Source: Oikopleura dioica
Lineage: Eukaryota > Animalia > Chordata
Length of the DNA: 64,000 bases
Direction of reading: 5' to 3'
NCBI GenBank assembly: GCA_907165135.1
Contig: OU015570.1
Location: 1,612,001 to 1,676,000 of the forward strand
Within the stretch, counting starts at the first letter, position 1; the number at the start of each line of letters is the position of its first letter. Position numbers and translations under genes: made by a program. The notes beneath the pieces were generated by a model, which saw only the letters and a list, made by a program, of their open reading frames with translations, was not told where the DNA came from and did not search any database. Positions 1 through 64,000 of the stretch are shown piece after piece.

Positions 1-584
1 CTTGACGACTCTTTTCTTGTTTTTGATTCTCTTCTGTGGCTTTTTCTCAGTGGTTCACTCATGTTTCTGATTTGGATCATCCGGTTTTGGTTCTAGCTCG
101 GCTCTAGAATAAGCTTATTATTTTGGGTGTAGATCGTCAAATTTATCAGTTGCGTGATGGAAGCGACTAACAAGCCGATTCAACAAGAAAAAAATGCAAC
201 TAATCAGGAGAACGATAAAAAAAAGGCTGAGGAAGCTGAGAAAGCTTCCAAAAAATTTGTCATGGCCGCCAATCACCTCAAGATGAAAGTTTTGCCACCG
301 CCGACAAGATTAGAATACGACGATGTTTTAAATGGATCAGAGTCTAATCCTCAAGTAATAACGATCCAAATGGACTACGGTTCGCTCCGTATTTATGTGA
401 AGGAAGCACTTTCCCTGTTTTTGTTCCATATTTCAACAAGGGACATCTCAAAATCGATTCAATTCGACAAAAAAGGAACGCTTTGAATCTCATAAAACAT
501 ACCTTTTGATAAGTTTTGATGGCTCTTAGCAGCGCTCAGGCCATCTCGATTAGAGTATCATTCCAAAATACCGATATAGACCTC

Positions 585-655
585 GGCGAGTTGGTGCAGT
601 GGTAGCACTCCCCGTCCGGACGTGGGCAACCTAGGTTCGATTCCTAGACTTGTCT
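585..655 (+). tRNA. tRNA-like sequence (pseudo-tRNA or SINE head) with aberrant anticodon arm
   Basis: Acceptor stem GGCGAGT/ACTTGTC; D stem GTGC/GCAC; T stem CTAGG/CCTAG with TTCGATT loop; A box TGGTGCAGTGG; B box GGTTCGATTCC; TTTT at 659-662. The anticodon stem is mismatched and has no canonical U33. Confidence 0.6.
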
Positions 656-673
656 GAATTTTCAGCTTGAGCG

Positions 674-1354
674 ATGTTAAAAACCATCAGTTTAATGTCG
701 TTTTCTTCTAACAAGCATTTTCATTGGTACTGTCCGGGTCGATCTTGTCGTAACCATCATTCACTGAATATTAATTTAGCAGTTGTTTTTTTATTTAAAG
801 CGCATGAAAAGGCAGGGCCTATATTCGGGCTACGTGTTCGGCTAAAAATCGAGGCTGTTGCAAAAGATTGGTCATTTTTTTATCCTGTCATGATCCGACG
901 CAAGATGCATTTTGGCATGCAAAAAATTTTACTATTGAGGAAGTTAAAGGAACTGTTTAAAGAAATAATGATCAAAGATAAGCTACAAACCAATAATTTG
1001 AACTCTATTGAACATAAAAAGGCACTCATGGGTCGAGAAAAAGAGTCCCTTGGAACTTTCGCAACATGTCTAAAGAACAGAAGCTTTTGGCGAAAAAAAT
1101 TGATGGAAATGGCGAAGGAAATAGATGGATGTGTACAAGAATTTACGAGAATGAAAGAAAGTTACGATCTATGGATATCTTTGACCAAGCAACACGACGC
1201 AATAAGGCCACATTTTAAACAACTACGTGCAGAGCTGCAAAAAGCGAACGGATGCATTGTAATTGGACCTGATGATGTTAAGCTTTCAAATTCGAAATCG
1301 CAAAAATTACTTGCGAATAAACTGTCGGAAAGGATGATTAAATACTCACCTTGA
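674..1354 (+). CDS. hypothetical protein, probably transposon-associated
   Basis: 226-codon ORF just upstream of the MULE transposase; no recognisable motif. Confidence 0.25.
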   Translation: MLKTISLMSFSSNKHFHWYCPGRSCRNHHSLNINLAVVFLFKAHEKAGPIFGLRVRLKIEAVAKDWSFFYPVMIRRKMHFGMQKILLLRKLKELFKEIMIKDKLQTNNLNSIEHKKALMGREKESLGTFATCLKNRSFWRKKLMEMAKEIDGCVQEFTRMKESYDLWISLTKQHDAIRPHFKQLRAELQKANGCIVIGPDDVKLSNSKSQKLLANKLSERMIKYSP

Positions 1355-1523
1355 TTCATCAACCACTAATCTTCGTACAGCTGAAGGTTATTCCAAGTAA
1401 AACAGCTCTATCATCTAGCGCGTAGTCTTCTTTGATTTCAGTGATTCTTCTTATAGCGCACATGTGGATTCGTTTTCCTAAATGTAGTTTATAATCATTC
1501 AAAAAAAGAAATATCGTAAAGGC

Positions 1524-2396
1524 ATGGACCAGGAAGACGCCGACCCATTTATTGTTGCCGACTTTATTGGCGGCGAAAAATACTATTGTACTGGGCAAGG
1601 ATACGAGCATGAGTGCTTCTCAAAATTTAGAGTCTACGCAACAACAAATGATTGGGCAAATGTCGAAATTGCGCCAAAGTTGGGTTTTGATGGAAACTAT
1701 AAAATCGGTAAAGAGGCGAAAAAAGAAGTTAATGGCGGAAAATCGTGGCAAGTCATTATCATCTGCCAAGCTGGACGATTTTTTTTATCCCAAACGAAGA
1801 ATTTTGCGAGCATTCGAATTGTTTGTCTGCTACCATCGAAAAAATCGGAGGACTACGAGCTCTTGTTATCTGGGATTCTATGGAAAACTAAAGGCCTGAA
1901 AAATTTGCGAGCGATATCATTAGACTACGAGACTGGAATACGCTGTGCTCTTGCAAAGTGCTTTGGGGAAGCTGTAAAGCATCTTTATTGCAGCTTTCAT
2001 CAAGCTCAAGGAAAGTTTTAAATATTATTACCTTTGATCGATAACCAGGAACATTGACTTTCCACTTCTTCTCTCCATCGTTAAGCATAAACGACTCGAA
2101 TCCTTGAAATTAATTATTAAAACTTGAAAGCGATCCAAAGAAACGCTTGCTCAAAAGAGTACAAACTTGGTGACGTTTGGGATAAGCCAAAGGCGAAAAC
2201 ATTTCGCGCACTTTGTGCATCTATCCCGTACATCCCTTTGTATTTAGAAGTTGTCAACAAAATGTTTGTTGCTGCAATGGAGGAGGAAGTTATCGTGCTC
2301 GAAAGAGATGATCCAAAATGGCGCGATCTATTCAATTACATTTTGGGCACATACGTTCTACACAGTTCGACTTTCTCCCCTTTAGGAATGGATTGA
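1524..2396 (+). mobile_element. MULE/Mutator-type DDE transposase, N-terminal part (exons 1524-2010 and 2131-~2388)
   Basis: MULE-domain motifs: 'VCLLPSKKSEDY', 'ISLDYETGIRCAL', 'CSFHQAQ|AIQRN' (CxxH), 'LFNYILGTYV'. Confidence 0.8.
2011..2130 (+). other. non-canonical GA...AG intron in MULE transposase
   Basis: Joining G2010 to C2131 gives GCG and restores the consensus-like 'FHQAQAIQRN' in frame; donor gaaag, acceptor ttgaaag. Confidence 0.6.
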
Positions 2397-2438
2397 AATT
2401 ACCTCGGGAATGGGATGGATATGGGAGTGGGAGTTTAC

Positions 2439-2598
2439 CTAAGCATTGAGATTTGTTGGGATTGTTTCGATCGCCAAAGTGTCGCTGCTTTCGGCACTTG
2501 GATGGAGAAGCAGATCGGCTTCGTCGAGATCCGCGGTTAGATCCTCGGGAGTCACTTCGAGATCTTCTTTGTCGATCAGGGGATCGTTTAAGAGGCCC
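2439..2598 (-). pseudogene. TRA2: captured transformer-2-like exon (RS region up to RRM start)
   Basis: 'RSRSASPSKCRKQRHFGDRNNPNKSQCLG' resembles the Tra2 motif 'RRHxGNRxNPxPxxCLG'; bounded by AG acceptor and GT donor; RRM absent. Confidence 0.7.
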
Positions 2599-2642
2599 CT
2601 GATACATCATTGTTTAATCTGCTCGTAAAACCCTTAGTGTAC

Positions 2643-2798
2643 CTTAGAACGGGACAGGCGGCGTGCCGGGTTCTTTCATCGCCAGAGCCATTTGGCAATA
2701 AATTGTACCAGAAAACTGCCGAGCCCTTGATCGATCGAATGTGGAGACCGAGCTCGGACTGTTCCTCCGTCTTGTTCGACAGTCGTCAAATATGAAAG
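2643..2798 (-). pseudogene. P4HA: captured prolyl 4-hydroxylase alpha exon (catalytic C-terminal region), frameshifted
   Basis: 'LSYLTTVEQDGGTV / ELGLHIRSIKGSAVFWYNLLPNGSGDERTRHAACPVLR' matches the P4HA motif 'KGxAVFWYNL...GD..TRHAACPVL'; small deletion shifts frame; flanked by 44-nt and 55-nt GT-AG introns. Confidence 0.85.
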
Positions 2799-2853
2799 CT
2801 AAATTTCAGTTAGTCATTGTTGTTTTCAATCAAGAAAAACAACGGTTTCGCAC

Positions 2854-4271
2854 ATTCTCGCCTTCAATTAAGCTCGTGTCAAGGGTCGACTTCTGCGCCT
2901 TGAAATCAGCAGCGGCTTGCTCCATCTTAATCAACTCGTGGCGGATGATCTGTTTCCATCATTGTCCAAGTGCTGGAGTTTTTCCTCCAAATGAGCGATA
3001 GTTCGGCTCAATTCAACCTTGTCAGCAGCGAGTCCTTCATTAAGCGCGGCAAACTTAGCGAGTTGTTCGCGAGAGCCTGCTTCTTCCGTTCTGAGATGGT
3101 TGAGTTTGAGCTCGGTCTCGTTAAGAGCACATTCGGCTCGTTGAAGAGCTTCGCTTGTTTCATGTCGCTCCTGGTCAGCAACGTCCCGTTCGAGCTCTGA
3201 TTTCTTGAGTTGCTCTCGGATGGCAATGAGCTCTTCTTTTAGAGACGAGCCTCGTTGTTCCAGAAGCTCTATATTTCGCTGAGAGCGCTTGTCATCCTCA
3301 TCCCTTCGTTTCAGCAGCGCCTGCAGTTCTTCTCGATCCTCCTCGGCCGATTCTTTCTGTGAAGAAAGCTCAGCGATCTTGCTTCGGAGTTTTTCAATGT
3401 CGACTTGGGCACCCTCGAGTTGAGCTTGGAGATTGTTGCGCGTTCGGTTGAGTCCGTCTTTCTCAGCCTGGGCGGTTTCAGCAGAGGCAAGCTTTCTGGT
3501 GATCTCGCGCTTGGCATCGTTGTTTTCAGTGATAGTCTCGTCGAGTTTGCTCTTTGTCTTGGCAATTTCACGCTCCAAGTTTTTGCAGACTTCCAGCAAC
3601 AGCGTCGTAAGTTGTCATCGCGAAGGTAGGGCTGACGGCTCTTCCTGGTGATCTGAGTCGGCGAGATCGTCGGCTAGGCGACGTGGATCTGGTTGGCGAT
3701 CGTGCGCCATCTCCTCGGAGTGATTCCGCTTCGGGAATGGCAACCGACAACTCAGTGTCAGCAATAACGCAGTTAGCAATGTCTCGAAGTGCTTGTTCAA
3801 GCTGGGCTTTTTGCTCTTGGAGATCTTCGAAGCCAGCAGGGTTGATTTCAGACATGTTGAGCGCGGAGAGATCAGCCTTGGCAGTAGAGTTTTCTCGCTC
3901 TGATCGGAGAGAATCTCGAGTAGATTCAAGCTCTCCCTGCATCGTAGCGATTGTACTCTTCAATGCGGCGCGTTCCTTCTCAAAATCGTCCTGGAGTTCG
4001 ATCAGTTCGGAAACCTTTTCGCGAAGTTGCTGTTCCACCTGACTCTTCTCGTCGGACATTCGATCGAGTGATTGTCGTGGCTCTGCAGTGCGCAACTTTG
4101 CGTTGAGATTCAAGCAAGCAGCGTGCATTTGACGCTTTGAGCGCGTGATGTCATCTCGTAAAGTCGAAAGATCCTTGTCGGTTTCATTCCTCATCTCGTT
4201 GTAGTTTCGCTTGAGCATTCGGAAAGACTTCCACAAGCTAGCAAGTTTGTCTTCGTCCGCCATAACGATAC
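2854..4271 (-). pseudogene. CROCC: captured rootletin (CROCC)-like coiled-coil fragment with internal deletion and frameshifts
   Basis: 'KLASLWKSFRMLKRNYNEMRNETDKDL', 'SPTFAMTTYDAV' and 'LRTEEAGSREQLAKFAALNEGLAADKVELSRTIAHLEE' parallel rootletin. Frame breaks near 3580 (about 30-45 residues missing) and near 2960. Both ends are truncated. Confidence 0.8.
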
Positions 4272-4454
4272 CTGAAGAGTTATCAGTGTTAGGAGCAAAT
4301 AGACAACTGTGATTAATAATCCTCAACGTGTCAAAAAGAAAGAAAAAAGAAAGCGATACCAAAAAACACGCATTTCTCTAAAATTCCAGAAAAAACGCGC
4401 ACCCAGAGGCAAACTTACATTCGGGTTGGGCTTTTTGAGGGTCGGGCTGATCTT

Positions 4455-4605
4455 GAGTTTCTCCGCTAGAATTTTGTCGTATTCTTCTCTGATCTGGTCT
4501 TCTCGCTGGCGCAGGAGCGTTTCGCACATGGTCGCCACCTAAAACAGTCATGAGGGTCACTAGTCAATTTGTGTTCGAAAAATGTATTTCTTGGCGTAAA
4601 GAGCC
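4455..4605 (-). pseudogene. AKIRIN: captured akirin C-terminal fragment
   Basis: 'LRQ|VATMCETLLRQREDQIREEYDKILAEKL' matches akirin 'LRQVGxICERLLKEREEKIREEYxxIL'; split by a 52-nt GA...AG intron (4539-4590); terminal 'AEQYDAFVKF' missing. Confidence 0.75.
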
Positions 4606-4942
4606 TTACGTTGCTTATGGTTAGACGAATGGTCGTGTCTGGTTGATACTTTCTGCCACTTGCTGAAAACGAAATAAGGGTATGAATTTGAAACACGCAG
4701 AGGCTGGCACTGTGCCCAGACAGTCAGAGTTCGCCCGCGGCGGTTTCTCCTTGGCCAATCGAGTTTTCAGTTACCTGGGGACTCGAGCGGAGGGAGCCGG
4801 CGAAACTGCGATTCGGACATACTTTCAGACAGACTAAAAACAAAAGCGGTTAGTCATCACTTTCAGGGTCTTTCCGCTTTACCTTTGAAGATCTACATTT
4901 GGCGCGTTATTCTTTTGGCAGAAGTTCCATTCTTTAGTAGAT

Positions 4943-6367
4943 TTGCAGGTCTTTTGCGAGTACTTCGCTGGCTCTTCGTCTTCTATAGGTCGTACAGTGC
5001 CTGAAATATTATTTCAATCCAAAAAAGTTCACTCCGAAAACTCAAGACGGGCCTCCCTTGGAGAATCCTCGCTTACAAACAATGCCGTTGAGTGTATAAA
5101 TGGGGAACTTAGCAAAAACGGGCTAGCAAGAGCGCCAAACATGCGCGAGATGATGACTATTATTGCTAATACGAAGCATAAAAACTACCTAAACGAACTC
5201 GCTATTGCAGAAGGTGTTGTTCCCTGTCCCGAAGAAGATACTAAAGAGTCAATGAAAATTTTTATTCGGTCGCATGCGGTCCGAAAAGTACTCAAAATGG
5301 TGAAAAAACGAAGCTCTGGATACTTTCAAGAGGAAACAGAGGGCGAACTGCAAAAACTCAAGCGACAAATCATTGAGAGCGCCATTGACATTCGTTACTC
5401 TAAGGAGAAAGCTAGCGAGGTGCTCAAAGATCAGCTTTCCTTCAATATTTTTATGCGCGAAATCCCAGAAGACAGGTTTAAAGAAACTCTTGTGAATGAG
5501 ATAAGGAGGCCAACAACGCTCATGTTAAATACAAATTTGGAAAATTTGGAACTTATGGCCGAGCCGAGTATAATTGCACCGCCACCTAATAAAATTCAAA
5601 GGACTGAAGACTTACCTTCGTTTTTGATGAATGAAGAACTTGTTGATCTGGTGCCTGTTCCAACAACGACCGCGTCCTCGACCGAATCCGAAAGCTCTTC
5701 TGCTGCTCTATCAGCGGCGAATGCACCATCGGTAAAGAAATCATCGACCTCGTCCTCGACCGAATCCGAAAGCTCTTCTGCTGGTCTATCAGCGGCGAAT
5801 GCACCATCGGTAAAGAAATCATCGACCTCATCCTCGACCGAATCCAAAAGCACTTCTTTTGCTCTACGAGCGCCAAATGCTCCAAAGCCGTTGTCAGTTC
5901 CGCAGAAGGCAAAGCAGCTCCTAGAAAAAAGATTTTCAATGAAAATGAAGACAAGAAACTGGAAGAAAATTGGAAAAAAGACTTTAAAAAACGGCGAATT
6001 CATGACACTTGGTACTAACGATGAGAATGTACCGACAATTTTGGTCGAATCTTTCATTTATATTCTCAACAAAACACTAGTTGACGAGCATAAAATGGCT
6101 ATTGTACTTCCTCATTGGCTCTTCAATATGTTGGAGATGAAACCTAATCATATTCCTGAGATGATGGCAAGAGATGGCATTAACAATTTCAATGCAAAGA
6201 ACTATCTTGACATCGCAATTTATCTGCCATGTTCTCATCACATATTGAACGACACATTCGCGCATATCTCGATCTCGGCTAGAGTTATAACTATTTACGA
6301 CTTTGACAAAAACGAGTTGGATAGATCAGAAGATTACAGGAAACGTCCGATAAATTATTTTCGATAA
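4943..6367 (+). mobile_element. MULE transposase C-terminal part (catalytic Glu region) fused to Ser-rich linker and degenerate Ulp1-like domain
   Basis: 'LTNNAVECINGEL...APNMREMM' is the MULE TNNxxE motif. 'IYLPC...ISISARVITIYD' and downstream 'AIPAGSKASDCSIY' (~6480-6520) resemble a C48 protease with the catalytic His apparently lost. Confidence 0.65.
5672..5885 (+). repeat. 78-bp coding tandem repeat, about 2.7 copies
   Basis: TCCTCGACCGAATCC recurs at 5675, 5753 and 5831; unit encodes SSTESESSSAALSAANAPSVKKSSTS. Confidence 0.95.
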
Positions 6368-7912
6368 TTATAAATAAGCTCAACAAAATTTTTATGGACA
6401 TTTAAGAAATATTTCCGAAATAATCAATGATAGACTTGTTCAAGAATTCTTGGGCGAAAGATTTTCTTTGGAGATAATGGCCATTCCAGCGGGCTCAAAA
6501 GCTTCCGATTGTTCGATTTACAATTCTATCGCTATGGCTTATAAACTGAGATATCCAGAACAAAATCTTACTTCAAATCATTTCTCACCTTCAAAAAATA
6601 TCCGGCTCAAGTTCGCCCAATGCATACTTGAAGAAAAAATAGATTTTTAAAACTATTATTCTGACATTTTTGATAACAAATAAATATACATTCAACAAGA
6701 AAGAAGTACCTGTTAGTTGAAAATTTCAGCACAGCTACATGTTGATTAATCGCTTCTCTCGCAGCCTTTCTACGAGCCAAATGTTCTGCCTTCATTTCTG
6801 CGATCACTTTTGCAACGATTTTGATTTGTCCCTTGACTTTAATGGTCAGAAATGGGTGCTTCTGTGGTCATTTTTACCTGTGTAGAGAGAGAGAAGCTTC
6901 ATTCGCTGGTAATAAATAAGTTGGAGGCTTTGAAAGGACGAGTTTCAGTTTGTCGATTATGCTCTCTGGTATTTTTGGCGGTTTTCTCGATGGGTCAGAT
7001 TTGGCAACGCATAGTGCGCTTTGCAGTGAGAGTAGCTAGAATTGAGTGAATCGAGAGAAGATCAATTTTGACAACTCACGGGTATGAAAAAGGCAGATCC
7101 ATTGGACATTGATGAACAGCAGATTGGTCCGTCGAAGCTTACTGAATTGGGAGCTCTGTCGAGACAGAGAGCGGACCCAATGATCCTGGCTCCTCTTTCG
7201 TTCGCAGTTGTGACGAGAACTTCAATCGTGGAAGGACAAGAATCCGGAATGCGCCCGCTTTCGCGCATTTCATCCACCCAATTGAGCGAGATACAGTTCA
7301 AGCCGCTACAATCACCGTTAAATACAGTCAGAAAAACTCTATCAGCTCATACGTTTGATTAAAGTGTCTCGAATTGCATGACGGATCCGAGAGGACATGA
7401 ATTTGCTCATCGAATGAGTCGGAAACAGCCAATTCGACTTTCTTCACTACAATCGCTTCTTCTTCGATAAACAAAAAGCCTTCTTGGTCTTTTAAACGAT
7501 TCATTTATCTTGAAAAATAAAAATGGTGACCGAAAAACGGTCCCATCATCGATTTTTAGGAAAAAATGATAAAAAGAATAATAAAGTTAATTTCAGATAA
7601 GTAAAAACAGGAAAATTCCTCCAATAAAATAAATTTAATCTTCTTTCTTCTTTTTTCTCACATGAATCCAAGTTTACGACGAAAAAAAACGAAAAAAACA
7701 AATTTGTGTGCGCTGAATCATCGCTTCATTGAGTCACGATTATTCTCAAAAAGCGCGCGAAGTTTAAATTTTGGCAGGTAAAACTTCTGTTAAAAATTTT
7801 GAAATTAAAAAATATTTTCGAAATCAAAAAAATGTGCTCGAGGGGGGGTCAAGCAGAATTATATTTCGGGTAATCAAGTCGATTTTTGTTTTTGAAAATA
7901 TTCTCATCTCAA

Positions 7913-8042
7913 ATTCCTTACATGGTACAAAAATCCTTACATGGTACATTTCCTTACATGGTACAAATTGATTTTTGTACCATGTAAGGATTTTGTACCA
8001 TGTAAGGAAATGTACCATGTAAGGATCTGTACCATGTAAGGA
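7913..8042. repeat. foldback array of a 15-bp core (3 forward + 4 reverse copies)
   Basis: TCCTTACATGGTACA at 7915, 7934, 7951; TGTACCATGTAAGGA at 7976, 7994, 8011, 8028. Confidence 0.95.
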
Positions 8043-8402
8043 CACCCCTAATTATGTATTGTATCCTTTAAAAGTCATTCTCAAATATGTGTTGCTGAGA
8101 GGAGGATCCTTTGAAGAAGAATGGTCGATAAGTCATGCTAAAACACCTGCTCAACTCACAAATGATTGTGCCCTTCATTGCTGTTTTGGATTATTTCATT
8201 TGATTATTGGCTGTTCAGACTACAGCAAGAAACTCAAAGAAAAAACAATGCAGCTTCGAGGAACACTTCTATCATGTATTCATGATGGAAAGCTTAATTG
8301 CGGATCGACGGATGACTGAACATTCTTTTATTTTATTTATCAGAATTAGAAATAAATTGAAAAAAAACAGAATAAAGTTTTGAGGATTTTTCGACCTTTT
8401 AT

Positions 8403-8875
8403 TATAGGTCTAACTATTCTGCTCGTTTCATAAAAAGAACACATAATTCCGCCAAAGGCAATTGCGCGTCTGACGCCCGCCCGCCTTACCACTGCTCTTG
8501 GGCGCCGCCTACATTTTTTGAAATGGCCTTCGGCGCCGCGAGATGAGCTAGTTCATTTTCAACTGTCTTTCCTGAATCTGAACTACGCCTTCTGAACTTC
8601 AATCACTACAACTCGTTGTGAACTGCTACAACTCGTTGTGAACCTCTTCTTTTCGATCCGAGCTGTTCTTACTGACCATCACCTGTTCCAGCTGTATACG
8701 AAGCAAAAGTAAAGCCTATATAAACCCTCTTACACTCTCATTCTCAACCACTCAGAGATACTTTTGTGGACAATAAACCAAAACTAACTTTTAACCTTTT
8801 TTAACCTTCATTCAACTCTAGAGTTGCCTGAAGTTGCGTTGTGTTATTTCTTTGCAGAATAGTCTAACCTATACA
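8403..8875 (+). repeat. 5' LTR of element 1
   Basis: TATAGG...CCTATACA; contains TATATAAA (~8717) and AATAAA (~8772); matches 15365-15835. Confidence 0.95.
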
Positions 8876-8878
8876 AAT

Positions 8879-8885
8879 TGGTGAC
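8879..8885 (+). promoter_or_regulatory. primer-binding site (short, tRNA-Trp-like)
   Basis: TGGTGAC 3 nt after the LTR; complementary to the 3' end of eukaryotic tRNA-Trp (...GUCACCA) over 7 nt only. Confidence 0.55.
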
Positions 8886-9008
8886 TGAATCAAACGGAAC
8901 GCCCAAAGAATAAGAGAGCTAACGATCGAAGAGAGCTGCAGTGAAAAGTGCTTAACGATCGAAGAGAGCTGCCGTAAGAAAACACCTATTGTAAGTACCA
9001 AAATATTA

Positions 9009-10388
9009 ATGGAAGGGGAATATTTCAAAAACGCTTCTGATCTTACTCGATATGAGCTATTGCAAATCTATGACTCTTGTCCGGGAAAGTGTTACCCAAC
9101 AAAAATCCCAATCACGGACAAACGATCCATTGTTTGCAATATCTTACTCGTTGATCCGGGTTTTCTCGAAAGAGACCGAAAGTTTCATTTTAAACCGACA
9201 AATGACGGTAAATTTGTCGAATTTTTGCCCGACTTCACTGGGGAAGTCGAGCAGAAATTTGCTCACCCACGGCATAAAATGAACCTCGAGCAAATTGTCG
9301 CAACTCAAGAAGCTGATTCCTTGAGCAAGTTAATGGCCTCTTTGGATGTCGAGAGTGATACTGAGGGTCTACCAGAGCTTGACGTAACCGATGAAAACTC
9401 ATCTTCCGACTCTGATATGTCAGCAAACGCTACCATGAGACCGAGAAATTCTCGACCAAAGCGATCTACGCCACCAAAGCCCGAGATCAAGAAAGAAAAA
9501 CCTGAAAAGAAGCCATCTAAGAACCGAGACAAACAACCCACTCGAAATAGAAGGGAGGAACGCGAACCCGAATATCAGCCAAAACGGAAGTTTGAGTCCG
9601 GCAAAGCACGAATAAAAACGCCGAAATATGATACATGCCTTCCGATAAGTGCCTGGATTCGAAACATGGAGATTTATGGCCGGGTCACCTCGCTTAATGA
9701 TGAAGAGCTCATCACATGCGCCCTCAGTGCTCTGCTAGCCGAAGAGCAAGGAAGCCACATCATCGCCTCTCTCACAGACACTGAACTTCAGGAATGGGAT
9801 GCATTCAAAGCAAAACTTGAAGACGTGCTTGGCTTCTCCCGAGATCACTGGAAACACCTTTATGAGAACTACCAACGTGGATCTGACTCTTTTGGTGTCG
9901 CCATGGCCAAGTTAACGAGCTATTACAGGCAAGGGTATAACATCAAAGATCTCCGAAAACACGACGAAGAACTCTTAATCGAGAAATTTTGCTCTGCCCA
10001 AGACGATCGACTTCGAGAACTTCTATTGCGAGACAAAGCTAGCCTTGATGTTAGCTCGATTGTTAAACGAGCAAACGAGCTTGAAAGATCCATTCCGAAA
10101 CGCGAGATCAATTTCGCCGCTGTCACGAAACCTGAAAATGACCCGATCAACAAACAAATCCAGCAACTCATGGAAGAGTTCAAAAAGTTCAAAGCGGACC
10201 ATGAGACTCACCGGAAAAAGCAAAGTGTAAAGAAAAAATCAAAGATTGATCTTGACAAAGCCCAAGGATACTGCTTGAAGTACACGAACACTGGTCAATG
10301 CAAGTATGGAAGTTCCTGCAAGTACCAACATGCTCAGCAGCAAGAAATCCCTGCACAGGTCAAAGAATACGCAAGGTCACTCTTATGA
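9009..10388 (+). CDS. gag: Gag with C-terminal CCCH zinc finger
   Basis: Intact 459 aa; capsid-like 'PKYD...WIRNME...Q..DSF' region; 'CLKYTNTGQCKYGSSCKYQH' (C-x8-C-x5-C-x3-H). Confidence 0.9.
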   Translation: MEGEYFKNASDLTRYELLQIYDSCPGKCYPTKIPITDKRSIVCNILLVDPGFLERDRKFHFKPTNDGKFVEFLPDFTGEVEQKFAHPRHKMNLEQIVATQEADSLSKLMASLDVESDTEGLPELDVTDENSSSDSDMSANATMRPRNSRPKRSTPPKPEIKKEKPEKKPSKNRDKQPTRNRREEREPEYQPKRKFESGKARIKTPKYDTCLPISAWIRNMEIYGRVTSLNDEELITCALSALLAEEQGSHIIASLTDTELQEWDAFKAKLEDVLGFSRDHWKHLYENYQRGSDSFGVAMAKLTSYYRQGYNIKDLRKHDEELLIEKFCSAQDDRLRELLLRDKASLDVSSIVKRANELERSIPKREINFAAVTKPENDPINKQIQQLMEEFKKFKADHETHRKKQSVKKKSKIDLDKAQGYCLKYTNTGQCKYGSSCKYQHAQQQEIPAQVKEYARSLL

Positions 10389-13300
10389 CTAAGTTATTCT
10401 GAAACTGTTCTTGCCATTCCGAATATGTTCTACGCTCCCTCAAACCTGAAATTTATCAACGTCAATATCAATGGCTACAACTACGTCGCGCTCCTCGACA
10501 CCGGTGCTTTAAAGACCTGTGTCAATTCAAGTCTTCCTTTTGTCAACAACACCAAACCATCGAAAGTGGAAATAATTTGTGCAAACAACCAATTTATCCG
10601 ACCATCAACACTCGCCGAACCAATCAAAATGACAGTCCAAACAATCGGCGACGGAACATTCTCTCTGATCACAAATCCACTTGTTGTCGACTCACTTTGT
10701 GTTCCTGTCCTTATTGGCTGCGACCTCCTCAAAGATGTTGCTTTCCCTGATAAAAAATTAATTGTTTGGAAAAACAAACAAGTCCGAACAATAAGACCCG
10801 ATCAAAACTCCAAATATTGCAATGTCAATGCAATTGTCGAGATCAAAGATTCTAAAACTGAAAGGGAATCCCTAGAATCATTCCAAAGATTACGAAGTCA
10901 AAAGGCCGAAATAATGAATTTCAAACCGGAAATTGGCTCATTCGGCGACACGACTTCGGAGCAAGAAGGAAAACTGATTGATCTCGTTGGCAAATATAAA
11001 CTTGCCTTCTCAATGGGTGAAGATGACCTTGGAAAACTTCATAATTTCCGGTTCACCCTACCTATGCTTGATGAATCTCAGACAACACACCAACCTCCTC
11101 GCCCAATACCGATTCACATGAGAGATCAGGTTCGCAAAGAGATTGAGCGATGGAAAAGTCTGGACATCATCAGAGAGACATCGTCTGGTTTCAATATACC
11201 GCTGATTATTCTAAAGAAACACGATGGCTCTATAAGGATTTCTCTTGATGCAAGATCCTTAAACAAACTCATTCAACAAGATCGGTTCCCGCTGCCTCAC
11301 TTGTCTGTGGTATTGACAGATATCGGAACTCGTCTTTCAAATGGGAACTCATGCTTCATCAGTCAAATTGATTGCCACCGAGGGTATTGGCAAATACAAA
11401 CTGCCGCTGATGATTCCCACAAGCTTGCTTTCTCTTTCAACAACAAACACTACGCCGCCCAACGTATGCTCTATGGTGTGTCAACAGCCCCGAGTGCATT
11501 CTCACGAATCATGCAGAAACTACTCAACCATCCGAGTATCCTCCTGTACTTGGACGATATAATCTGCATTGATAACTCCTTCGAAAAACATCTTGAGACC
11601 CTGGAGTTTATTTTCAAAACATGCGTTGATAATGGCCTACTTCTTTCACCGAAAAAGTGTTACCTGTGTCGAACTGAGGCCGACTTCCTTGGCTACTCTA
11701 TTAGCAAAGATGGAGTTCGACCAACAGAAAAACACCTCGAAACTGTCAAAAACTTGAAGGCTCCACAGTCAAAGAGCGAAGTAAAACGCCTTTTAGGAGT
11801 TTTCAACTATAACATCAAGTTCATTCGAGACGGAAGTGCCATTCTGCAACCCCTTTACGACCTCACATCAAAGAATACCGAATTTTTATGGGCTGACAAA
11901 CATGAGCGTGCCTTCCAAACAATTAAGAATGAATTGTTGAAAAAGCCATCACTGTCACACTTTCAACTTCGAAAACCCTTGATTTTGGTCACCGACAGTA
12001 GTGGAAAGAAAGTTGGCGGAATCCTCTATCAAAGAATCGGAGAAAATCTAAACATTCTTGGCTACTTCTCCAAAGCCCTGAAAGGACCTGACTTAAAACG
12101 ATCAATGAGGATCAAAGAGCTGTTTGCACTGGCATTCAGCATTTCCCATTTCGAGTATTTCCTTCTCAATACACACTTTACATGCGTGGTTGATCACAAG
12201 TCACTATGTTATTTGTTCAAAGAGCAACGAGACTACAAAAACAACGATATCAAACTCACAAACATCCACAATTATTTGCTCAAATTCAATTTTACGATCC
12301 TCCACGAACCCGGCACAAGTCCGATAATGTGTACTGCTGATTATCTCTCACGTCTAGAGGCTTCTTCCAGCGATGACCTTGAGAGTGACTCAATGAAATT
12401 CGAGGATATTCCCGAAACTGTGTTCGCCTTCCACACAAGAATGACTGCTAACGAAGAGAGCGTTTTCTCATTTGGCGAACAAAACTTTACAGCGAAAGAA
12501 TTTTCCAAACTTCAAATGGATTGTCCAAAGTCAAGAAACCTTATTGAAAAATGTGGACGCAATCCAAAATCACCATTTGAAACTAAGGACGGGTTACTTT
12601 ACAAAGATAATCGTCTTGTCCTTCCTGAAGATCTCAGCAATGAATTTATCTCCTTTCTTCATTGCTACACGTGCCATGCTGGTAGCAAACAATTAAACAT
12701 GATGTTAAAACGGTTTTTCATCCACGACGTGCAAACAAAAACCCGTGAGATAACAACATCATGTGCCACTTGTATCAATACGGAGCCCTTGAGCAAACTC
12801 CGTCCTTCAATGATCCAAAATCGGTATTTCGAGTCAATACCATTTACAAAAACTTTCTTTGATCTGATGGATTTTGGTCAAAAGGACAACCAAGGGAAAC
12901 GATACCTTCTCACTTGTTCCGACTCACTGACTGGCTATATTGATGGAGAGCCTCTTGGAACAAAAAGCGATCCTGCTGTTGCGAAAAACATTCTTACTTT
13001 GATCCTTCGGCATGGAATCAACAACGACTGCTTCTCAGATAACGGATCTGAATTTGGCCCGCTTGTTGCCGAAGTATTTCGCAAATTTGAGATCCGACAC
13101 TCGCGAACAACTGCTTACCGAAGTCAAAGCAATGGTGCTCTAGAAAGACTTCACCGCGAGGTCAACACCAAACTTAAGCTATTGAATGCTGATCACCGTA
13201 ACTGGTCAACTGCCTGGCCAATGGTTAGATATTATATCAACAATTTACCAAAATCGACGCTAGATGGCAGAAGTGCTAATGAGTGCTATTATGGACGACA

Positions 13301-13814
13301 ATTCCACGTCCCTTTCCAAACAAATCCTGTTGACGGCGCATCAAAGGAAAAATGGTTGACTGGACTCAACAAGTACTTTGATAAATTGCACCCGTCTATT
13401 CTTGCTCATCAAGTTTCTCGATACCGGAAACTGCTTGCACGAGACAAGAATAATGCTCCTACCCTTGAAATTGGATCCAAATGTCTCATCTGGAAACCAG
13501 CTTTTAGAAAGCTAAATAGAGTCTGGTTCGGCCCGTTCACTGTTATCAAACGAATCAGCAAGGACTCTTACATTGTGAAAGATGTCGAAAGTCGAAGGGA
13601 GTACCGTCGACATATCAACTTGATCCGACCATTGAAGTTCAAAAATGACCCTGAGGAACTTCCTGTTACCGTTCCACCAGTTTCTCCAGATCCTGATACC
13701 GTTGCTAAACTTGATGCTGAAGAAGTTCATGACATGAAAGAACTTAAAGAAGTTTGCCCTGGAGAACCTCACATTAATACTTGGGCAAATAGATTGCGGC
13801 CAAGACACCAATAA
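10389..13814 (+). CDS. pol: Pol (protease, RT, RNase H, integrase), in frame with gag
   Basis: LLDTGA protease; YLDD RT; VTDSS RNase H; H-x4-H...C-x2-C and DDE integrase; GPF module; open from 10389. Confidence 0.97.
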   Translation, partial: LSYSETVLAIPNMFYAPSNLKFINVNINGYNYVALLDTGALKTCVNSSLPFVNNTKPSKVEIICANNQFIRPSTLAEPIKMTVQTIGDGTFSLITNPLVVDSLCVPVLIGCDLLKDVAFPDKKLIVWKNKQVRTIRPDQNSKYCNVNAIVEIKDSKTERESLESFQRLRSQKAEIMNFKPEIGSFGDTTSEQEGKLIDLVGKYKLAFSMGEDDLGKLHNFRFTLPMLDESQTTHQPPRPIPIHMRDQVRKEIERWKSLDIIRETSSGFNIPLIILKKHDGSIRISLDARSLNKLIQQDRFPLPHLSVVLTDIGTRLSNGNSCFISQIDCHRGYWQIQTAADDSHKLAFSFNNKHYAAQRMLYGVSTAPSAFSRIMQKLLNHPSILLYLDDIICIDNSFEKHLETLEFIFKTCVDNGLLLSPKKCYLCRTEADFLGYSISKDGVRPTEKHLETVKNLKAPQSKSEVKRLLGVFNYNIKFIRDGSAILQPLYDLTSKNTEFLWADKHERAFQTIKNELLKKPSLSHFQLRKPLILVTDSSGKKVGGILYQRIGENLNILGYFSKALKGPDLKRSMRIKELFALAFSISHFEYFLLNTHFTCVVDHKSLCYLFKEQRDYKNNDIKLTNIHNYLLKFNFTILHEPGTSPIMCTADYLSRLEASSSDDLESDSMKFEDIPETVFAFHTRMTANEESVFSFGEQNFTAKEFSKLQMDCPKSRNLIEKCGRNPKSPFETKDGLLYKDNRLVLPEDLSNEFISFLHCYTCHAGSKQLNMMLKRFFIHDVQTKTREITTSCATCINTEPLSKLRPSMIQNRYFESIPFTKTFFDLMDFGQKDNQGKRYLLTCSDSLTGYIDGEPLGTKSDPAVAKNILTLILRHGINNDCFSDNGSEFGPLVAEVFRKFEIRHSRTTAYRSQSNGALERLHREVNTKLKLLNADHRNWSTAWPMVRYYINNLPKSTLDGRSANECYYGRQFHVPFQTNPVDGASKEKWLTGLNKYFDKLHPSILAHQVSRYRKLLARDKNNAPTLEIGSKCLIWKPAFRKLNRVWFGPFTVIKRISKDSYIVKDVESRREYRRHINLIRPLKFKNDPEELPVTVPPVSPDPDTVAKLDAEEVHDMKELKEVCPGEPHINTWANRLRPRHQ

Positions 13815-14230
13815 AATGTGAAGGGGGAGGGAAGGCCCTTACAAGCCCCGTGTGCCAATCCATATTTGTGGAACAATATGGCTGTAAACAAAGTCCACTT
13901 GGATATCCGACTAAAGAGCAGCTTGGCGACCGCTCATGGAGAAGGGACCTCCTTACGAATCAAACCTCGCCTCGTAACCAAAAAGTAGCTTCCGTTCCCT
14001 GCTAATAGTTAGGTGGCCATATCCCTCACGCATTTTTGATTTTTGTGACGCTGAAAGTCTACCGCGCGCAACTCAGACTGATGCCTCTCCAACATTCGAA
14101 AATGTAGAAATATGAAGACGACAAGATGCAACCGTTCTTGTTTACAGAAATCTTCGACGATAGAAGAATGATTGTTACCTGTGACGTTCATGTGCTAAGA
14201 TGAACAATCAATGTCATACCGAGATGACAA

Positions 14231-15325
14231 ATGATACAAGAGCTACGCAGTGATACCCATAAAAGTGCCGCTTCAATATTTATACAGCACTTATCTATCC
14301 CTTTTTTCACGAAAATTTTGGCCAAAATTTGAGATTTTGGTTGCCAAGATTTTCACTTCATTTTATTCCAATCGCGTGTCGACGAGAGACACAAGCTTAA
14401 AAGAGATGTCGAACACTACCTTGAACCAAATCCTTGTCTGGATGCAACCGTACGACTCTAAGAAGCGCTTCCAACAATTCTGTCTGACATATATGCTTGG
14501 ACACACTTATCTTTCCGACTGCGAAAACCTTCTGTTTACTTCCTCAAACTGGTCAACATCACTACCAATTCCAGTGATGACCTTAACAACCCCAACACAA
14601 GAGGTGAACATCTGTTCTCTTTTGGAATTTACCGGAAAAATCTCCTCTACAGACATTTAAGTCAAGAAACTTATGATGACAATCATATCTTGACTTCTTT
14701 CGATAAGTTCAACAGATGCAGAAACCTTTGGAAGAAATTCCGAGATATCACGATTCCCGAATTACAACTTATCGCAAATAAAGCAAAGAGACTAAACGCT
14801 GATTATCTGAGAGAGCTTGGAATTAATGCTCAAATACCTTGTAACCTGCCGCCTGGAACAAACAATGAGCAAACAACTCGTTTCCATCCTACAAACAATA
14901 ATGAACAAAATCCTGAGACGTCTGTGAATTATGAGTTAGTCCCAATCAGTGATGATGAACAGCAAAAAGATTTTCCGAAAGTTACCGATGATGTCACTGG
15001 ACAAACTTTTGGGGATATGTTTCATCCTCCACCACCTGATAACCAAATTCCAACTGCTTCGAATGACACTGGATCAACTATGGATGATATTCTTCGAAAT
15101 GTTTCTGCAAGCTGCCTTGATTGGCTCAAACCCTACATTGAGATGTCAAATGACCGCTCCGCTGACAAATCAAATGAAAACGCCACATCACAGTCAACAA
15201 CCAACTCGTCTCCAAGCCAAATAATGAATGATGCTGATCAACTGATCAATGGAAATCTGTGGAATAAATACTCTGAAAGCTCGCCAGAATCATGGCGTGG
15301 ATACACATCATCCGACTCAGACTAA
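14231..15325 (+). pseudogene. orphan accessory ORF3 of element 1 with two in-frame stops
   Basis: Manual translation from ATG 14231 stays in one frame to 15325 with only TGA 14330 and TAA 14459; no signal peptide or TM segment seen. Confidence 0.5.
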
Positions 15326-15349
15326 AATATTGATTTAAGTCTGAAAAAT

Positions 15350-15362
15350 AAAGAGGGAGGAA
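15350..15362 (+). promoter_or_regulatory. polypurine tract of element 1
   Basis: AAAGAGGGAGGAA, 2 nt upstream of the 3' LTR. Confidence 0.85.
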
Positions 15363-15364
15363 TT

Positions 15365-15835
15365 TATAGGTCTTACTATTCTGCTCGTTTCATAAAAAGA
15401 ACACATAATTCCGCCAAAGGCAATTGCGCGTCTGACGCCCGCCCGCCTTACCACTGCTCTTGGGCGCCGCCTACATTTTTGAAATGGCCTTCGGCGCCGC
15501 GAGATGAGCTAGTTCATTTTCAACTGTCTTTCCTGAATCTGAACTACGCCTTCTGAACTTCAATCACTACAACTCGTTGTGAACTGCTTCAACTCGTTGT
15601 GAACCTCTTCTTTTCGATCCGAGCTGTTCTTACTGACCATCACCTGTTCCAGCTGTATACGAAGCAAAAGTAAAGCCTATATAAACCCTCTTACACTCTC
15701 ATTCTCAACCACTCAGAGATACTTTTGTGGACAATAAACCAAAACTAACTTTTAACCTTTTTAACCTTCATTCAACTCTAGAGTTGCCTGAAGTTGCGTT
15801 GTGTTATTTCTTTGCAGAATAGTCTAACCTATACA
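15365..15835 (+). repeat. 3' LTR of element 1
   Basis: About 99% identical to 8403-8875. Confidence 0.95.
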
Positions 15836-16902
15836 TTATTGTAAAAATGAGAATCGGTCATTTCTTGAAGAAGGCCTTTTCTTGTAAATTTTCAGATTTG
15901 CAATAAATGGACATTTACAAAAAATGGTCGAATTTTGTTTTAAGAAGAAAAGTCACTTTTACAAGAAAAGTCCGTGTCCCAATCCCGGCAAGTCGTAGCT
16001 CGGCCGGAAATCCCGGCGAGTCGTAGCTCTCCCTTCAGAGCAATAAAGTTTCGGCAGGTTTTTTCATTCTCATCCTGATGTGCGCTGCTATGCGCGTCCA
16101 ATGAATGTCCTTATCAATTTGTCACCTTCAAAATCTCGTGTTATTTTCCGCTCGCATGTTCGGAAGAGTTTTTTCTCGCGCTTCATTCTTCAAAAATGCA
16201 GGAACTCGAGGATGATTATGCGCCGATAATTAAAACGGAATCGACGGAAAACGCTAAAAACAATAAACTTTTTCCGGATTTTATAATCCTTGAAAACAAG
16301 TATGTTTTGAAAAGAACCGCAACCTTTTCGAAGTCTTTGATCTTTAATTGTACAGCGAAACAGCCTGATGGAATGATTGCCGATGAAGATATGAGATCAT
16401 ACCATCACCACTTGTCTCCAGACAAGAGAGTCACATAAGAAAAAGGAAAAATGGTGACGTTGAGCGGGAAGCAATCGAGTAGAAGATCAAGCTCCTCCTT
16501 GATTCCGATCATCTCTACGATCCTTTTCAGTACATTATCAAAAAGCCGAAGAAACTGCCTTGTGTCCATACATACGTCCATTCTGATAGTACCAAAGCGA
16601 AGGTCACTAATTTTGACAAGACAATTCTTCACGAAAATATATCAAGGTAATAATTTTGACTGTAAAATATAATTAATTTTTTAGCTTTCTGCACACGGCT
16701 TGTGGTTGAAAAATTTGGAGAAAATGCTTACATCGCTCATTTTCCATCTGACACGGAGTTTACGAACATGTGCTACCTCAAACGAACTTCTGAACAAGAG
16801 CGAGAAGAAATTGTCGATCTTTTCACCTATGATTTTCAACCAGAAGGAATGGATAATAATTGTTATTTATAAAGAATAAATGTTAGTTAAATAATCAAGA
16901 TG

Positions 16903-18201
16903 AATGTAGGAGTTTATTGCAGTTTGCTGAACGTTTTCGGTCGGAGGACCATCATCAGAGCTTGTTCCTTGATAAACTTGAAAAATCTTAAAGGAAAGCG
17001 TACCTTCTTTTGTAAGACTGCAGAACTGATTTAAAAACCAAAATAACTTAGTCCCAGAGTAATATTCTAGAAAATATGGTGGTAAATTTTTAAGGTAATC
17101 GATATTTTTATCAGAGGCTCCTAACTAGGCTCGAAAATGCCTCTGATCGGTAAAACAATTAATAATTATTAATTCTTAATATTAAACAGTCCTTTCAGGA
17201 CTGAGAATTCCGAGTTGATTATATAAACTTGTAGATGTTGAATTTGCTTATTCAACGGAGGATTATGAAGACGAATTTCTAATGCTTCCATTTGTACTCT
17301 CTTTTTGTATGCTAGATTTCGGTGTAAAACTGTAAACATTTTACTGAGATAGTCAAGATTTAAAATTATTCTGCTCGTATTCATCATTGAATCGAGTTTG
17401 AAAAATTTCACAATTTTCAGTATGAGAGAAAATTGCTGTTTGTTTCGACCTTCGTTGATGGTCAATAATTCTAGATTTTAGGCATTCACTCTCACCGATG
17501 TAAACTGCGCCGATTATTAAGAATTAATTATTATAACAGTTTTTTCCTCTTTTGTGGACCCCAAGTTTGTGGACATTTTTTCCATTTTAAGGCCTTTAAG
17601 TGGGACACTTTATAAAAGATGCTGTTCCAAGTTTGTGGACATTTTTTCGCGGAAAGAAATAAAAAGACAATTTTTTGTGGTGAGATTAATTCTAGCTAAT
17701 CAAGATCGAGTTGTTCATTGTTTACGAAAAACAAAATTAAAGGTTGAACTAGAGACAAAGGGGCCTTTGTCAGTCTTTCAGGAGCATAAATGCAAAGTCT
17801 AGAAAACCATTCGGCGTACTCAAATCTCGAAAAAATTTTAATCGATTTCGATGGGACATTTTTCGGAAGACGTTGCCCAAGTTTGTGGACATTTTTCGAA
17901 AATTTTGGGACAAAAAATGTCCACAAAAGAGGAAAAGAACTGTAATTGTTTTTCCGATCAGAGGCATTTTCGAGCCTAGTTAGGAGCCTCTGATAAAAAT
18001 ATCGATTACCTTAAAAATTTACCACCATATTTTCTAGAATATTACTCTGGGACTAAGTTATTTTGGTTTTTAAATCAGTTCTGCAGTCTTACAAAAGAAG
18101 GTACGCTTTCCTTTAAGATTTTTCAAGTTTATCAAGGAACAAGCTCTGATGATGGTCGTCCGACCAAAAACGTTCAGCAAACTGCAATAAACTCCTACAT
18201 T
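16903..18201. mobile_element. foldback/MITE-like element with 259-bp inverted arms
   Basis: 16903-17161 and 17943-18201 are near-perfect reverse complements; the 781-bp spacer has 3 copies of CCAAGTTTGTGGACATTTTT. Confidence 0.8.
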
Positions 18202-19665
18202 TATCTACACGATGTCATTTATCAATCAAGATGAATGTCTATCCAAAAAAGATCTCTCTTGCTTTGGCAGACAGATTATGTTTCCTGACAAAGATTCCAA
18301 ATTGATTATTCAGAAAAATAATTTATTCTCTACAACAAGAATTTTATCGAAGAGCTGGGCGTCTTTCAAGATGCAATTCTTGTTGGGAAGTTTATCTAAA
18401 CGCGAAGCTGCATAAAGAACCCCCTTACCCGAAGTGTACACCTTTTGTCGATTATACCTTGCTCTCAAGATAATCTTCTGAGAATCCTCGATTAAAGAAA
18501 GTCGAAGAAAAAAGTTGAAGCTCCCCCAAATAGTCCTTTCTCGATAAAAAAATTTAAATCGTAGTATTTGCTAAAATAAAGGTTAGGGTTAGGGGGCACC
18601 TGCGAAAATGACGGAACAACCTCACCCGAGGGTAACCCTTACTAACCCTTGACTAGACCCCGGCATCTTAGGACCGAGGGGCAGAGCCCCGAAGTAAGGG
18701 ACAATTTGATTTTATAATTTTCTCTTGATAAAATAAGCGCTCAATTCGAGATTATTCAATTCTCTGCGTAAATTTTGTCGGCAAGAATATAAATATCTCC
18801 AGCAATTACTGAGTCTATATAATATAGACTATATTTCAAGAGTAGAATTTATCCGTACTACGCTTTTTTGGCCTTTCAAAAACTTGGGTCCTCCGATCGT
18901 GTCGGACCCTTATTTAGAGACTGAATCTTTAATTCCGTTAGCGTGGGTAAGATTGGCTCCTGTTTCGACGTGCACGCGCGCGCCTGTTGATTTTTTGACA
19001 CTTTCAAGGCTCATCGCAAAGTCATTTTAATTTCAGACTTATATAACAAACGTAGTATGAAACGAATTCTGAACAGCACATCCGCGAAGTCAAGGACCGC
19101 AAGCGCGAGCGGGCCAGCAAGATCGAAGCCAAGGTCGTCCAAGTGAACACGGGCAATCTCGAGCTGCTGTCGGAAATCAAGGCCAACCGCTCTGTTATCT
19201 ACGCCATGAATGACAATCAACGCGTTCAGAATAATGTTCTACCGTCGCCTCAGCAAATCGCTGCCCGTCCGCAAGTTAATAGTAGTGCTGCCACGCCAGT
19301 TGATTATGAAACGATTATCGGAAATGGTGCCCCGAAGCTAAGCCTCGGCCTTCGATAACAATGAGACCGTATCAAAACCAGATGAGGGAAATGGTAGGTC
19401 AAAATAAAGACGTTCATTCACTACGAATTTAAATAGGAAATCTGGAAAAACAAGAAATCTGCTAAGTGTGATTGCCCGAAACTGAGGGTCAAAAAAAAAT
19501 TACTTGTTGCTTGGAAGTATAAATCTGTTCGACACTCGAGGTAAGCATAACTAGGTTGTTTTAAAAAAGTCATTTTCAAACCCAATTTTCGGAAAATTTA
19601 CCTTAGTGACTCCCTTATTCTTTTCCTCAAAAGAGAGCCAAAACTTGAAACTTCCTTTTGGACTT

Positions 19666-19942
19666 GGTCTAGGATTAGGGGTGACTGTTGGTGATCCAAA
19701 ATAAGATGCTCAGGATGGATCACCAAAAAATGGTGATCGAGGCCAGATGAGAAAATCAGTGCCTGTTATCTCTTCGATCAGCTCAATTGAAAGGCTTATT
19801 TTGCACAAGATATAATAATGTGACCTTTTGCGCTAAAACAAGCAAATCTACAAAAATTCTCTACTAAGAATCACCAGCGGATCACCAGGAGCCACCGAGC
19901 AACTTATTTTGGATCATCATCGGTCACCCTCAATCCTAGACC
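19666..19942. mobile_element. small MITE-like element with ~45-bp imperfect TIRs
   Basis: GGTCTAGGATT..GGGTGAC...TGATCCAAAATAAG.TGCTC mirrored at the right end (...CAATCCTAGACC). Confidence 0.6.
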
Positions 19943-20984
19943 TAGCTTTTAGATATGGTTCACGAAGAAAATTCAAAATGGACGGGAGAGCTACGACTTG
20001 CCGGGATTTCTGGCCAAGCTACGACTTTCCGGGATTAAATTTGCAGAATCCCGGCGAGTCATAGCTGATGTTTTAGAAACTCTAGATGACAGAACTATAC
20101 GGAAGTTAAAAAATGGAAAATTCGCCGATTATTGATTTTTTTCAATCAGTTTAAAAACCCTAACCCTAACATTAAAATAGAAAAATCACACAAATACAAA
20201 TTTACACGGTGCTTCCACCCTGGATTGGCAATCTCACTGTCAAACCACTAAGCACCCAGTTAAAAACCAAATTTAACAATAAAATATGTAACATGTTAAA
20301 AAGAAAAAATATTTCAAGTAAACTTGTATCAGTTTTGCAAAGCAAAATTTTGTAAAATTTTTACCCTAACCCTTATTTTAGAATGATTAAGCATATTTAT
20401 ATCAGAGTTTCTAGAACAGCTACGACTGGCCGTGACTTAATATGCAAGGTCCCGGCAAGTCGTGAAAATCCCGGCGAGTCGTAGCTCCCCGATAAAAACC
20501 GATTTTTACCCGAAATAAAGCTCATTTTTGGACAAAACTCCACCTCAGCTATTAGGGTTCGCACGCAAATAATTTTTTGATTTTCAAGCTTCTTAAAACT
20601 CGTTGATATTAAAATTTACAATAGTAATATTGGCATTTAGAAGAAGTTTAAATTCTTTAAAAATATAAAAATTTTTTTCAACCCTTTTTACCAAAAAAAT
20701 TTTTGATTCGTCTTTAGGCACATTTTTAGTGAAGCGGCACTAACTAGTACTCGATATATTGTAGAAAATGCCATTACGAACAATCTGTGAAAGTTTGTTT
20801 AAAATCGGTTGGTACTCCTGGGCGCCGTGGCTCTTGAAAATATGAATCCGGATCATCAAAAAGTGCGCGAAATTTGAAATTTGAAGATGGATTGACATTA
20901 TCAATGATGTCGAGAATAAAATCCAACTGTTAACTTAATAAAACTCAAAAACGAAAAATACACACTGATAAAAATTCTAGAGAA

Positions 20985-21601
20985 AAATTCTTATCAGTGA
21001 TAAAAATCTTATCAGCAGATGCTCAGCAGGGTGCCAACATACGACCCTGGACATGAAACTCCTAAAGGATAATCAAATCATTGTTAAAAAGCTCTTTACA
21101 AAAAATCACCTTATTTCAGATGCAGGAACATATTCATATCAGCGATACAATCCTTATCAGTGCAGGGGGATTTAAAGCTCTGCAGGGCGCCATCTATCGA
21201 CCCTGGTCATGAAACTTCTAGAGGATATCAAAATCAATAAATTAAAGCTCAGTACAAAAAATCAGCTGATTTGAGATGCAGGAACATACTCTTATCAGGG
21301 ATTCGAGCCTTATCAGTGGGGGTCTCAGCACAGCAGGGCGCCATCTATCGACCCTTGTCATGAAACTTATAGAGGATGTTTAAAGCATCGAATGAAAGCT
21401 CCGTACAAAAATCGGCTGATTTGAGATGCAGGAACATACTCTTATCAGGGATTCGAGCTTTATCAGTGGGGGTCTCAGCACAGCAGGGCGCCATCTATCG
21501 ACCCTTGTCATGAAACTTATAGAGGATGTTTAAAGCATCGAATGAAAGCTCTGTACAAAAAATCAGCTGATTTGAGATGCAGGAACATACTCTTATCAGG
21601 G
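20985..21601 (+). repeat. ~150-bp subterminal tandem array (~4 copies)
   Basis: (T)CAGATGCAGG / TTGAGATGCAGGAACATA recurs at ~21116, 21271, 21421 and 21572. Confidence 0.9.
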
Positions 21602-23704
21602 ATTTTTGTCTTGGTAGAGGCGATTTTCATGTTTGTCGTCCATCATAAATATCACGTGAATGCTGACGATGAAATTGCTAAATTTAGTCGCTAAACTTGT
21701 CTTATGTTATGTAGAATAGAAATACAAACACGAATCAAGGATATAAATGGGGCTCGTATGAAAAAATTAACAATCATTTCTTGTGTATGTCACGATTTGA
21801 GGACAAGTTTTTGCATGGAATTTTACTTTTCAGGTGACCTGGTCACCATATTGCAATTTTAAAAATTTTAGAACTTAATACTAAATATTCCGAGTTCTTC
21901 GTTCGACGCGCAAAGAAAGTCTTCATGGCCTCAGATTCAGTATCGCTTGCGAACCACCAGAAAGGCTTTGGGAAAAAGCATAAAAAATTAAGTATATACG
22001 GCCTTAAAGAATAGCATTGATCGATGAAGAACAAAGATTTCACCTGTTGAGTCTAAGAGACAATAACATGTCGACTCATGTGCAAATGGCGGATCATATT
22101 TGTGGCGTTTTAGACAGTGACCAACTTATTTTCGGAGATGTCCTTAAGAGCAAAGTGCATGCATTTTTGTCAGGTATATTTAAGAAAGTCTTGATATGCT
22201 GACGTGAGCAATAGATATGGGTGGTGGATCCCCTCAACTCAATGCTCTTCTCGCGGAACGTTGGGGGCGAGATATTCCGACAATTTCTTGTACTCTGAAT
22301 ACTGTTGGTATGGAAATCTTAATATTTTATAGTCGAGATAACCCTACAAAATTTAAGCAAATTTCCTGTCAGAAAGATACTGTCTCAAGTATTTGAGTAG
22401 TAAGACAACGAATCTTCTCTTCCTTTTGGCGCAAATTTTGGGTCATCGTGCTGGAAGTCCGTCATTCCATTTCGACGATTCACAAACCGAGCTCAAAGCG
22501 GTACTGAAGGAAGCCAACATATCAACAAACAAGCGATTTTTCCATCCGTATGGAAATCGATTTGAGGAAAGTTGAATTTGAAAAATCATTGTTTTATCTG
22601 CAACTCTTTAGTAATCAATATCTTTAGGCTACGTTCAAGAATGCTGTCTCACTGTTTGAGATATATGATATATCATATATGACGATGTCAAGTATTTGTT
22701 CGACATTCTTGCCTATGGAAAGGATTCTGGCCGGTTTGTCGAAGTCAAAAAAGCACTTAATGGCGAAGGATGGCGTTTGATTTTGTTGGAATGCGCAGTG
22801 CTTATAATGCTGTACGTCGGGATCGCATTGCCTTTCTACAATTCTTGCCGAGAAAAAGGGGGGCATCCGGTACGGAAAAGCAAAGGTATTTCTTAGATAA
22901 AGCTGCGTTTATTAATTGAATTAAGGACTGTTTCACTCGGGCTATTGCCGCCATCGACAGGCCGCTTAGACAGCCAGAGAACACCTTCATGCGGCTCTTT
23001 GCTTCGACAAAAAATGAAAAGATGGAAGCAAACCAGAAAACTGCATACGAGTTTTTGGAAAAGAAATGTGTCAAAGGGATCTTGATGGGCGAGAGTTTCG
23101 CTGGCCTTAAGAAAAATGTGAATATTATGACGAAAAATATGCTTCTTGGAGTTCGCCAGAAGATAAAGAAGGATTTCGAGCTGTTCAAGAAATGTAAATT
23201 CCGAGAAGATGAACTTTTGACAATTTCAAATCATCGTCTTGAATCGTATGCATTTTTTCTTAATAAATAATTTATTCTTAATTAAGATGCTTTGGAGAAT
23301 TGAAATATCACCAAAAAAACTCCAAAACGTTGATGCAAATCAAATAAACAATGTTATTATTGCGAGAACCAATAGAACATTCGAGTGGATGTGGGACTTA
23401 TCATCGAATGAGCGAAATGACAACATTCTGAAAGCAAGAAAGAACAGAAGACGACGAACGCTGGAAATACGTGAAAAAAAACAGCAAGCGATTGAAGAAA
23501 GACTACAGAGAGCAAGAACAGAAACATCATTCAAAAAAAGAAAACTGAAATTTTTGCTTGAAAATGAAATTAAAATTTGAATTAAAAAGACAAATGGATT
23601 GAGACATGGTTTTTTTCAAAAAATGAAGAATTTTTGATTGCGCTTTATCTTTTGTTAACTTATTCATTTTATTCATTCTATCATCCGAAATGAACTGGGC
23701 CTGC

Positions 23705-24130
23705 CAGTTATAAGAGATGTATCACTGATAAAAAAGGATTTCTGCGTCTGAATGAGTATGGTCTTTTGTGAGTGTCATCCGTACCTCTATTTGTTCATCC
23801 TCTAGAAGTTTTATGATCAGGGTCAATGATTTGTGCCCTGCAGGGCTGATGACTGATAAGAGATATATCACTGATAAGAAAGGGTTCCTGCGTCTGAACG
23901 TCCAAGATCTATTGTGCATGTCTTCCTTTCATCCATTCTCTCATCCTATAGAAGTTTCATGAAAAGGGTAGATGATTGGTACCCCGCTGAGTTGATCACT
24001 GATAAGAGATGAATCACTGATAAGAGACGGTTCCTGCATCAGAACAAGTAAGATCTTTTGTGAATGTCTTCTTTAATTTGATTCCATCATCCTCTCGAAG
24101 TTTGAAAAAAAGTTACTTGAGCCAAGATCT
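23705..24130 (-). repeat. ~146-bp subterminal tandem array (~3 copies), inverted relative of the left array
   Basis: ATAAGAGAT...TCACTGATAA units at ~23710, 23853 and 23999; shares CTGATAAG, GTTCCTGC.TCTGA and AGTTTCATGA with the reverse complement of the left array. Confidence 0.8.
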
Positions 24131-24720
24131 GGGCGAGCGGCGGCAATTCAGCACACGAGCGCCACCCATCCCTCGCGGCGCGCCGCGCACACCGGCGATT
24201 TTTCGCCATTTTCACGACTCTAGAACTCGGGTTCTAGTAAAGATTTTTAAATTCTGATTTCAGATTTGAAATCAGGGGAATGAATTAGGGGGACACTAAA
24301 AATGGTTATTTGTTAAGCATTTTAAAATTTTAAAATTATTTGGGTGCGAACCCTAGCGCGCTCCCCGCTGCGCGACACCGGCTTCACACCGTCTTACTGC
24401 ACTTATCCCCTCATTATGACCGGATATAAGCTAAATTAAATGACAACGCGAACTTCGACCTGGTCAAAATTCAATGCGCTTTTTGATGAGGGTATTTATA
24501 ACTTTGAGTGACAAGTATTTTAGGAGCTGATTCCTTTTGAAGTTGAGCGTCACTTTTTCTCCCTCCTGAATTCAAAAATTATGATATGAAAAAAAATCAA
24601 ACGGAGACGTAAGAGGAAAAAAAATAACCCTAGATCTGAGATTTTCATTAAATTTGAAGAAGGAAAGAAAAAGTTCTGCGCTCGTGAAAAGCGGCGCGAG
24701 TTCGCTGCGGGTGGTCCCTT

Positions 24721-25602
24721 AAGAAAGAGATCTTCAGAGAAGAGGATCTTAAAGAGAGACTTCTGGTTTACACAGACGGCTCCGGAGGAGTTGGAGGTCT
24801 CTGTGTGGAAAACTTGGGCGCAAAAGAACCCTTTTACTGGCCAAGGGGCTTTGAAAACGAAGAAATCTTTATGAAAGAAGCTTATGCCATCTTGGTTTTA
24901 CTCCAGCGCAAAGGATCGCTTCTGAAAAACAGGAGGGTCCTGATTAAACATGATAACCAGGTGGTTTGCAGCGCTTTGTATCACGGCTCGCGGACAGGAA
25001 GACTTAACGAGATGGTGTTCCGTATTCACGAGGCAGCGGAGCTACACAATATTGATCTCCGGGTAGATTATGTGAACACGAAAGAGCAACTAGCGGACGA
25101 ACCGTCCAGGACCTTCGATTTCAATGGAAAAGAGATCACGGACGAGGCTTTCGATGAAATATCACGGGCGTGGCCGCAGAAATTCACATTGGATGCGTTC
25201 GCAACGAAAGAAAATGCTCGAACGGAAAGATACATCTCCCGATTTCACGACGATCAAGCATGGGCATCGGACTTCTTCCGATTCACAAAATTGAGGCACA
25301 AAGAGGTAATCTAAGCTTTCCCCCCAAGAAAAATATCCAGCATGGTCTTTCGATACTTGGACGACTACGCCATGAACATCCCATGGGCTTTGGTGGTAAT
25401 CAAGTACGAGCGAACACCTATGGCGATGACTTTGGCAAAGAGGAGAGGTCTGAAGACTTTGAAGCTGAAGTCAAAGATAGCAGTTATTTCACCTTCGCCT
25501 CAGAAAACGGAGGAGATGGGATATTACAAGCCGATCTCCGACGCGGCGACAGTCTGGACCATTTTTAATGAGCCTGATCTGTCAAACGGTAGTGGACGGT
25601 GA
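24721..25602 (+). pseudogene. DIRS-type (tyrosine-recombinase retroelement) RNase H plus N6-adenine methylase-like domain fragment
   Basis: 'VYTDGS', 'IFMKEAYAI', 'KHDNQVV', 'EQLADEPSR', then 'LDAFATKENAR...YISR...DFF...I*AFPP'; stop at 25312 where Tyr is expected; RT and recombinase not seen. Confidence 0.8.
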
Positions 25603-28600
25603 ATTGGGTTAGAGCAGCGGCTCTTTTTTATTCTGTTTTTGCGCCAGGGTCTCGCACTTACAAGAAGTGCGGTCTCTGCCTGCTTTCTAACTGATCTTTC
25701 TTTTCTGTCTTTTTATGTTCCGGAAGACCCGAGAAGGGATCTTTTTAAAACTTTTTAAGCGACATTTTGTTAAATCTCTAATATAAAACTCTGTCAGTTT
25801 TTGAACTTGTGTGTTTAGACGCTTCGAAATGGCTTTCATTTTTCCCCCTAAAGGAAAAGAGGAGTTTTTACATAAAAGGATAGGACATTTTTGGAGAGGG
25901 AATATGGGTAACAGAACAGTGGGAAGAGAGTAAACAAGAAATGCGTTCGCATATCACTGAGGAATTTTGCTTTTTTGCATTGTTTCTCAACGTGAGAATG
26001 AAGTTAACGTTTTTTCTTGCGCATATCGCATTTAACTTTGCTAGGTGGACCCTGGAAAATGGATAAATTGCTTGTGTTAAGTGCGCTTTCTAATTTTTTT
26101 ATTTGGGCCGGATTGCTTCGCAGTTTGGAGTATAACTGTGTTGCACTGTATCTTCCCTGCAGAACCCGGTTAAAAGGCGGGAAGTTTAGAAGCGTTGCCA
26201 TTTTTATTGGGTTAACAAGCTCGTTACCTATGGTTGTTTGCTGTAGGGTATGAGTCGAGAAGGCAGATGGCTGACTCGAGATTTCTTAGCCTTTCAATAG
26301 TCAAACTATTATCTAGAAGCCGCTCCTTATAAAGAGAAAGGCTTTCTAGCGCCGATATAGCTTCAAGTGCACAAAAACTACTTGTATCTGGTGCCTGGAG
26401 AAATCTTTTCAATATTTGAAAGGACTGTCTTTTTCCTGTGTTTTGTGAGTTTTGATTGGTGTTTACAGTAACAGGGACAAATTCTCGGCAAAGGAAGTAT
26501 CTACTTTTGAATATCTAATCTTTTAAATTCTCATATTTTCTGTTATCGCTTTTATAATTGCAGTCTATCCATGTAAGATGAAGAAATCTACGAACCTTTT
26601 GGTCCTAAAATGGGTTCATCATTGTCCAGGGCCCATGAGTAACTTTTAAGGGTATTTTCATAGAAAAGGATTATTTGAAGAAGAATTTTTAACGTTTGAG
26701 TAGATAATCACAGAAGTATTTTTAGAAGAGAAAAACGATGATAATTCTATCTTGATGCTTTGCTGTTTTTCAACGATTCGACGCTGCTTTACGATTCGGA
26801 ATTGCTTTGCTCTACGTTTAAAACATTGTGGTATTTTATTTTGACAAACAATTCGATTTGAACTTTTATGGAGAATTTATACGGCAACAATCTCAAATTT
26901 TTGATTAAAATAATAATTGGATCTATTTACCTTTCTGGATCAAGCCTTTGTTTGGACTTGCTTATTATTGGAAATTTAAAATTATTTGGTTTATTGATTT
27001 GGTTATAAATTTGCTTTGGAATTTGGAAAAGAATCGTGAGATACTGATGACGGTAACAATCACAGACATCAGTTCTCAAGACCGATAGCCGATTCAACCA
27101 ATGACGTCAATGATTCACTTATCAGTTCCCAGGGACAACAAGACCTTTACGTCACTTGGTTCCCATCAGCGATGCAACTCATCTATTGACGCAATTAGGT
27201 TCTCATAAATTCTTATCGACGATTATGGATTCTCCCTCATCAACAGTTTTTAAAATGCAAGCTTTACTAAAACCCTATCAAATTAAGAAAGTTGTTTGTC
27301 CTGAATGCTGATTCCTTAACGATAAAAATATGGCAATGGACAATGAAGTCTGGATAACTTATGAGATTACTGAGGCTAGCGAAAAATAAAAATGGACGAA
27401 GAAGCGATAAATTATGAGACAATGGAGAAAAGACGAGTTTGTGGACATGCTGGTGTCATTTGAAATAGCGAAAGATAAGATCAACATAGTTATTTCTTTG
27501 GTTGGACGATGATTAAATCCTGAAGAGTGATATTCGTCTTTATTCGTGGATCGAATCGAAATAATTGCCTTCCAGACGATATAACTAGAAAAAGTTTTTG
27601 GTCACTTTGTTGACGACGATATTTGATGATGGTCTTTGTGATCTTATGGCAAGGAGAAGACGTGGAAAACTTCTCAGGCCTTGATAAACCCGAAAAGTGC
27701 CAACATAGTGGACTTCGGTAGGTCGACAGCATGGAGAGGACGTCCGAATTAAACGATATCAAAGGTGAAGAAAAGTTTCTACACTGGATGAAGACTTGAC
27801 TTCACGCTGCCGAGAGAACGATTCTACAAGTTCTTGATAAAAGCAGAAGATATCGGGCTGAAAAAAAACGAACAAAAGAAAAAAACTCGTGGTGACTGCG
27901 AACAATTTGGCCGGAACTTTGCCCGTCACCTAATATAATTGTTTTGTCACTTTGGAAAACATTGGATTATGATGATTTGCAACTTTGTTTAATGGAGAGG
28001 CAATAAAAACAGTATTTCAAAACGAATCAACTTGGACAACGACGTGCTTTCTTGCGAACTGAAAAAAAAGAACCTGTAATTTTTTTTACGATTCGGTTCT
28101 CAAAAACAAAAAAAAATTACAAAGTATTCAAAAAATTACAAAAATATCAACTACGAACAATGATTTTTGCTTTGTATAGATTTTCCTTATTTCTTCCCAT
28201 CTTGCTTGTTTCTTCTAATAATCTTTTAAATATTTATTTAAATGATCAGATTTCCCTGGACTATTGAGTCCTGAACGTTCGTTCGGAAGGGACCTTCTCA
28301 TAAAGCTCATCCGTCAGGCGGAGCTAGGCAATTAAGCCGGTTTAGTTTTTACTTATGTTAGTTTCAAATTTATTAAAATACCTTTTCTCATTTATTCTTG
28401 CTCTTTGTGCGCGTGTGAGCGCCGGCGCGCTCATTTACTGTTATCACTCTTACGCGCGTTACTGTTTCTCATCAAAAGATTCTCTCTCTTTTTCTGCACT
28501 CACCGCGTATTCTTTCTTATGTATTCCCTTTCTAAATTTCTCCTTATTTCCTTAAATTTTGAGTTCTTTTATACTCCTCTTATAAATATTTAGAAGATTA

Positions 28601-29100
28601 ATTTTAAGATCCATTATTTTATGTTTACTGAAAATTATTATTCTGTACTTCAAATTTCATTCAATAAACATAAAAACCTTAGGGGGGAGGAGTGGTGTGG
28701 GGCGCTGTGCAGCCTCGTATATAAGCGGGCTCCTAGCCCGCAACCAGCACTCCTCTCCACCCTCAGGGCCAGCTCATACCAACCGCTCAGGTCTTCCAGT
28801 TATAGTGCTTAAATGCATCTTTTCACCTCTTTTTTTTTTCAATTTTTTCTTGTTGTTCCTTTTTCACTTGAAAGAAATGACAATAACAAATTTATATAAG
28901 AGGTACAGTTAAATTATTTGAAATTTTTTAAAATTCTTTTTTTTCTTGAATTTTTGCATTTCTTTCCCAATTTTTCATGCTTTTTATCCATCGCGGGCTT
29001 GTCGTTTTTTCAGAATCGTAATTCTGCGTTAACAGTATATTGCCTTTAGGGGACCCTTAAAGGTTTCACCTTTTTTTAAGATAAAAACCTTTTGCGGGTT

Positions 29101-29649
29101 TCATTGTTGTCTTCCTTTAAAATTACTCCGCCAGATTTTCGGACCTTGCTCTTGTAAGGTTAGATAATACAAAAAAGGTCGCGGCGCTCTAATGTCAATT
29201 CCTAGGGAAAAATTTTCGTTTTCTCCGACTGTAGGTGAGTAGTTGCAGTGGCAAAGTTGGACATGAGTGGGGAATAATTTTAGGCAACTAGGACAAGATG
29301 GTGGATTTCCGGTTAATTTGAGCTTAATTGCATTTGAAGTGTACCCTTTTTTAACTTTCGGCAGGTCACTTTTTAACATGTTGAATGGGATATCGAAGTT
29401 TATGGTCATTGACTTATTGTTAATAAGGTTTACGAAGTTGGGAAGATTAATAAGGTGAGTGTCTGTCCTTATTACTGTTAGCTTGCTCTTGAATTTTTTC
29501 TTATATTCAAGAAGAATTCGGAGGACTTCGGCTATTCCATCCGCAATGGGTGTTAACAGTATAAGAGTTGATCTTCTTTTTTGTTGGTCTTTTAAGGTGT
29601 GAGTTATAAGCCTCACCCAGGCTCCATTGGGGCAGGCGGGCGAATTCAT
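29101..29649 (-). CDS. orphan ORF with Cys/His cluster (CPSC...H..C.C)
   Basis: 182-codon ATG-started ORF in AT-rich DNA; family not recognised. Confidence 0.35.
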   Translation of the reverse strand: MNSPACPNGAWVRLITHTLKDQQKRRSTLILLTPIADGIAEVLRILLEYKKKFKSKLTVIRTDTHLINLPNFVNLINNKSMTINFDIPFNMLKSDLPKVKKGYTSNAIKLKLTGNPPSCPSCLKLFPTHVQLCHCNYSPTVGENENFSLGIDIRAPRPFLYYLTLQEQGPKIWRSNFKGRQQ

Positions 29650-30090
29650 TTTATTTGTCGGTTTTAACTGAAATGTGTAAGAGAAAATGCAAAAAATAAT
29701 AATTTTATCTAAAGTTGAATATAATTAAAAATTGCGTGTAAGAAGTAACTGATTGATTTTTCGTGGGGGTTGGAGGAGGTTTTCTTTTTTAGGAGCCATA
29801 AAATGAGTCAATTCTTCCTCTATTTGCCGATGGCTCCTGGCAATAAGTTATTGGCAATAATTACTTATTGCCAATTACAGTAGGAAAACTCTCCTCACTA
29901 GAAATGCTATCAGCTGATTCTTGCTGCTCTGGTAAGGGTAACGCTGATACTGTTTCTCCTCCTCTTTGTGTTAAATCGAGATAGTTTGTTCGTACAAAGG
30001 GTTGGGGAACTTTAAGGTAGGCTTCAAGAGATGACTTTTTCTTGCGAAACAAGTTAAAGATGGGTTTTGAGGATCTTGAAAATAAAGGGA

Positions 30091-30330
30091 TTATCGGGGC
30101 ATACAGTATGCCGCATACTCCTCTGGCCCTTCAAGAGTTGAGAGAATAAGATTATATAGGGCGGTGAAGATTCTTGGGTGATTATTTTCAATGAGTTTCA
30201 ATTCCGAAAAGTCGGATTGTGTAAGCAGGTTTTTAGAAATTAAAATACGAAGAAGAAGTTCGCTTTTTTCCAGACTTGAAAGAGCGTGAAAAAGAAACGA
30301 GTTCTTCATAGAAATTGGGTTTTGACTCAT
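30091..30330 (-). CDS. orphan ORF resembling a CARD/death-fold domain
   Basis: 'LLRILISKNLLTQSDFSELK...LYNLILSTLEGPEEYAAY' follows the CARD pattern 'LLD.L..K.VLT..E...IK...LLD.+...GP.A...F'. Confidence 0.35.
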   Translation of the reverse strand: MSQNPISMKNSFLFHALSSLEKSELLLRILISKNLLTQSDFSELKLIENNHPRIFTALYNLILSTLEGPEEYAAYCMPR

Positions 30331-30959
30331 AGCACTTCTTCTACAGCCACACTTCGCATTGATTGTTGGTTTGGATTGCGTTGAAAATGAGTTGCACTCG
30401 GTTGGAAATTTTCTGGCAGTTGATTAGGAAAAATAGGAGGAAGAGGAAAATGGACAAGAGAAACTTTTGATAAGGTCACGAGATAATACTGCTAAACAGA
30501 GGTTTAATTTTTATTGTCTTTCAAAAGATTGTAGTAGCTAACCCTCGGGTGTGGCGCTCTTCGGGAGCTGACTCTATTTTTATCACTTCAATTCTGATCA
30601 GAGCTCTCTCGGATCAGGACCTCAGTCCAACTAACAACCTGTTGTGGTAACGATTTGCCTTGCAAAAGAATCGGAGAGCAATTATCCGCGGTTTTTTATA
30701 AAAGCGTATATTAGGCTAGTTTTCAAGTTAAAGAGTGAACAGAAAACGAGGCTTGCGCCGGCGAAAGTTATGAACAGCAGGTGCACGAGGCGAATCTCCA
30801 AATAAGGGAATCGGCAGATTCGCGATCACAACATCCCCCCAGATTCGACTGGCGTGAAGGTTGACCGACGCAGAGTCCAAGTTGGTGACGAGAGCGGGTT
30901 CGTCGACTTGAAGCATCCTCGTTGTCTTTTCTGATCAAATAGTGATAATAAATGATTTG

Positions 30960-33900
30960 TTATGATCTTGCTTGGAAAGGTACAGTCTTTTTCCGGGCGC
31001 GCCGCGGATATCTTTCGGCGAATGATGAGGCCGGTTCAGCGTCGGGTCGTTTCTTAACAACGGGGTTCTCGGGTTGATTTTGGCTGCAATAATCCGGGTC
31101 CAGGTGCTGTGGACGGTCCTTGTAGAGAATACAGTGATGTCGGTGTACCCAGCTGAGCTTTCCACTAATGTCCAGTCGAACTATAACGCCATTAGTGTCC
31201 ACCACTTCAAAGGGACCATTCCAAGCGCCCTTGCTCTCCTTCGTTTCCGCGGACATGGGTCTTTTTAGCAGAACTCTGTCGCCCTTGGTTATCGTTATTG
31301 GTTCAATTATAGATTTTCCCTTTTTTTAGCGACGAGGTCTGCTTCCGATTGAGCTAAATCGACGAGCTTGTGGACGCGGTTTAGGGTCGCGGCTATTTCA
31401 GTGGCGTACGTTTTTGGAGAATCCGCGGATGGGTTTTCGGCCATTTGTATTCCGTCGAACGAAGGTTTTCTTCCGTAGATAATTTCGAATGGCGAGACGC
31501 GCGTTGCCACATTTTTGCATTTATTCATAGTACTCACCACTGACGGTAGAACTAATTCCCAACACAGATTTCGTTCAAGGGCGATTCCATATAACGCATT
31601 TTTGAGAACACGGTGCGATCGTTCTAGGCATCCAGTACTTTCCGGGCGATAAGGAACATGTAAATTCTGCTTGACTCCAAGCAAATGACAAAGCTCACTC
31701 AGCATTTCATTTCGGAAATGTTTACCTTGGTCGCTGCTGATTATCTTCGGGAAATCGTACAATAGAATGTGACGCATAATTTGGCGAGCAGCGTCACTTG
31801 CTCGGCACCTTGCAGTCGGATAAACCGACAAGAAACGACTGTATCCATCCATAATGGTTAATGCGTATGATTTACCGGTTTTCGATCGCTCGAGTTGTAT
31901 AAAGTCGACATAAATGATTTCCCATGGTCGCTTGGCACGGTAAAGAGTCTGCATATCTGGTTTACCTTTCTGCATGTCCTGGCCTTTTCTTTTCAGGCAA
32001 ATGTCGCAACTTGAGACAAATCCGCGGATATCGTCCAATTGATCGGGCCACCACGACCATGATAGCAATTCCCTTGTTCGATCAACTCCGGTGTGCGCTT
32101 TGTGATGAGCAGCTTTTAAATAGTGAGGAATAAGGCTTTTAGGAAGCACAAGGCACTTCTTTTCCCCCCAGTTGATCGTCAAGGCTTTACTCTCCGGATG
32201 GATTTCCAATTTCTTCGACCAGCGTTTGTATGATTCTATGCCGTAAAGACTATCTGGGACTTGCCATTTTTCCGCGGGTGTTTTGTTTTCTACAAAGTTT
32301 TTTACTGTACCTATGAGTTTATCTTCTGATTGAGCATTTACAATTATCCGCAGCTCCAGGATAGGTACGTTTGCTCAGAACTCCTGTGGCAGCTGATTTT
32401 AAAGCATAAATTTCCGCGGCGACTTCTTTGTTTTCGAGGAGCATTTTCTGTGGTAAACTTCCTCCCCCGCACCATGACGGGATATAAATTATGAGGTCGC
32501 TCTCTCCAGCCGGATTGTAGAATTTTCCTGCCAGTTCGTCGCTTGGTTTTCGTTTTTCGCACAAACTTTGTGCCACGGTCGAGACAATATGTCTGCCAGA
32601 CAATTGTCTTGTCCTTTAATGTACTGAATTGTAAATCGAAACTTACTGAGTCGATCTTGCCATCTTTGGAGCTTGTCGTTTGCCATTATTTTCTTGTCCA
32701 AGGCGCATAAAGCTTTGTGATCGGTGAGGAAGAATGGCTTTCCCTCCAAATAATATGAAAATTTCTCGATTGTCATCAATAGTGCGAAAGCTTCTCGTTC
32801 CGTCGTTGACCATTTCGATTCTGTTGACGACAGTGTTTTCGAATAAACGGCGATCAGTTTTTGTTTGTTGCCGAATTTCTGCATAATGGCTCCTCCAATA
32901 GCCACTTTGGATGCATCGCAAACAACCACAAATGGTCGAGAAAAATCAGGAGACTAAATACCTTATTACTTGCCAAGATCCTTTTTGCGTTATCGAAGCT
33001 CGCTTGAGCGTCGTCATTCCACTGAAATGGTTTATTTTGCCTGTTCAGCACAGACATTTCTTTGACGATTGAGCTGAATGAGTTGATGGCCACTCGGTCA
33101 CCAACGTTGCATGAGATCCAGCTTTTCCACCAACCAAGGGTTCCGAGGACTGACATTAATTCCTTTCTGTTCCGCGGTGGCTGCAATTCCTTTATTGCTT
33201 TCATGTTTTCTTCTGGGATGCTTATCCCTTCCGCGGAAATTTGTCGGCCCATGAATTTTGTTGATCGCCGGCCGAAATTGCACTTTTTTCCCCCCAGCTT
33301 GACGCCGAATTTTTCACAGGCATCCAAAACCTGCTCCAAGACCTGAAGATGCGTTTCTTCGTCACGGCTATGTAGCAATATATCATCCACATAGCTTTTG
33401 AAGTTGTTTTGTAGCTTTACCGTCCGTAGCATTTTTGCGACACATTTGCAAAATGCGTCACCGCTGTGTCTCATTCCGAACGGCATTCTGATGTACTGAT
33501 ACAGCTTGTCCTTATAATAAAAATTCGTTTTATGTCGGTCGTCTGGGTGGATTTCCATGTTCCAATATGCCGCGTTTATATCAATGTCAGAGAAGATGTG
33601 GTTTCCAGTCGCAATGTCCGCAAACAAACAATCTATATTTGGCACGTTCCAGATGTCCGTCTCCTCTGTGAGGCACTGGTTAAGCCCGGACTTGAAATCG
33701 GAGCATACTCTTATATCGTCGTCTTTTTTAGGGACAATGACTAGCGGACTGTAAAAACCCTTTCCATCGGGGCACTCCTCGATTATCTTCCCATTGAGCA
33801 TCGTTTCCATCTTACCATCTTTTTTCGGTTGCAGATGTTTGGCTATTGGCCGCGGTCGAGCGCTTTTCGTTAATCCAGGGATTGTCGGGATCCTCACTTG

Positions 33901-34461
33901 CTCCGAAAACAGGCCTACTTTATCGTTTGGCCCTTTGAAAACTTTTTGCTTTCGGAAGAGGACATTGATGAATCGTTCAAAATTTTCACCTTTGAAAATT
34001 GTGTTATCGAGTTTTAGTTCTTTCGTTTTCTCCAGTAGTTCCACCTTTTGCTGCGTCGTTAATTTGCTGGCTTCCATCCTAAACAGCGCGTTGACTTCTG
34101 ACCAAGGGAATAGGACCCTTCGGCCAGAGTGAATCATTATTTCCATTCCATAACCGGCGATTTTGAAGTTTCCGTGCTCGCTGCTTGAGTGTCCTATGAT
34201 AAAATCTTTGCCGAGGATTGCCGGCAAACCTTCTCTCACGATGTAAAAGCATACACCGCGGAATTTGTAATTTGATTGGTGAGCTTTCACTACTGTGGAT
34301 ATCCTACCAATTGATTTTATTCTTCCACATCCGCGGAATTCCATTGAAGTTGGCTCGATAAACTTGTGAAGTGACGATGGAAGGAGATGCATTGGCAAAA
34401 TACATTTGTCAGATCCGCTGTCGACCAATGCAGTGACTTTTAGTGTAAATCCATTCATCAT
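30960..34461 (-). pseudogene. pol: Pol of element 2 (PR-RT-RH-IN), four frameshifts
   Basis: LVDSGS, YVDD, VCDAS, H-x2-H...C-x2-C, DDE core and GPF motifs; frame breaks near 32950, 32560, 32340 and 31320; pol lies in the -1 frame relative to gag. Confidence 0.92.
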
Positions 34462-34547
34462 AAGTGTAATTTTTGTGTTGAAGAAAGAATAAGTGATATT
34501 TGTGCTGCACGATAAGCATGCTGATAATTCGCACTCATTACCAGCAT

Positions 34548-35582
34548 TTATAGAAAAACCGACGCTTCATTTTCCTCTGGTAAACGTTCTTCTTCATTTG
34601 CTTGAGCAACGAAAGTGTTAGTCTTCTTACCGCGGTCTTCTTGTCGTTTAGGTTTCTCGTGGCGAAATCTACAGTTTTTGACTCTGCAGTTCCCAGCGGC
34701 AAAATACTTGCATATTGGCATTTTTGACTTTGGTTTCTGGCTCTGGCGTGCGAAAAATACTGATCCGCCCTGATTGGTTGTTTGAGAAATCAGGAATTCG
34801 ACTTTTGTCGCGATTGTTTGAGCATCTGAGATTTGAGCCCATTCATTGGCCATATGTGCGTGCACCGAAGGTTTCGTGACTTTCAATCGCCCCGCGATAA
34901 TGCTCGCAGAAACGAATTCGAATATGTCATCCGCGGTTGGAGCATTACTATCGTCGTTTTCTTGTGTGCCCGGGTTCTTTTTCATTTTGGTTCGGCGGAT
35001 TTGAGCGCAAATAGCGGCTTTAGCCGGCTCCATACGATCTTCTATGTCCTGCGCGTACTTTTTCCACGGTGAATTTTCGTCGAATTGCGTTTCCATTACT
35101 CTTGTTAAGAGTTGCAGCGCTGATAATCCCGAATCGTATGTTAAATTTTACCACTCGCGCAGCTCAATCCAAGTTTTCGTCGATTTTGTTGCGTTTTTAA
35201 GCCGCGAGTAAATTGAAGGGCTGAAGCGCAGCTTAACCTTTGACGCGAAGATTTCGTGCAATTTTGGGTCATCGGCGATATAAATTTCGTAAATTTGTGT
35301 TACTTTGGAAGTGAACACCGATGTTTCATCGAAATCTCGCCCGCTGTATGTTAATTCGTTCAGGGCGTTTTCCGCGGATTTGATCGCACTTGCTTGCTCT
35401 CTGGTTAACTCGTTACCTTCCACTTTGATCCCGTCGATTGCGATGTCCAGCTTTGCCTTGAGTTTCTTCTGTAATTCTTTTTTCTCTTTTGTGGCTGCTG
35501 AATTTGGCGAATTGAGCGCCGTTATTTCTTCATCTAGCTCAGCAATCGTTTCTCGGATCCATTTGAGAGTTTCGAGCGACAT
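34548..35582 (-). pseudogene. gag: Gag of element 2 with CCCH finger and one in-frame TAA
   Basis: ORFs 35148-35582 and 34548-35096 share a frame, separated only by TAA 35148-35150; 'CKYFAAGNCRVKNCRFRH'. Confidence 0.8.
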
Positions 35583-35844
35583 GGCGAAAAGCAGTTAGGT
35601 GACTCTTTTGAATGGCGTTACCTTATTGGTGCACTCAGATTTCAATTTCGATAGGTTTCGAAATTGCTGAGTGACCTCCGTGGAGGGTTTGATTCCCGCT
35701 CAGGATTAATCCACGTGATTGGCTGTAACCACAACTTGCGTTTTCCTCTCGGCGAATTGGTCCACCAAGATGATTTTCTTCCCAAATTAGCTTCTCTAGA
35801 TGGCTGGCTAGGAATGGGTGTTGTAGGACCGTGGGGTCGATTTT

Positions 35845-35855
35845 TCCTGGTACCA
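35845..35855 (-). promoter_or_regulatory. PBS of element 2 (tRNA-Leu UAA-like)
   Basis: TGGTACCAGGA 3 nt inside the LTR; complementary to ...UCCUGGUACCA. Confidence 0.7.
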
Positions 35856-36157
35856 GTATGTTGTGGTAACGATTTGCCTTGCAAAAGAATCGGAGAGCAA
35901 TTATCCGCGGTTTTTTATAAAAGCGTATATTAGGCTAATTTTCAAGTTAAAGAGTGAACAGAAAACGAGGCTTGCGCCGGCGAAAGTTATGAACAGCAGG
36001 TGCACGAGGCGAATCTCCAAATAAGGGAATCGGCAGATTCGCGATCACAACAAACCTGTTTCTGAAAACACCATCTAAAAATAAATCAACTTTTATAAAA
36101 CAACTCTAGAGACTCATCATTTAGCAGACACATCTATTCAGCAGGTTACAACACAAA

Positions 36158-36175
36158 TGGTGTCAGAAGTGGGAT
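36158..36175 (+). promoter_or_regulatory. PBS of element 3 (tRNA-Leu CAA-like)
   Basis: TGGTGTCAGAAGTGGGAT, an 18-nt complement of a eukaryotic tRNA-Leu 3' end. Confidence 0.85.
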
Positions 36176-36216
36176 AAGATATTTTCCCAGCGCCAAACCT
36201 TAGAGAATACCCACAA

Positions 36217-38379
36217 GTGAGTACAGAGATGAGATTTTTCTACTCATTAACAGATTTAGATACAGTCCTAGTCGACGCTCTTGCGATTCTAGAGAATCTT
36301 GCAGAGCTTGACCCAAAGACAAAATATGAATTTTTTAGGAGTAAGTATGAAGATAAAAAAGGACTCACAAAAGTGCCTCTGCGCTTCCCAACATCCAATT
36401 TTCAGTCAATAGTTAATTTTTACTCGTTAGATATTTCTAGACTAGTTGTAGCACCTAAGGATAAAGCACCTAAAGACAGATGCTATTTATTTCATTCTCC
36501 AAGTACTCTAACTGATGTAACAAAATTGATTGATGACCTTAGTTAATTAGATAAAAAAATACTAGAAGGACTACAAACTCAGAACTTAGGAGACAAGCTT
36601 GTTATCCTTGAGAGGAGTATAGAGGACTTCATTAAGAGAGTAGAGGAAAACATTGATGAACAAAAGCAAAAGTTATTTGTCTCTGGCTCGGCGATGAAAG
36701 TCTAAGATGTCATTAATGAGTTTGAAGAACGTGAGCGTCTGGTTTTCAATGAAGCGTATGAAAAGGCGGCTAAAGAGTTCTCGAAGAAAACGATCATTAT
36801 GGAGAAACAAGTAAGAGATCTAAAAGACACCATCGATGAGCAAGAGAATGAAATTGCGGACCTTCGTTATAATGCCGGGCTTAATGAGCAGAAGATAAGA
36901 CGTCTTACCAACGAACTTGATGCTTTGAGGCACAAAGCAACGACATTTGAGCGACTTCACAAGGAAAAGTCAAAAAGAAGCCTCTAACCCAAGAAGATAC
37001 TCAACAACATCTTTCCTCGGACAAACCAGGTCGCACCATTAATTCTTGATGAGCCGGTACCACATCAAAAGAAAGATGCTCTCCAGCCGTCTCCGGCGGT
37101 AGTAAACCTTGAAACATCAGGAGATAAAGCTAATAACACGAAGCCACCTGCAGACCGTAAAAATACCAAAGACGATACGGCGGCACCTGGTCATAAACTT
37201 GAGAATGTTGACGGACATAGGGGCAACGGCCAAGCAATGAACTCAGGTCGTAAAGAGACTCGAAAGGAAGAGACAGAAAAACTAGAAGAAGACAATTCGG
37301 TTGCTAAGACCGAGAGAATGAGCCAAGAGCAGATAGAAAGACTGCAGCATCAAGTGGAGCGAATGACGCTTCTCTTTGAACTGCAACAACAGCAGCGAGA
37401 CCAGGAACTGAACAGGGAGCGAAATCGTCCAAATGAACGAGCGCGACTGCGAGCTGAAGAACCTCGATATGAAGTTGGAAGGGATCAAGGGCTGAAGGCG
37501 ACCGTCAAGGCGCCAGTTTGGGCTAAGTCTTCTGATGCGAGCCAAAAAGCAAGTCATCTCAATGACTTTATAGATTCGTTGATACTCTTTCGTGAACTCT
37601 CTTTGCTCTCAGACGCGTCACTGATCTACAGTTCGCTCGAAAACTCGGGTCGAATGGACATTTTGCGTGAATTGACAAATGAGCAGAAACGAAGTCTCCC
37701 GGAATTCATTGATCATTTGCGACGGGCTCATGGAGGATCTTCACTTTCTCATAGAGCAAGTCTTAGCTCTCTAAGACAAGGACCCACTGAATCACCACTA
37801 AGCTTTTTCATGAGAGTGATTCGAGAGTTCTATCTCTCGCGAAAGGTGCTCCCACCATCTCCGTCAGCAATCACTGAGAGAGATAGACAAGAGGACATTC
37901 TGTACCTCTTTACAAATGGGCTTAAGAATCAAGCGGTGGCACAACATGTCAAACTTCATGAGAAGACAAGACCATTTGCAGATATTGGAAATCTGGCAAA
38001 TGAGGCCGAGGAGGCAATGCAACCGTTGAAAACGCAAATGAGTGTTGTGCGAACATCTAACAGAAGATATGACAACAACGACCGACGAGATGGGAGCCGG
38101 AGACAGAGATCGCTGAAAGATATTGAATGCCATCGATGTGGTTTTAAAGGTCACATTGCCCGAATGTGTACGGCAAATCAGAAAACGGTAGGTCGTCATG
38201 AGCGTCGTAAAGAGAGAGGGCGTAAAGGCACACCCTTTCCGAGAGGTAATAAAAGAGGGCGATCTCAATCACGGTCCTCAGACCGCTCAAGAAGCAGCAG
38301 TCACACACGCTCAAGAAGCAGAGATTCCTCAAGGCGAAATTCAAGAGATTCTTCGAGAGGCAGATCAAATTCAAGATAA
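36217..38379 (+). pseudogene. gag: Gag of element 3 (~720 codons) with three in-frame TAA stops
   Basis: ORFs at 36217, 36799 and 37237 share a frame; TAA at 36544, 36703 and 36985; 'LRQGPTESPLSF' capsid motif; CCHC knuckle 'CHRCGFKGHIARMC'; RS-rich tail. Confidence 0.85.
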
Positions 38380-38537
38380 TCACGTCACAGATCAAACCCC
38401 AGCTCGAGACAATCTTCTCGAAACTCAAGTAGAGAAGGGAGACGTTATTAACCGTGCTTATTAATAAGATAACAAAAAAACCGCATCCTTTCCTGTAAAT
38501 TTTAACAATTAATACAACTAACCAAAACCTTAAAATT

Positions 38538-41500
38538 ATGACCCTCACAGATGTTCCTGCCTTCATGGCGGAAGCCTACTGTCTTGACAGCAGTGGCAAC
38601 CACCTGGGAGGCATGGTTTATTCAGAAGTCTTGCTTGATACGGGTGCAATGCTTGGAGCTATTGACTCACGGCACCCTTTTGCAGAATATGGCGTACGAC
38701 ATAATAGAACAATTGACATTTCGGCGTTCACAGATAAACTTACATCACAAGAAGAAATCATAACGGTAGACATTAAAATCGTGGATGGTAGAACCAAAGA
38801 CGCACTTGTATCATCAGTGACACTTTTGGTATTAGATAACCTTGCTAGAGAAATAATTCTTCCATACTCAGTTATTTCAAATTTCGATCTAAAATTTGGT
38901 CCCAGATGGTGTTATCTCTATAACAAAATTTCGGAAAAGAGTCATGCTCTGAGGCTGCTCACAGCTGACACTGTGGAAATCTCGACACAGATTTGTTTAG
39001 AACCACAAGCGCAGCAAGAGCTGGATAACACTGGTATTCCAATTGAAACCGATGGCAGAGTTCAAATGGCATTTCTCGGAAAATATGAAGAAAGAACGGA
39101 CCTCCCAGTAATCTCTCATGGAGAGAAATCGATGATCATCAATGACTCAACGGAAGTGCTAAAAATACCGGCAGGGACAAAGCTCTGCCTAATACGACCA
39201 ACGTTGCAAGAGGAACGCTTGCTTGAAGACGTTGAAGAATTTCGAAATAGACCACACCTACGTAAATATCAAAACCTTGATCCAAAGGATGTTAAAGTAA
39301 AACTAGACCATCTCAATGGCCGGCTTAAATGCATTACTGAAGAATTCGTAGAAGAATTCCATTATATATTTGCTAGAAATGACAAAGACATTGGTCCAGG
39401 ATTCCGTTTAGGATATCCCTATAAAATAAACAAAACTACTTCGCAGCCTCAACCGAGGAAGTACATTCCAGTCGCCCAGAAATACGAAGATTTTCTCCAA
39501 AATCACATTAATTCACTTGAAGATCAACGAGTAGTTGAACAGATACCCAATTTGGATGTCATCACGGCGTCTTGGGTCATAGTTCCAAAGGGCAATGATA
39601 AATTACGACCTTGTTTGGACCTCCGTCCACTAAATAATATAACCATTGCGGATAAAAATTTTCCCCTACCACCACTGCAGAGCATTCTACAGGAGCTCTC
39701 GGGACACAGGTATAACAGTTCATTAGACCTTTCATCGGCCTTTCATCAGTTCGTTTTGCACCCAGATGACAGGCATCACTACATTTCTGTCGCCTCAGCG
39801 ACAAGCCTACCAGTATCGTCGAATTCCGTTTGACGGTAGGCTTATCACCTCGTTGTTACAATCACTCATCACGATTGTGCTGGCGGAAAACGAGAAAAAC
39901 ATATGCTGCTATGTAGATGACATATCAATTTATGCCGACACAGCTGAAGAGCACAACGACGTCCTCAGACGGTTCTTTAACAAGCTTGGTGATGCCAATC
40001 TTGTCCTTAACCCATCAAAGACAATTCTTCTCAAAGAAAAACTAGAAATATTTGGCTACACGGTGGATCGAAACGGCTACAAGCCGTCAAAGGCAAGAAT
40101 TGACAAACTTTTGACACTCTCCATACCGGAATCGTCCACTGCAATGCGCAAGGCGATCGCGACGTTTGCATATTTTCGCCCAACTTTCATGAAATTTGCG
40201 GAAATGGCGCGACAACTGTTTGAATGGGCGCAACCTGGTTCAAAATATAATCCGAAATCGAAAGAGGCAAAAGAAGCGTGGGATGCACTCCTCAGATGCA
40301 CAGCGAACAGCGTTTTGCTTACAAAACCAGATCTCAATCAGCGTTTCACCCTTCGATCGGATGCCTCAACTTATGCTTATGGAAGCGTTCTGTCTCAACA
40401 GATTGATGGACAAGAAAGGATTATTGCTGTGGACAGTCGTCAATTCACAAAAGGTCAAAGGTCCTGGTCGATTCCGACGAAAGAGTTGTGGTCAGCGTTC
40501 TCAGCCGTTCGCTTTAACGCTAACCTGCTCACAGGGAGACGATTTACTTTGATAACGGACAATCAGTCCGTAGTTCATGTTATACGAGGAGCAAGGAACC
40601 TGGAAATAACAACTTCAAACCCAATTGCTAGATCAATCATATACTTAAATATGTTTGAAATAGATGTTAAGTGGTCTAAGGGAACTGATGCAGATTTTCA
40701 CCTTACTGACTTGCTCTCAAGAAATAAGATTCATCTTAACTCCCCAGTTAGATTAGGAACTAAGTCAAAAGAGCCAATTCTACAAGTAAAAGATATCTAT
40801 GATACCTGGATTAGTGTAGACCCCCAAGATAAAGAAAAGGTGACAGATGTGGCAAGGAGGGACTACCGACAAGAATCATCAACCAGTACTGTAATAACAA
40901 CAATGAACGTGACTATTCCGGAGGCTCAGATTAAAGTAGCAGAGCTACAAAAGAAAATCAAGAAATCACAGCATGATTGCAAGAAAACACAAAAACGGAT
41001 AAGGAAGCTTTTGAATAATGAAAAGGTGCCTGGGTTTAAGACAAAGATGGACCCGGAGATTGGACGCAATATCTTATTCAAAGGAGATCAAATTGTTGTG
41101 CCAAATCACGAAGTTTGTAGCCTGATTGCACAATTACATAATCATACAACAAACAGGGCCATTTTACAACAGATGGAATTGCTCAATCTGTGGTTTGAGA
41201 ACATGACGCGTACTATCACCGAGTTTGGACTTTCCTGTGAAATCTGCACCCGTCGGAAAGCGGTGGCTCGTCATCCAGTTAAAATTGGTCAAACGATAAA
41301 CCTGGTAACTGAACCTTTCCAGCGTTGCCACTTGGACAATCTTGTTTGCAAACCCTACTACATCATGGTCGTGAGAGATCATTTCTCTGGGTACACTGAC
41401 ATGGCCGCCCTACATTCTGAAAAACTTGGAGACACATTGGAGACAGTGACTAAATTAATGCTCAGAATGTCGCTACCGAAGGAAGTGGTTTGTGATAATG

Positions 41501-42345
41501 CAAAAACGTTCAAAAGTGAACAATTCGTGGATATGATGACCAACTTGGGGATTGCTCTGACATACATAAGTCCGAAAAACTCAAGAAGCAATGGGAAAGT
41601 CGAACGGATAAATCGGACTATCGGCGAAAGACTTGCGACTCTGACAGGGAATAATACGTTACCGTTACTCATGACGCTATCAGAACTGGACACGATATGT
41701 GCTCTTATCGCGTTTGAGGTTAATCATACGAAGTCAAGGACGAGCAAGTTCGCACCAATTACAATCATTACAGGACAACTGCCAAACTTCGGAATTCGTC
41801 TGCCGCGGAAGGCATTTCATGCCTCTCAAGAGGCGTACATGAAGTGGCTAACAGCTCAACTTTCGCGGATCCGACAGACTCTAATAAAAGACTTAGATGA
41901 AGCAATCAATGAGGAGGCTGAAACTCTACGGATTCGACTAAAAGAAAATGACCGAGTCCGGATTAAAACTGATCCCAAGCCTGGTATACCAAAACGAGCA
42001 AGGGAGCGATGGTCAAGTGAGACTTATAGGATTGTGAGACTTCATCCAGAACAAAATTCACTCACGATACAGAAGGAAAACGACACGGGTGATAAACGGT
42101 TGCGGGCACCAAGATCGACCGTGGCAATCGACAGAGTAAGAAGAATAACTGACGAAAATGAATTGCGAGAGGAGAAGTCGCGTGATGAAATAACAGAAGT
42201 AAATGAAGACGAAACAGCCGAAGTGAAGAAAAAGGGGGCCCCAAGGAAAAGAGTGACATTCAAAGACATCGATGAGAGAGCAAAGGCTCCGGTGAGGTAT
42301 AATTTGAGAAGCAAAAGCCGGTCTGATCAGCCGACTAAGAAATAA
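38538..42345 (+). pseudogene. pol: Pol of element 3 with one frameshift in RT (~39785)
   Basis: LLDTGA, 'LDLSSAFHQ', YVDD, 'RSDAS', H...C-x2-C and DDE integrase; a 2-nt loss at CACTAC(AC)ATTT would restore the frame. Confidence 0.93.
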
Positions 42346-42608
42346 CTTTGACGAAAGTTCATACCACCGTAAAAGACACCGGCTTGTAAACATAAAAGAA
42401 AAACGCACTTCAAAGTAACTCATTACATAAAATTAATTTTAATTACAACCTGTCGTAAAAATGAGATCAAAGACCTTGATGTAAAAATAACTCTGATGGT
42501 TATGGTCTTGGTCAAAGCATACACATACCGCCTGTTACCGGTACCACGCCCATCATTAAAACTTATCATATAAAGATCTCTTCAAACAAACTAAGCTCAC
42601 TTCCACTC

Positions 42609-45149
42609 ATGAGACGTCAAACAAAACTAAAATGGTTCTTTTTCAAATTACTTCTAGTCATAACCGCTCAAGAGAAACCCCTCCAAACACAAATGGAAGA
42701 GCCAGAACTCGTTACACCAACGAGCGTGAATACAACGAGAAACCAATTGTACTCCCCAACAAACATTAAGACAAAGATAATCGCACCTTTAGGTTTAGCC
42801 CTTGTTCTAGAACCCCAAAATACTACCTTACTAATAGAAAATTACCAGCCAGTGAAAAAGATCTTTCGTTTGAACTTCCTATTTTGGAATCAATGTTTGC
42901 TCACTGTGATGCTGAAATGCTAGAGACCATAAAAACTCAAATTGATAGCGATGAAAATTTTAAAGAGGTCTGCAAACAGGCCCTAGCTCTTCGACAGCAA
43001 TTCCTAGCGGAGATTAAGGAAGAAAGTGGATATTCAAGAAAAAGGAGAACAACACAAAAAACGGTGATCTCAATCATGCAAACAAAACCTTCTAGTGAAA
43101 CTGACAACAAACTTAGATGGACACCTCACCCGAATGATGTAATATTAACAAGCTGGACTCCTCCACCAACTATAGATAATAAAAATGATCGTGTTATTGA
43201 AATGACAGCACCGTCAATTCGCTCGACAGAGCCGCCGGAAGATAACAAGCTTAGATGGAGTCCGACGACTAAAAGGGCAACCACAACGACAACAGAGGCG
43301 CGCGTAGTGACAACAAAACCATCGACCACAACAAGAATGACAACCACGAAATACACTACAAAGCGTACGACCGTAAAATCGGAAAATCGATCAAGAAAGC
43401 AGCCCAGAACATCAAAAACAACAACAACAACAAGACGCCCAAAGACAACGAAGCGGCAAAACACAACAAGGCGGACAACAACGACGACAAACCGCCCAAA
43501 AACGACAAAACGAGCGGAGCCCACCACGACTAAACATAGAGAAAGGGTACTTCCAACAGTAGGCTATTTTCCGGACAAAAATGCAAGGTATCATCGAGGT
43601 ACGTGCATTAAGGACAACTCTCCAGTTGACTCCTACTGGCTTGGCGAGGTTGTTGATTGCACTGCTGAAGACTGTGAATGCTGTAGTCAATACACCTGTA
43701 AGTATGGGCTTCAAGTTGAGCATATAAAAGACTTGCTAACATATATGGCAGAAAATGGGCGAGGCGACCTTCTATATAAAGCTCAACACTTTTGTTTTGG
43801 CTCTCCAGCCTATTCAAGAAGGAAAAGATCAATGTCTATTTTTCAGTATTGGTCGCATGGGGAGCTCTCTCCCCTCCAGTATCAATACAGAGGTGAAGAA
43901 CCTCCGGGAAATGGAGGATGAGAAAATAAGCAAGTTGGCGAAACAAATGGTCACCTCAAGTGACTTGACCACTTCGATTAAAAGTGAAGATGCTAAAATA
44001 AGTCTTCTCAAAGACAGTTTATGTGTAGCCACTACTGACAATGTCAACAATCTGAGGCTCACAGAGCTTCGTCTCACCTATTCTGACCTAGCTTCAAAAA
44101 TTGAGCTCGCGATAAGGCGATGCTCGGGTGGCTCACTACCCAATGGCTTGCACTATAAAGTGTTAGCTCATGCCTGCAGCCATTTGAATCCCTCCAAGAT
44201 CATTGCTTGCTCGAATCCCGAGATTCTGGAATCAATGAAATGTCAAGTAGACACAGTTCTTATTGGTGAAGATAAAATCGATGTAAGAATCAAGGTCTTG
44301 ATTCCGATATTTGTTCCGAATGAGACTATCACCTCAATTTGAACGTTTCCTTTTCTAGACCAGAGTAGGCAACTAAAACAGGTTCATGACTTACCACGTC
44401 ACATATCAGTCACAAAAACTCATATTTTCAAATCAAACTGTGACCTTCAGGATAATCGCAAATATGCGATTTGCACTCTTGCGGACAATCTTGAGCCTTT
44501 GAATCTAAAATGTATTAATGCCATCCTTGGAGGAAATGAACACTTTATAAACATTTTTTGCAAAACAATTCCATATACTGGAGAATCATGTCTCGTGAGT
44601 AAACTACCTAGAGGAATGGGACTAGGTGTTTGGAGTATGACCCCACTTCCAGTTTCATATAAATCGGATGTTGAAAACATGTTAGGGAAGACGATCGATG
44701 TGATTCCTCCAAATTCACCGACAATATTAACTACTTCTGGTACATTTATAACATGCTCAGGAGTACCTTTTGACGTCCCAGAAGAGTCCAAAAATATTGA
44801 ACTCAATATAGTTCAGGACTTAGAGGTACACTTGCAGGATGTTCCACTCTTGGAAACGGATTTACATCTGCTTCAGAAGAGAATTTCCTCTCTGGCAGTT
44901 AAACAGGAACAAGATCACCGAAACCAAGTAAACAAAACTTCAACTCTTATTACGTCCATTTTGAACATCGAGCCTAAACATGAGGGAACGGCTCGGATAG
45001 TTTTTAAATACTTACTACTATTTGCAATCTTAATCTTAGGATACATCTTCCTAAGATGCATATGGAACTCGTTCCAAAAATGTAAGAAAACAACTCAAAC
45101 AACCATTGCTAATTTCAGAACCAATCAGATGAGAGACACGTCTGTGTAG
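42609..45149 (+). pseudogene. env: env-like class I fusion glycoprotein (paramyxovirus-F-like), two frameshifts and one stop
   Basis: Signal peptide 'WFFFKLLLVITA'; furin sites RKRR (43037-48) and RRKR (43817-28); heptad-like region after the second site; Cys-rich C-terminal half; TM 'IVFKYLLLFAILILGYIFL'; frameshifts in T and G runs (~42870, ~43860); TGA at 44340. Confidence 0.85.
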
Positions 45150-46174
45150 AATATTCAGATAAAAATCCCCAGCTTGCTTAAAGGGTAAACTGCTTATAAT
45201 TATCTTTTTTTAAATGAACGCACCTTCATATTCGTCAATTGTTATTATCACAGAAGGTTTATTAATTTTCACTAAAATGAGTGACGCGAAAACTATAAAA
45301 TGCTTCTAGACCAAAGTTGAACCCATAACTGGAGTAACGATATTTGATTATTTCTTTAAATGCTAATGAAATGCTGCTTTAAGTAACACGAGAAATCAAG
45401 GATGAAAACAAGGCTTAAAAATAAAAAATATGTATACAATTATGTGCTTATCATTACTTTTATCTATGCTGCTTGCCGTAGAAAAAGAAAAGAAAAAAAA
45501 ATTAAAAATATAAATATTAAGATAAAAAAAAAAGATACGAGAAATAAAAAAAAAACGAAAAAAACCTGTACATAATGTATAATTTAAACTCTGTTTTAAC
45601 CTGCTTGTCAAGATTATCATCGTTTTGATAACCTGTATATACTGTATATAGTAATCTAACTTAATTCTTTAAATCATTATCATAATCATCAGCTGGTGCA
45701 GAAGGATTTTATTGAATCCACTGCAAAGCTGAATTTCTTCAATTTCCACAAAGTTCAATTATAACATGAAAACAGTTCAAAGCAAATTATTTTTCACTGC
45801 CAATTGTACATTTCTATTTTCACTGCCAATTGAAAATTATTTATTTTCACTGCCACTTGCCGACATCAAAGATCATTTTCTTTCCGTCATAAAACTTAAT
45901 TATCTTCTTTTATGTTAAAATAATTTCCCTTGCTTTATACATGAAAGCATTCTTCAATTTACAACCAGCTTTGCCACTGCCAATATTTATATTTAAAAAC
46001 TCATCAAAATCAAAAGATAGGCCAATAAGGGCCTCACCCCTCGTAAAATGTGCCACTTCAAAAAAAAAATACCACGATGTCACATCAGTTGCTCTCAACT
46101 AAATTAAAAGAAAAGAGTGAAAAACAGAAAAGGGACCTCTGTCCCGAGAAACGAAAAAAAAAAGAGAGTCAAGG

Positions 46175-47410
46175 ATGTATGAAGATGCAGTAAACAGTCT
46201 TGTTTACCAGGAAAGAAGTTTAGCGACCCACCCAAACCTGGCAAGATGGATTTCGGGACCTGGCTTCTCAATTGCAGTATTCCTAGGAAGAGTTGCGGAG
46301 AGATTCAACTTAGCAGAACCGACAATACAGCCCCAAGCGGTCAACAGATTTGTGAAGAAAACAATGCTATTTTTGCATCCTGATAAGAACCTAGAAGTGA
46401 ACGAGGAACAGAGCGAACTACGGACCCGGTTGCTTTGCGTTAAAGGGCTAGTCACGGACAATTTCGAAATCATTTCGAAAATTGAGCGCGATCTGGAAGA
46501 GAAACGAAGAAGACTACAAGAACGAAAGAGGATGAAGGAACAAAGAGAACGCGAAAAAGCCGTAAAACAAGCGCAAGAAGAAAAGCGAAGAAAGGAAGAG
46601 CAAGACAGACTTAAAAAGGAAAAGCGGGAGCGGGAGAAACGACAGGCACAGGCAAAGGCCGAAGAAGAAGAGCGTAAAAGGAAAGAAGAAGAAGATCGTA
46701 AAAGAAAGGAAGAAGAAGATCGTAAAAGAAAGGAAGAAGACGATCGTAAAAGGAAACGAGAAGAAGAAGAAGAAGAACGTAGACGAAAGGATACTCGTAA
46801 ACGAGAAGAAGATGGGTCAGAACGCGAAGGTAATAAAAATAATTATGGTCAGGAACGGAACGAATGGAACGGAAGCACAGAAGGAATGGAATGGGACTCG
46901 AACACAAATGAACAATGGAACAACAGACGACGCTATGAGCGGCAAAATATGAGAACGTCACGGGAACAGGAGGCATTAAGAAGAATTCGGGATTTTAGAA
47001 GAACCATTCAAGTCCCGCCCACATCTTCGATAGGACCACTCTTGGCCTTGGAACACTGTGAGTCTTTGATGGAACAGCTTCCTCAAGAATATACAGTTGT
47101 GTACGAAAGTGAACTTTTCTTGGTCGTCCTAAAACAAAGACTCCAAATCCAGAAAAGATGTTTCGTCAAAACGCTTCTTCGGAACAAAGAAACATTAAGG
47201 AGTATTGGGAACGTTGGAACTCTGGAACTTGGTCGGCTTGGCCCGATCAATGTGGCGAATGTAAAACTGAACGATGGCAGAACTTTTCCAATGATTCAAA
47301 ATATTTTTACACTCCCGAGTTATCTTTCGTCAAGGCGCATCTCAATGCAGCCGTGGACCCAACAAATTTACAATCTTGGCGAACGATTGTACGATATCGT
47401 AGAAGACTGA
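46175..47410 (+). CDS. accessory ORF with J-domain-like HPD motif and charged coiled coil
   Basis: Intact 411 aa inside element 3; 'AVNRFVKKTMLFLHPDKN...LRTRLLCVKGLVTDNFEII' (HPD at 46376); EEEDRKRK repeats. Confidence 0.7.
   Translation: MYEDAVNSLVYQERSLATHPNLARWISGPGFSIAVFLGRVAERFNLAEPTIQPQAVNRFVKKTMLFLHPDKNLEVNEEQSELRTRLLCVKGLVTDNFEIISKIERDLEEKRRRLQERKRMKEQREREKAVKQAQEEKRRKEEQDRLKKEKREREKRQAQAKAEEEERKRKEEEDRKRKEEEDRKRKEEDDRKRKREEEEEERRRKDTRKREEDGSEREGNKNNYGQERNEWNGSTEGMEWDSNTNEQWNNRRRYERQNMRTSREQEALRRIRDFRRTIQVPPTSSIGPLLALEHCESLMEQLPQEYTVVYESELFLVVLKQRLQIQKRCFVKTLLRNKETLRSIGNVGTLELGRLGPINVANVKLNDGRTFPMIQNIFTLPSYLSSRRISMQPWTQQIYNLGERLYDIVED
46660..46790 (+). repeat. 24-bp coding tandem repeat (EEEDRKRK, ~4 copies)
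   Basis: GAAGAAGAAGATCGTAAAAG(A/G)AAG units. Confidence 0.85.
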
Positions 47411-47580
47411 AGGAACAAAAACGAACAACATGAATTCAGATAGATGACCCTTTTTGATTTAAGACCCTATTCATTTTTTTTCTCTGTACACTAACCTTTA
47501 TTCTATTATAACTGTATCTGAATGTACTAACCATATACCACTTTCTGAACCTGTGTACATTTCCCCCCCGGAGCCCCGAG

Positions 47581-47787
47581 TGTAGTAGCTAACTCTCGAG
47601 TGTGGCGCTCTTCGGGAGCTGACTCTATTTTTATCACTTGAATTATGATCAGAGCTCTCTCGGATCAGGACCTCAGTCCAACTTACAACCTGTTTCTGAA
47701 AACACCATCTCAAAATAAATCAACTTTTATAAAACAACTCTAGAGACTCATCATTTAGCAGACACATCTATTCAGCAGGTTACAACA
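47581..47787 (+). repeat. 3' LTR of element 3
   Basis: Matches the reconstructed 5' LTR at about 97%. Confidence 0.95.
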
Positions 47788-49188
47788 AGATTTGACTGCG
47801 CGGTCACCAAATTATGAGAACGAAAGTCTTGAAAGTTCGCTTCGACATATAGAGCGTTTCAATCGTAAATTAACGACGAGTGAAAGATATTGTCACAGTG
47901 CTGTTTTTATGAATATTCGGCTCCAAAACCCTTATGTTCGAGATGAATGGACTTACCTGCGTAATGTTATTCGAAGTAAAGTTGTTCTCAGTCGCTTAGG
48001 CTATAATTATTGACACTCCCACTGATTACAAAAAAGAGCAAAAATTGAAATTCTTGCGCCGCAATGCCATGATAAAATTTCCAATGTCGAAAATTATGAC
48101 TTGGACAATGATGCCGGCGTTGTTTTCAATTATATTATAAGGGAAACAGGAGTTAACTTAAAATTTGAAAATTTTTTCAGCTAACGCTCAAAGGGATCAA
48201 GAGATACCAGATTTTATTGAAGCTTGGTCGCCAAAACTCGCTGAAATTCTTCTTGGTGATACTTAGGGACTATCACGGGAGCGCGAGGGCCCAATTTTCG
48301 CTTTCCCAACTACCCGAAATAGCCATTCATTTTTCTTGATTTTTCCGACAATATATGTTTTCTTACCTGCTGATTTCAAATATGATTGAAAAATTGGCAA
48401 AAAAATATTGAATATTATGAATAATATCGAATTTATCTTTCAAAGATCGAAAAAGTATAGAGCTCGTCTTGCCTCGTCATTCTTATTTTGATATGTTCTC
48501 TATCAGACCCTTCTTTTTAATCTTTCAAAAAATAAATTTACTTGGTTCTACTAGTCGGCCACAATCATCAGATTAGTAAGCAAAAGTGACGGCGCGCTAG
48601 TGCTTTACACGCTGCGCGGGGAGCCCGAAAAGCATTAGCGCGCGCCATAATCTCAGTGGGTGCTTGTTTTGACCCAGTACACGGAATCAGATGCAAACAA
48701 TACCGGGTGATTAACACAAAAAAGTTCCCGGATTTTTTTGTATAACCTTGCATCCCTTTTAGTTTTTTTTTTTGATGGCGACCAAACAGAAAGGGAAAAT
48801 AATATAAGAGGAATTCTCCAAACGATCGAATATATTTCTCAAAACTATTTAACTCATCTTGATGAAAACGAGAGTGGAGGCGATCATGGATGGTTTCTCG
48901 TTTTGGCTAGAAAAGGATAATTGACCATTTTATTTGCTCAAGAGGCTAACAGTGATGTTTGCAAGTGCCTTTGTATTTTACCTGAGCTTGAGCGCGGGTA
49001 CACTCTCTGAACTCGGGTCAAGCGTATTTGACAAGACGAACTGATTTTTGTTTTGGCTTTTCATCGCGCTTGTCATAGAAAGTTTTAAACCTGCCATAAG
49101 AGAAATTCGATCGAAGGCACTGCAATGGGCGCTGTTGAAATTTTGAACTAAGAAAATTCATTCTCTTAAAAATAAATTTGCTGCAAAA

Positions 49189-49452
49189 ATGTCGCAAAAA
49201 GAAAAGAGAATCCGCATGACATTGGCCGAGAAAAAAAGATATGCAGAGATTATAGTGAAGACGCCGGAGAAGAGTGATGCAAAGAAGATTATTAATGGGC
49301 TATTTCGAAAGACACATGATGGAAAAGACATTTCGACGCGGTTGGAGGTGGAAGAAGTACCACAAGTTCTAGTAAGAGAAGATGCCGACGCTGAAAAGCC
49401 ATCGACTTCAAAATCGCCAAAGAAGCAGCCGAAAATAACGGTTTTTTGTTAA
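49189..49452 (+). pseudogene. truncated pogo/CENP-B-like HTH N-terminus (copy at 56504-56776)
   Basis: 'KRIRMTLAEKKRYAEII' resembles HTH_psq-type starts; no DDE domain follows. Confidence 0.3.
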
Positions 49453-50231
49453 AAAGTAAATCTGTGAATAAAAATTGAAAAAATAGTGGCCTAAAGTTGG
49501 ATTTTTTCGGATGACAGATTTCGGAGATTTTTCAAAAAAGTGGCCTGAAGTTGCTCGGCCTTAAGTTGGGGTTTCACTGTATCAATGGGCAATTTATAAA
49601 TCTTTCTTTGAAAAAAGAAATACGGCTTACGCGGCGTCCACCCTAGCCGCGAGAGAAATGCCTGAGGGCGAATGCAGCGCTGTGCGCTTCGCGCCGCGCA
49701 AAAATGGTCAAAAATAGACCTTCAATCGTGAATTACAGTATGTTTGTCATCTGCTTCCCAAAATTTATCAACTGAATATTTTTCACCTCAATCGAAATAA
49801 TATATTTATCAAAAAATTTTCTGGGAAGCTTGTGACTAACATGTATTTAACATATATTTCCATATATCTCTTCAACCCTTTAATTTTTTTCTCTAAAATA
49901 TGTTTTTAACCTTTTAACAGATATATTAAACCTGTAAAAGTTTGAAAACAATACGATTTGTCTATCAAAAGATAGTATTTTTGGGCGCGAACGCTACAAA
50001 CAGGGAATCTTCAATGTCAAGAAATCTCCATTTTTAGATGTAAACTTATGTTCATCATCATCATCCATAAGTGGTTCGAAATAGATTACGACCTCTAAAA
50101 ATTTGAGAGAACTTTTCGTAAACTGGAAGATATTGTGCTCGACGTCGCTCTCTGTGAAAGTGAAGAACTTGAAGGAATTCCATGTGGTTTCCAACAAGCA
50201 TTTTGAAGGAAAATTATGAATGTCCTAGGGT

Positions 50232-53200
50232 TAGGGTTCCGCACGATTGGACCAAAAATTTATTTTTTAATAAAATTTGGAGATTCCACCAAAAATATGC
50301 CAAGGAACTCATTCCTGGTCTCTGTTTTCCCCAAAAATCCCCCCTTCAGCCCTTTTTAGGGCTTCAAAGTAAATTTTGCCAAAGAGGCCTGCTGCGCGCT
50401 GATTGGCTGGCGCTCGTCGCGGGAATATAAATCGGGTAATGCTAACCACCGTCGACCTGGAGTTGGCTGAGTGGTGAGCGCTTCTCTTTGCAAAGAGGAG
50501 GCGGCGAGCTCGAAGCCAGCTCGAACGCACCCCCTTTTCCATGTTTGGCTTTCTAGCTTCAACATGGAAAACGCGGATGGGCCTCGAAAAAGAAAAATTC
50601 TTTTTGAGATTCGAGCTCACGCCCGTCCGCCAATCCTTTTTGAAGGACTGCGCTCACCACTCAGCCAACAGCTACTTGGGGGGTGGTCCCGTTTACCGAG
50701 TTTCGACTCGAAATTTCCGGAGTCAAAGTTTCCGGACATTTTTTGGATTTTAATCAATCCCCCCGATTTCGTCAACTTTGACTTCGAACTACTTTTTTTG
50801 GTCGGTTTTTAAAGGTTTTTAAAGGATGAGGGCTCATTTTGAAAATAGCAAAGTTTCGAAATCTTCAAAAATGGGATTCTCAGATTATTAATGAATTTTC
50901 TTGAAATTTTTACTTGTTTATATTCTGCCTATTTATGATATGCTTATTATTTATTATTTTCGAAATATTTTTTGCTTTATATATTATCTGGTTATTAGAA
51001 TTTAGTCATTATAAATGATAGACACTTTAAAAAAGCGAAAAATGATCAGAAATAGCATCATTTGGGCCCAATTCTGATGGAAAATTTTTATTTTTGAAAA
51101 AGCGGCCAAATTTAAGCTTTCTATAGAGCCCTTATTCGTCTAATTCTATCGACTCTCAAAAGTGGAAAAATTGCGGGACCCTGCGAAATTGAGTGAAAGA
51201 AAAAAGAGAAGTTATAACGACATAGTGATTTTCAGAATTTACATTTTAAATTTACTGTGGAACAATGACAGATTTTTTAAATTTTCGCGGTATGAGCGCT
51301 AGCTGGCGTTGGTCTTCCTGTAGGCTTCTTCTTTTTCTCTCTTCGCGCTGAGTTTTCTGGCTTCTAAAAGCCGCCATCAGCTTCGATTCTGCTTCGTGCG
51401 GCTTAAGATCATCCAGCCATTCATTCAGCTTGTTAAATTTGGCTCGCCCGTTTTCGTACATCTTTTCGTGGCATAGATTTTGGATTGATTTCTCAAATCC
51501 CTTGAGAGTGGCGAAGGACGATTCTTAATTAAATTCAGATATGCTTTATTCAAAAGAAAATTACCGACTGCTCTGTTCGAGCAACTAATTTTTCTGTCGT
51601 CTGGCAAGTTCAAATTCTTTAGAAGCCCGAAATCCTTCATGTATTTCTTCAGACTTCCACCGACAACAGCAACAGCAACAGTGTTCAGTCGCTTGATTCT
51701 TGTTGCGGAAACCTTCTGGAATCTTTCTTCAATCAGTTCCACGGTTTTTAGATTCCTCGGATGAAGACATCAGAGCCGCCTGATCCAAAAGACACGAATA
51801 CGGCTCGTTTGAATCAACAATCGTCTTCATTCGCTGAATCACTGACTGGAACAAGTCTTTCAATCCCAGGAAAGACAGAGCTTCGTTGTTCACCTTTGAG
51901 ATCTTCTTGTGGAAATGATTGATGTTCGCGCAGTAGTTCAGGAACAATGTTGCAGCGTCGAGCAAAACCCCATTATCTCGACCGGAGCAAAGTTTGTGGA
52001 TCTGGTGAAACTTGCTGTCCTCAAAACTTCTTGTCATCATGTGCTTTGTCGCGTTCATCACCGTCGGAAAATGTCTCACAAGAGCGCCCGAGTTGCGACA
52101 GTCATTACCGAAGCGCTTGCCTATTAACATTAATTGAGAAAAATCATTCGAAGGAAGTTACCTAGATCGTGAGAGAAAATCTTTGTTCTGGTGCTCTCCA
52201 AATCGTATTTAAGAAGCAGCTGAAGCGATCGGCGACCATCCTGTTGGACGTACCCAAATTTTTCTGGTTTTCCGAAGACACTCTTCACAAGTTCCAGTAA
52301 GGTAAATGCTTCTTCATTGACCTCTTTTAACGCAGAACAGCTGTTCTTGTCGCAGTTCGAAACGCAGTGCATCGCACAAAAGAGTGATGGAGGTGCTTCC
52401 TTGTTGATTTCCCGCGTCAGTTTTTCTGCAACGATTGCGTTTGCGTTGATTTGAGCTGACTGCTGGTCAGACATAAGGAGATCAATCTTCTCGCCGATGA
52501 CTCGTCCCAAACTGGTCTTGTTTATGATCGCAATCATTTGGTCGGCAATTATTTGACTTGTACCTCCGATCGAACGCTCGGTTCCGATGAGATGAAGCTT
52601 GCCAGACTCGTCTATCAGCCCGACTGAAATCGTTTTGGATGCATCTAACATGGCTGCGCCGTCACTTGCGAGGTGGAATCGTTTGCCTTTAAGAATGACA
52701 TCTTTGGTGTGCTCTTCGTTCAAATACTTCAATGAATCACGAAGTCGCTCAAACCAGTCAGGCGATGGAACTCTTTTTTCTTCGCCCAGAAGCTCGGGAT
52801 AATACTTTGCTGTCGTTTTAAAGAAATTGTGGATGCTACTTGCTGTTTCTCCTTTAATAAGCATTTCCAGCGACAAGTTGATAAATTTGGGACTCCAAGT
52901 TCTGTTATCACCACCTTTTCCGTTACTAGGAAGTTTCCCGCTGCGAAGAAAAATATCGGTGATCGGCGATTTATCTTTAACCAGTTCCGGCTCATCATTT
53001 GCTTCCTGGATTTTGTCGACAACTTCATCTTCTTGGATTATTTCTTCTGATTCAGGCATCCATTTTTCCTCAAGCTCACCAGAATCTTCAATGAACACCT
53101 CGTTCATTTTGTCGTTGTTGTCTTCGTTGATTTCAGTCGTTTTCAATATTTGCGACAGACCAGTCGATCGGGTTCCAAGATCTTTCGCCGCAAAAGTAAC

Positions 53201-54727
53201 GCAATCTTCCTTCGAAAAACTCGTTTTCGATTCGAAACCAGTGCTCAAGGTCTCGACGAACCTGATTTTTTCTTTGTCAATTTCATTCCTTTCAAGCAAT
53301 TGTCAAAGACAAGTTCTGGTTGGTTTGTGATGATGTCTATGAAGGAGGATAGAAAAAATAACTTAGATGTATCATACCTTCGAGATAGGGAATTATCGCT
53401 GAATAAAATCCAGAAGTGTTTCTCGAATGTTTCTTTGCAATTTTCTCCAATTCTTCGGAATTCTCTAATATAGTTTCGAGGTATTCTCTTGAAAAGCCGG
53501 TGAATCGGACTTTCGTGTTGGAAGGCTTAATAATAAGCGGTGCGCGAAGGAACTTCATAAAAGATCGCTTGTTGAAAGAAAACATCTTGACGATAAAATT
53601 GAGAAAATTTACTCGCTCAATGATTCAAAAATTCGAATGAATTTTATTGCGTTAAAAAGTTAGGCTGAAATTGTAATCTAGAAAAAATTAAGTTTTCGAG
53701 AAAAAAATGCTTTTTAATTTCTAGAACTTCTACGTCAAGAAAAGACTGAGACAGCACATCAAGCGCAAGAACAGAAACTTTATTTGAAAGAGAGTAGAGT
53801 TTCTTAAAGAAGAGACAGCTATCATTTTTCGCCCCTAGTCCCCCTATTTAAGGGATCCCCCGATCTCACCAACTTTGACCTCTATCTACTTTTTTGAGCT
53901 TACGTAGCTGGTTTTGGGCGCATTAGAAAGCCCGCTTCGAAAGGAGCAAATTCTGGTAGAATCAGCTTGCCAGCAAAACATTCGCTTATGCATTAGAGGC
54001 CGTCAAAGTGATTAACATTTTGAAAAATGGCCATTTTAGGTCATTTTTAAATCGTATCTACTTTTTTTGGGCTTTGGGATTCAAAATCTTTTTCGTTTAT
54101 CTAAAAGTATAGACGCTAATCTTTATTTTTTGGTAGAATCAGCATGATCGGATAAGTTAAGAAACGCGACGAATGTTTTTTGCACAGTTGGACAGTCACT
54201 GGCGATAAACTTGGTGGATAGATACTTCTGCAGGTCGATTTGCACTTTGAGAGGGGCATTAGACCAAAGTGAGGGGTTGAATTTTGAGGCAGTTTTTGGA
54301 TTTTTTTAATTATTCTAATAAGTTCTTTCTGGTTTCATAAGAATAATCATTCTTCCGTTATAAGAGGGCCTCCAGAGGCTGCTTCGTTTTTAACCAATCA
54401 GAGCGCACCTAGCTTTCTCACGGCGATTCATAACAAACTGCTAGAATTAAAACTACCAGCACAAGAAAACGGTGAATTTTTAGAGAAACTTTCAAAAGAA
54501 AAATGATTTTTTATTTTATCGCTATCATAATTTGGCAACGCGAAGTTTGTGCTGCCACTAGAAGTATGAAAAACCGAGAGAAATCGGCGACTCCGATGGT
54601 GAATCGGAATATTAATATCATCATTTTTTCGCCGTATTCGAAAACCTAAACTTTATAAAAGTCAATTCTTAATACAATAAGGATTTGGATTTTGAAAAAT
54701 AAGGTCCTCCAATCGTGCGGAACCCTA
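50232..54727 (-). mobile_element. full-length hAT-superfamily DNA transposon
   Basis: 20-bp TIR TAGGGTTCCGCACGATTGGA at both ends; 8-bp TSD CCTAGGGT (50224-31 / 54728-35). Confidence 0.93.
51252..53585 (-). pseudogene. hAT-like transposase with short introns and frameshifts
   Basis: 'HLASDGAA' (D1), 'LMSDQQS' (D2), 'FCAMH' (CxxH), C-terminal 'SNRAV...NEWL'; ~41-nt GT-AG introns near 53340-53378 and 52120-52160; frameshifts near 51745 and 51500. Confidence 0.75.
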
Positions 54728-54989
54728 CCTAGGGTTATTGTCTACTACGTCGTTAAGTGAACTCGTCTCTTCCTTTGTGTGGGCAGCATTCCATATGCCA
54801 TACACATTCGTTACCTTTACTTGATGATGGAGTGATGGCATAGTAAATTTTTGTGACTTTCCGAAAATTCACCTGGACCAACAAAGGACACATTTGATTC
54901 AAGACCGATCCAGTCTTTGACAAAAAATTAAAATAGTTCTTTGCCTGCAGGTTTATGTCTTTGCTATTCTCATAACAAACGAGGTTTCT

Positions 54990-55548
54990 TCGGAAGGGTT
55001 CCTCTCGTGTCCATTTCGAGAAATGTACCTCTCGTGTCCATGCACCTCTCGTGGCCATATACCTCTCGTGTCCATATACCTCTCGTGGTCATGACGTAGA
55101 GACTTGCGATCACGGAGCATTTTGATGATAAGTTGGGTCTCCAAGCATTTTTTCAAGGATACTATGAGAAGGTCCTTTTGATTGAGTTAAAATTTCAATA
55201 GTTTCAAGTAAGAATAAGTAAATTTATTTGCACAAACCAGACAAAATTCTCTTTAGAATAAGAGGCAAATGTATGAGGGTACTATATTTAATATAGTTAT
55301 CTTTTTCAGGTTTTTCGATTAAACAAATTGTTTTCATCAATTCATCTCGATTTTTATTCATATAAAAACTTAATTTATGACCTCTTATTATAAATATATA
55401 AAGCGTGTAAGCACTCTCTTTGAGGAAATTGGGAGACCCTAAGTTTCATAAGCCGGTGAGTAATGACCACGAGAGGTATATGGCCACGAGAGGTGCATGG
55501 ACACGAGAGGTACATTTCTCGAAATGGACACGAGAGGAACCCTTCCGA
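54990..55548. mobile_element. 559-bp MITE/foldback element with repeat-built TIRs
   Basis: Arms 54990-55092 and 55463-55548 start TCGGAAGGGTTCC and carry 5 and 4 CCTCTCGTG(T/G) cores; TSD TTTCT. Confidence 0.85.
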
Positions 55549-57555
55549 TTTCTTCGAGAGAATTCAGGAAGATGTGGAGAGAATTGAACGTTTAACACGA
55601 CTTGCTGGTCTGCGTCGGTGTAATATGTGTGTTTGGTGCTATTCGTGAGGATTATCCCCAAATTCTGTAAGTTTGCGGTTCCGGATCTGGTAAAGTTGAG
55701 AAGTTGTAGAATGATGCATATTATGCTGGTCAAATTATTTTCTAGGCCGCAAATCATATCGGCGTTGAGGGTCTGTGTCTTCAGAAATCTGTAATGGGGA
55801 ATTATCAATCGGGCAATAATCGAAAGCCGTTTAAACTTCCTTTTCGATTGGGAATTTACTTGGTTCTACTAGTCGGCCACAATCATCAGATTAGTAAGCA
55901 AAAGTGACGGCGCGCTAGTTCTTTACACGCTGCGCGGGGAGCCCGAAAAGCATTAGCGCGCGCCATAATCTCAGTGGGTGCTTGTTTTGACCCAGTACAC
56001 GGAATCAGATGCAAACAATACCGGGTGATTAACACAAAAAAGTTCCCGGATTTTTTTGTATAACCTTGCATCCCTTTTAGTTTTTTTTGATGGCGACCAA
56101 ACAGAAAGGGAAAATAATATAAGAGGAATTCTCCAAACGATCGAATATATTTCTCAAAACTATTTAACTCATCTTGATGAAAACGAGAGTGGAGGCGATC
56201 ATGGATGGTTTCTCGTTTTGGCTAGAAAAGGATAATTGACCATTTTATTTGCTCAAGAGGCTAACAGTGATGTTTGCAAGTGCCTTTGTATTTTACCTGA
56301 GCTTGAGCGCGGGTACACTCTCTGAACTCGGGTCAAGCGTATTTGACAAGACGAACTGATTTTTGTTTTGGCTTTTCATCGCGCTTGTCATAGAAAGTTT
56401 TAAACCTGCCATAAGAGAAATTCGATCGAAGGCACTGCAATGGGCGCTGTTGAAATTTTGAACTAAGAAAATTCATTCTCTTAAAAATAAATTTGCTGCA
56501 AAAATGTCGCAAAAAGAAAAGAGAATCCGCATGACATTGGCCGAGAAAAAAAGATATGCAGAGATTATAGTGAAGACGCCGGAGAAGAGTGATGCAAAGA
56601 AGATTATTAATGGGCTATTTCGAAAGACACATGATGGAAAAGACATTTCGACGCGGTTGGAGGTGGAAGAAGTACCACAAGTTCTAGTAAGAGAAGATGC
56701 CGACGCTGAAAAGCCATCGACTTCAAAATCGCCAAAGAAGCAGCCGAAAATAACGGTTTTTTTTGTTAAAAAGTAAATCTGTGAATAAAAATTGAAAAAA
56801 TAGTGGCCTAAAGTTGGATTTTTTTCGGATGACAGATTTCGGAGATTTTTCAAAAAAGTGGCCTGAAGTTGCTCGGCCTTAAGTTGGGGTTTCACTGTAT
56901 CAATGGGCAATTTATAAATCTTTCTTTGAAAAAAAAGAAATACGGCTTACGCGGCGTCCACCCTAGCCGCGAGAGAAATGCCTGAGGGCGAATGCAGCGC
57001 TGTGCGCTTCGCGCCGCGCAAAAATGGTCAAAAATAGACCTTCAATCGTGAATTACAGTATGTTTGTCATCTGCTTCCCAAAATTTATCAACTGAATATT
57101 TTTCACCTCAATCGAAATAATATATTTATCAAAAAATTTTCTGGGAAGCTTGTGACTAACATGTATTTAACATATATTTCCATATATCTCTTCAACCCTT
57201 TAATTTTTTTTTCTCTAAAATATGTTTTTTTAACCTTTTAACAGATATATTAAACCTGTAAAAGTTTGAAAACAATACGATTTGTCTATCAAAAGATAGT
57301 ATTTTTGGGCGCGAACGCTACAAACAGGGAATCTTCAATGTCAAGAAATCTCCATTTTTAGATGTAAACTTATGTTCATCATCATCATCCATAAGTGGTT
57401 CGAAATAGATAACGACCTCTAAAAATTTGAGAGAACTTTTCGTAAACTGGAAGATATTGTGCTCGACGTCGCTCTCTGTGAAAGTGAAGAACTTGAAGGA
57501 ATTCCATGTGGTTTCCAACAAGCATTTTGAAGGAAAATTATGAATGTCCTAGGGT

Positions 57556-58796
57556 TAGGGTTCCGCACGATTGGACCAAAAATTTATTTTTTAATAAAAT
57601 TTGGAGATTCCACCAAAAATATGCCAAGGAACTCATTCCTGGTCTCTGTTTTCCCCAAAATCCCCCTTCAGCCCTTTTAGGGCTTCAAAGTAAATTTTGC
57701 CAAAGAGGCCTGCTGCGCGCTGATTGGCTGGCGCTCGTCGCGGGAATATAAATCGGGTAATGCTAACCACCGTCGACCTGGAGTTGGCTGAGTGGTGAGC
57801 GCTTCTCTTTGCAAAGAGGAGGCGGCGAGCTCGAAGCCAGCTCGAACGCACCCCTTTTCCATGTTTGGCTTTCTAGCTTCAACATGGAAAACGCGGATGG
57901 GCCTCGAAAAGAAAAATTCTTTTTGAGATTCGAGCTCACGCCCGTCCGCCAATCCTTTTGAAGGACTGCGCTCACCACTCAGCCAACAGCTACTTGGGGG
58001 TGGTCCCGTTTACCGAGTTTCGACTCGAAATTTCCGGAGTCAAAGTTTCCGGACATTTTTTGGATTTTAATCAATCCCCCGATTTCGTCAACTTTGACTT
58101 CGAACTACTTTTTTGGTCGGTTTTTAAAGGTTTTTAAAGGATGAGGGCTCATTTTGAAAATAGCAAAGTTTCGAAATCTTCAAAAATGGGATTCTCAGAT
58201 TATTTATGAATTTTCTTGAAATTTTTACTTGTTTATATTCTGCCTATTTATGATATGCTTATTATTTATTATTTTCGAAATATTTTTGCTTTATATATTA
58301 TCTGGTTATTAGAATTTAGTCATTATAAATGATAGACACTTTAAAAAAGCGAAAAATGATCAGAAATAGCATCATTTGGGCCCAATTCTGATGGAAAATT
58401 TTTATTTTTGAAAAAGCGGCCAAATTTAAGCTTTCTATAGAGCCCTTATTCGTCTAATTCTATCGACTCTCAAAAGTGGAAAAATTGCGGGACCCTGCGA
58501 AATTGAGTGAAAGAAAAAAGAGAAGTTATAACGACATAGTGATTTTCAGAATTTACATTTTAAATTTACTGTGGAACAATGACAGATTTTTTAAATTTTC
58601 GCGGTATGAGCGCTAGCTGGCGTTGGTCTTCCTGTAGGCTTCTTCTTTTTCTCTCTTCGCGCTGAGTTTTCTGGCTTCTAAAAGCCGCCATCATTTTCGC
58701 CGTATTCGAAAACCTAAACTTTATAAAAAGTCAATTCTTAATACAATAAGGATTTGGATTTTGAAAAATAAGGTCCTCCAATCGTGCGGAACCCTA
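57556..58796 (-). mobile_element. internally deleted (non-autonomous) copy of the hAT element
   Basis: Same TIRs and TSD CCTAGGGT; deletion junction at CATCA microhomology (~58688-58692). Confidence 0.93.
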
Positions 58797-58822
58797 CCTA
58801 GGGTTATTGTCTACTACGTCGT

Positions 58823-59827
58823 TAAGTGAACTCGTCTCTTCCTTTGTGTGGGCAGCATTCCATATGCCATACACATTCGTTACCTTTACTTGATGATGGA
58901 GTGATGGCATAGTAAATTTTTGTGACTTTCCGAAAATTCACCTGGACCAACAAAGGACACATTTGATTCAAGACCGATCCAGTCTTTGACAAAAAAATTA
59001 AAATAGTTCTTTGCCTGCAGGTTTATGTCTTTGCTATTCTCATAACAAACAAGGTTTCTTCGGAAGGGTTCCTCTCGTGTCCATTTCGAGAAATGTACCT
59101 CTCGTGTCCATGCACCTCTCGTGGCCATATACCTCTCGTGTCCATATACCTCTCGTGGTCATGACGTAGAGACTTGCGATCACGGAGCATTTTGATGATA
59201 AGTTGGGTCTCCAAGCATTTTTTCAAGGATACTATGAGAAGGTCCTTTTGATTGAGTTAAAATTTCAATAGTTTCAAGTAAGAATAAGTAAATTTATTTG
59301 CACAAACCAGACAAAATTCTCTTTAGAATAAGAGGCAAATGTATGAGGGTACTATATTTAATATAGTTATCTTTTTCAGGTTTTTCGATTAAACAAATTG
59401 TTTTCATCAATTCATCTCGATTTTTATTCATATAAAAACTTAATTTATGACCTCTTATTATAAATAAATAAAGCGTGTAAGCACTCTCTTTGAGGAAATT
59501 GGGAGACCCTAAGTTTCATAAGCCGGTGAGTAATGACCACGAGAGGTATATGGCCACGAGAGGTGCATGGACACGAGAGGTACATTTCTCGAAATGGACA
59601 CGAGAGGAACCCTTCCGATTTCTTCGAGAGAATTCAGGAAGATGTGGAGAGAATTGAACGTTTAACACGACTTGCTGGTCTGCGTCGGTGTAATATGTGT
59701 GTTTGGTGCTATTCGTGAGGATTATCCCCAAATTCTGTAAGTTTGCGGTTCCGGATCTGGTAAAGTTGAGAAGTTGTAGAATGATGCATATTATGCTGGT
59801 CAAATTATTTTCTAGGCCGCAAATCAT
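58823..59827 (-). pseudogene. env: env-like N-terminus of element 4, interrupted by the MITE (partial copy 54753-55757)
   Basis: Directly follows integrase. 'MICGLENNLTSIICIILQLLNF' is signal-like; 'NLQNLGIIL...YY...VVLNVQFSPHLP' resembles the F-protein N-terminus; removing the MITE restores the frame (SRRN|LVCYEN). Confidence 0.45.
59060..59618. mobile_element. duplicated copy of the 559-bp MITE
   Basis: Same arms and TTTCT TSD as 54990-55548. Confidence 0.85.
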
Positions 59828-59899
59828 ATCGGCGTTGAGGGTCTGTGTCTTCAGAAATCTGTAATGGGGAATTATCAATCGGGCAATAATCGAAAGCCG

Positions 59900-62800
59900 T
59901 TTAAACTTCCTTTTCGATTGGGAATTTGCTATTGTAAACATTCTGCGATTTCTCTTCAATAAAGACGGTATCGCTTTCGCGTAGATACTTTCTGTCTCTA
60001 TCGGTTAAAGGCAACTTAACAAGATGGCGTCCATTTCGACGCACTTTATTTTCCCAGAATACATGGGTTATGCGGCATAATTATGCCGTATGTATTACGT
60101 GTTCCCACTTTCTCTATGTAAAATGGGCCTCTGTCTGGCTGGGCATGCCCGAGAGCTGATTTAGGGTCTCTAATCATTACCAAGTCGTTCTTTCCCAAGG
60201 TTCCTTCTACCACATTTGATTTTAGAAAGAATCTAATGAGGTGTTGTTCAGCAACCTTTGAATGCAAAGCTTTCATTTGCTGTCTATATTCATGAACACC
60301 ATTCGGACTTAAGGGATCACCCCCGATTTTTCAAAACTTTGGCACAGCTCATTTTCGCCTATCATAAGATTCCTCGTGTTCTGAGGATCATTTTGATTTA
60401 TTATAGTACCCCTCTACATAAATGCGTCCCAAAAATTTTGGCCTCCAAAGTTTGGGAAAATGCACGTAATTTGTACTTAGCGTGAAAATCGCGATTATTT
60501 TCAATTTTTCATCGTTATCAAAAGAGGACAAGTTAGGGGTTGATCGAAAGCTTAGAATGTGCTGATTACGAATATGATATCCGCACTAGAATCTTCGGCC
60601 ATTTGTTGGCGCTAGAGAGCATTTAACCACAAAAATGCCAAAAATGGCTCCAAAAAGTTCTACAACTAGGAAAATTTTTTCACTCATCCAATTATGCTGG
60701 TTCTACCAGAATATTAAGTTTAGGCTCTGAGCTATCTAAAGAAGCAAAAATATTGGTGATTAAAAAGCCCCAAAAAAAGTAGATACGATTTGAAAATGGT
60801 CAAAAATAGCCATTTTCGCCAACTTTAATCACTTTGACGGCCTGTAATGCATAAGCGAATGTTATGCTGGCAAGCTGATTCTACCAGAATTTGCTCCTTT
60901 TAAAGCGGGCTTTCTAATGCGCCTAACACCAGCTTCCTACGTAAGCTCAAAAAAAAGTAGATAGAGGTCAAAGTTGACGAAATCAGGGGGGGATCCCTTA
61001 AGTCTGGGGTCTTTTTTTCATTAAATGCTAGACTTGAGAAATACGACGGAGGATCTTGACTGAAAAGGACCTGATGTGGTGTTAGGTAAGAAAGCCCGCT
61101 GCTTGGTCTTTGATTGTATGCATAGACTTCCATGTTAAATTTATGATTGATATTTGCTGGGGTCAGGTCATAGGCTTTGAGGATATTTCTGACCTCTCTA
61201 TGTCGTCGTTCGACGATATTAGGTCGAGGATTTGGGAGAGGGGTGACTGTGACTAACGAGATTTCTTTCAAAACACTCGTTCACTTCAGGATTATTGAAT
61301 TCACCTCCCCCATCAGTAATGATGTAACCTCTAGTGTTCAAACCTGACTCCCAAATAATTTAATCTAGCTCTCTACCATGAGAGGCTGTGAGAGGGCGCG
61401 TACTAGACGGCAGGTTAAACTGTGACTGAATTCGTCCAAAAATGTGACGTAAATTAATGTTTTGCCCTCACATGTTAACTTTATCGTGTCTGCATAAACT
61501 GTCGCATATGGTTTAAGTGTTGGCTCGACAGCTGCTTTGACTTCCTCTGTGGGCTGTCTTTTGTGTACTATTGCGCATTTAAGGCAACTTTTCACACAAA
61601 GGCCGACATTTTTCTGCTTATTCGTGAATGATAAGGGTTCACTGCGGCTACGATGTTGTAATCACATTTGCTCCCCGCAGTGGAGTAGGCTTTCGAGACA
61701 ACTGCCAGCAGTTTCCCGTTTTTCATTTTGCAGATGATATCATTAACAATCGTGTATCCAGTTCCGCTTTTTCTCTTTTCTCTCGGAGCGCAAATAAATC
61801 CCTGATTTCATTCTTTTAAAAATTTTGTGAACCGGGTTCACACAGATTGTGAACCGGGTTCACAAAATTGAGAACCGGGTTGCCCTTCACCCATATCATC
61901 CTTTATTTTTATGAGTTTTTCACATTTTTGTTGCGCTTGTTTGATTGCTTCTGGATCAACTTGCGCTCGCTGAATATTTAAATTCATAACGTTGAGATTC
62001 TCGTCTTATGAAATATTTCCGGGACAGAGAATAGATGGGCTAAAAACTTTTCTGTGGTCAATCTCAGTGATTGGATGCCTGGACAGATTATCAACAATTT
62101 TGATGATTTCGCTTGTATTGGGCAGGTAAATGACTCTTGCCCGTACGAATTCGCAAACTGTGTCATAGGCTCGGCGAGCCCTTGTCCCGTTTCCGGGCTT
62201 CAGGCCTGCTTTTGTAGTCAAGTCTTCCAGTGACTTATGATCGACGATAAAGATCAATCTAGCGTCTGTTGGAAAAAGGTCGCTGAAGGATTTGATTCCG
62301 TGCATCAAACCCACGAGTTCACGTGACCTTGCTGTGAGGTAGTACTCAACTTCATCGAGTGCTTTTGACGAGTGTCCGCAGACGCGGACATTTGATATTT
62401 CATCGTTTTCGAGTGTCAGGTTACCAATAATGGCACCTGTTTGCGTAAGACTAGTATCACTTGCAACAAAGATGTGCTCTGTTAAATCCGCGTCTGATTG
62501 GTAAACGAGATGGCAAACACCGACTCCTTTACTAATATTTAGTTTCAGAAGCTCGATGTTGGCTCTCATAGCGTCTGTAAGGGCAAACTTTTTGCCAAGA
62601 GATATCGCTTTAGCGATCGGAGAGAGAAGTGCTGAAAGCTTGAGAATGAGTCTACAGTAATAATTGAGGCTGCTTATAAATGACATCGCCTGTTTAGCGG
62701 TTTCAGGCATTTTATGGTCAAGAAGTGCCTCAATTTTTGCTTCTGGTGTTTAAACACCGTTTTCACCGACGATAAATCCCAAGAATTTTACCAATTTCTT

Positions 62801-64000
62801 AAAAAACTCACATTTTGCCAAAGAGACTACAATGTTGTGTTCATGTATCTTCTTGAAATTGGTCTCTAAAGTTTTGTTATGGTTTCTTTCGGGACAAGCA
62901 ACAAGAAAATCATCTTTGTAATTGAAGCAGAAGAAAGTGTTTCCATTTTCTTCTATTTCATGCAATAGTTTGCTTGCGAATGCTTGGAAGGTCGAAGGTG
63001 CCGAAGCGAGTCCTTGACACATTCTTTTGTATTGCAATTATTTATCCCCAAAGATAAAGGCGGTGTAATCACGATTTTTTTCGCGTATTGCCATGGTAAA
63101 GAAGGCATTCGTCAGATCCAAACTGCAAAAAAAAATTGATCTGTTGGAAATCGAGCCTTTAATCTTGATATTGCTCTCGACAATTCTGCCAACAGTGATC
63201 GAATTGGGAGCGTGGGGAAGCGCGGGAGGACAAGCGTAGAGTCAATAGAATTGCTCCCTCCCGCGGAGTAGTTATTCACGACTCGTAACTTCCCGTTTTT
63301 CTTTTCGACAGTCAGAAGTGGGCTTTTGAAGCCGTTCACTGTTGGTTCTAGTATCCCAGAGTCGATTATTTCTTTCAATTTTTCGTCGACTCTCTCTTTT
63401 TTATGCGCGTCGATACTATACGGCTTGTGGAAAACAGGCGTGACATCTGTCAGTCGTATTTCGCACACAAAGTGTTGCGACAAGCCAGCATCCGACGGCG
63501 ATCTGGAGAAATTCCATTGGAATTCTTCAAGAATGCGCTTATGGCCTTGAGCATATTGGAAAGGCGGCGCCGAAACGGCTGCTTTGATTTCAGTGCTGAT
63601 ATCGATATCCTCAACTAACAGTTCTCGTTTACTTTTCCATTCTTTGAATTCGAGCTCATGAGTGCGCCTTTCTGCCTGCGGTAATTTGCTCGTCTTAACT
63701 TAGAAATTTAGCACTTGCTGCGGCATTGTTTCTGCTGCTTCTGCAAGTGCTGCCTCTTTTTCAACAGGATCGTTTGGTTTGACCTGTTGTTGATTTTAAT
63801 TGGTCAAGATCCTTAATGATTGTGTAGGTCTGGAGGGCTTGTTTTGCTTCAGCCATCTCCGCTGTTACTACAATGCTCAAATCATTTTTATCGCGATAAG
63901 CTCGAGTTCGGCGGATTTTAACGTACTCTGTCTCCTTCGGACCGATAAAGGACGTGTCCATAGCGACGAGAGCAGATTTTTTAGTACGCTTTACAATCTC
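59900..64000 (-). pseudogene. pol: decayed Ty3/gypsy pol, element 4 (RT-RH-IN), 5' part beyond the window
   Basis: 'GKLRVVNNY', 'YKRMCQGLASAPSTFQ', 'YKDD', 'VASDTS', 'DHKSL', 'CLKC', 'VYADT', 'VERRHR', 'GPF'; many stops and frameshifts; no LTR in the window. Confidence 0.88.
60313..60997. mobile_element. 685-bp TTAA-target MITE (Kolobok-like ends) inserted in the integrase of element 4
   Basis: TTAA|GGGATC(A)CCCC ... GGGGGGATCCC|TTAA; the integrase frame (PDL-SPNGVHEYRQQMK) rejoins across the site. Confidence 0.85.

Follow-up and report, generated by a model that had tools for sequence, protein, structure and literature searches.

Host gene fragments as probable intron cargo of a complete Mutator-type transposon in Oikopleura dioica

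The left part of the window (the whole stretch of 64,000 nucleotides of Oikopleura dioica DNA that was analysed) is occupied by a Mutator-type transposon, of which positions 1..8048 (plus strand) lie within the window, while its left end, with terminal inverted repeat (TIR) and target site duplication (TSD), was located 1,175 bp 5' of the window start (G000:C3:1610825). With both termini and the TSD located, the element is complete and measures 9,224 bp. The inverted-repeat pair is 88% identical over 250 bp, and each of the TIRs of ~250 bp contains seven copies of the 12-mer CCTTACATGGTA, which in the right TIR (7815..8048, minus strand) are arranged with four in one orientation and three in the opposite one. 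A perfect TSD of 9 bp, TAATTATGT, is present on both flanks (left copy at window −1184..−1176, right copy at 8049..8057); its length fits that of Mutator-like elements (MULEs; ~9 bp, range 8–11), as does the length of the TIRs (about 100–500 bp), and the prediction that TIRs and a 9-bp TSD would be found past the left edge was borne out. Sub-threshold microRNA-like Rfam matches at 7916-8041 were rejected as palindromic TIR sub-repeats. Small non-autonomous elements on other chromosomes share the TIR family and have 9-bp TSDs (CTTTTTCTA for a small member on C2); their interiors consist mostly of family-specific sequence and nested repeats with no clear host genes, and no internal sequence common to them and the element was found. 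The initial annotation had suggested a search for further copies with and without the cassette of gene fragments described below; no second copy of either the 9,224-bp element or the cassette was found in the genome at the DNA level, nor was there a paralogous empty site matching the right flank.

The transposase gene consists of seven exon segments on the plus strand (3.1 kb in total), all of which are open and homologous to paralogs: approximately 154..483 (segment 1, with an open frame and a tblastn match to a paralog on C5, E 1.5e-20), 808..957 and 1121..1351 (segments 2 and 3, likewise approximate and placed by paralog homology), 1488..2018 (segment 4), 2121..2385 (segment 5, ending in phase 1 after ...FSPL), 5028..6364 (segment 6, in which a Ser-rich tandem repeat at 5664-5884 is coding) and 6378..6647 (segment 7, E 1e-12 to paralog L057). 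Segment 4 contains the putative MULE domain (Pfam PF10551; E 1e-4 and 23.1 bits with exons searched singly, gathering score 27.6). Of three paralog exons put through the same scan, two were also matched (E 2e-3), which makes 3/4 family exons including the one described here, with MULE scores which are all under the gathering threshold. Protein relatives of the MULE exon were limited to six short fragments in a 1.84-billion library, and none were found for the C-terminal half of the transposase in a 5.8-billion collection. The CSFH motif (1989-2000) and the TNNAVE motif (5075-5092) have the usual spacing after removal of intron 5 (2386..5027; GA..AG, phase 1, 2,642 bp), a type of intron that is common in O. 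dioica (PMC7072748). The donor motif of this intron is conserved in five paralogs and the 15-residue spacing to the TNN motif is equal in four, and comparison with the paralogs predicts a splice which joins 2385 to 5028. The initial annotation had placed the cassette between the CxxH and TNNxxE halves of the transposase and antisense to them; this position and orientation are correct, but the coding sequence is not split, as the cassette is housed in the conserved phase-1 GA-AG intron. Only 2386-2419 and 4987-5027 are native intron remnants, with the remainder being cargo, and the intron, whose ancestral length was probably about 75 nt, splits the catalytic domain between CxxH and TNNxxE. The Oikopleura genome is among the smallest and fastest-evolving in animals, and its introns are normally tiny.

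The cassette spans window positions 2420-4986 (2,567 bp, not 2.2 kb as first described) and is a mosaic composed of eight or more pieces of DNA, which differ from their parent loci by 2–9% substitutions (91–98% identity) and represent tra2, P4HA, rootletin, akirin and a C2H2 zinc-finger gene, each antisense to the MULE transposase. The first four of these genes had been named before as four unrelated genes; they were matched at the expected place on the minus strand, each with one parent locus in the genome (on C5 or C2, at ~93–98% identity and with E-values from 1e-23 to 0, well outside what chance would give), while the zinc-finger gene is a fifth source, and P4HA and tra2 turned out to be neighbours. 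The tra2 piece (2420..2586, minus strand; C5:8860480-8860314, 95.2%) comprises part of the RS1 exon and 20 nt of intron, and its parent has an RS-RRM-RS layout with Transformer-2 beta as top solved-structure matches. It is followed by the P4HA piece (2595..2841, minus strand; C5:8859381-8859130, 93.3% including indels), made up of the penultimate exon and flanking intron with the frame shifted by a 5-bp deletion, and with a parent in which P4Ha_N and TPR_P4H exceed threshold. Since these two genes are adjacent at one parent locus, with the 932 bp between them lost in the cassette, the cassette is derived from four loci and five genes. The rootletin piece (2843..4341, minus strand) contains 1.5 kb of exon with frameshifts plus 70 nt of upstream intron, in two stretches (2843-3580 matching C2:10483093-10483849, 95.8%; 3579-4341 matching C2:10483952-10484713, 97.8%) which are separated by a 104-bp internal deletion at 3579/3580; its parent scores 37.5 bits for Pfam Rootletin (cut-off 36). 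An unassigned 114-bp linker (4342-4455), which includes a 59-bp dispersed repeat (4346..4404; at least eight other copies, 83–90%), precedes exons and introns of a gene which we take to be akirin from its N- and C-terminal motifs alone (4456..4925, minus strand); the three stretches 4456-4654, 4653-4787 and 4779-4925, with two internal deletions, correspond to three parts of C2:11496000-11496769 at about 96%. The last piece is that of the zinc-finger gene (4912..4986, minus strand; C5:6079914-6079840, 91%). Junctions in the cassette have either microhomologies of 2, 2, 9 and ~14 bp, or filler of 1 and 8 bp, and divergence climbs from the centre to the edges (rootletin 2.1%, tra2/P4HA 4.8%, zinc finger 9%); this gradient draws on a small number of sites and is confounded by the differing exon and intron content of the pieces.

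The intron sequence retained in the pieces, namely the P4HA intron, the first part of one from tra2, 70 nt of one from rootletin and one from akirin in full, indicates capture at the DNA level, as was originally proposed. An artefact or RNA origin, i.e. a chimeric assembly or retrocopies made by template-switching reverse transcription, could be considered as there is one assembly only, and as the 1.5 kb of rootletin lacks an internal intron; this is scarcely credible, however, because, unlike in a chimeric read join, a divergence of 2–9% and indels separate the pieces from the parent loci, the parent too has no intron within the rootletin stretch, and poly(A) tracts are absent from the junctions. 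None of the internal deletions in rootletin and akirin (104, 115 and 184 bp) corresponds to an intron, and no intron-less junctions exactly at parental splice sites were seen in the cassette. Capture at the RNA level was therefore rejected: what the cassette lacks of the parental sequence is exonic or mixed, while true introns are kept. Simple segmental duplication was rejected as well, except for the P4HA-tra2 pair, the only genes of the cassette that are adjacent elsewhere.

Cargo is not confined to intron 5. A piece at 4..100 matches C4:8372823-8372727 (92%) and extends 5' past the window start, where this extension is broken by a 470-bp piece matching C1:9562338-9562860 (86%). Intron 1 contains a tRNA-gene-like piece (517..689, plus strand; five genomic matches, 82%), with a tRNA at 585-655 that scores 42.4 bits in Rfam (cut-off 29) and for which ARAGORN gives an odd anticodon. 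Next to it is a 69-bp piece of an integrin-alpha-like gene (687..755, minus strand; C2:8918078-8918147, 89%), named after a match to Integrin_A_Ig_1 (8e-5) in the adjacent exon of the parent. In intron 3 there is a 74-bp piece of a trypsin-like serine protease gene (1371..1444, minus strand; C1:12192303-12192376, 88%), in intron 4 a 49-bp piece (2054..2102; C5:8870826-8870874, 86%) whose source lies some 10 kb away from the parent locus of P4HA and tra2, and between exon 7 and the right TIR a 754-bp piece of a Nup88-like gene (6725..7478, minus strand; C2:10649023-10649781, 94.5%). In total, ~4.5 of the 9.2 kb matches other loci, so that about half of the element is cargo, with at least eight host genes represented. 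All seven exon segments are free of cargo, and nine indel events across 3.2 kb of cargo compare with 3.1 kb of exon segments that have stayed open. The orientation is antisense for 7/7 source loci with a readable gene strand, which for so few independent loci gives a two-sided p of about 0.02.

From the sequence comparisons, the cassette is best explained as dead host-gene cargo inside a complete MULE of the autonomous type, a reading to which we assign a probability of roughly 0.75, and the cargo itself appears to be non-coding, as it is truncated, frameshifted and without promoters. It is unlikely that the host pieces are instead double-strand-break repair filler, unrelated to Mutator activity, which accumulated after insertion in an immobile MULE relic on a non-recombining, repeat-rich and probably Y-specific contig. 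Such an origin would be in line with the element being single-copy, with the presence of many host pieces in the left flank too, and with the repeat-rich nature of the Y-specific region reported for this assembly (PMC8008620); the 2.9-Mb contig C3 is probably this region, where junk may build up regardless of transposition, and the three cargo-bearing paralogs examined in the genome are all on the same contig as the element. Against this, the sparing of all seven exon segments together with the uniform antisense orientation of all oriented pieces is a pattern expected only with a transposase gene under selection. Furthermore, the host pieces in the left flank surround another MULE remnant, whereas on the right side of the element 12 kb of sequence consist of ordinary repeats, with one short exception, rather than host-gene pieces.

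Relatives of the element also argue for cargo that belongs to the transposon. The transposase shares 30–59% protein identity with the paralogs compared, and an enlarged intron at the intron 5 position was found in three divergent paralogs in the genome and in one metagenome contig (L066). In paralogs L061 and L062 this position is filled with other host pieces, with the longest cargo open reading frames on the antisense strand, while L066 has a 1.4-kb intron whose 3' end contains a kinesin piece in antisense orientation, and a Peptidase_C48 domain downstream of the transposase (24.6 bits, cut-off 20.7). For the element itself, exon segments 6 and 7 gave no Pfam match of any kind at E≤1, Peptidase_C48 included, and BLASTP against the L066 C48 exons gave no alignment. 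A young sister family has four ~100% identical copies (two on C4, one each on C5 and C1) which share intron cargo from three host loci; such cargo thus travels with the elements, and its presence on C1, C4 and C5 is hard to reconcile with filler that accumulated on a single contig. The C1 copy differs in a block of 1.8 kb, placed precisely where cargo pieces join, of which the 1,044 bp examined consist of antisense pieces of CFA20 and TPR genes, and this extra block originates 15–25 kb beside the C5 copy of the sister family.

The recurrence of cargo in the same intron across several lineages, and the uniform antisense orientation in the element and its relatives, could also be taken to mean that the cargo is a functional module, retained because antisense sequence in the transposase pre-mRNA, or driven from the TIRs, yields dsRNA or small RNAs that target tra2, rootletin, akirin and P4HA, or because it acts as a silencing shield. 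This is very unlikely: the antisense orientation is explained more simply by loss of those sense insertions which interfere with splicing, the cargo genes are entirely different between lineages, and the pieces are decaying, with frameshifts and deletions.

For the preferred reading of dead cargo in a MULE of the autonomous type, we envisage that the pieces were copied in during break or gap repair, by template switching or end joining, possibly in more than one round given the divergence which rises from the middle of the cassette to its edges. Cargo would survive only where it is harmless to the transposase, i.e. in introns and subterminal regions, and in antisense orientation its splice and polyadenylation signals would go unread in the transposase transcript; with cargo placed in introns and antisense, the transposase reading frame is not lost through capture, which would give an autonomous DNA transposon a means to shuffle and spread host exons. 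More tentatively, the transposase introns of Oikopleura MULEs might serve as a renewable cargo bay, in which repair copies in host DNA from around a resident copy, with entry at cargo junctions already present or next to them, after which this DNA moves along with the still-autonomous element. Hints of this are the block in the C1 copy that stems from the vicinity of the C5 copy, the source of the 49-bp piece in intron 4 close to that of P4HA/tra2, and the outward rise in divergence within the cassette. If true, each element would be a layered record of the places where it has lived, and antisense host-gene sequence would be spread around a very compact chordate genome. As the near-identical copies of the young sister family differ by one cargo block, the long-unresolved mechanism of capture becomes approachable by comparison.

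Capture of gene fragments by Mutator elements is a textbook phenomenon in plants, while our literature searches found no paper linking Oikopleura to Pack-MULEs or describing Mutator gene capture there. Helitrons and CACTA elements are DNA transposons that likewise combine several host gene fragments into DNA-level chimeras, but their hallmarks are absent from the Oikopleura element, which is instead characterised by TIRs, a TSD of 9 bp and a transposase of the DDE/CxxH type. The KI-MULEs and Kaonashi elements are transposase-encoding plant MULEs with a captured Ulp1 protease domain, and resemble the Oikopleura element in combining a transposase with acquired host sequence, a likeness that extends to the Peptidase_C48 of L066; the element described here is without detectable C48, and its cargo consists of dead antisense intron fragments rather than an expressed domain. 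The closest comparison is with the Pack-MULEs of rice, maize and Arabidopsis (Jiang et al. 2004, 2011, as summarised in PMC6431247), with which it shares Mutator-type TIRs, a 9-bp TSD and a mosaic of unrelated, intron-bearing host gene fragments between the TIRs, these being truncated and mostly non-coding. Pack-MULEs are described in that review as plant elements mobilised in trans; they are non-autonomous and mostly 1–2 kb in size, whereas the Oikopleura element is a single copy in a chordate host with a 64-Mb genome, keeps a seven-exon transposase gene with all exon segments open, and stores most of its cargo inside introns and all of it antisense. Amplification or movement of cargo with the element, which is a feature of Pack-MULEs, is seen here in the sister family and not in the element itself. 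The initial annotation had called the locus Pack-MULE-like; as the transposase is retained, the element is indeed Pack-MULE-like rather than a classical non-autonomous Pack-MULE.

The host-gene mosaic at 2420-4986 is carried by a 9,224-bp Mutator-type transposon running from C3:1610825 (the contig of the window) to window position 8048. Its termini start with GGGGT and are bounded by a perfect 9-bp duplication, TAATTATGT, and they belong to a 250-bp inverted repeat pair of 88% identity (window -1189 to -941 and 7815-8059), each repeat containing seven copies of a 12-mer; the terminal inverted repeats (TIRs) and target-site duplication (TSD) which the initial annotation placed beyond the left edge are thus present. 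Small elements on other chromosomes are bounded by the same TIRs, one of them with a perfect 9-bp TSD. Transposase exons were searched one by one, and between the TIRs there are seven open-frame plus-strand segments with 30-59% identity to diverged paralogs, with a sub-threshold MULE domain match for segment 4; of three paralog exons scanned likewise, two gave such a match. Segment 6 includes three tandem 78-bp copies (5664-5884, 82-90% identical) encoding a Ser-rich repeat.

In the minus-strand translation of 2389-5021, parts of tra2, P4HA, rootletin and akirin can be recognised, and a whole-genome search (64,281,565 bases, 19 contigs) found one parent locus for each, in agreement with the four host-gene fragments originally named there. 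The parents of tra2 and P4HA are located on C5 (8.859-8.860 Mb), and those of rootletin and akirin on C2 (10.483 Mb and 11.496 Mb, respectively), while a fifth piece of 75 bp (4912-4986) has a zinc-finger gene at C5:6.080 Mb as its source. The parents of the cassette pieces are full genes: the P4HA parent has both P4Ha_N and TPR_P4H above threshold, the tra2 parent is an RS-RRM-RS gene with Transformer-2 beta as top solved-structure match, and the rootletin parent has the Rootletin domain across three exons (one of the three above threshold), whereas the akirin parent was named from its terminal motifs. Adjacency of the genes elsewhere, as in a simple segmental duplication, was found for the P4HA-tra2 pair only, which are tandem neighbours at their parent locus; the others come from separate loci. 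The P4HA and tra2 pieces are therefore a single source with an internal deletion.

A P4HA intron and a whole akirin intron are retained in the cassette, together with the initial 20 nt of a tra2 intron and 70 nt from the intron that precedes the rootletin exon, while the parental stretches that are absent (rootletin 104 bp, akirin 115 and 184 bp, and the 932-bp P4HA-tra2 interval) are coding or mixed sequence rather than introns, which bears out the proposed capture at the DNA level. By substitutions, the pieces have diverged from their parents as follows: rootletin by 2.1-2.2%, akirin by 3.0-3.7%, tra2 and P4HA by 4.8-4.9%, and the zinc-finger piece, with 75 sites compared, by 9%; divergence of this size excludes a chimeric assembly of the parents. 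An artefact or a retro origin of the cargo is very unlikely. The cassette junctions have either filler (8 bp and 1 bp) or microhomology (2, 2 and 9 bp, and an imperfect one of about 14 bp), and there is a 114-bp linker containing a 59-bp dispersed repeat. Such junctions suggest that the pieces may have been acquired during repair, through template switching or end joining.

Comparison with the paralogs predicts that the cassette-bearing intron is 2386-5027. The fifth transposase segment ends in ...SPx, and a conserved G|GAA(A/T)G follows (five paralogs); the next segment begins in phase 1, downstream of AAAAG, with exactly 15 residues separating its start from TNNxxE (four paralogs). Introns of the GA-AG type are common in O. 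dioica (PMC7072748). Native-looking intron sequence is limited to 34 nt and 41 nt at the two ends, and hence a small intron has been enlarged by 2,567 bp. Its counterpart measures 2.4 kb and 3.7 kb in the diverged paralogs L061 and L062 on C3, where it is packed with fragments of other host loci (84-99% identity), with the longest cargo ORFs also antisense; a MITE of ~495 bp with ~37-bp TIRs and >20 genomic copies is nested in the L062 intron (L062:6349-6844, C3:2849349-2849844). A 6,878-bp metagenome contig (ENA ERZ27250226, k141_717048) carries a related MULE gene with a 1.4-kb version of this intron, a genuine Ulp1/Peptidase_C48 domain and, close to the 3' end of the contig, a kinesin motor fragment in antisense, and so the same architecture exists outside this assembly.

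Further pieces with single-locus matches occupy other introns as well as the two subterminal regions of the element, including trypsin-like, integrin-alpha-like and Nup88-like gene pieces and a tRNA-like piece, bringing the cargo to ~4.5 of 9.2 kb. The tRNA-like sequence (585-655, intron 1) exceeds the Rfam threshold with an aberrant anticodon loop, belongs to a 173-bp stretch that has five further matches (82%) in the genome, and is the one piece read in sense direction. All seven independent loci with a readable gene strand are antisense to the transposase (two-sided p about 0.02). A selected small-RNA role of the cargo is speculative and improbable. There is no broken frame in 3.1 kb of exon segments, versus nine indel events in 3.2 kb of cargo compared with parents (cassette plus the Nup88-like piece), which argues that the transposase gene remained under selection following capture; cargo may be retained only where splicing removes it.

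The element is single-copy in the assembly, and mobility of such cargo was examined in a related family. L053, L054 and L055 (C4:7643010-7646249, C5:12173314-12176553 and C1:16974214-16977426) are a young sister MULE family with common intron cargo on three chromosomes: the C4 and C5 loci are 99.94% identical over 3.24 kb, the intron after the CxxH exon holds three host-locus pieces (92-97% identity), and the whole stretch is present, ~100% identical, on C4 (in two copies), C5 and C1. What sets the C1 copy apart is a 1.8-kb block situated exactly at a cargo junction (gained in C1 or lost from the others). The 1,044 bp examined of this block consist of CFA20 and TPR gene pieces in antisense, and two of their source pieces lie at a distance of just 15-25 kb from the family's C5 copy. 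Similarly, a 49-bp piece in intron 4 of the present element originates ~10 kb beside the P4HA/tra2 source. Cargo may thus perhaps be acquired from nearby DNA, in layers.

Among the five large contigs C3 is the smallest (2.9 Mb), and it is probably the repeat-rich Y-specific region; the Okinawan assembly OKI2018_I69 comprises 19 scaffolds, of which five are megabase-scale, with a total of 64.3 Mbp (PMC8008620). Junk accumulated on a non-recombining contig would fit such a region, while shared intron cargo is also present on C1, C4 and C5, and we consider this explanation rather unlikely. Directly right of the element is a 7.4-kb multi-copy repeat (8403-15836), probably a retrotransposon, of which nearly complete copies lie at C5:1749614-1757097 (97%) and C3:2830616-2838101 (95%), followed at about 16.9-18.2 kb by short, apparently MITE-like repeat families. 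Two stretches within 18913-19418 match C5:11053777-11054472 (93-95%), ~18 kb from the C5 paralog of the transposase (C5:11072798-11073417). Left of the element (C3:1605001-1610810) there is the remnant of another MULE-like gene (C3:1606109-1606393) with one in-frame TGA; host pieces that each match a single locus, e.g. C5:8024166-8025001 at 97%, form a further mosaic around it.

Our literature search found no paper linking Oikopleura to Pack-MULEs or to Mutator gene capture. The initial annotation called the cassette Pack-MULE-like, and Pack-MULEs are plant, non-autonomous elements (PMC6431247); the element described here is a TIR- and TSD-bounded MULE with open transposase exons and an antisense mosaic cargo, captured at the DNA level, located in an intron and with microhomology or filler at the junctions.
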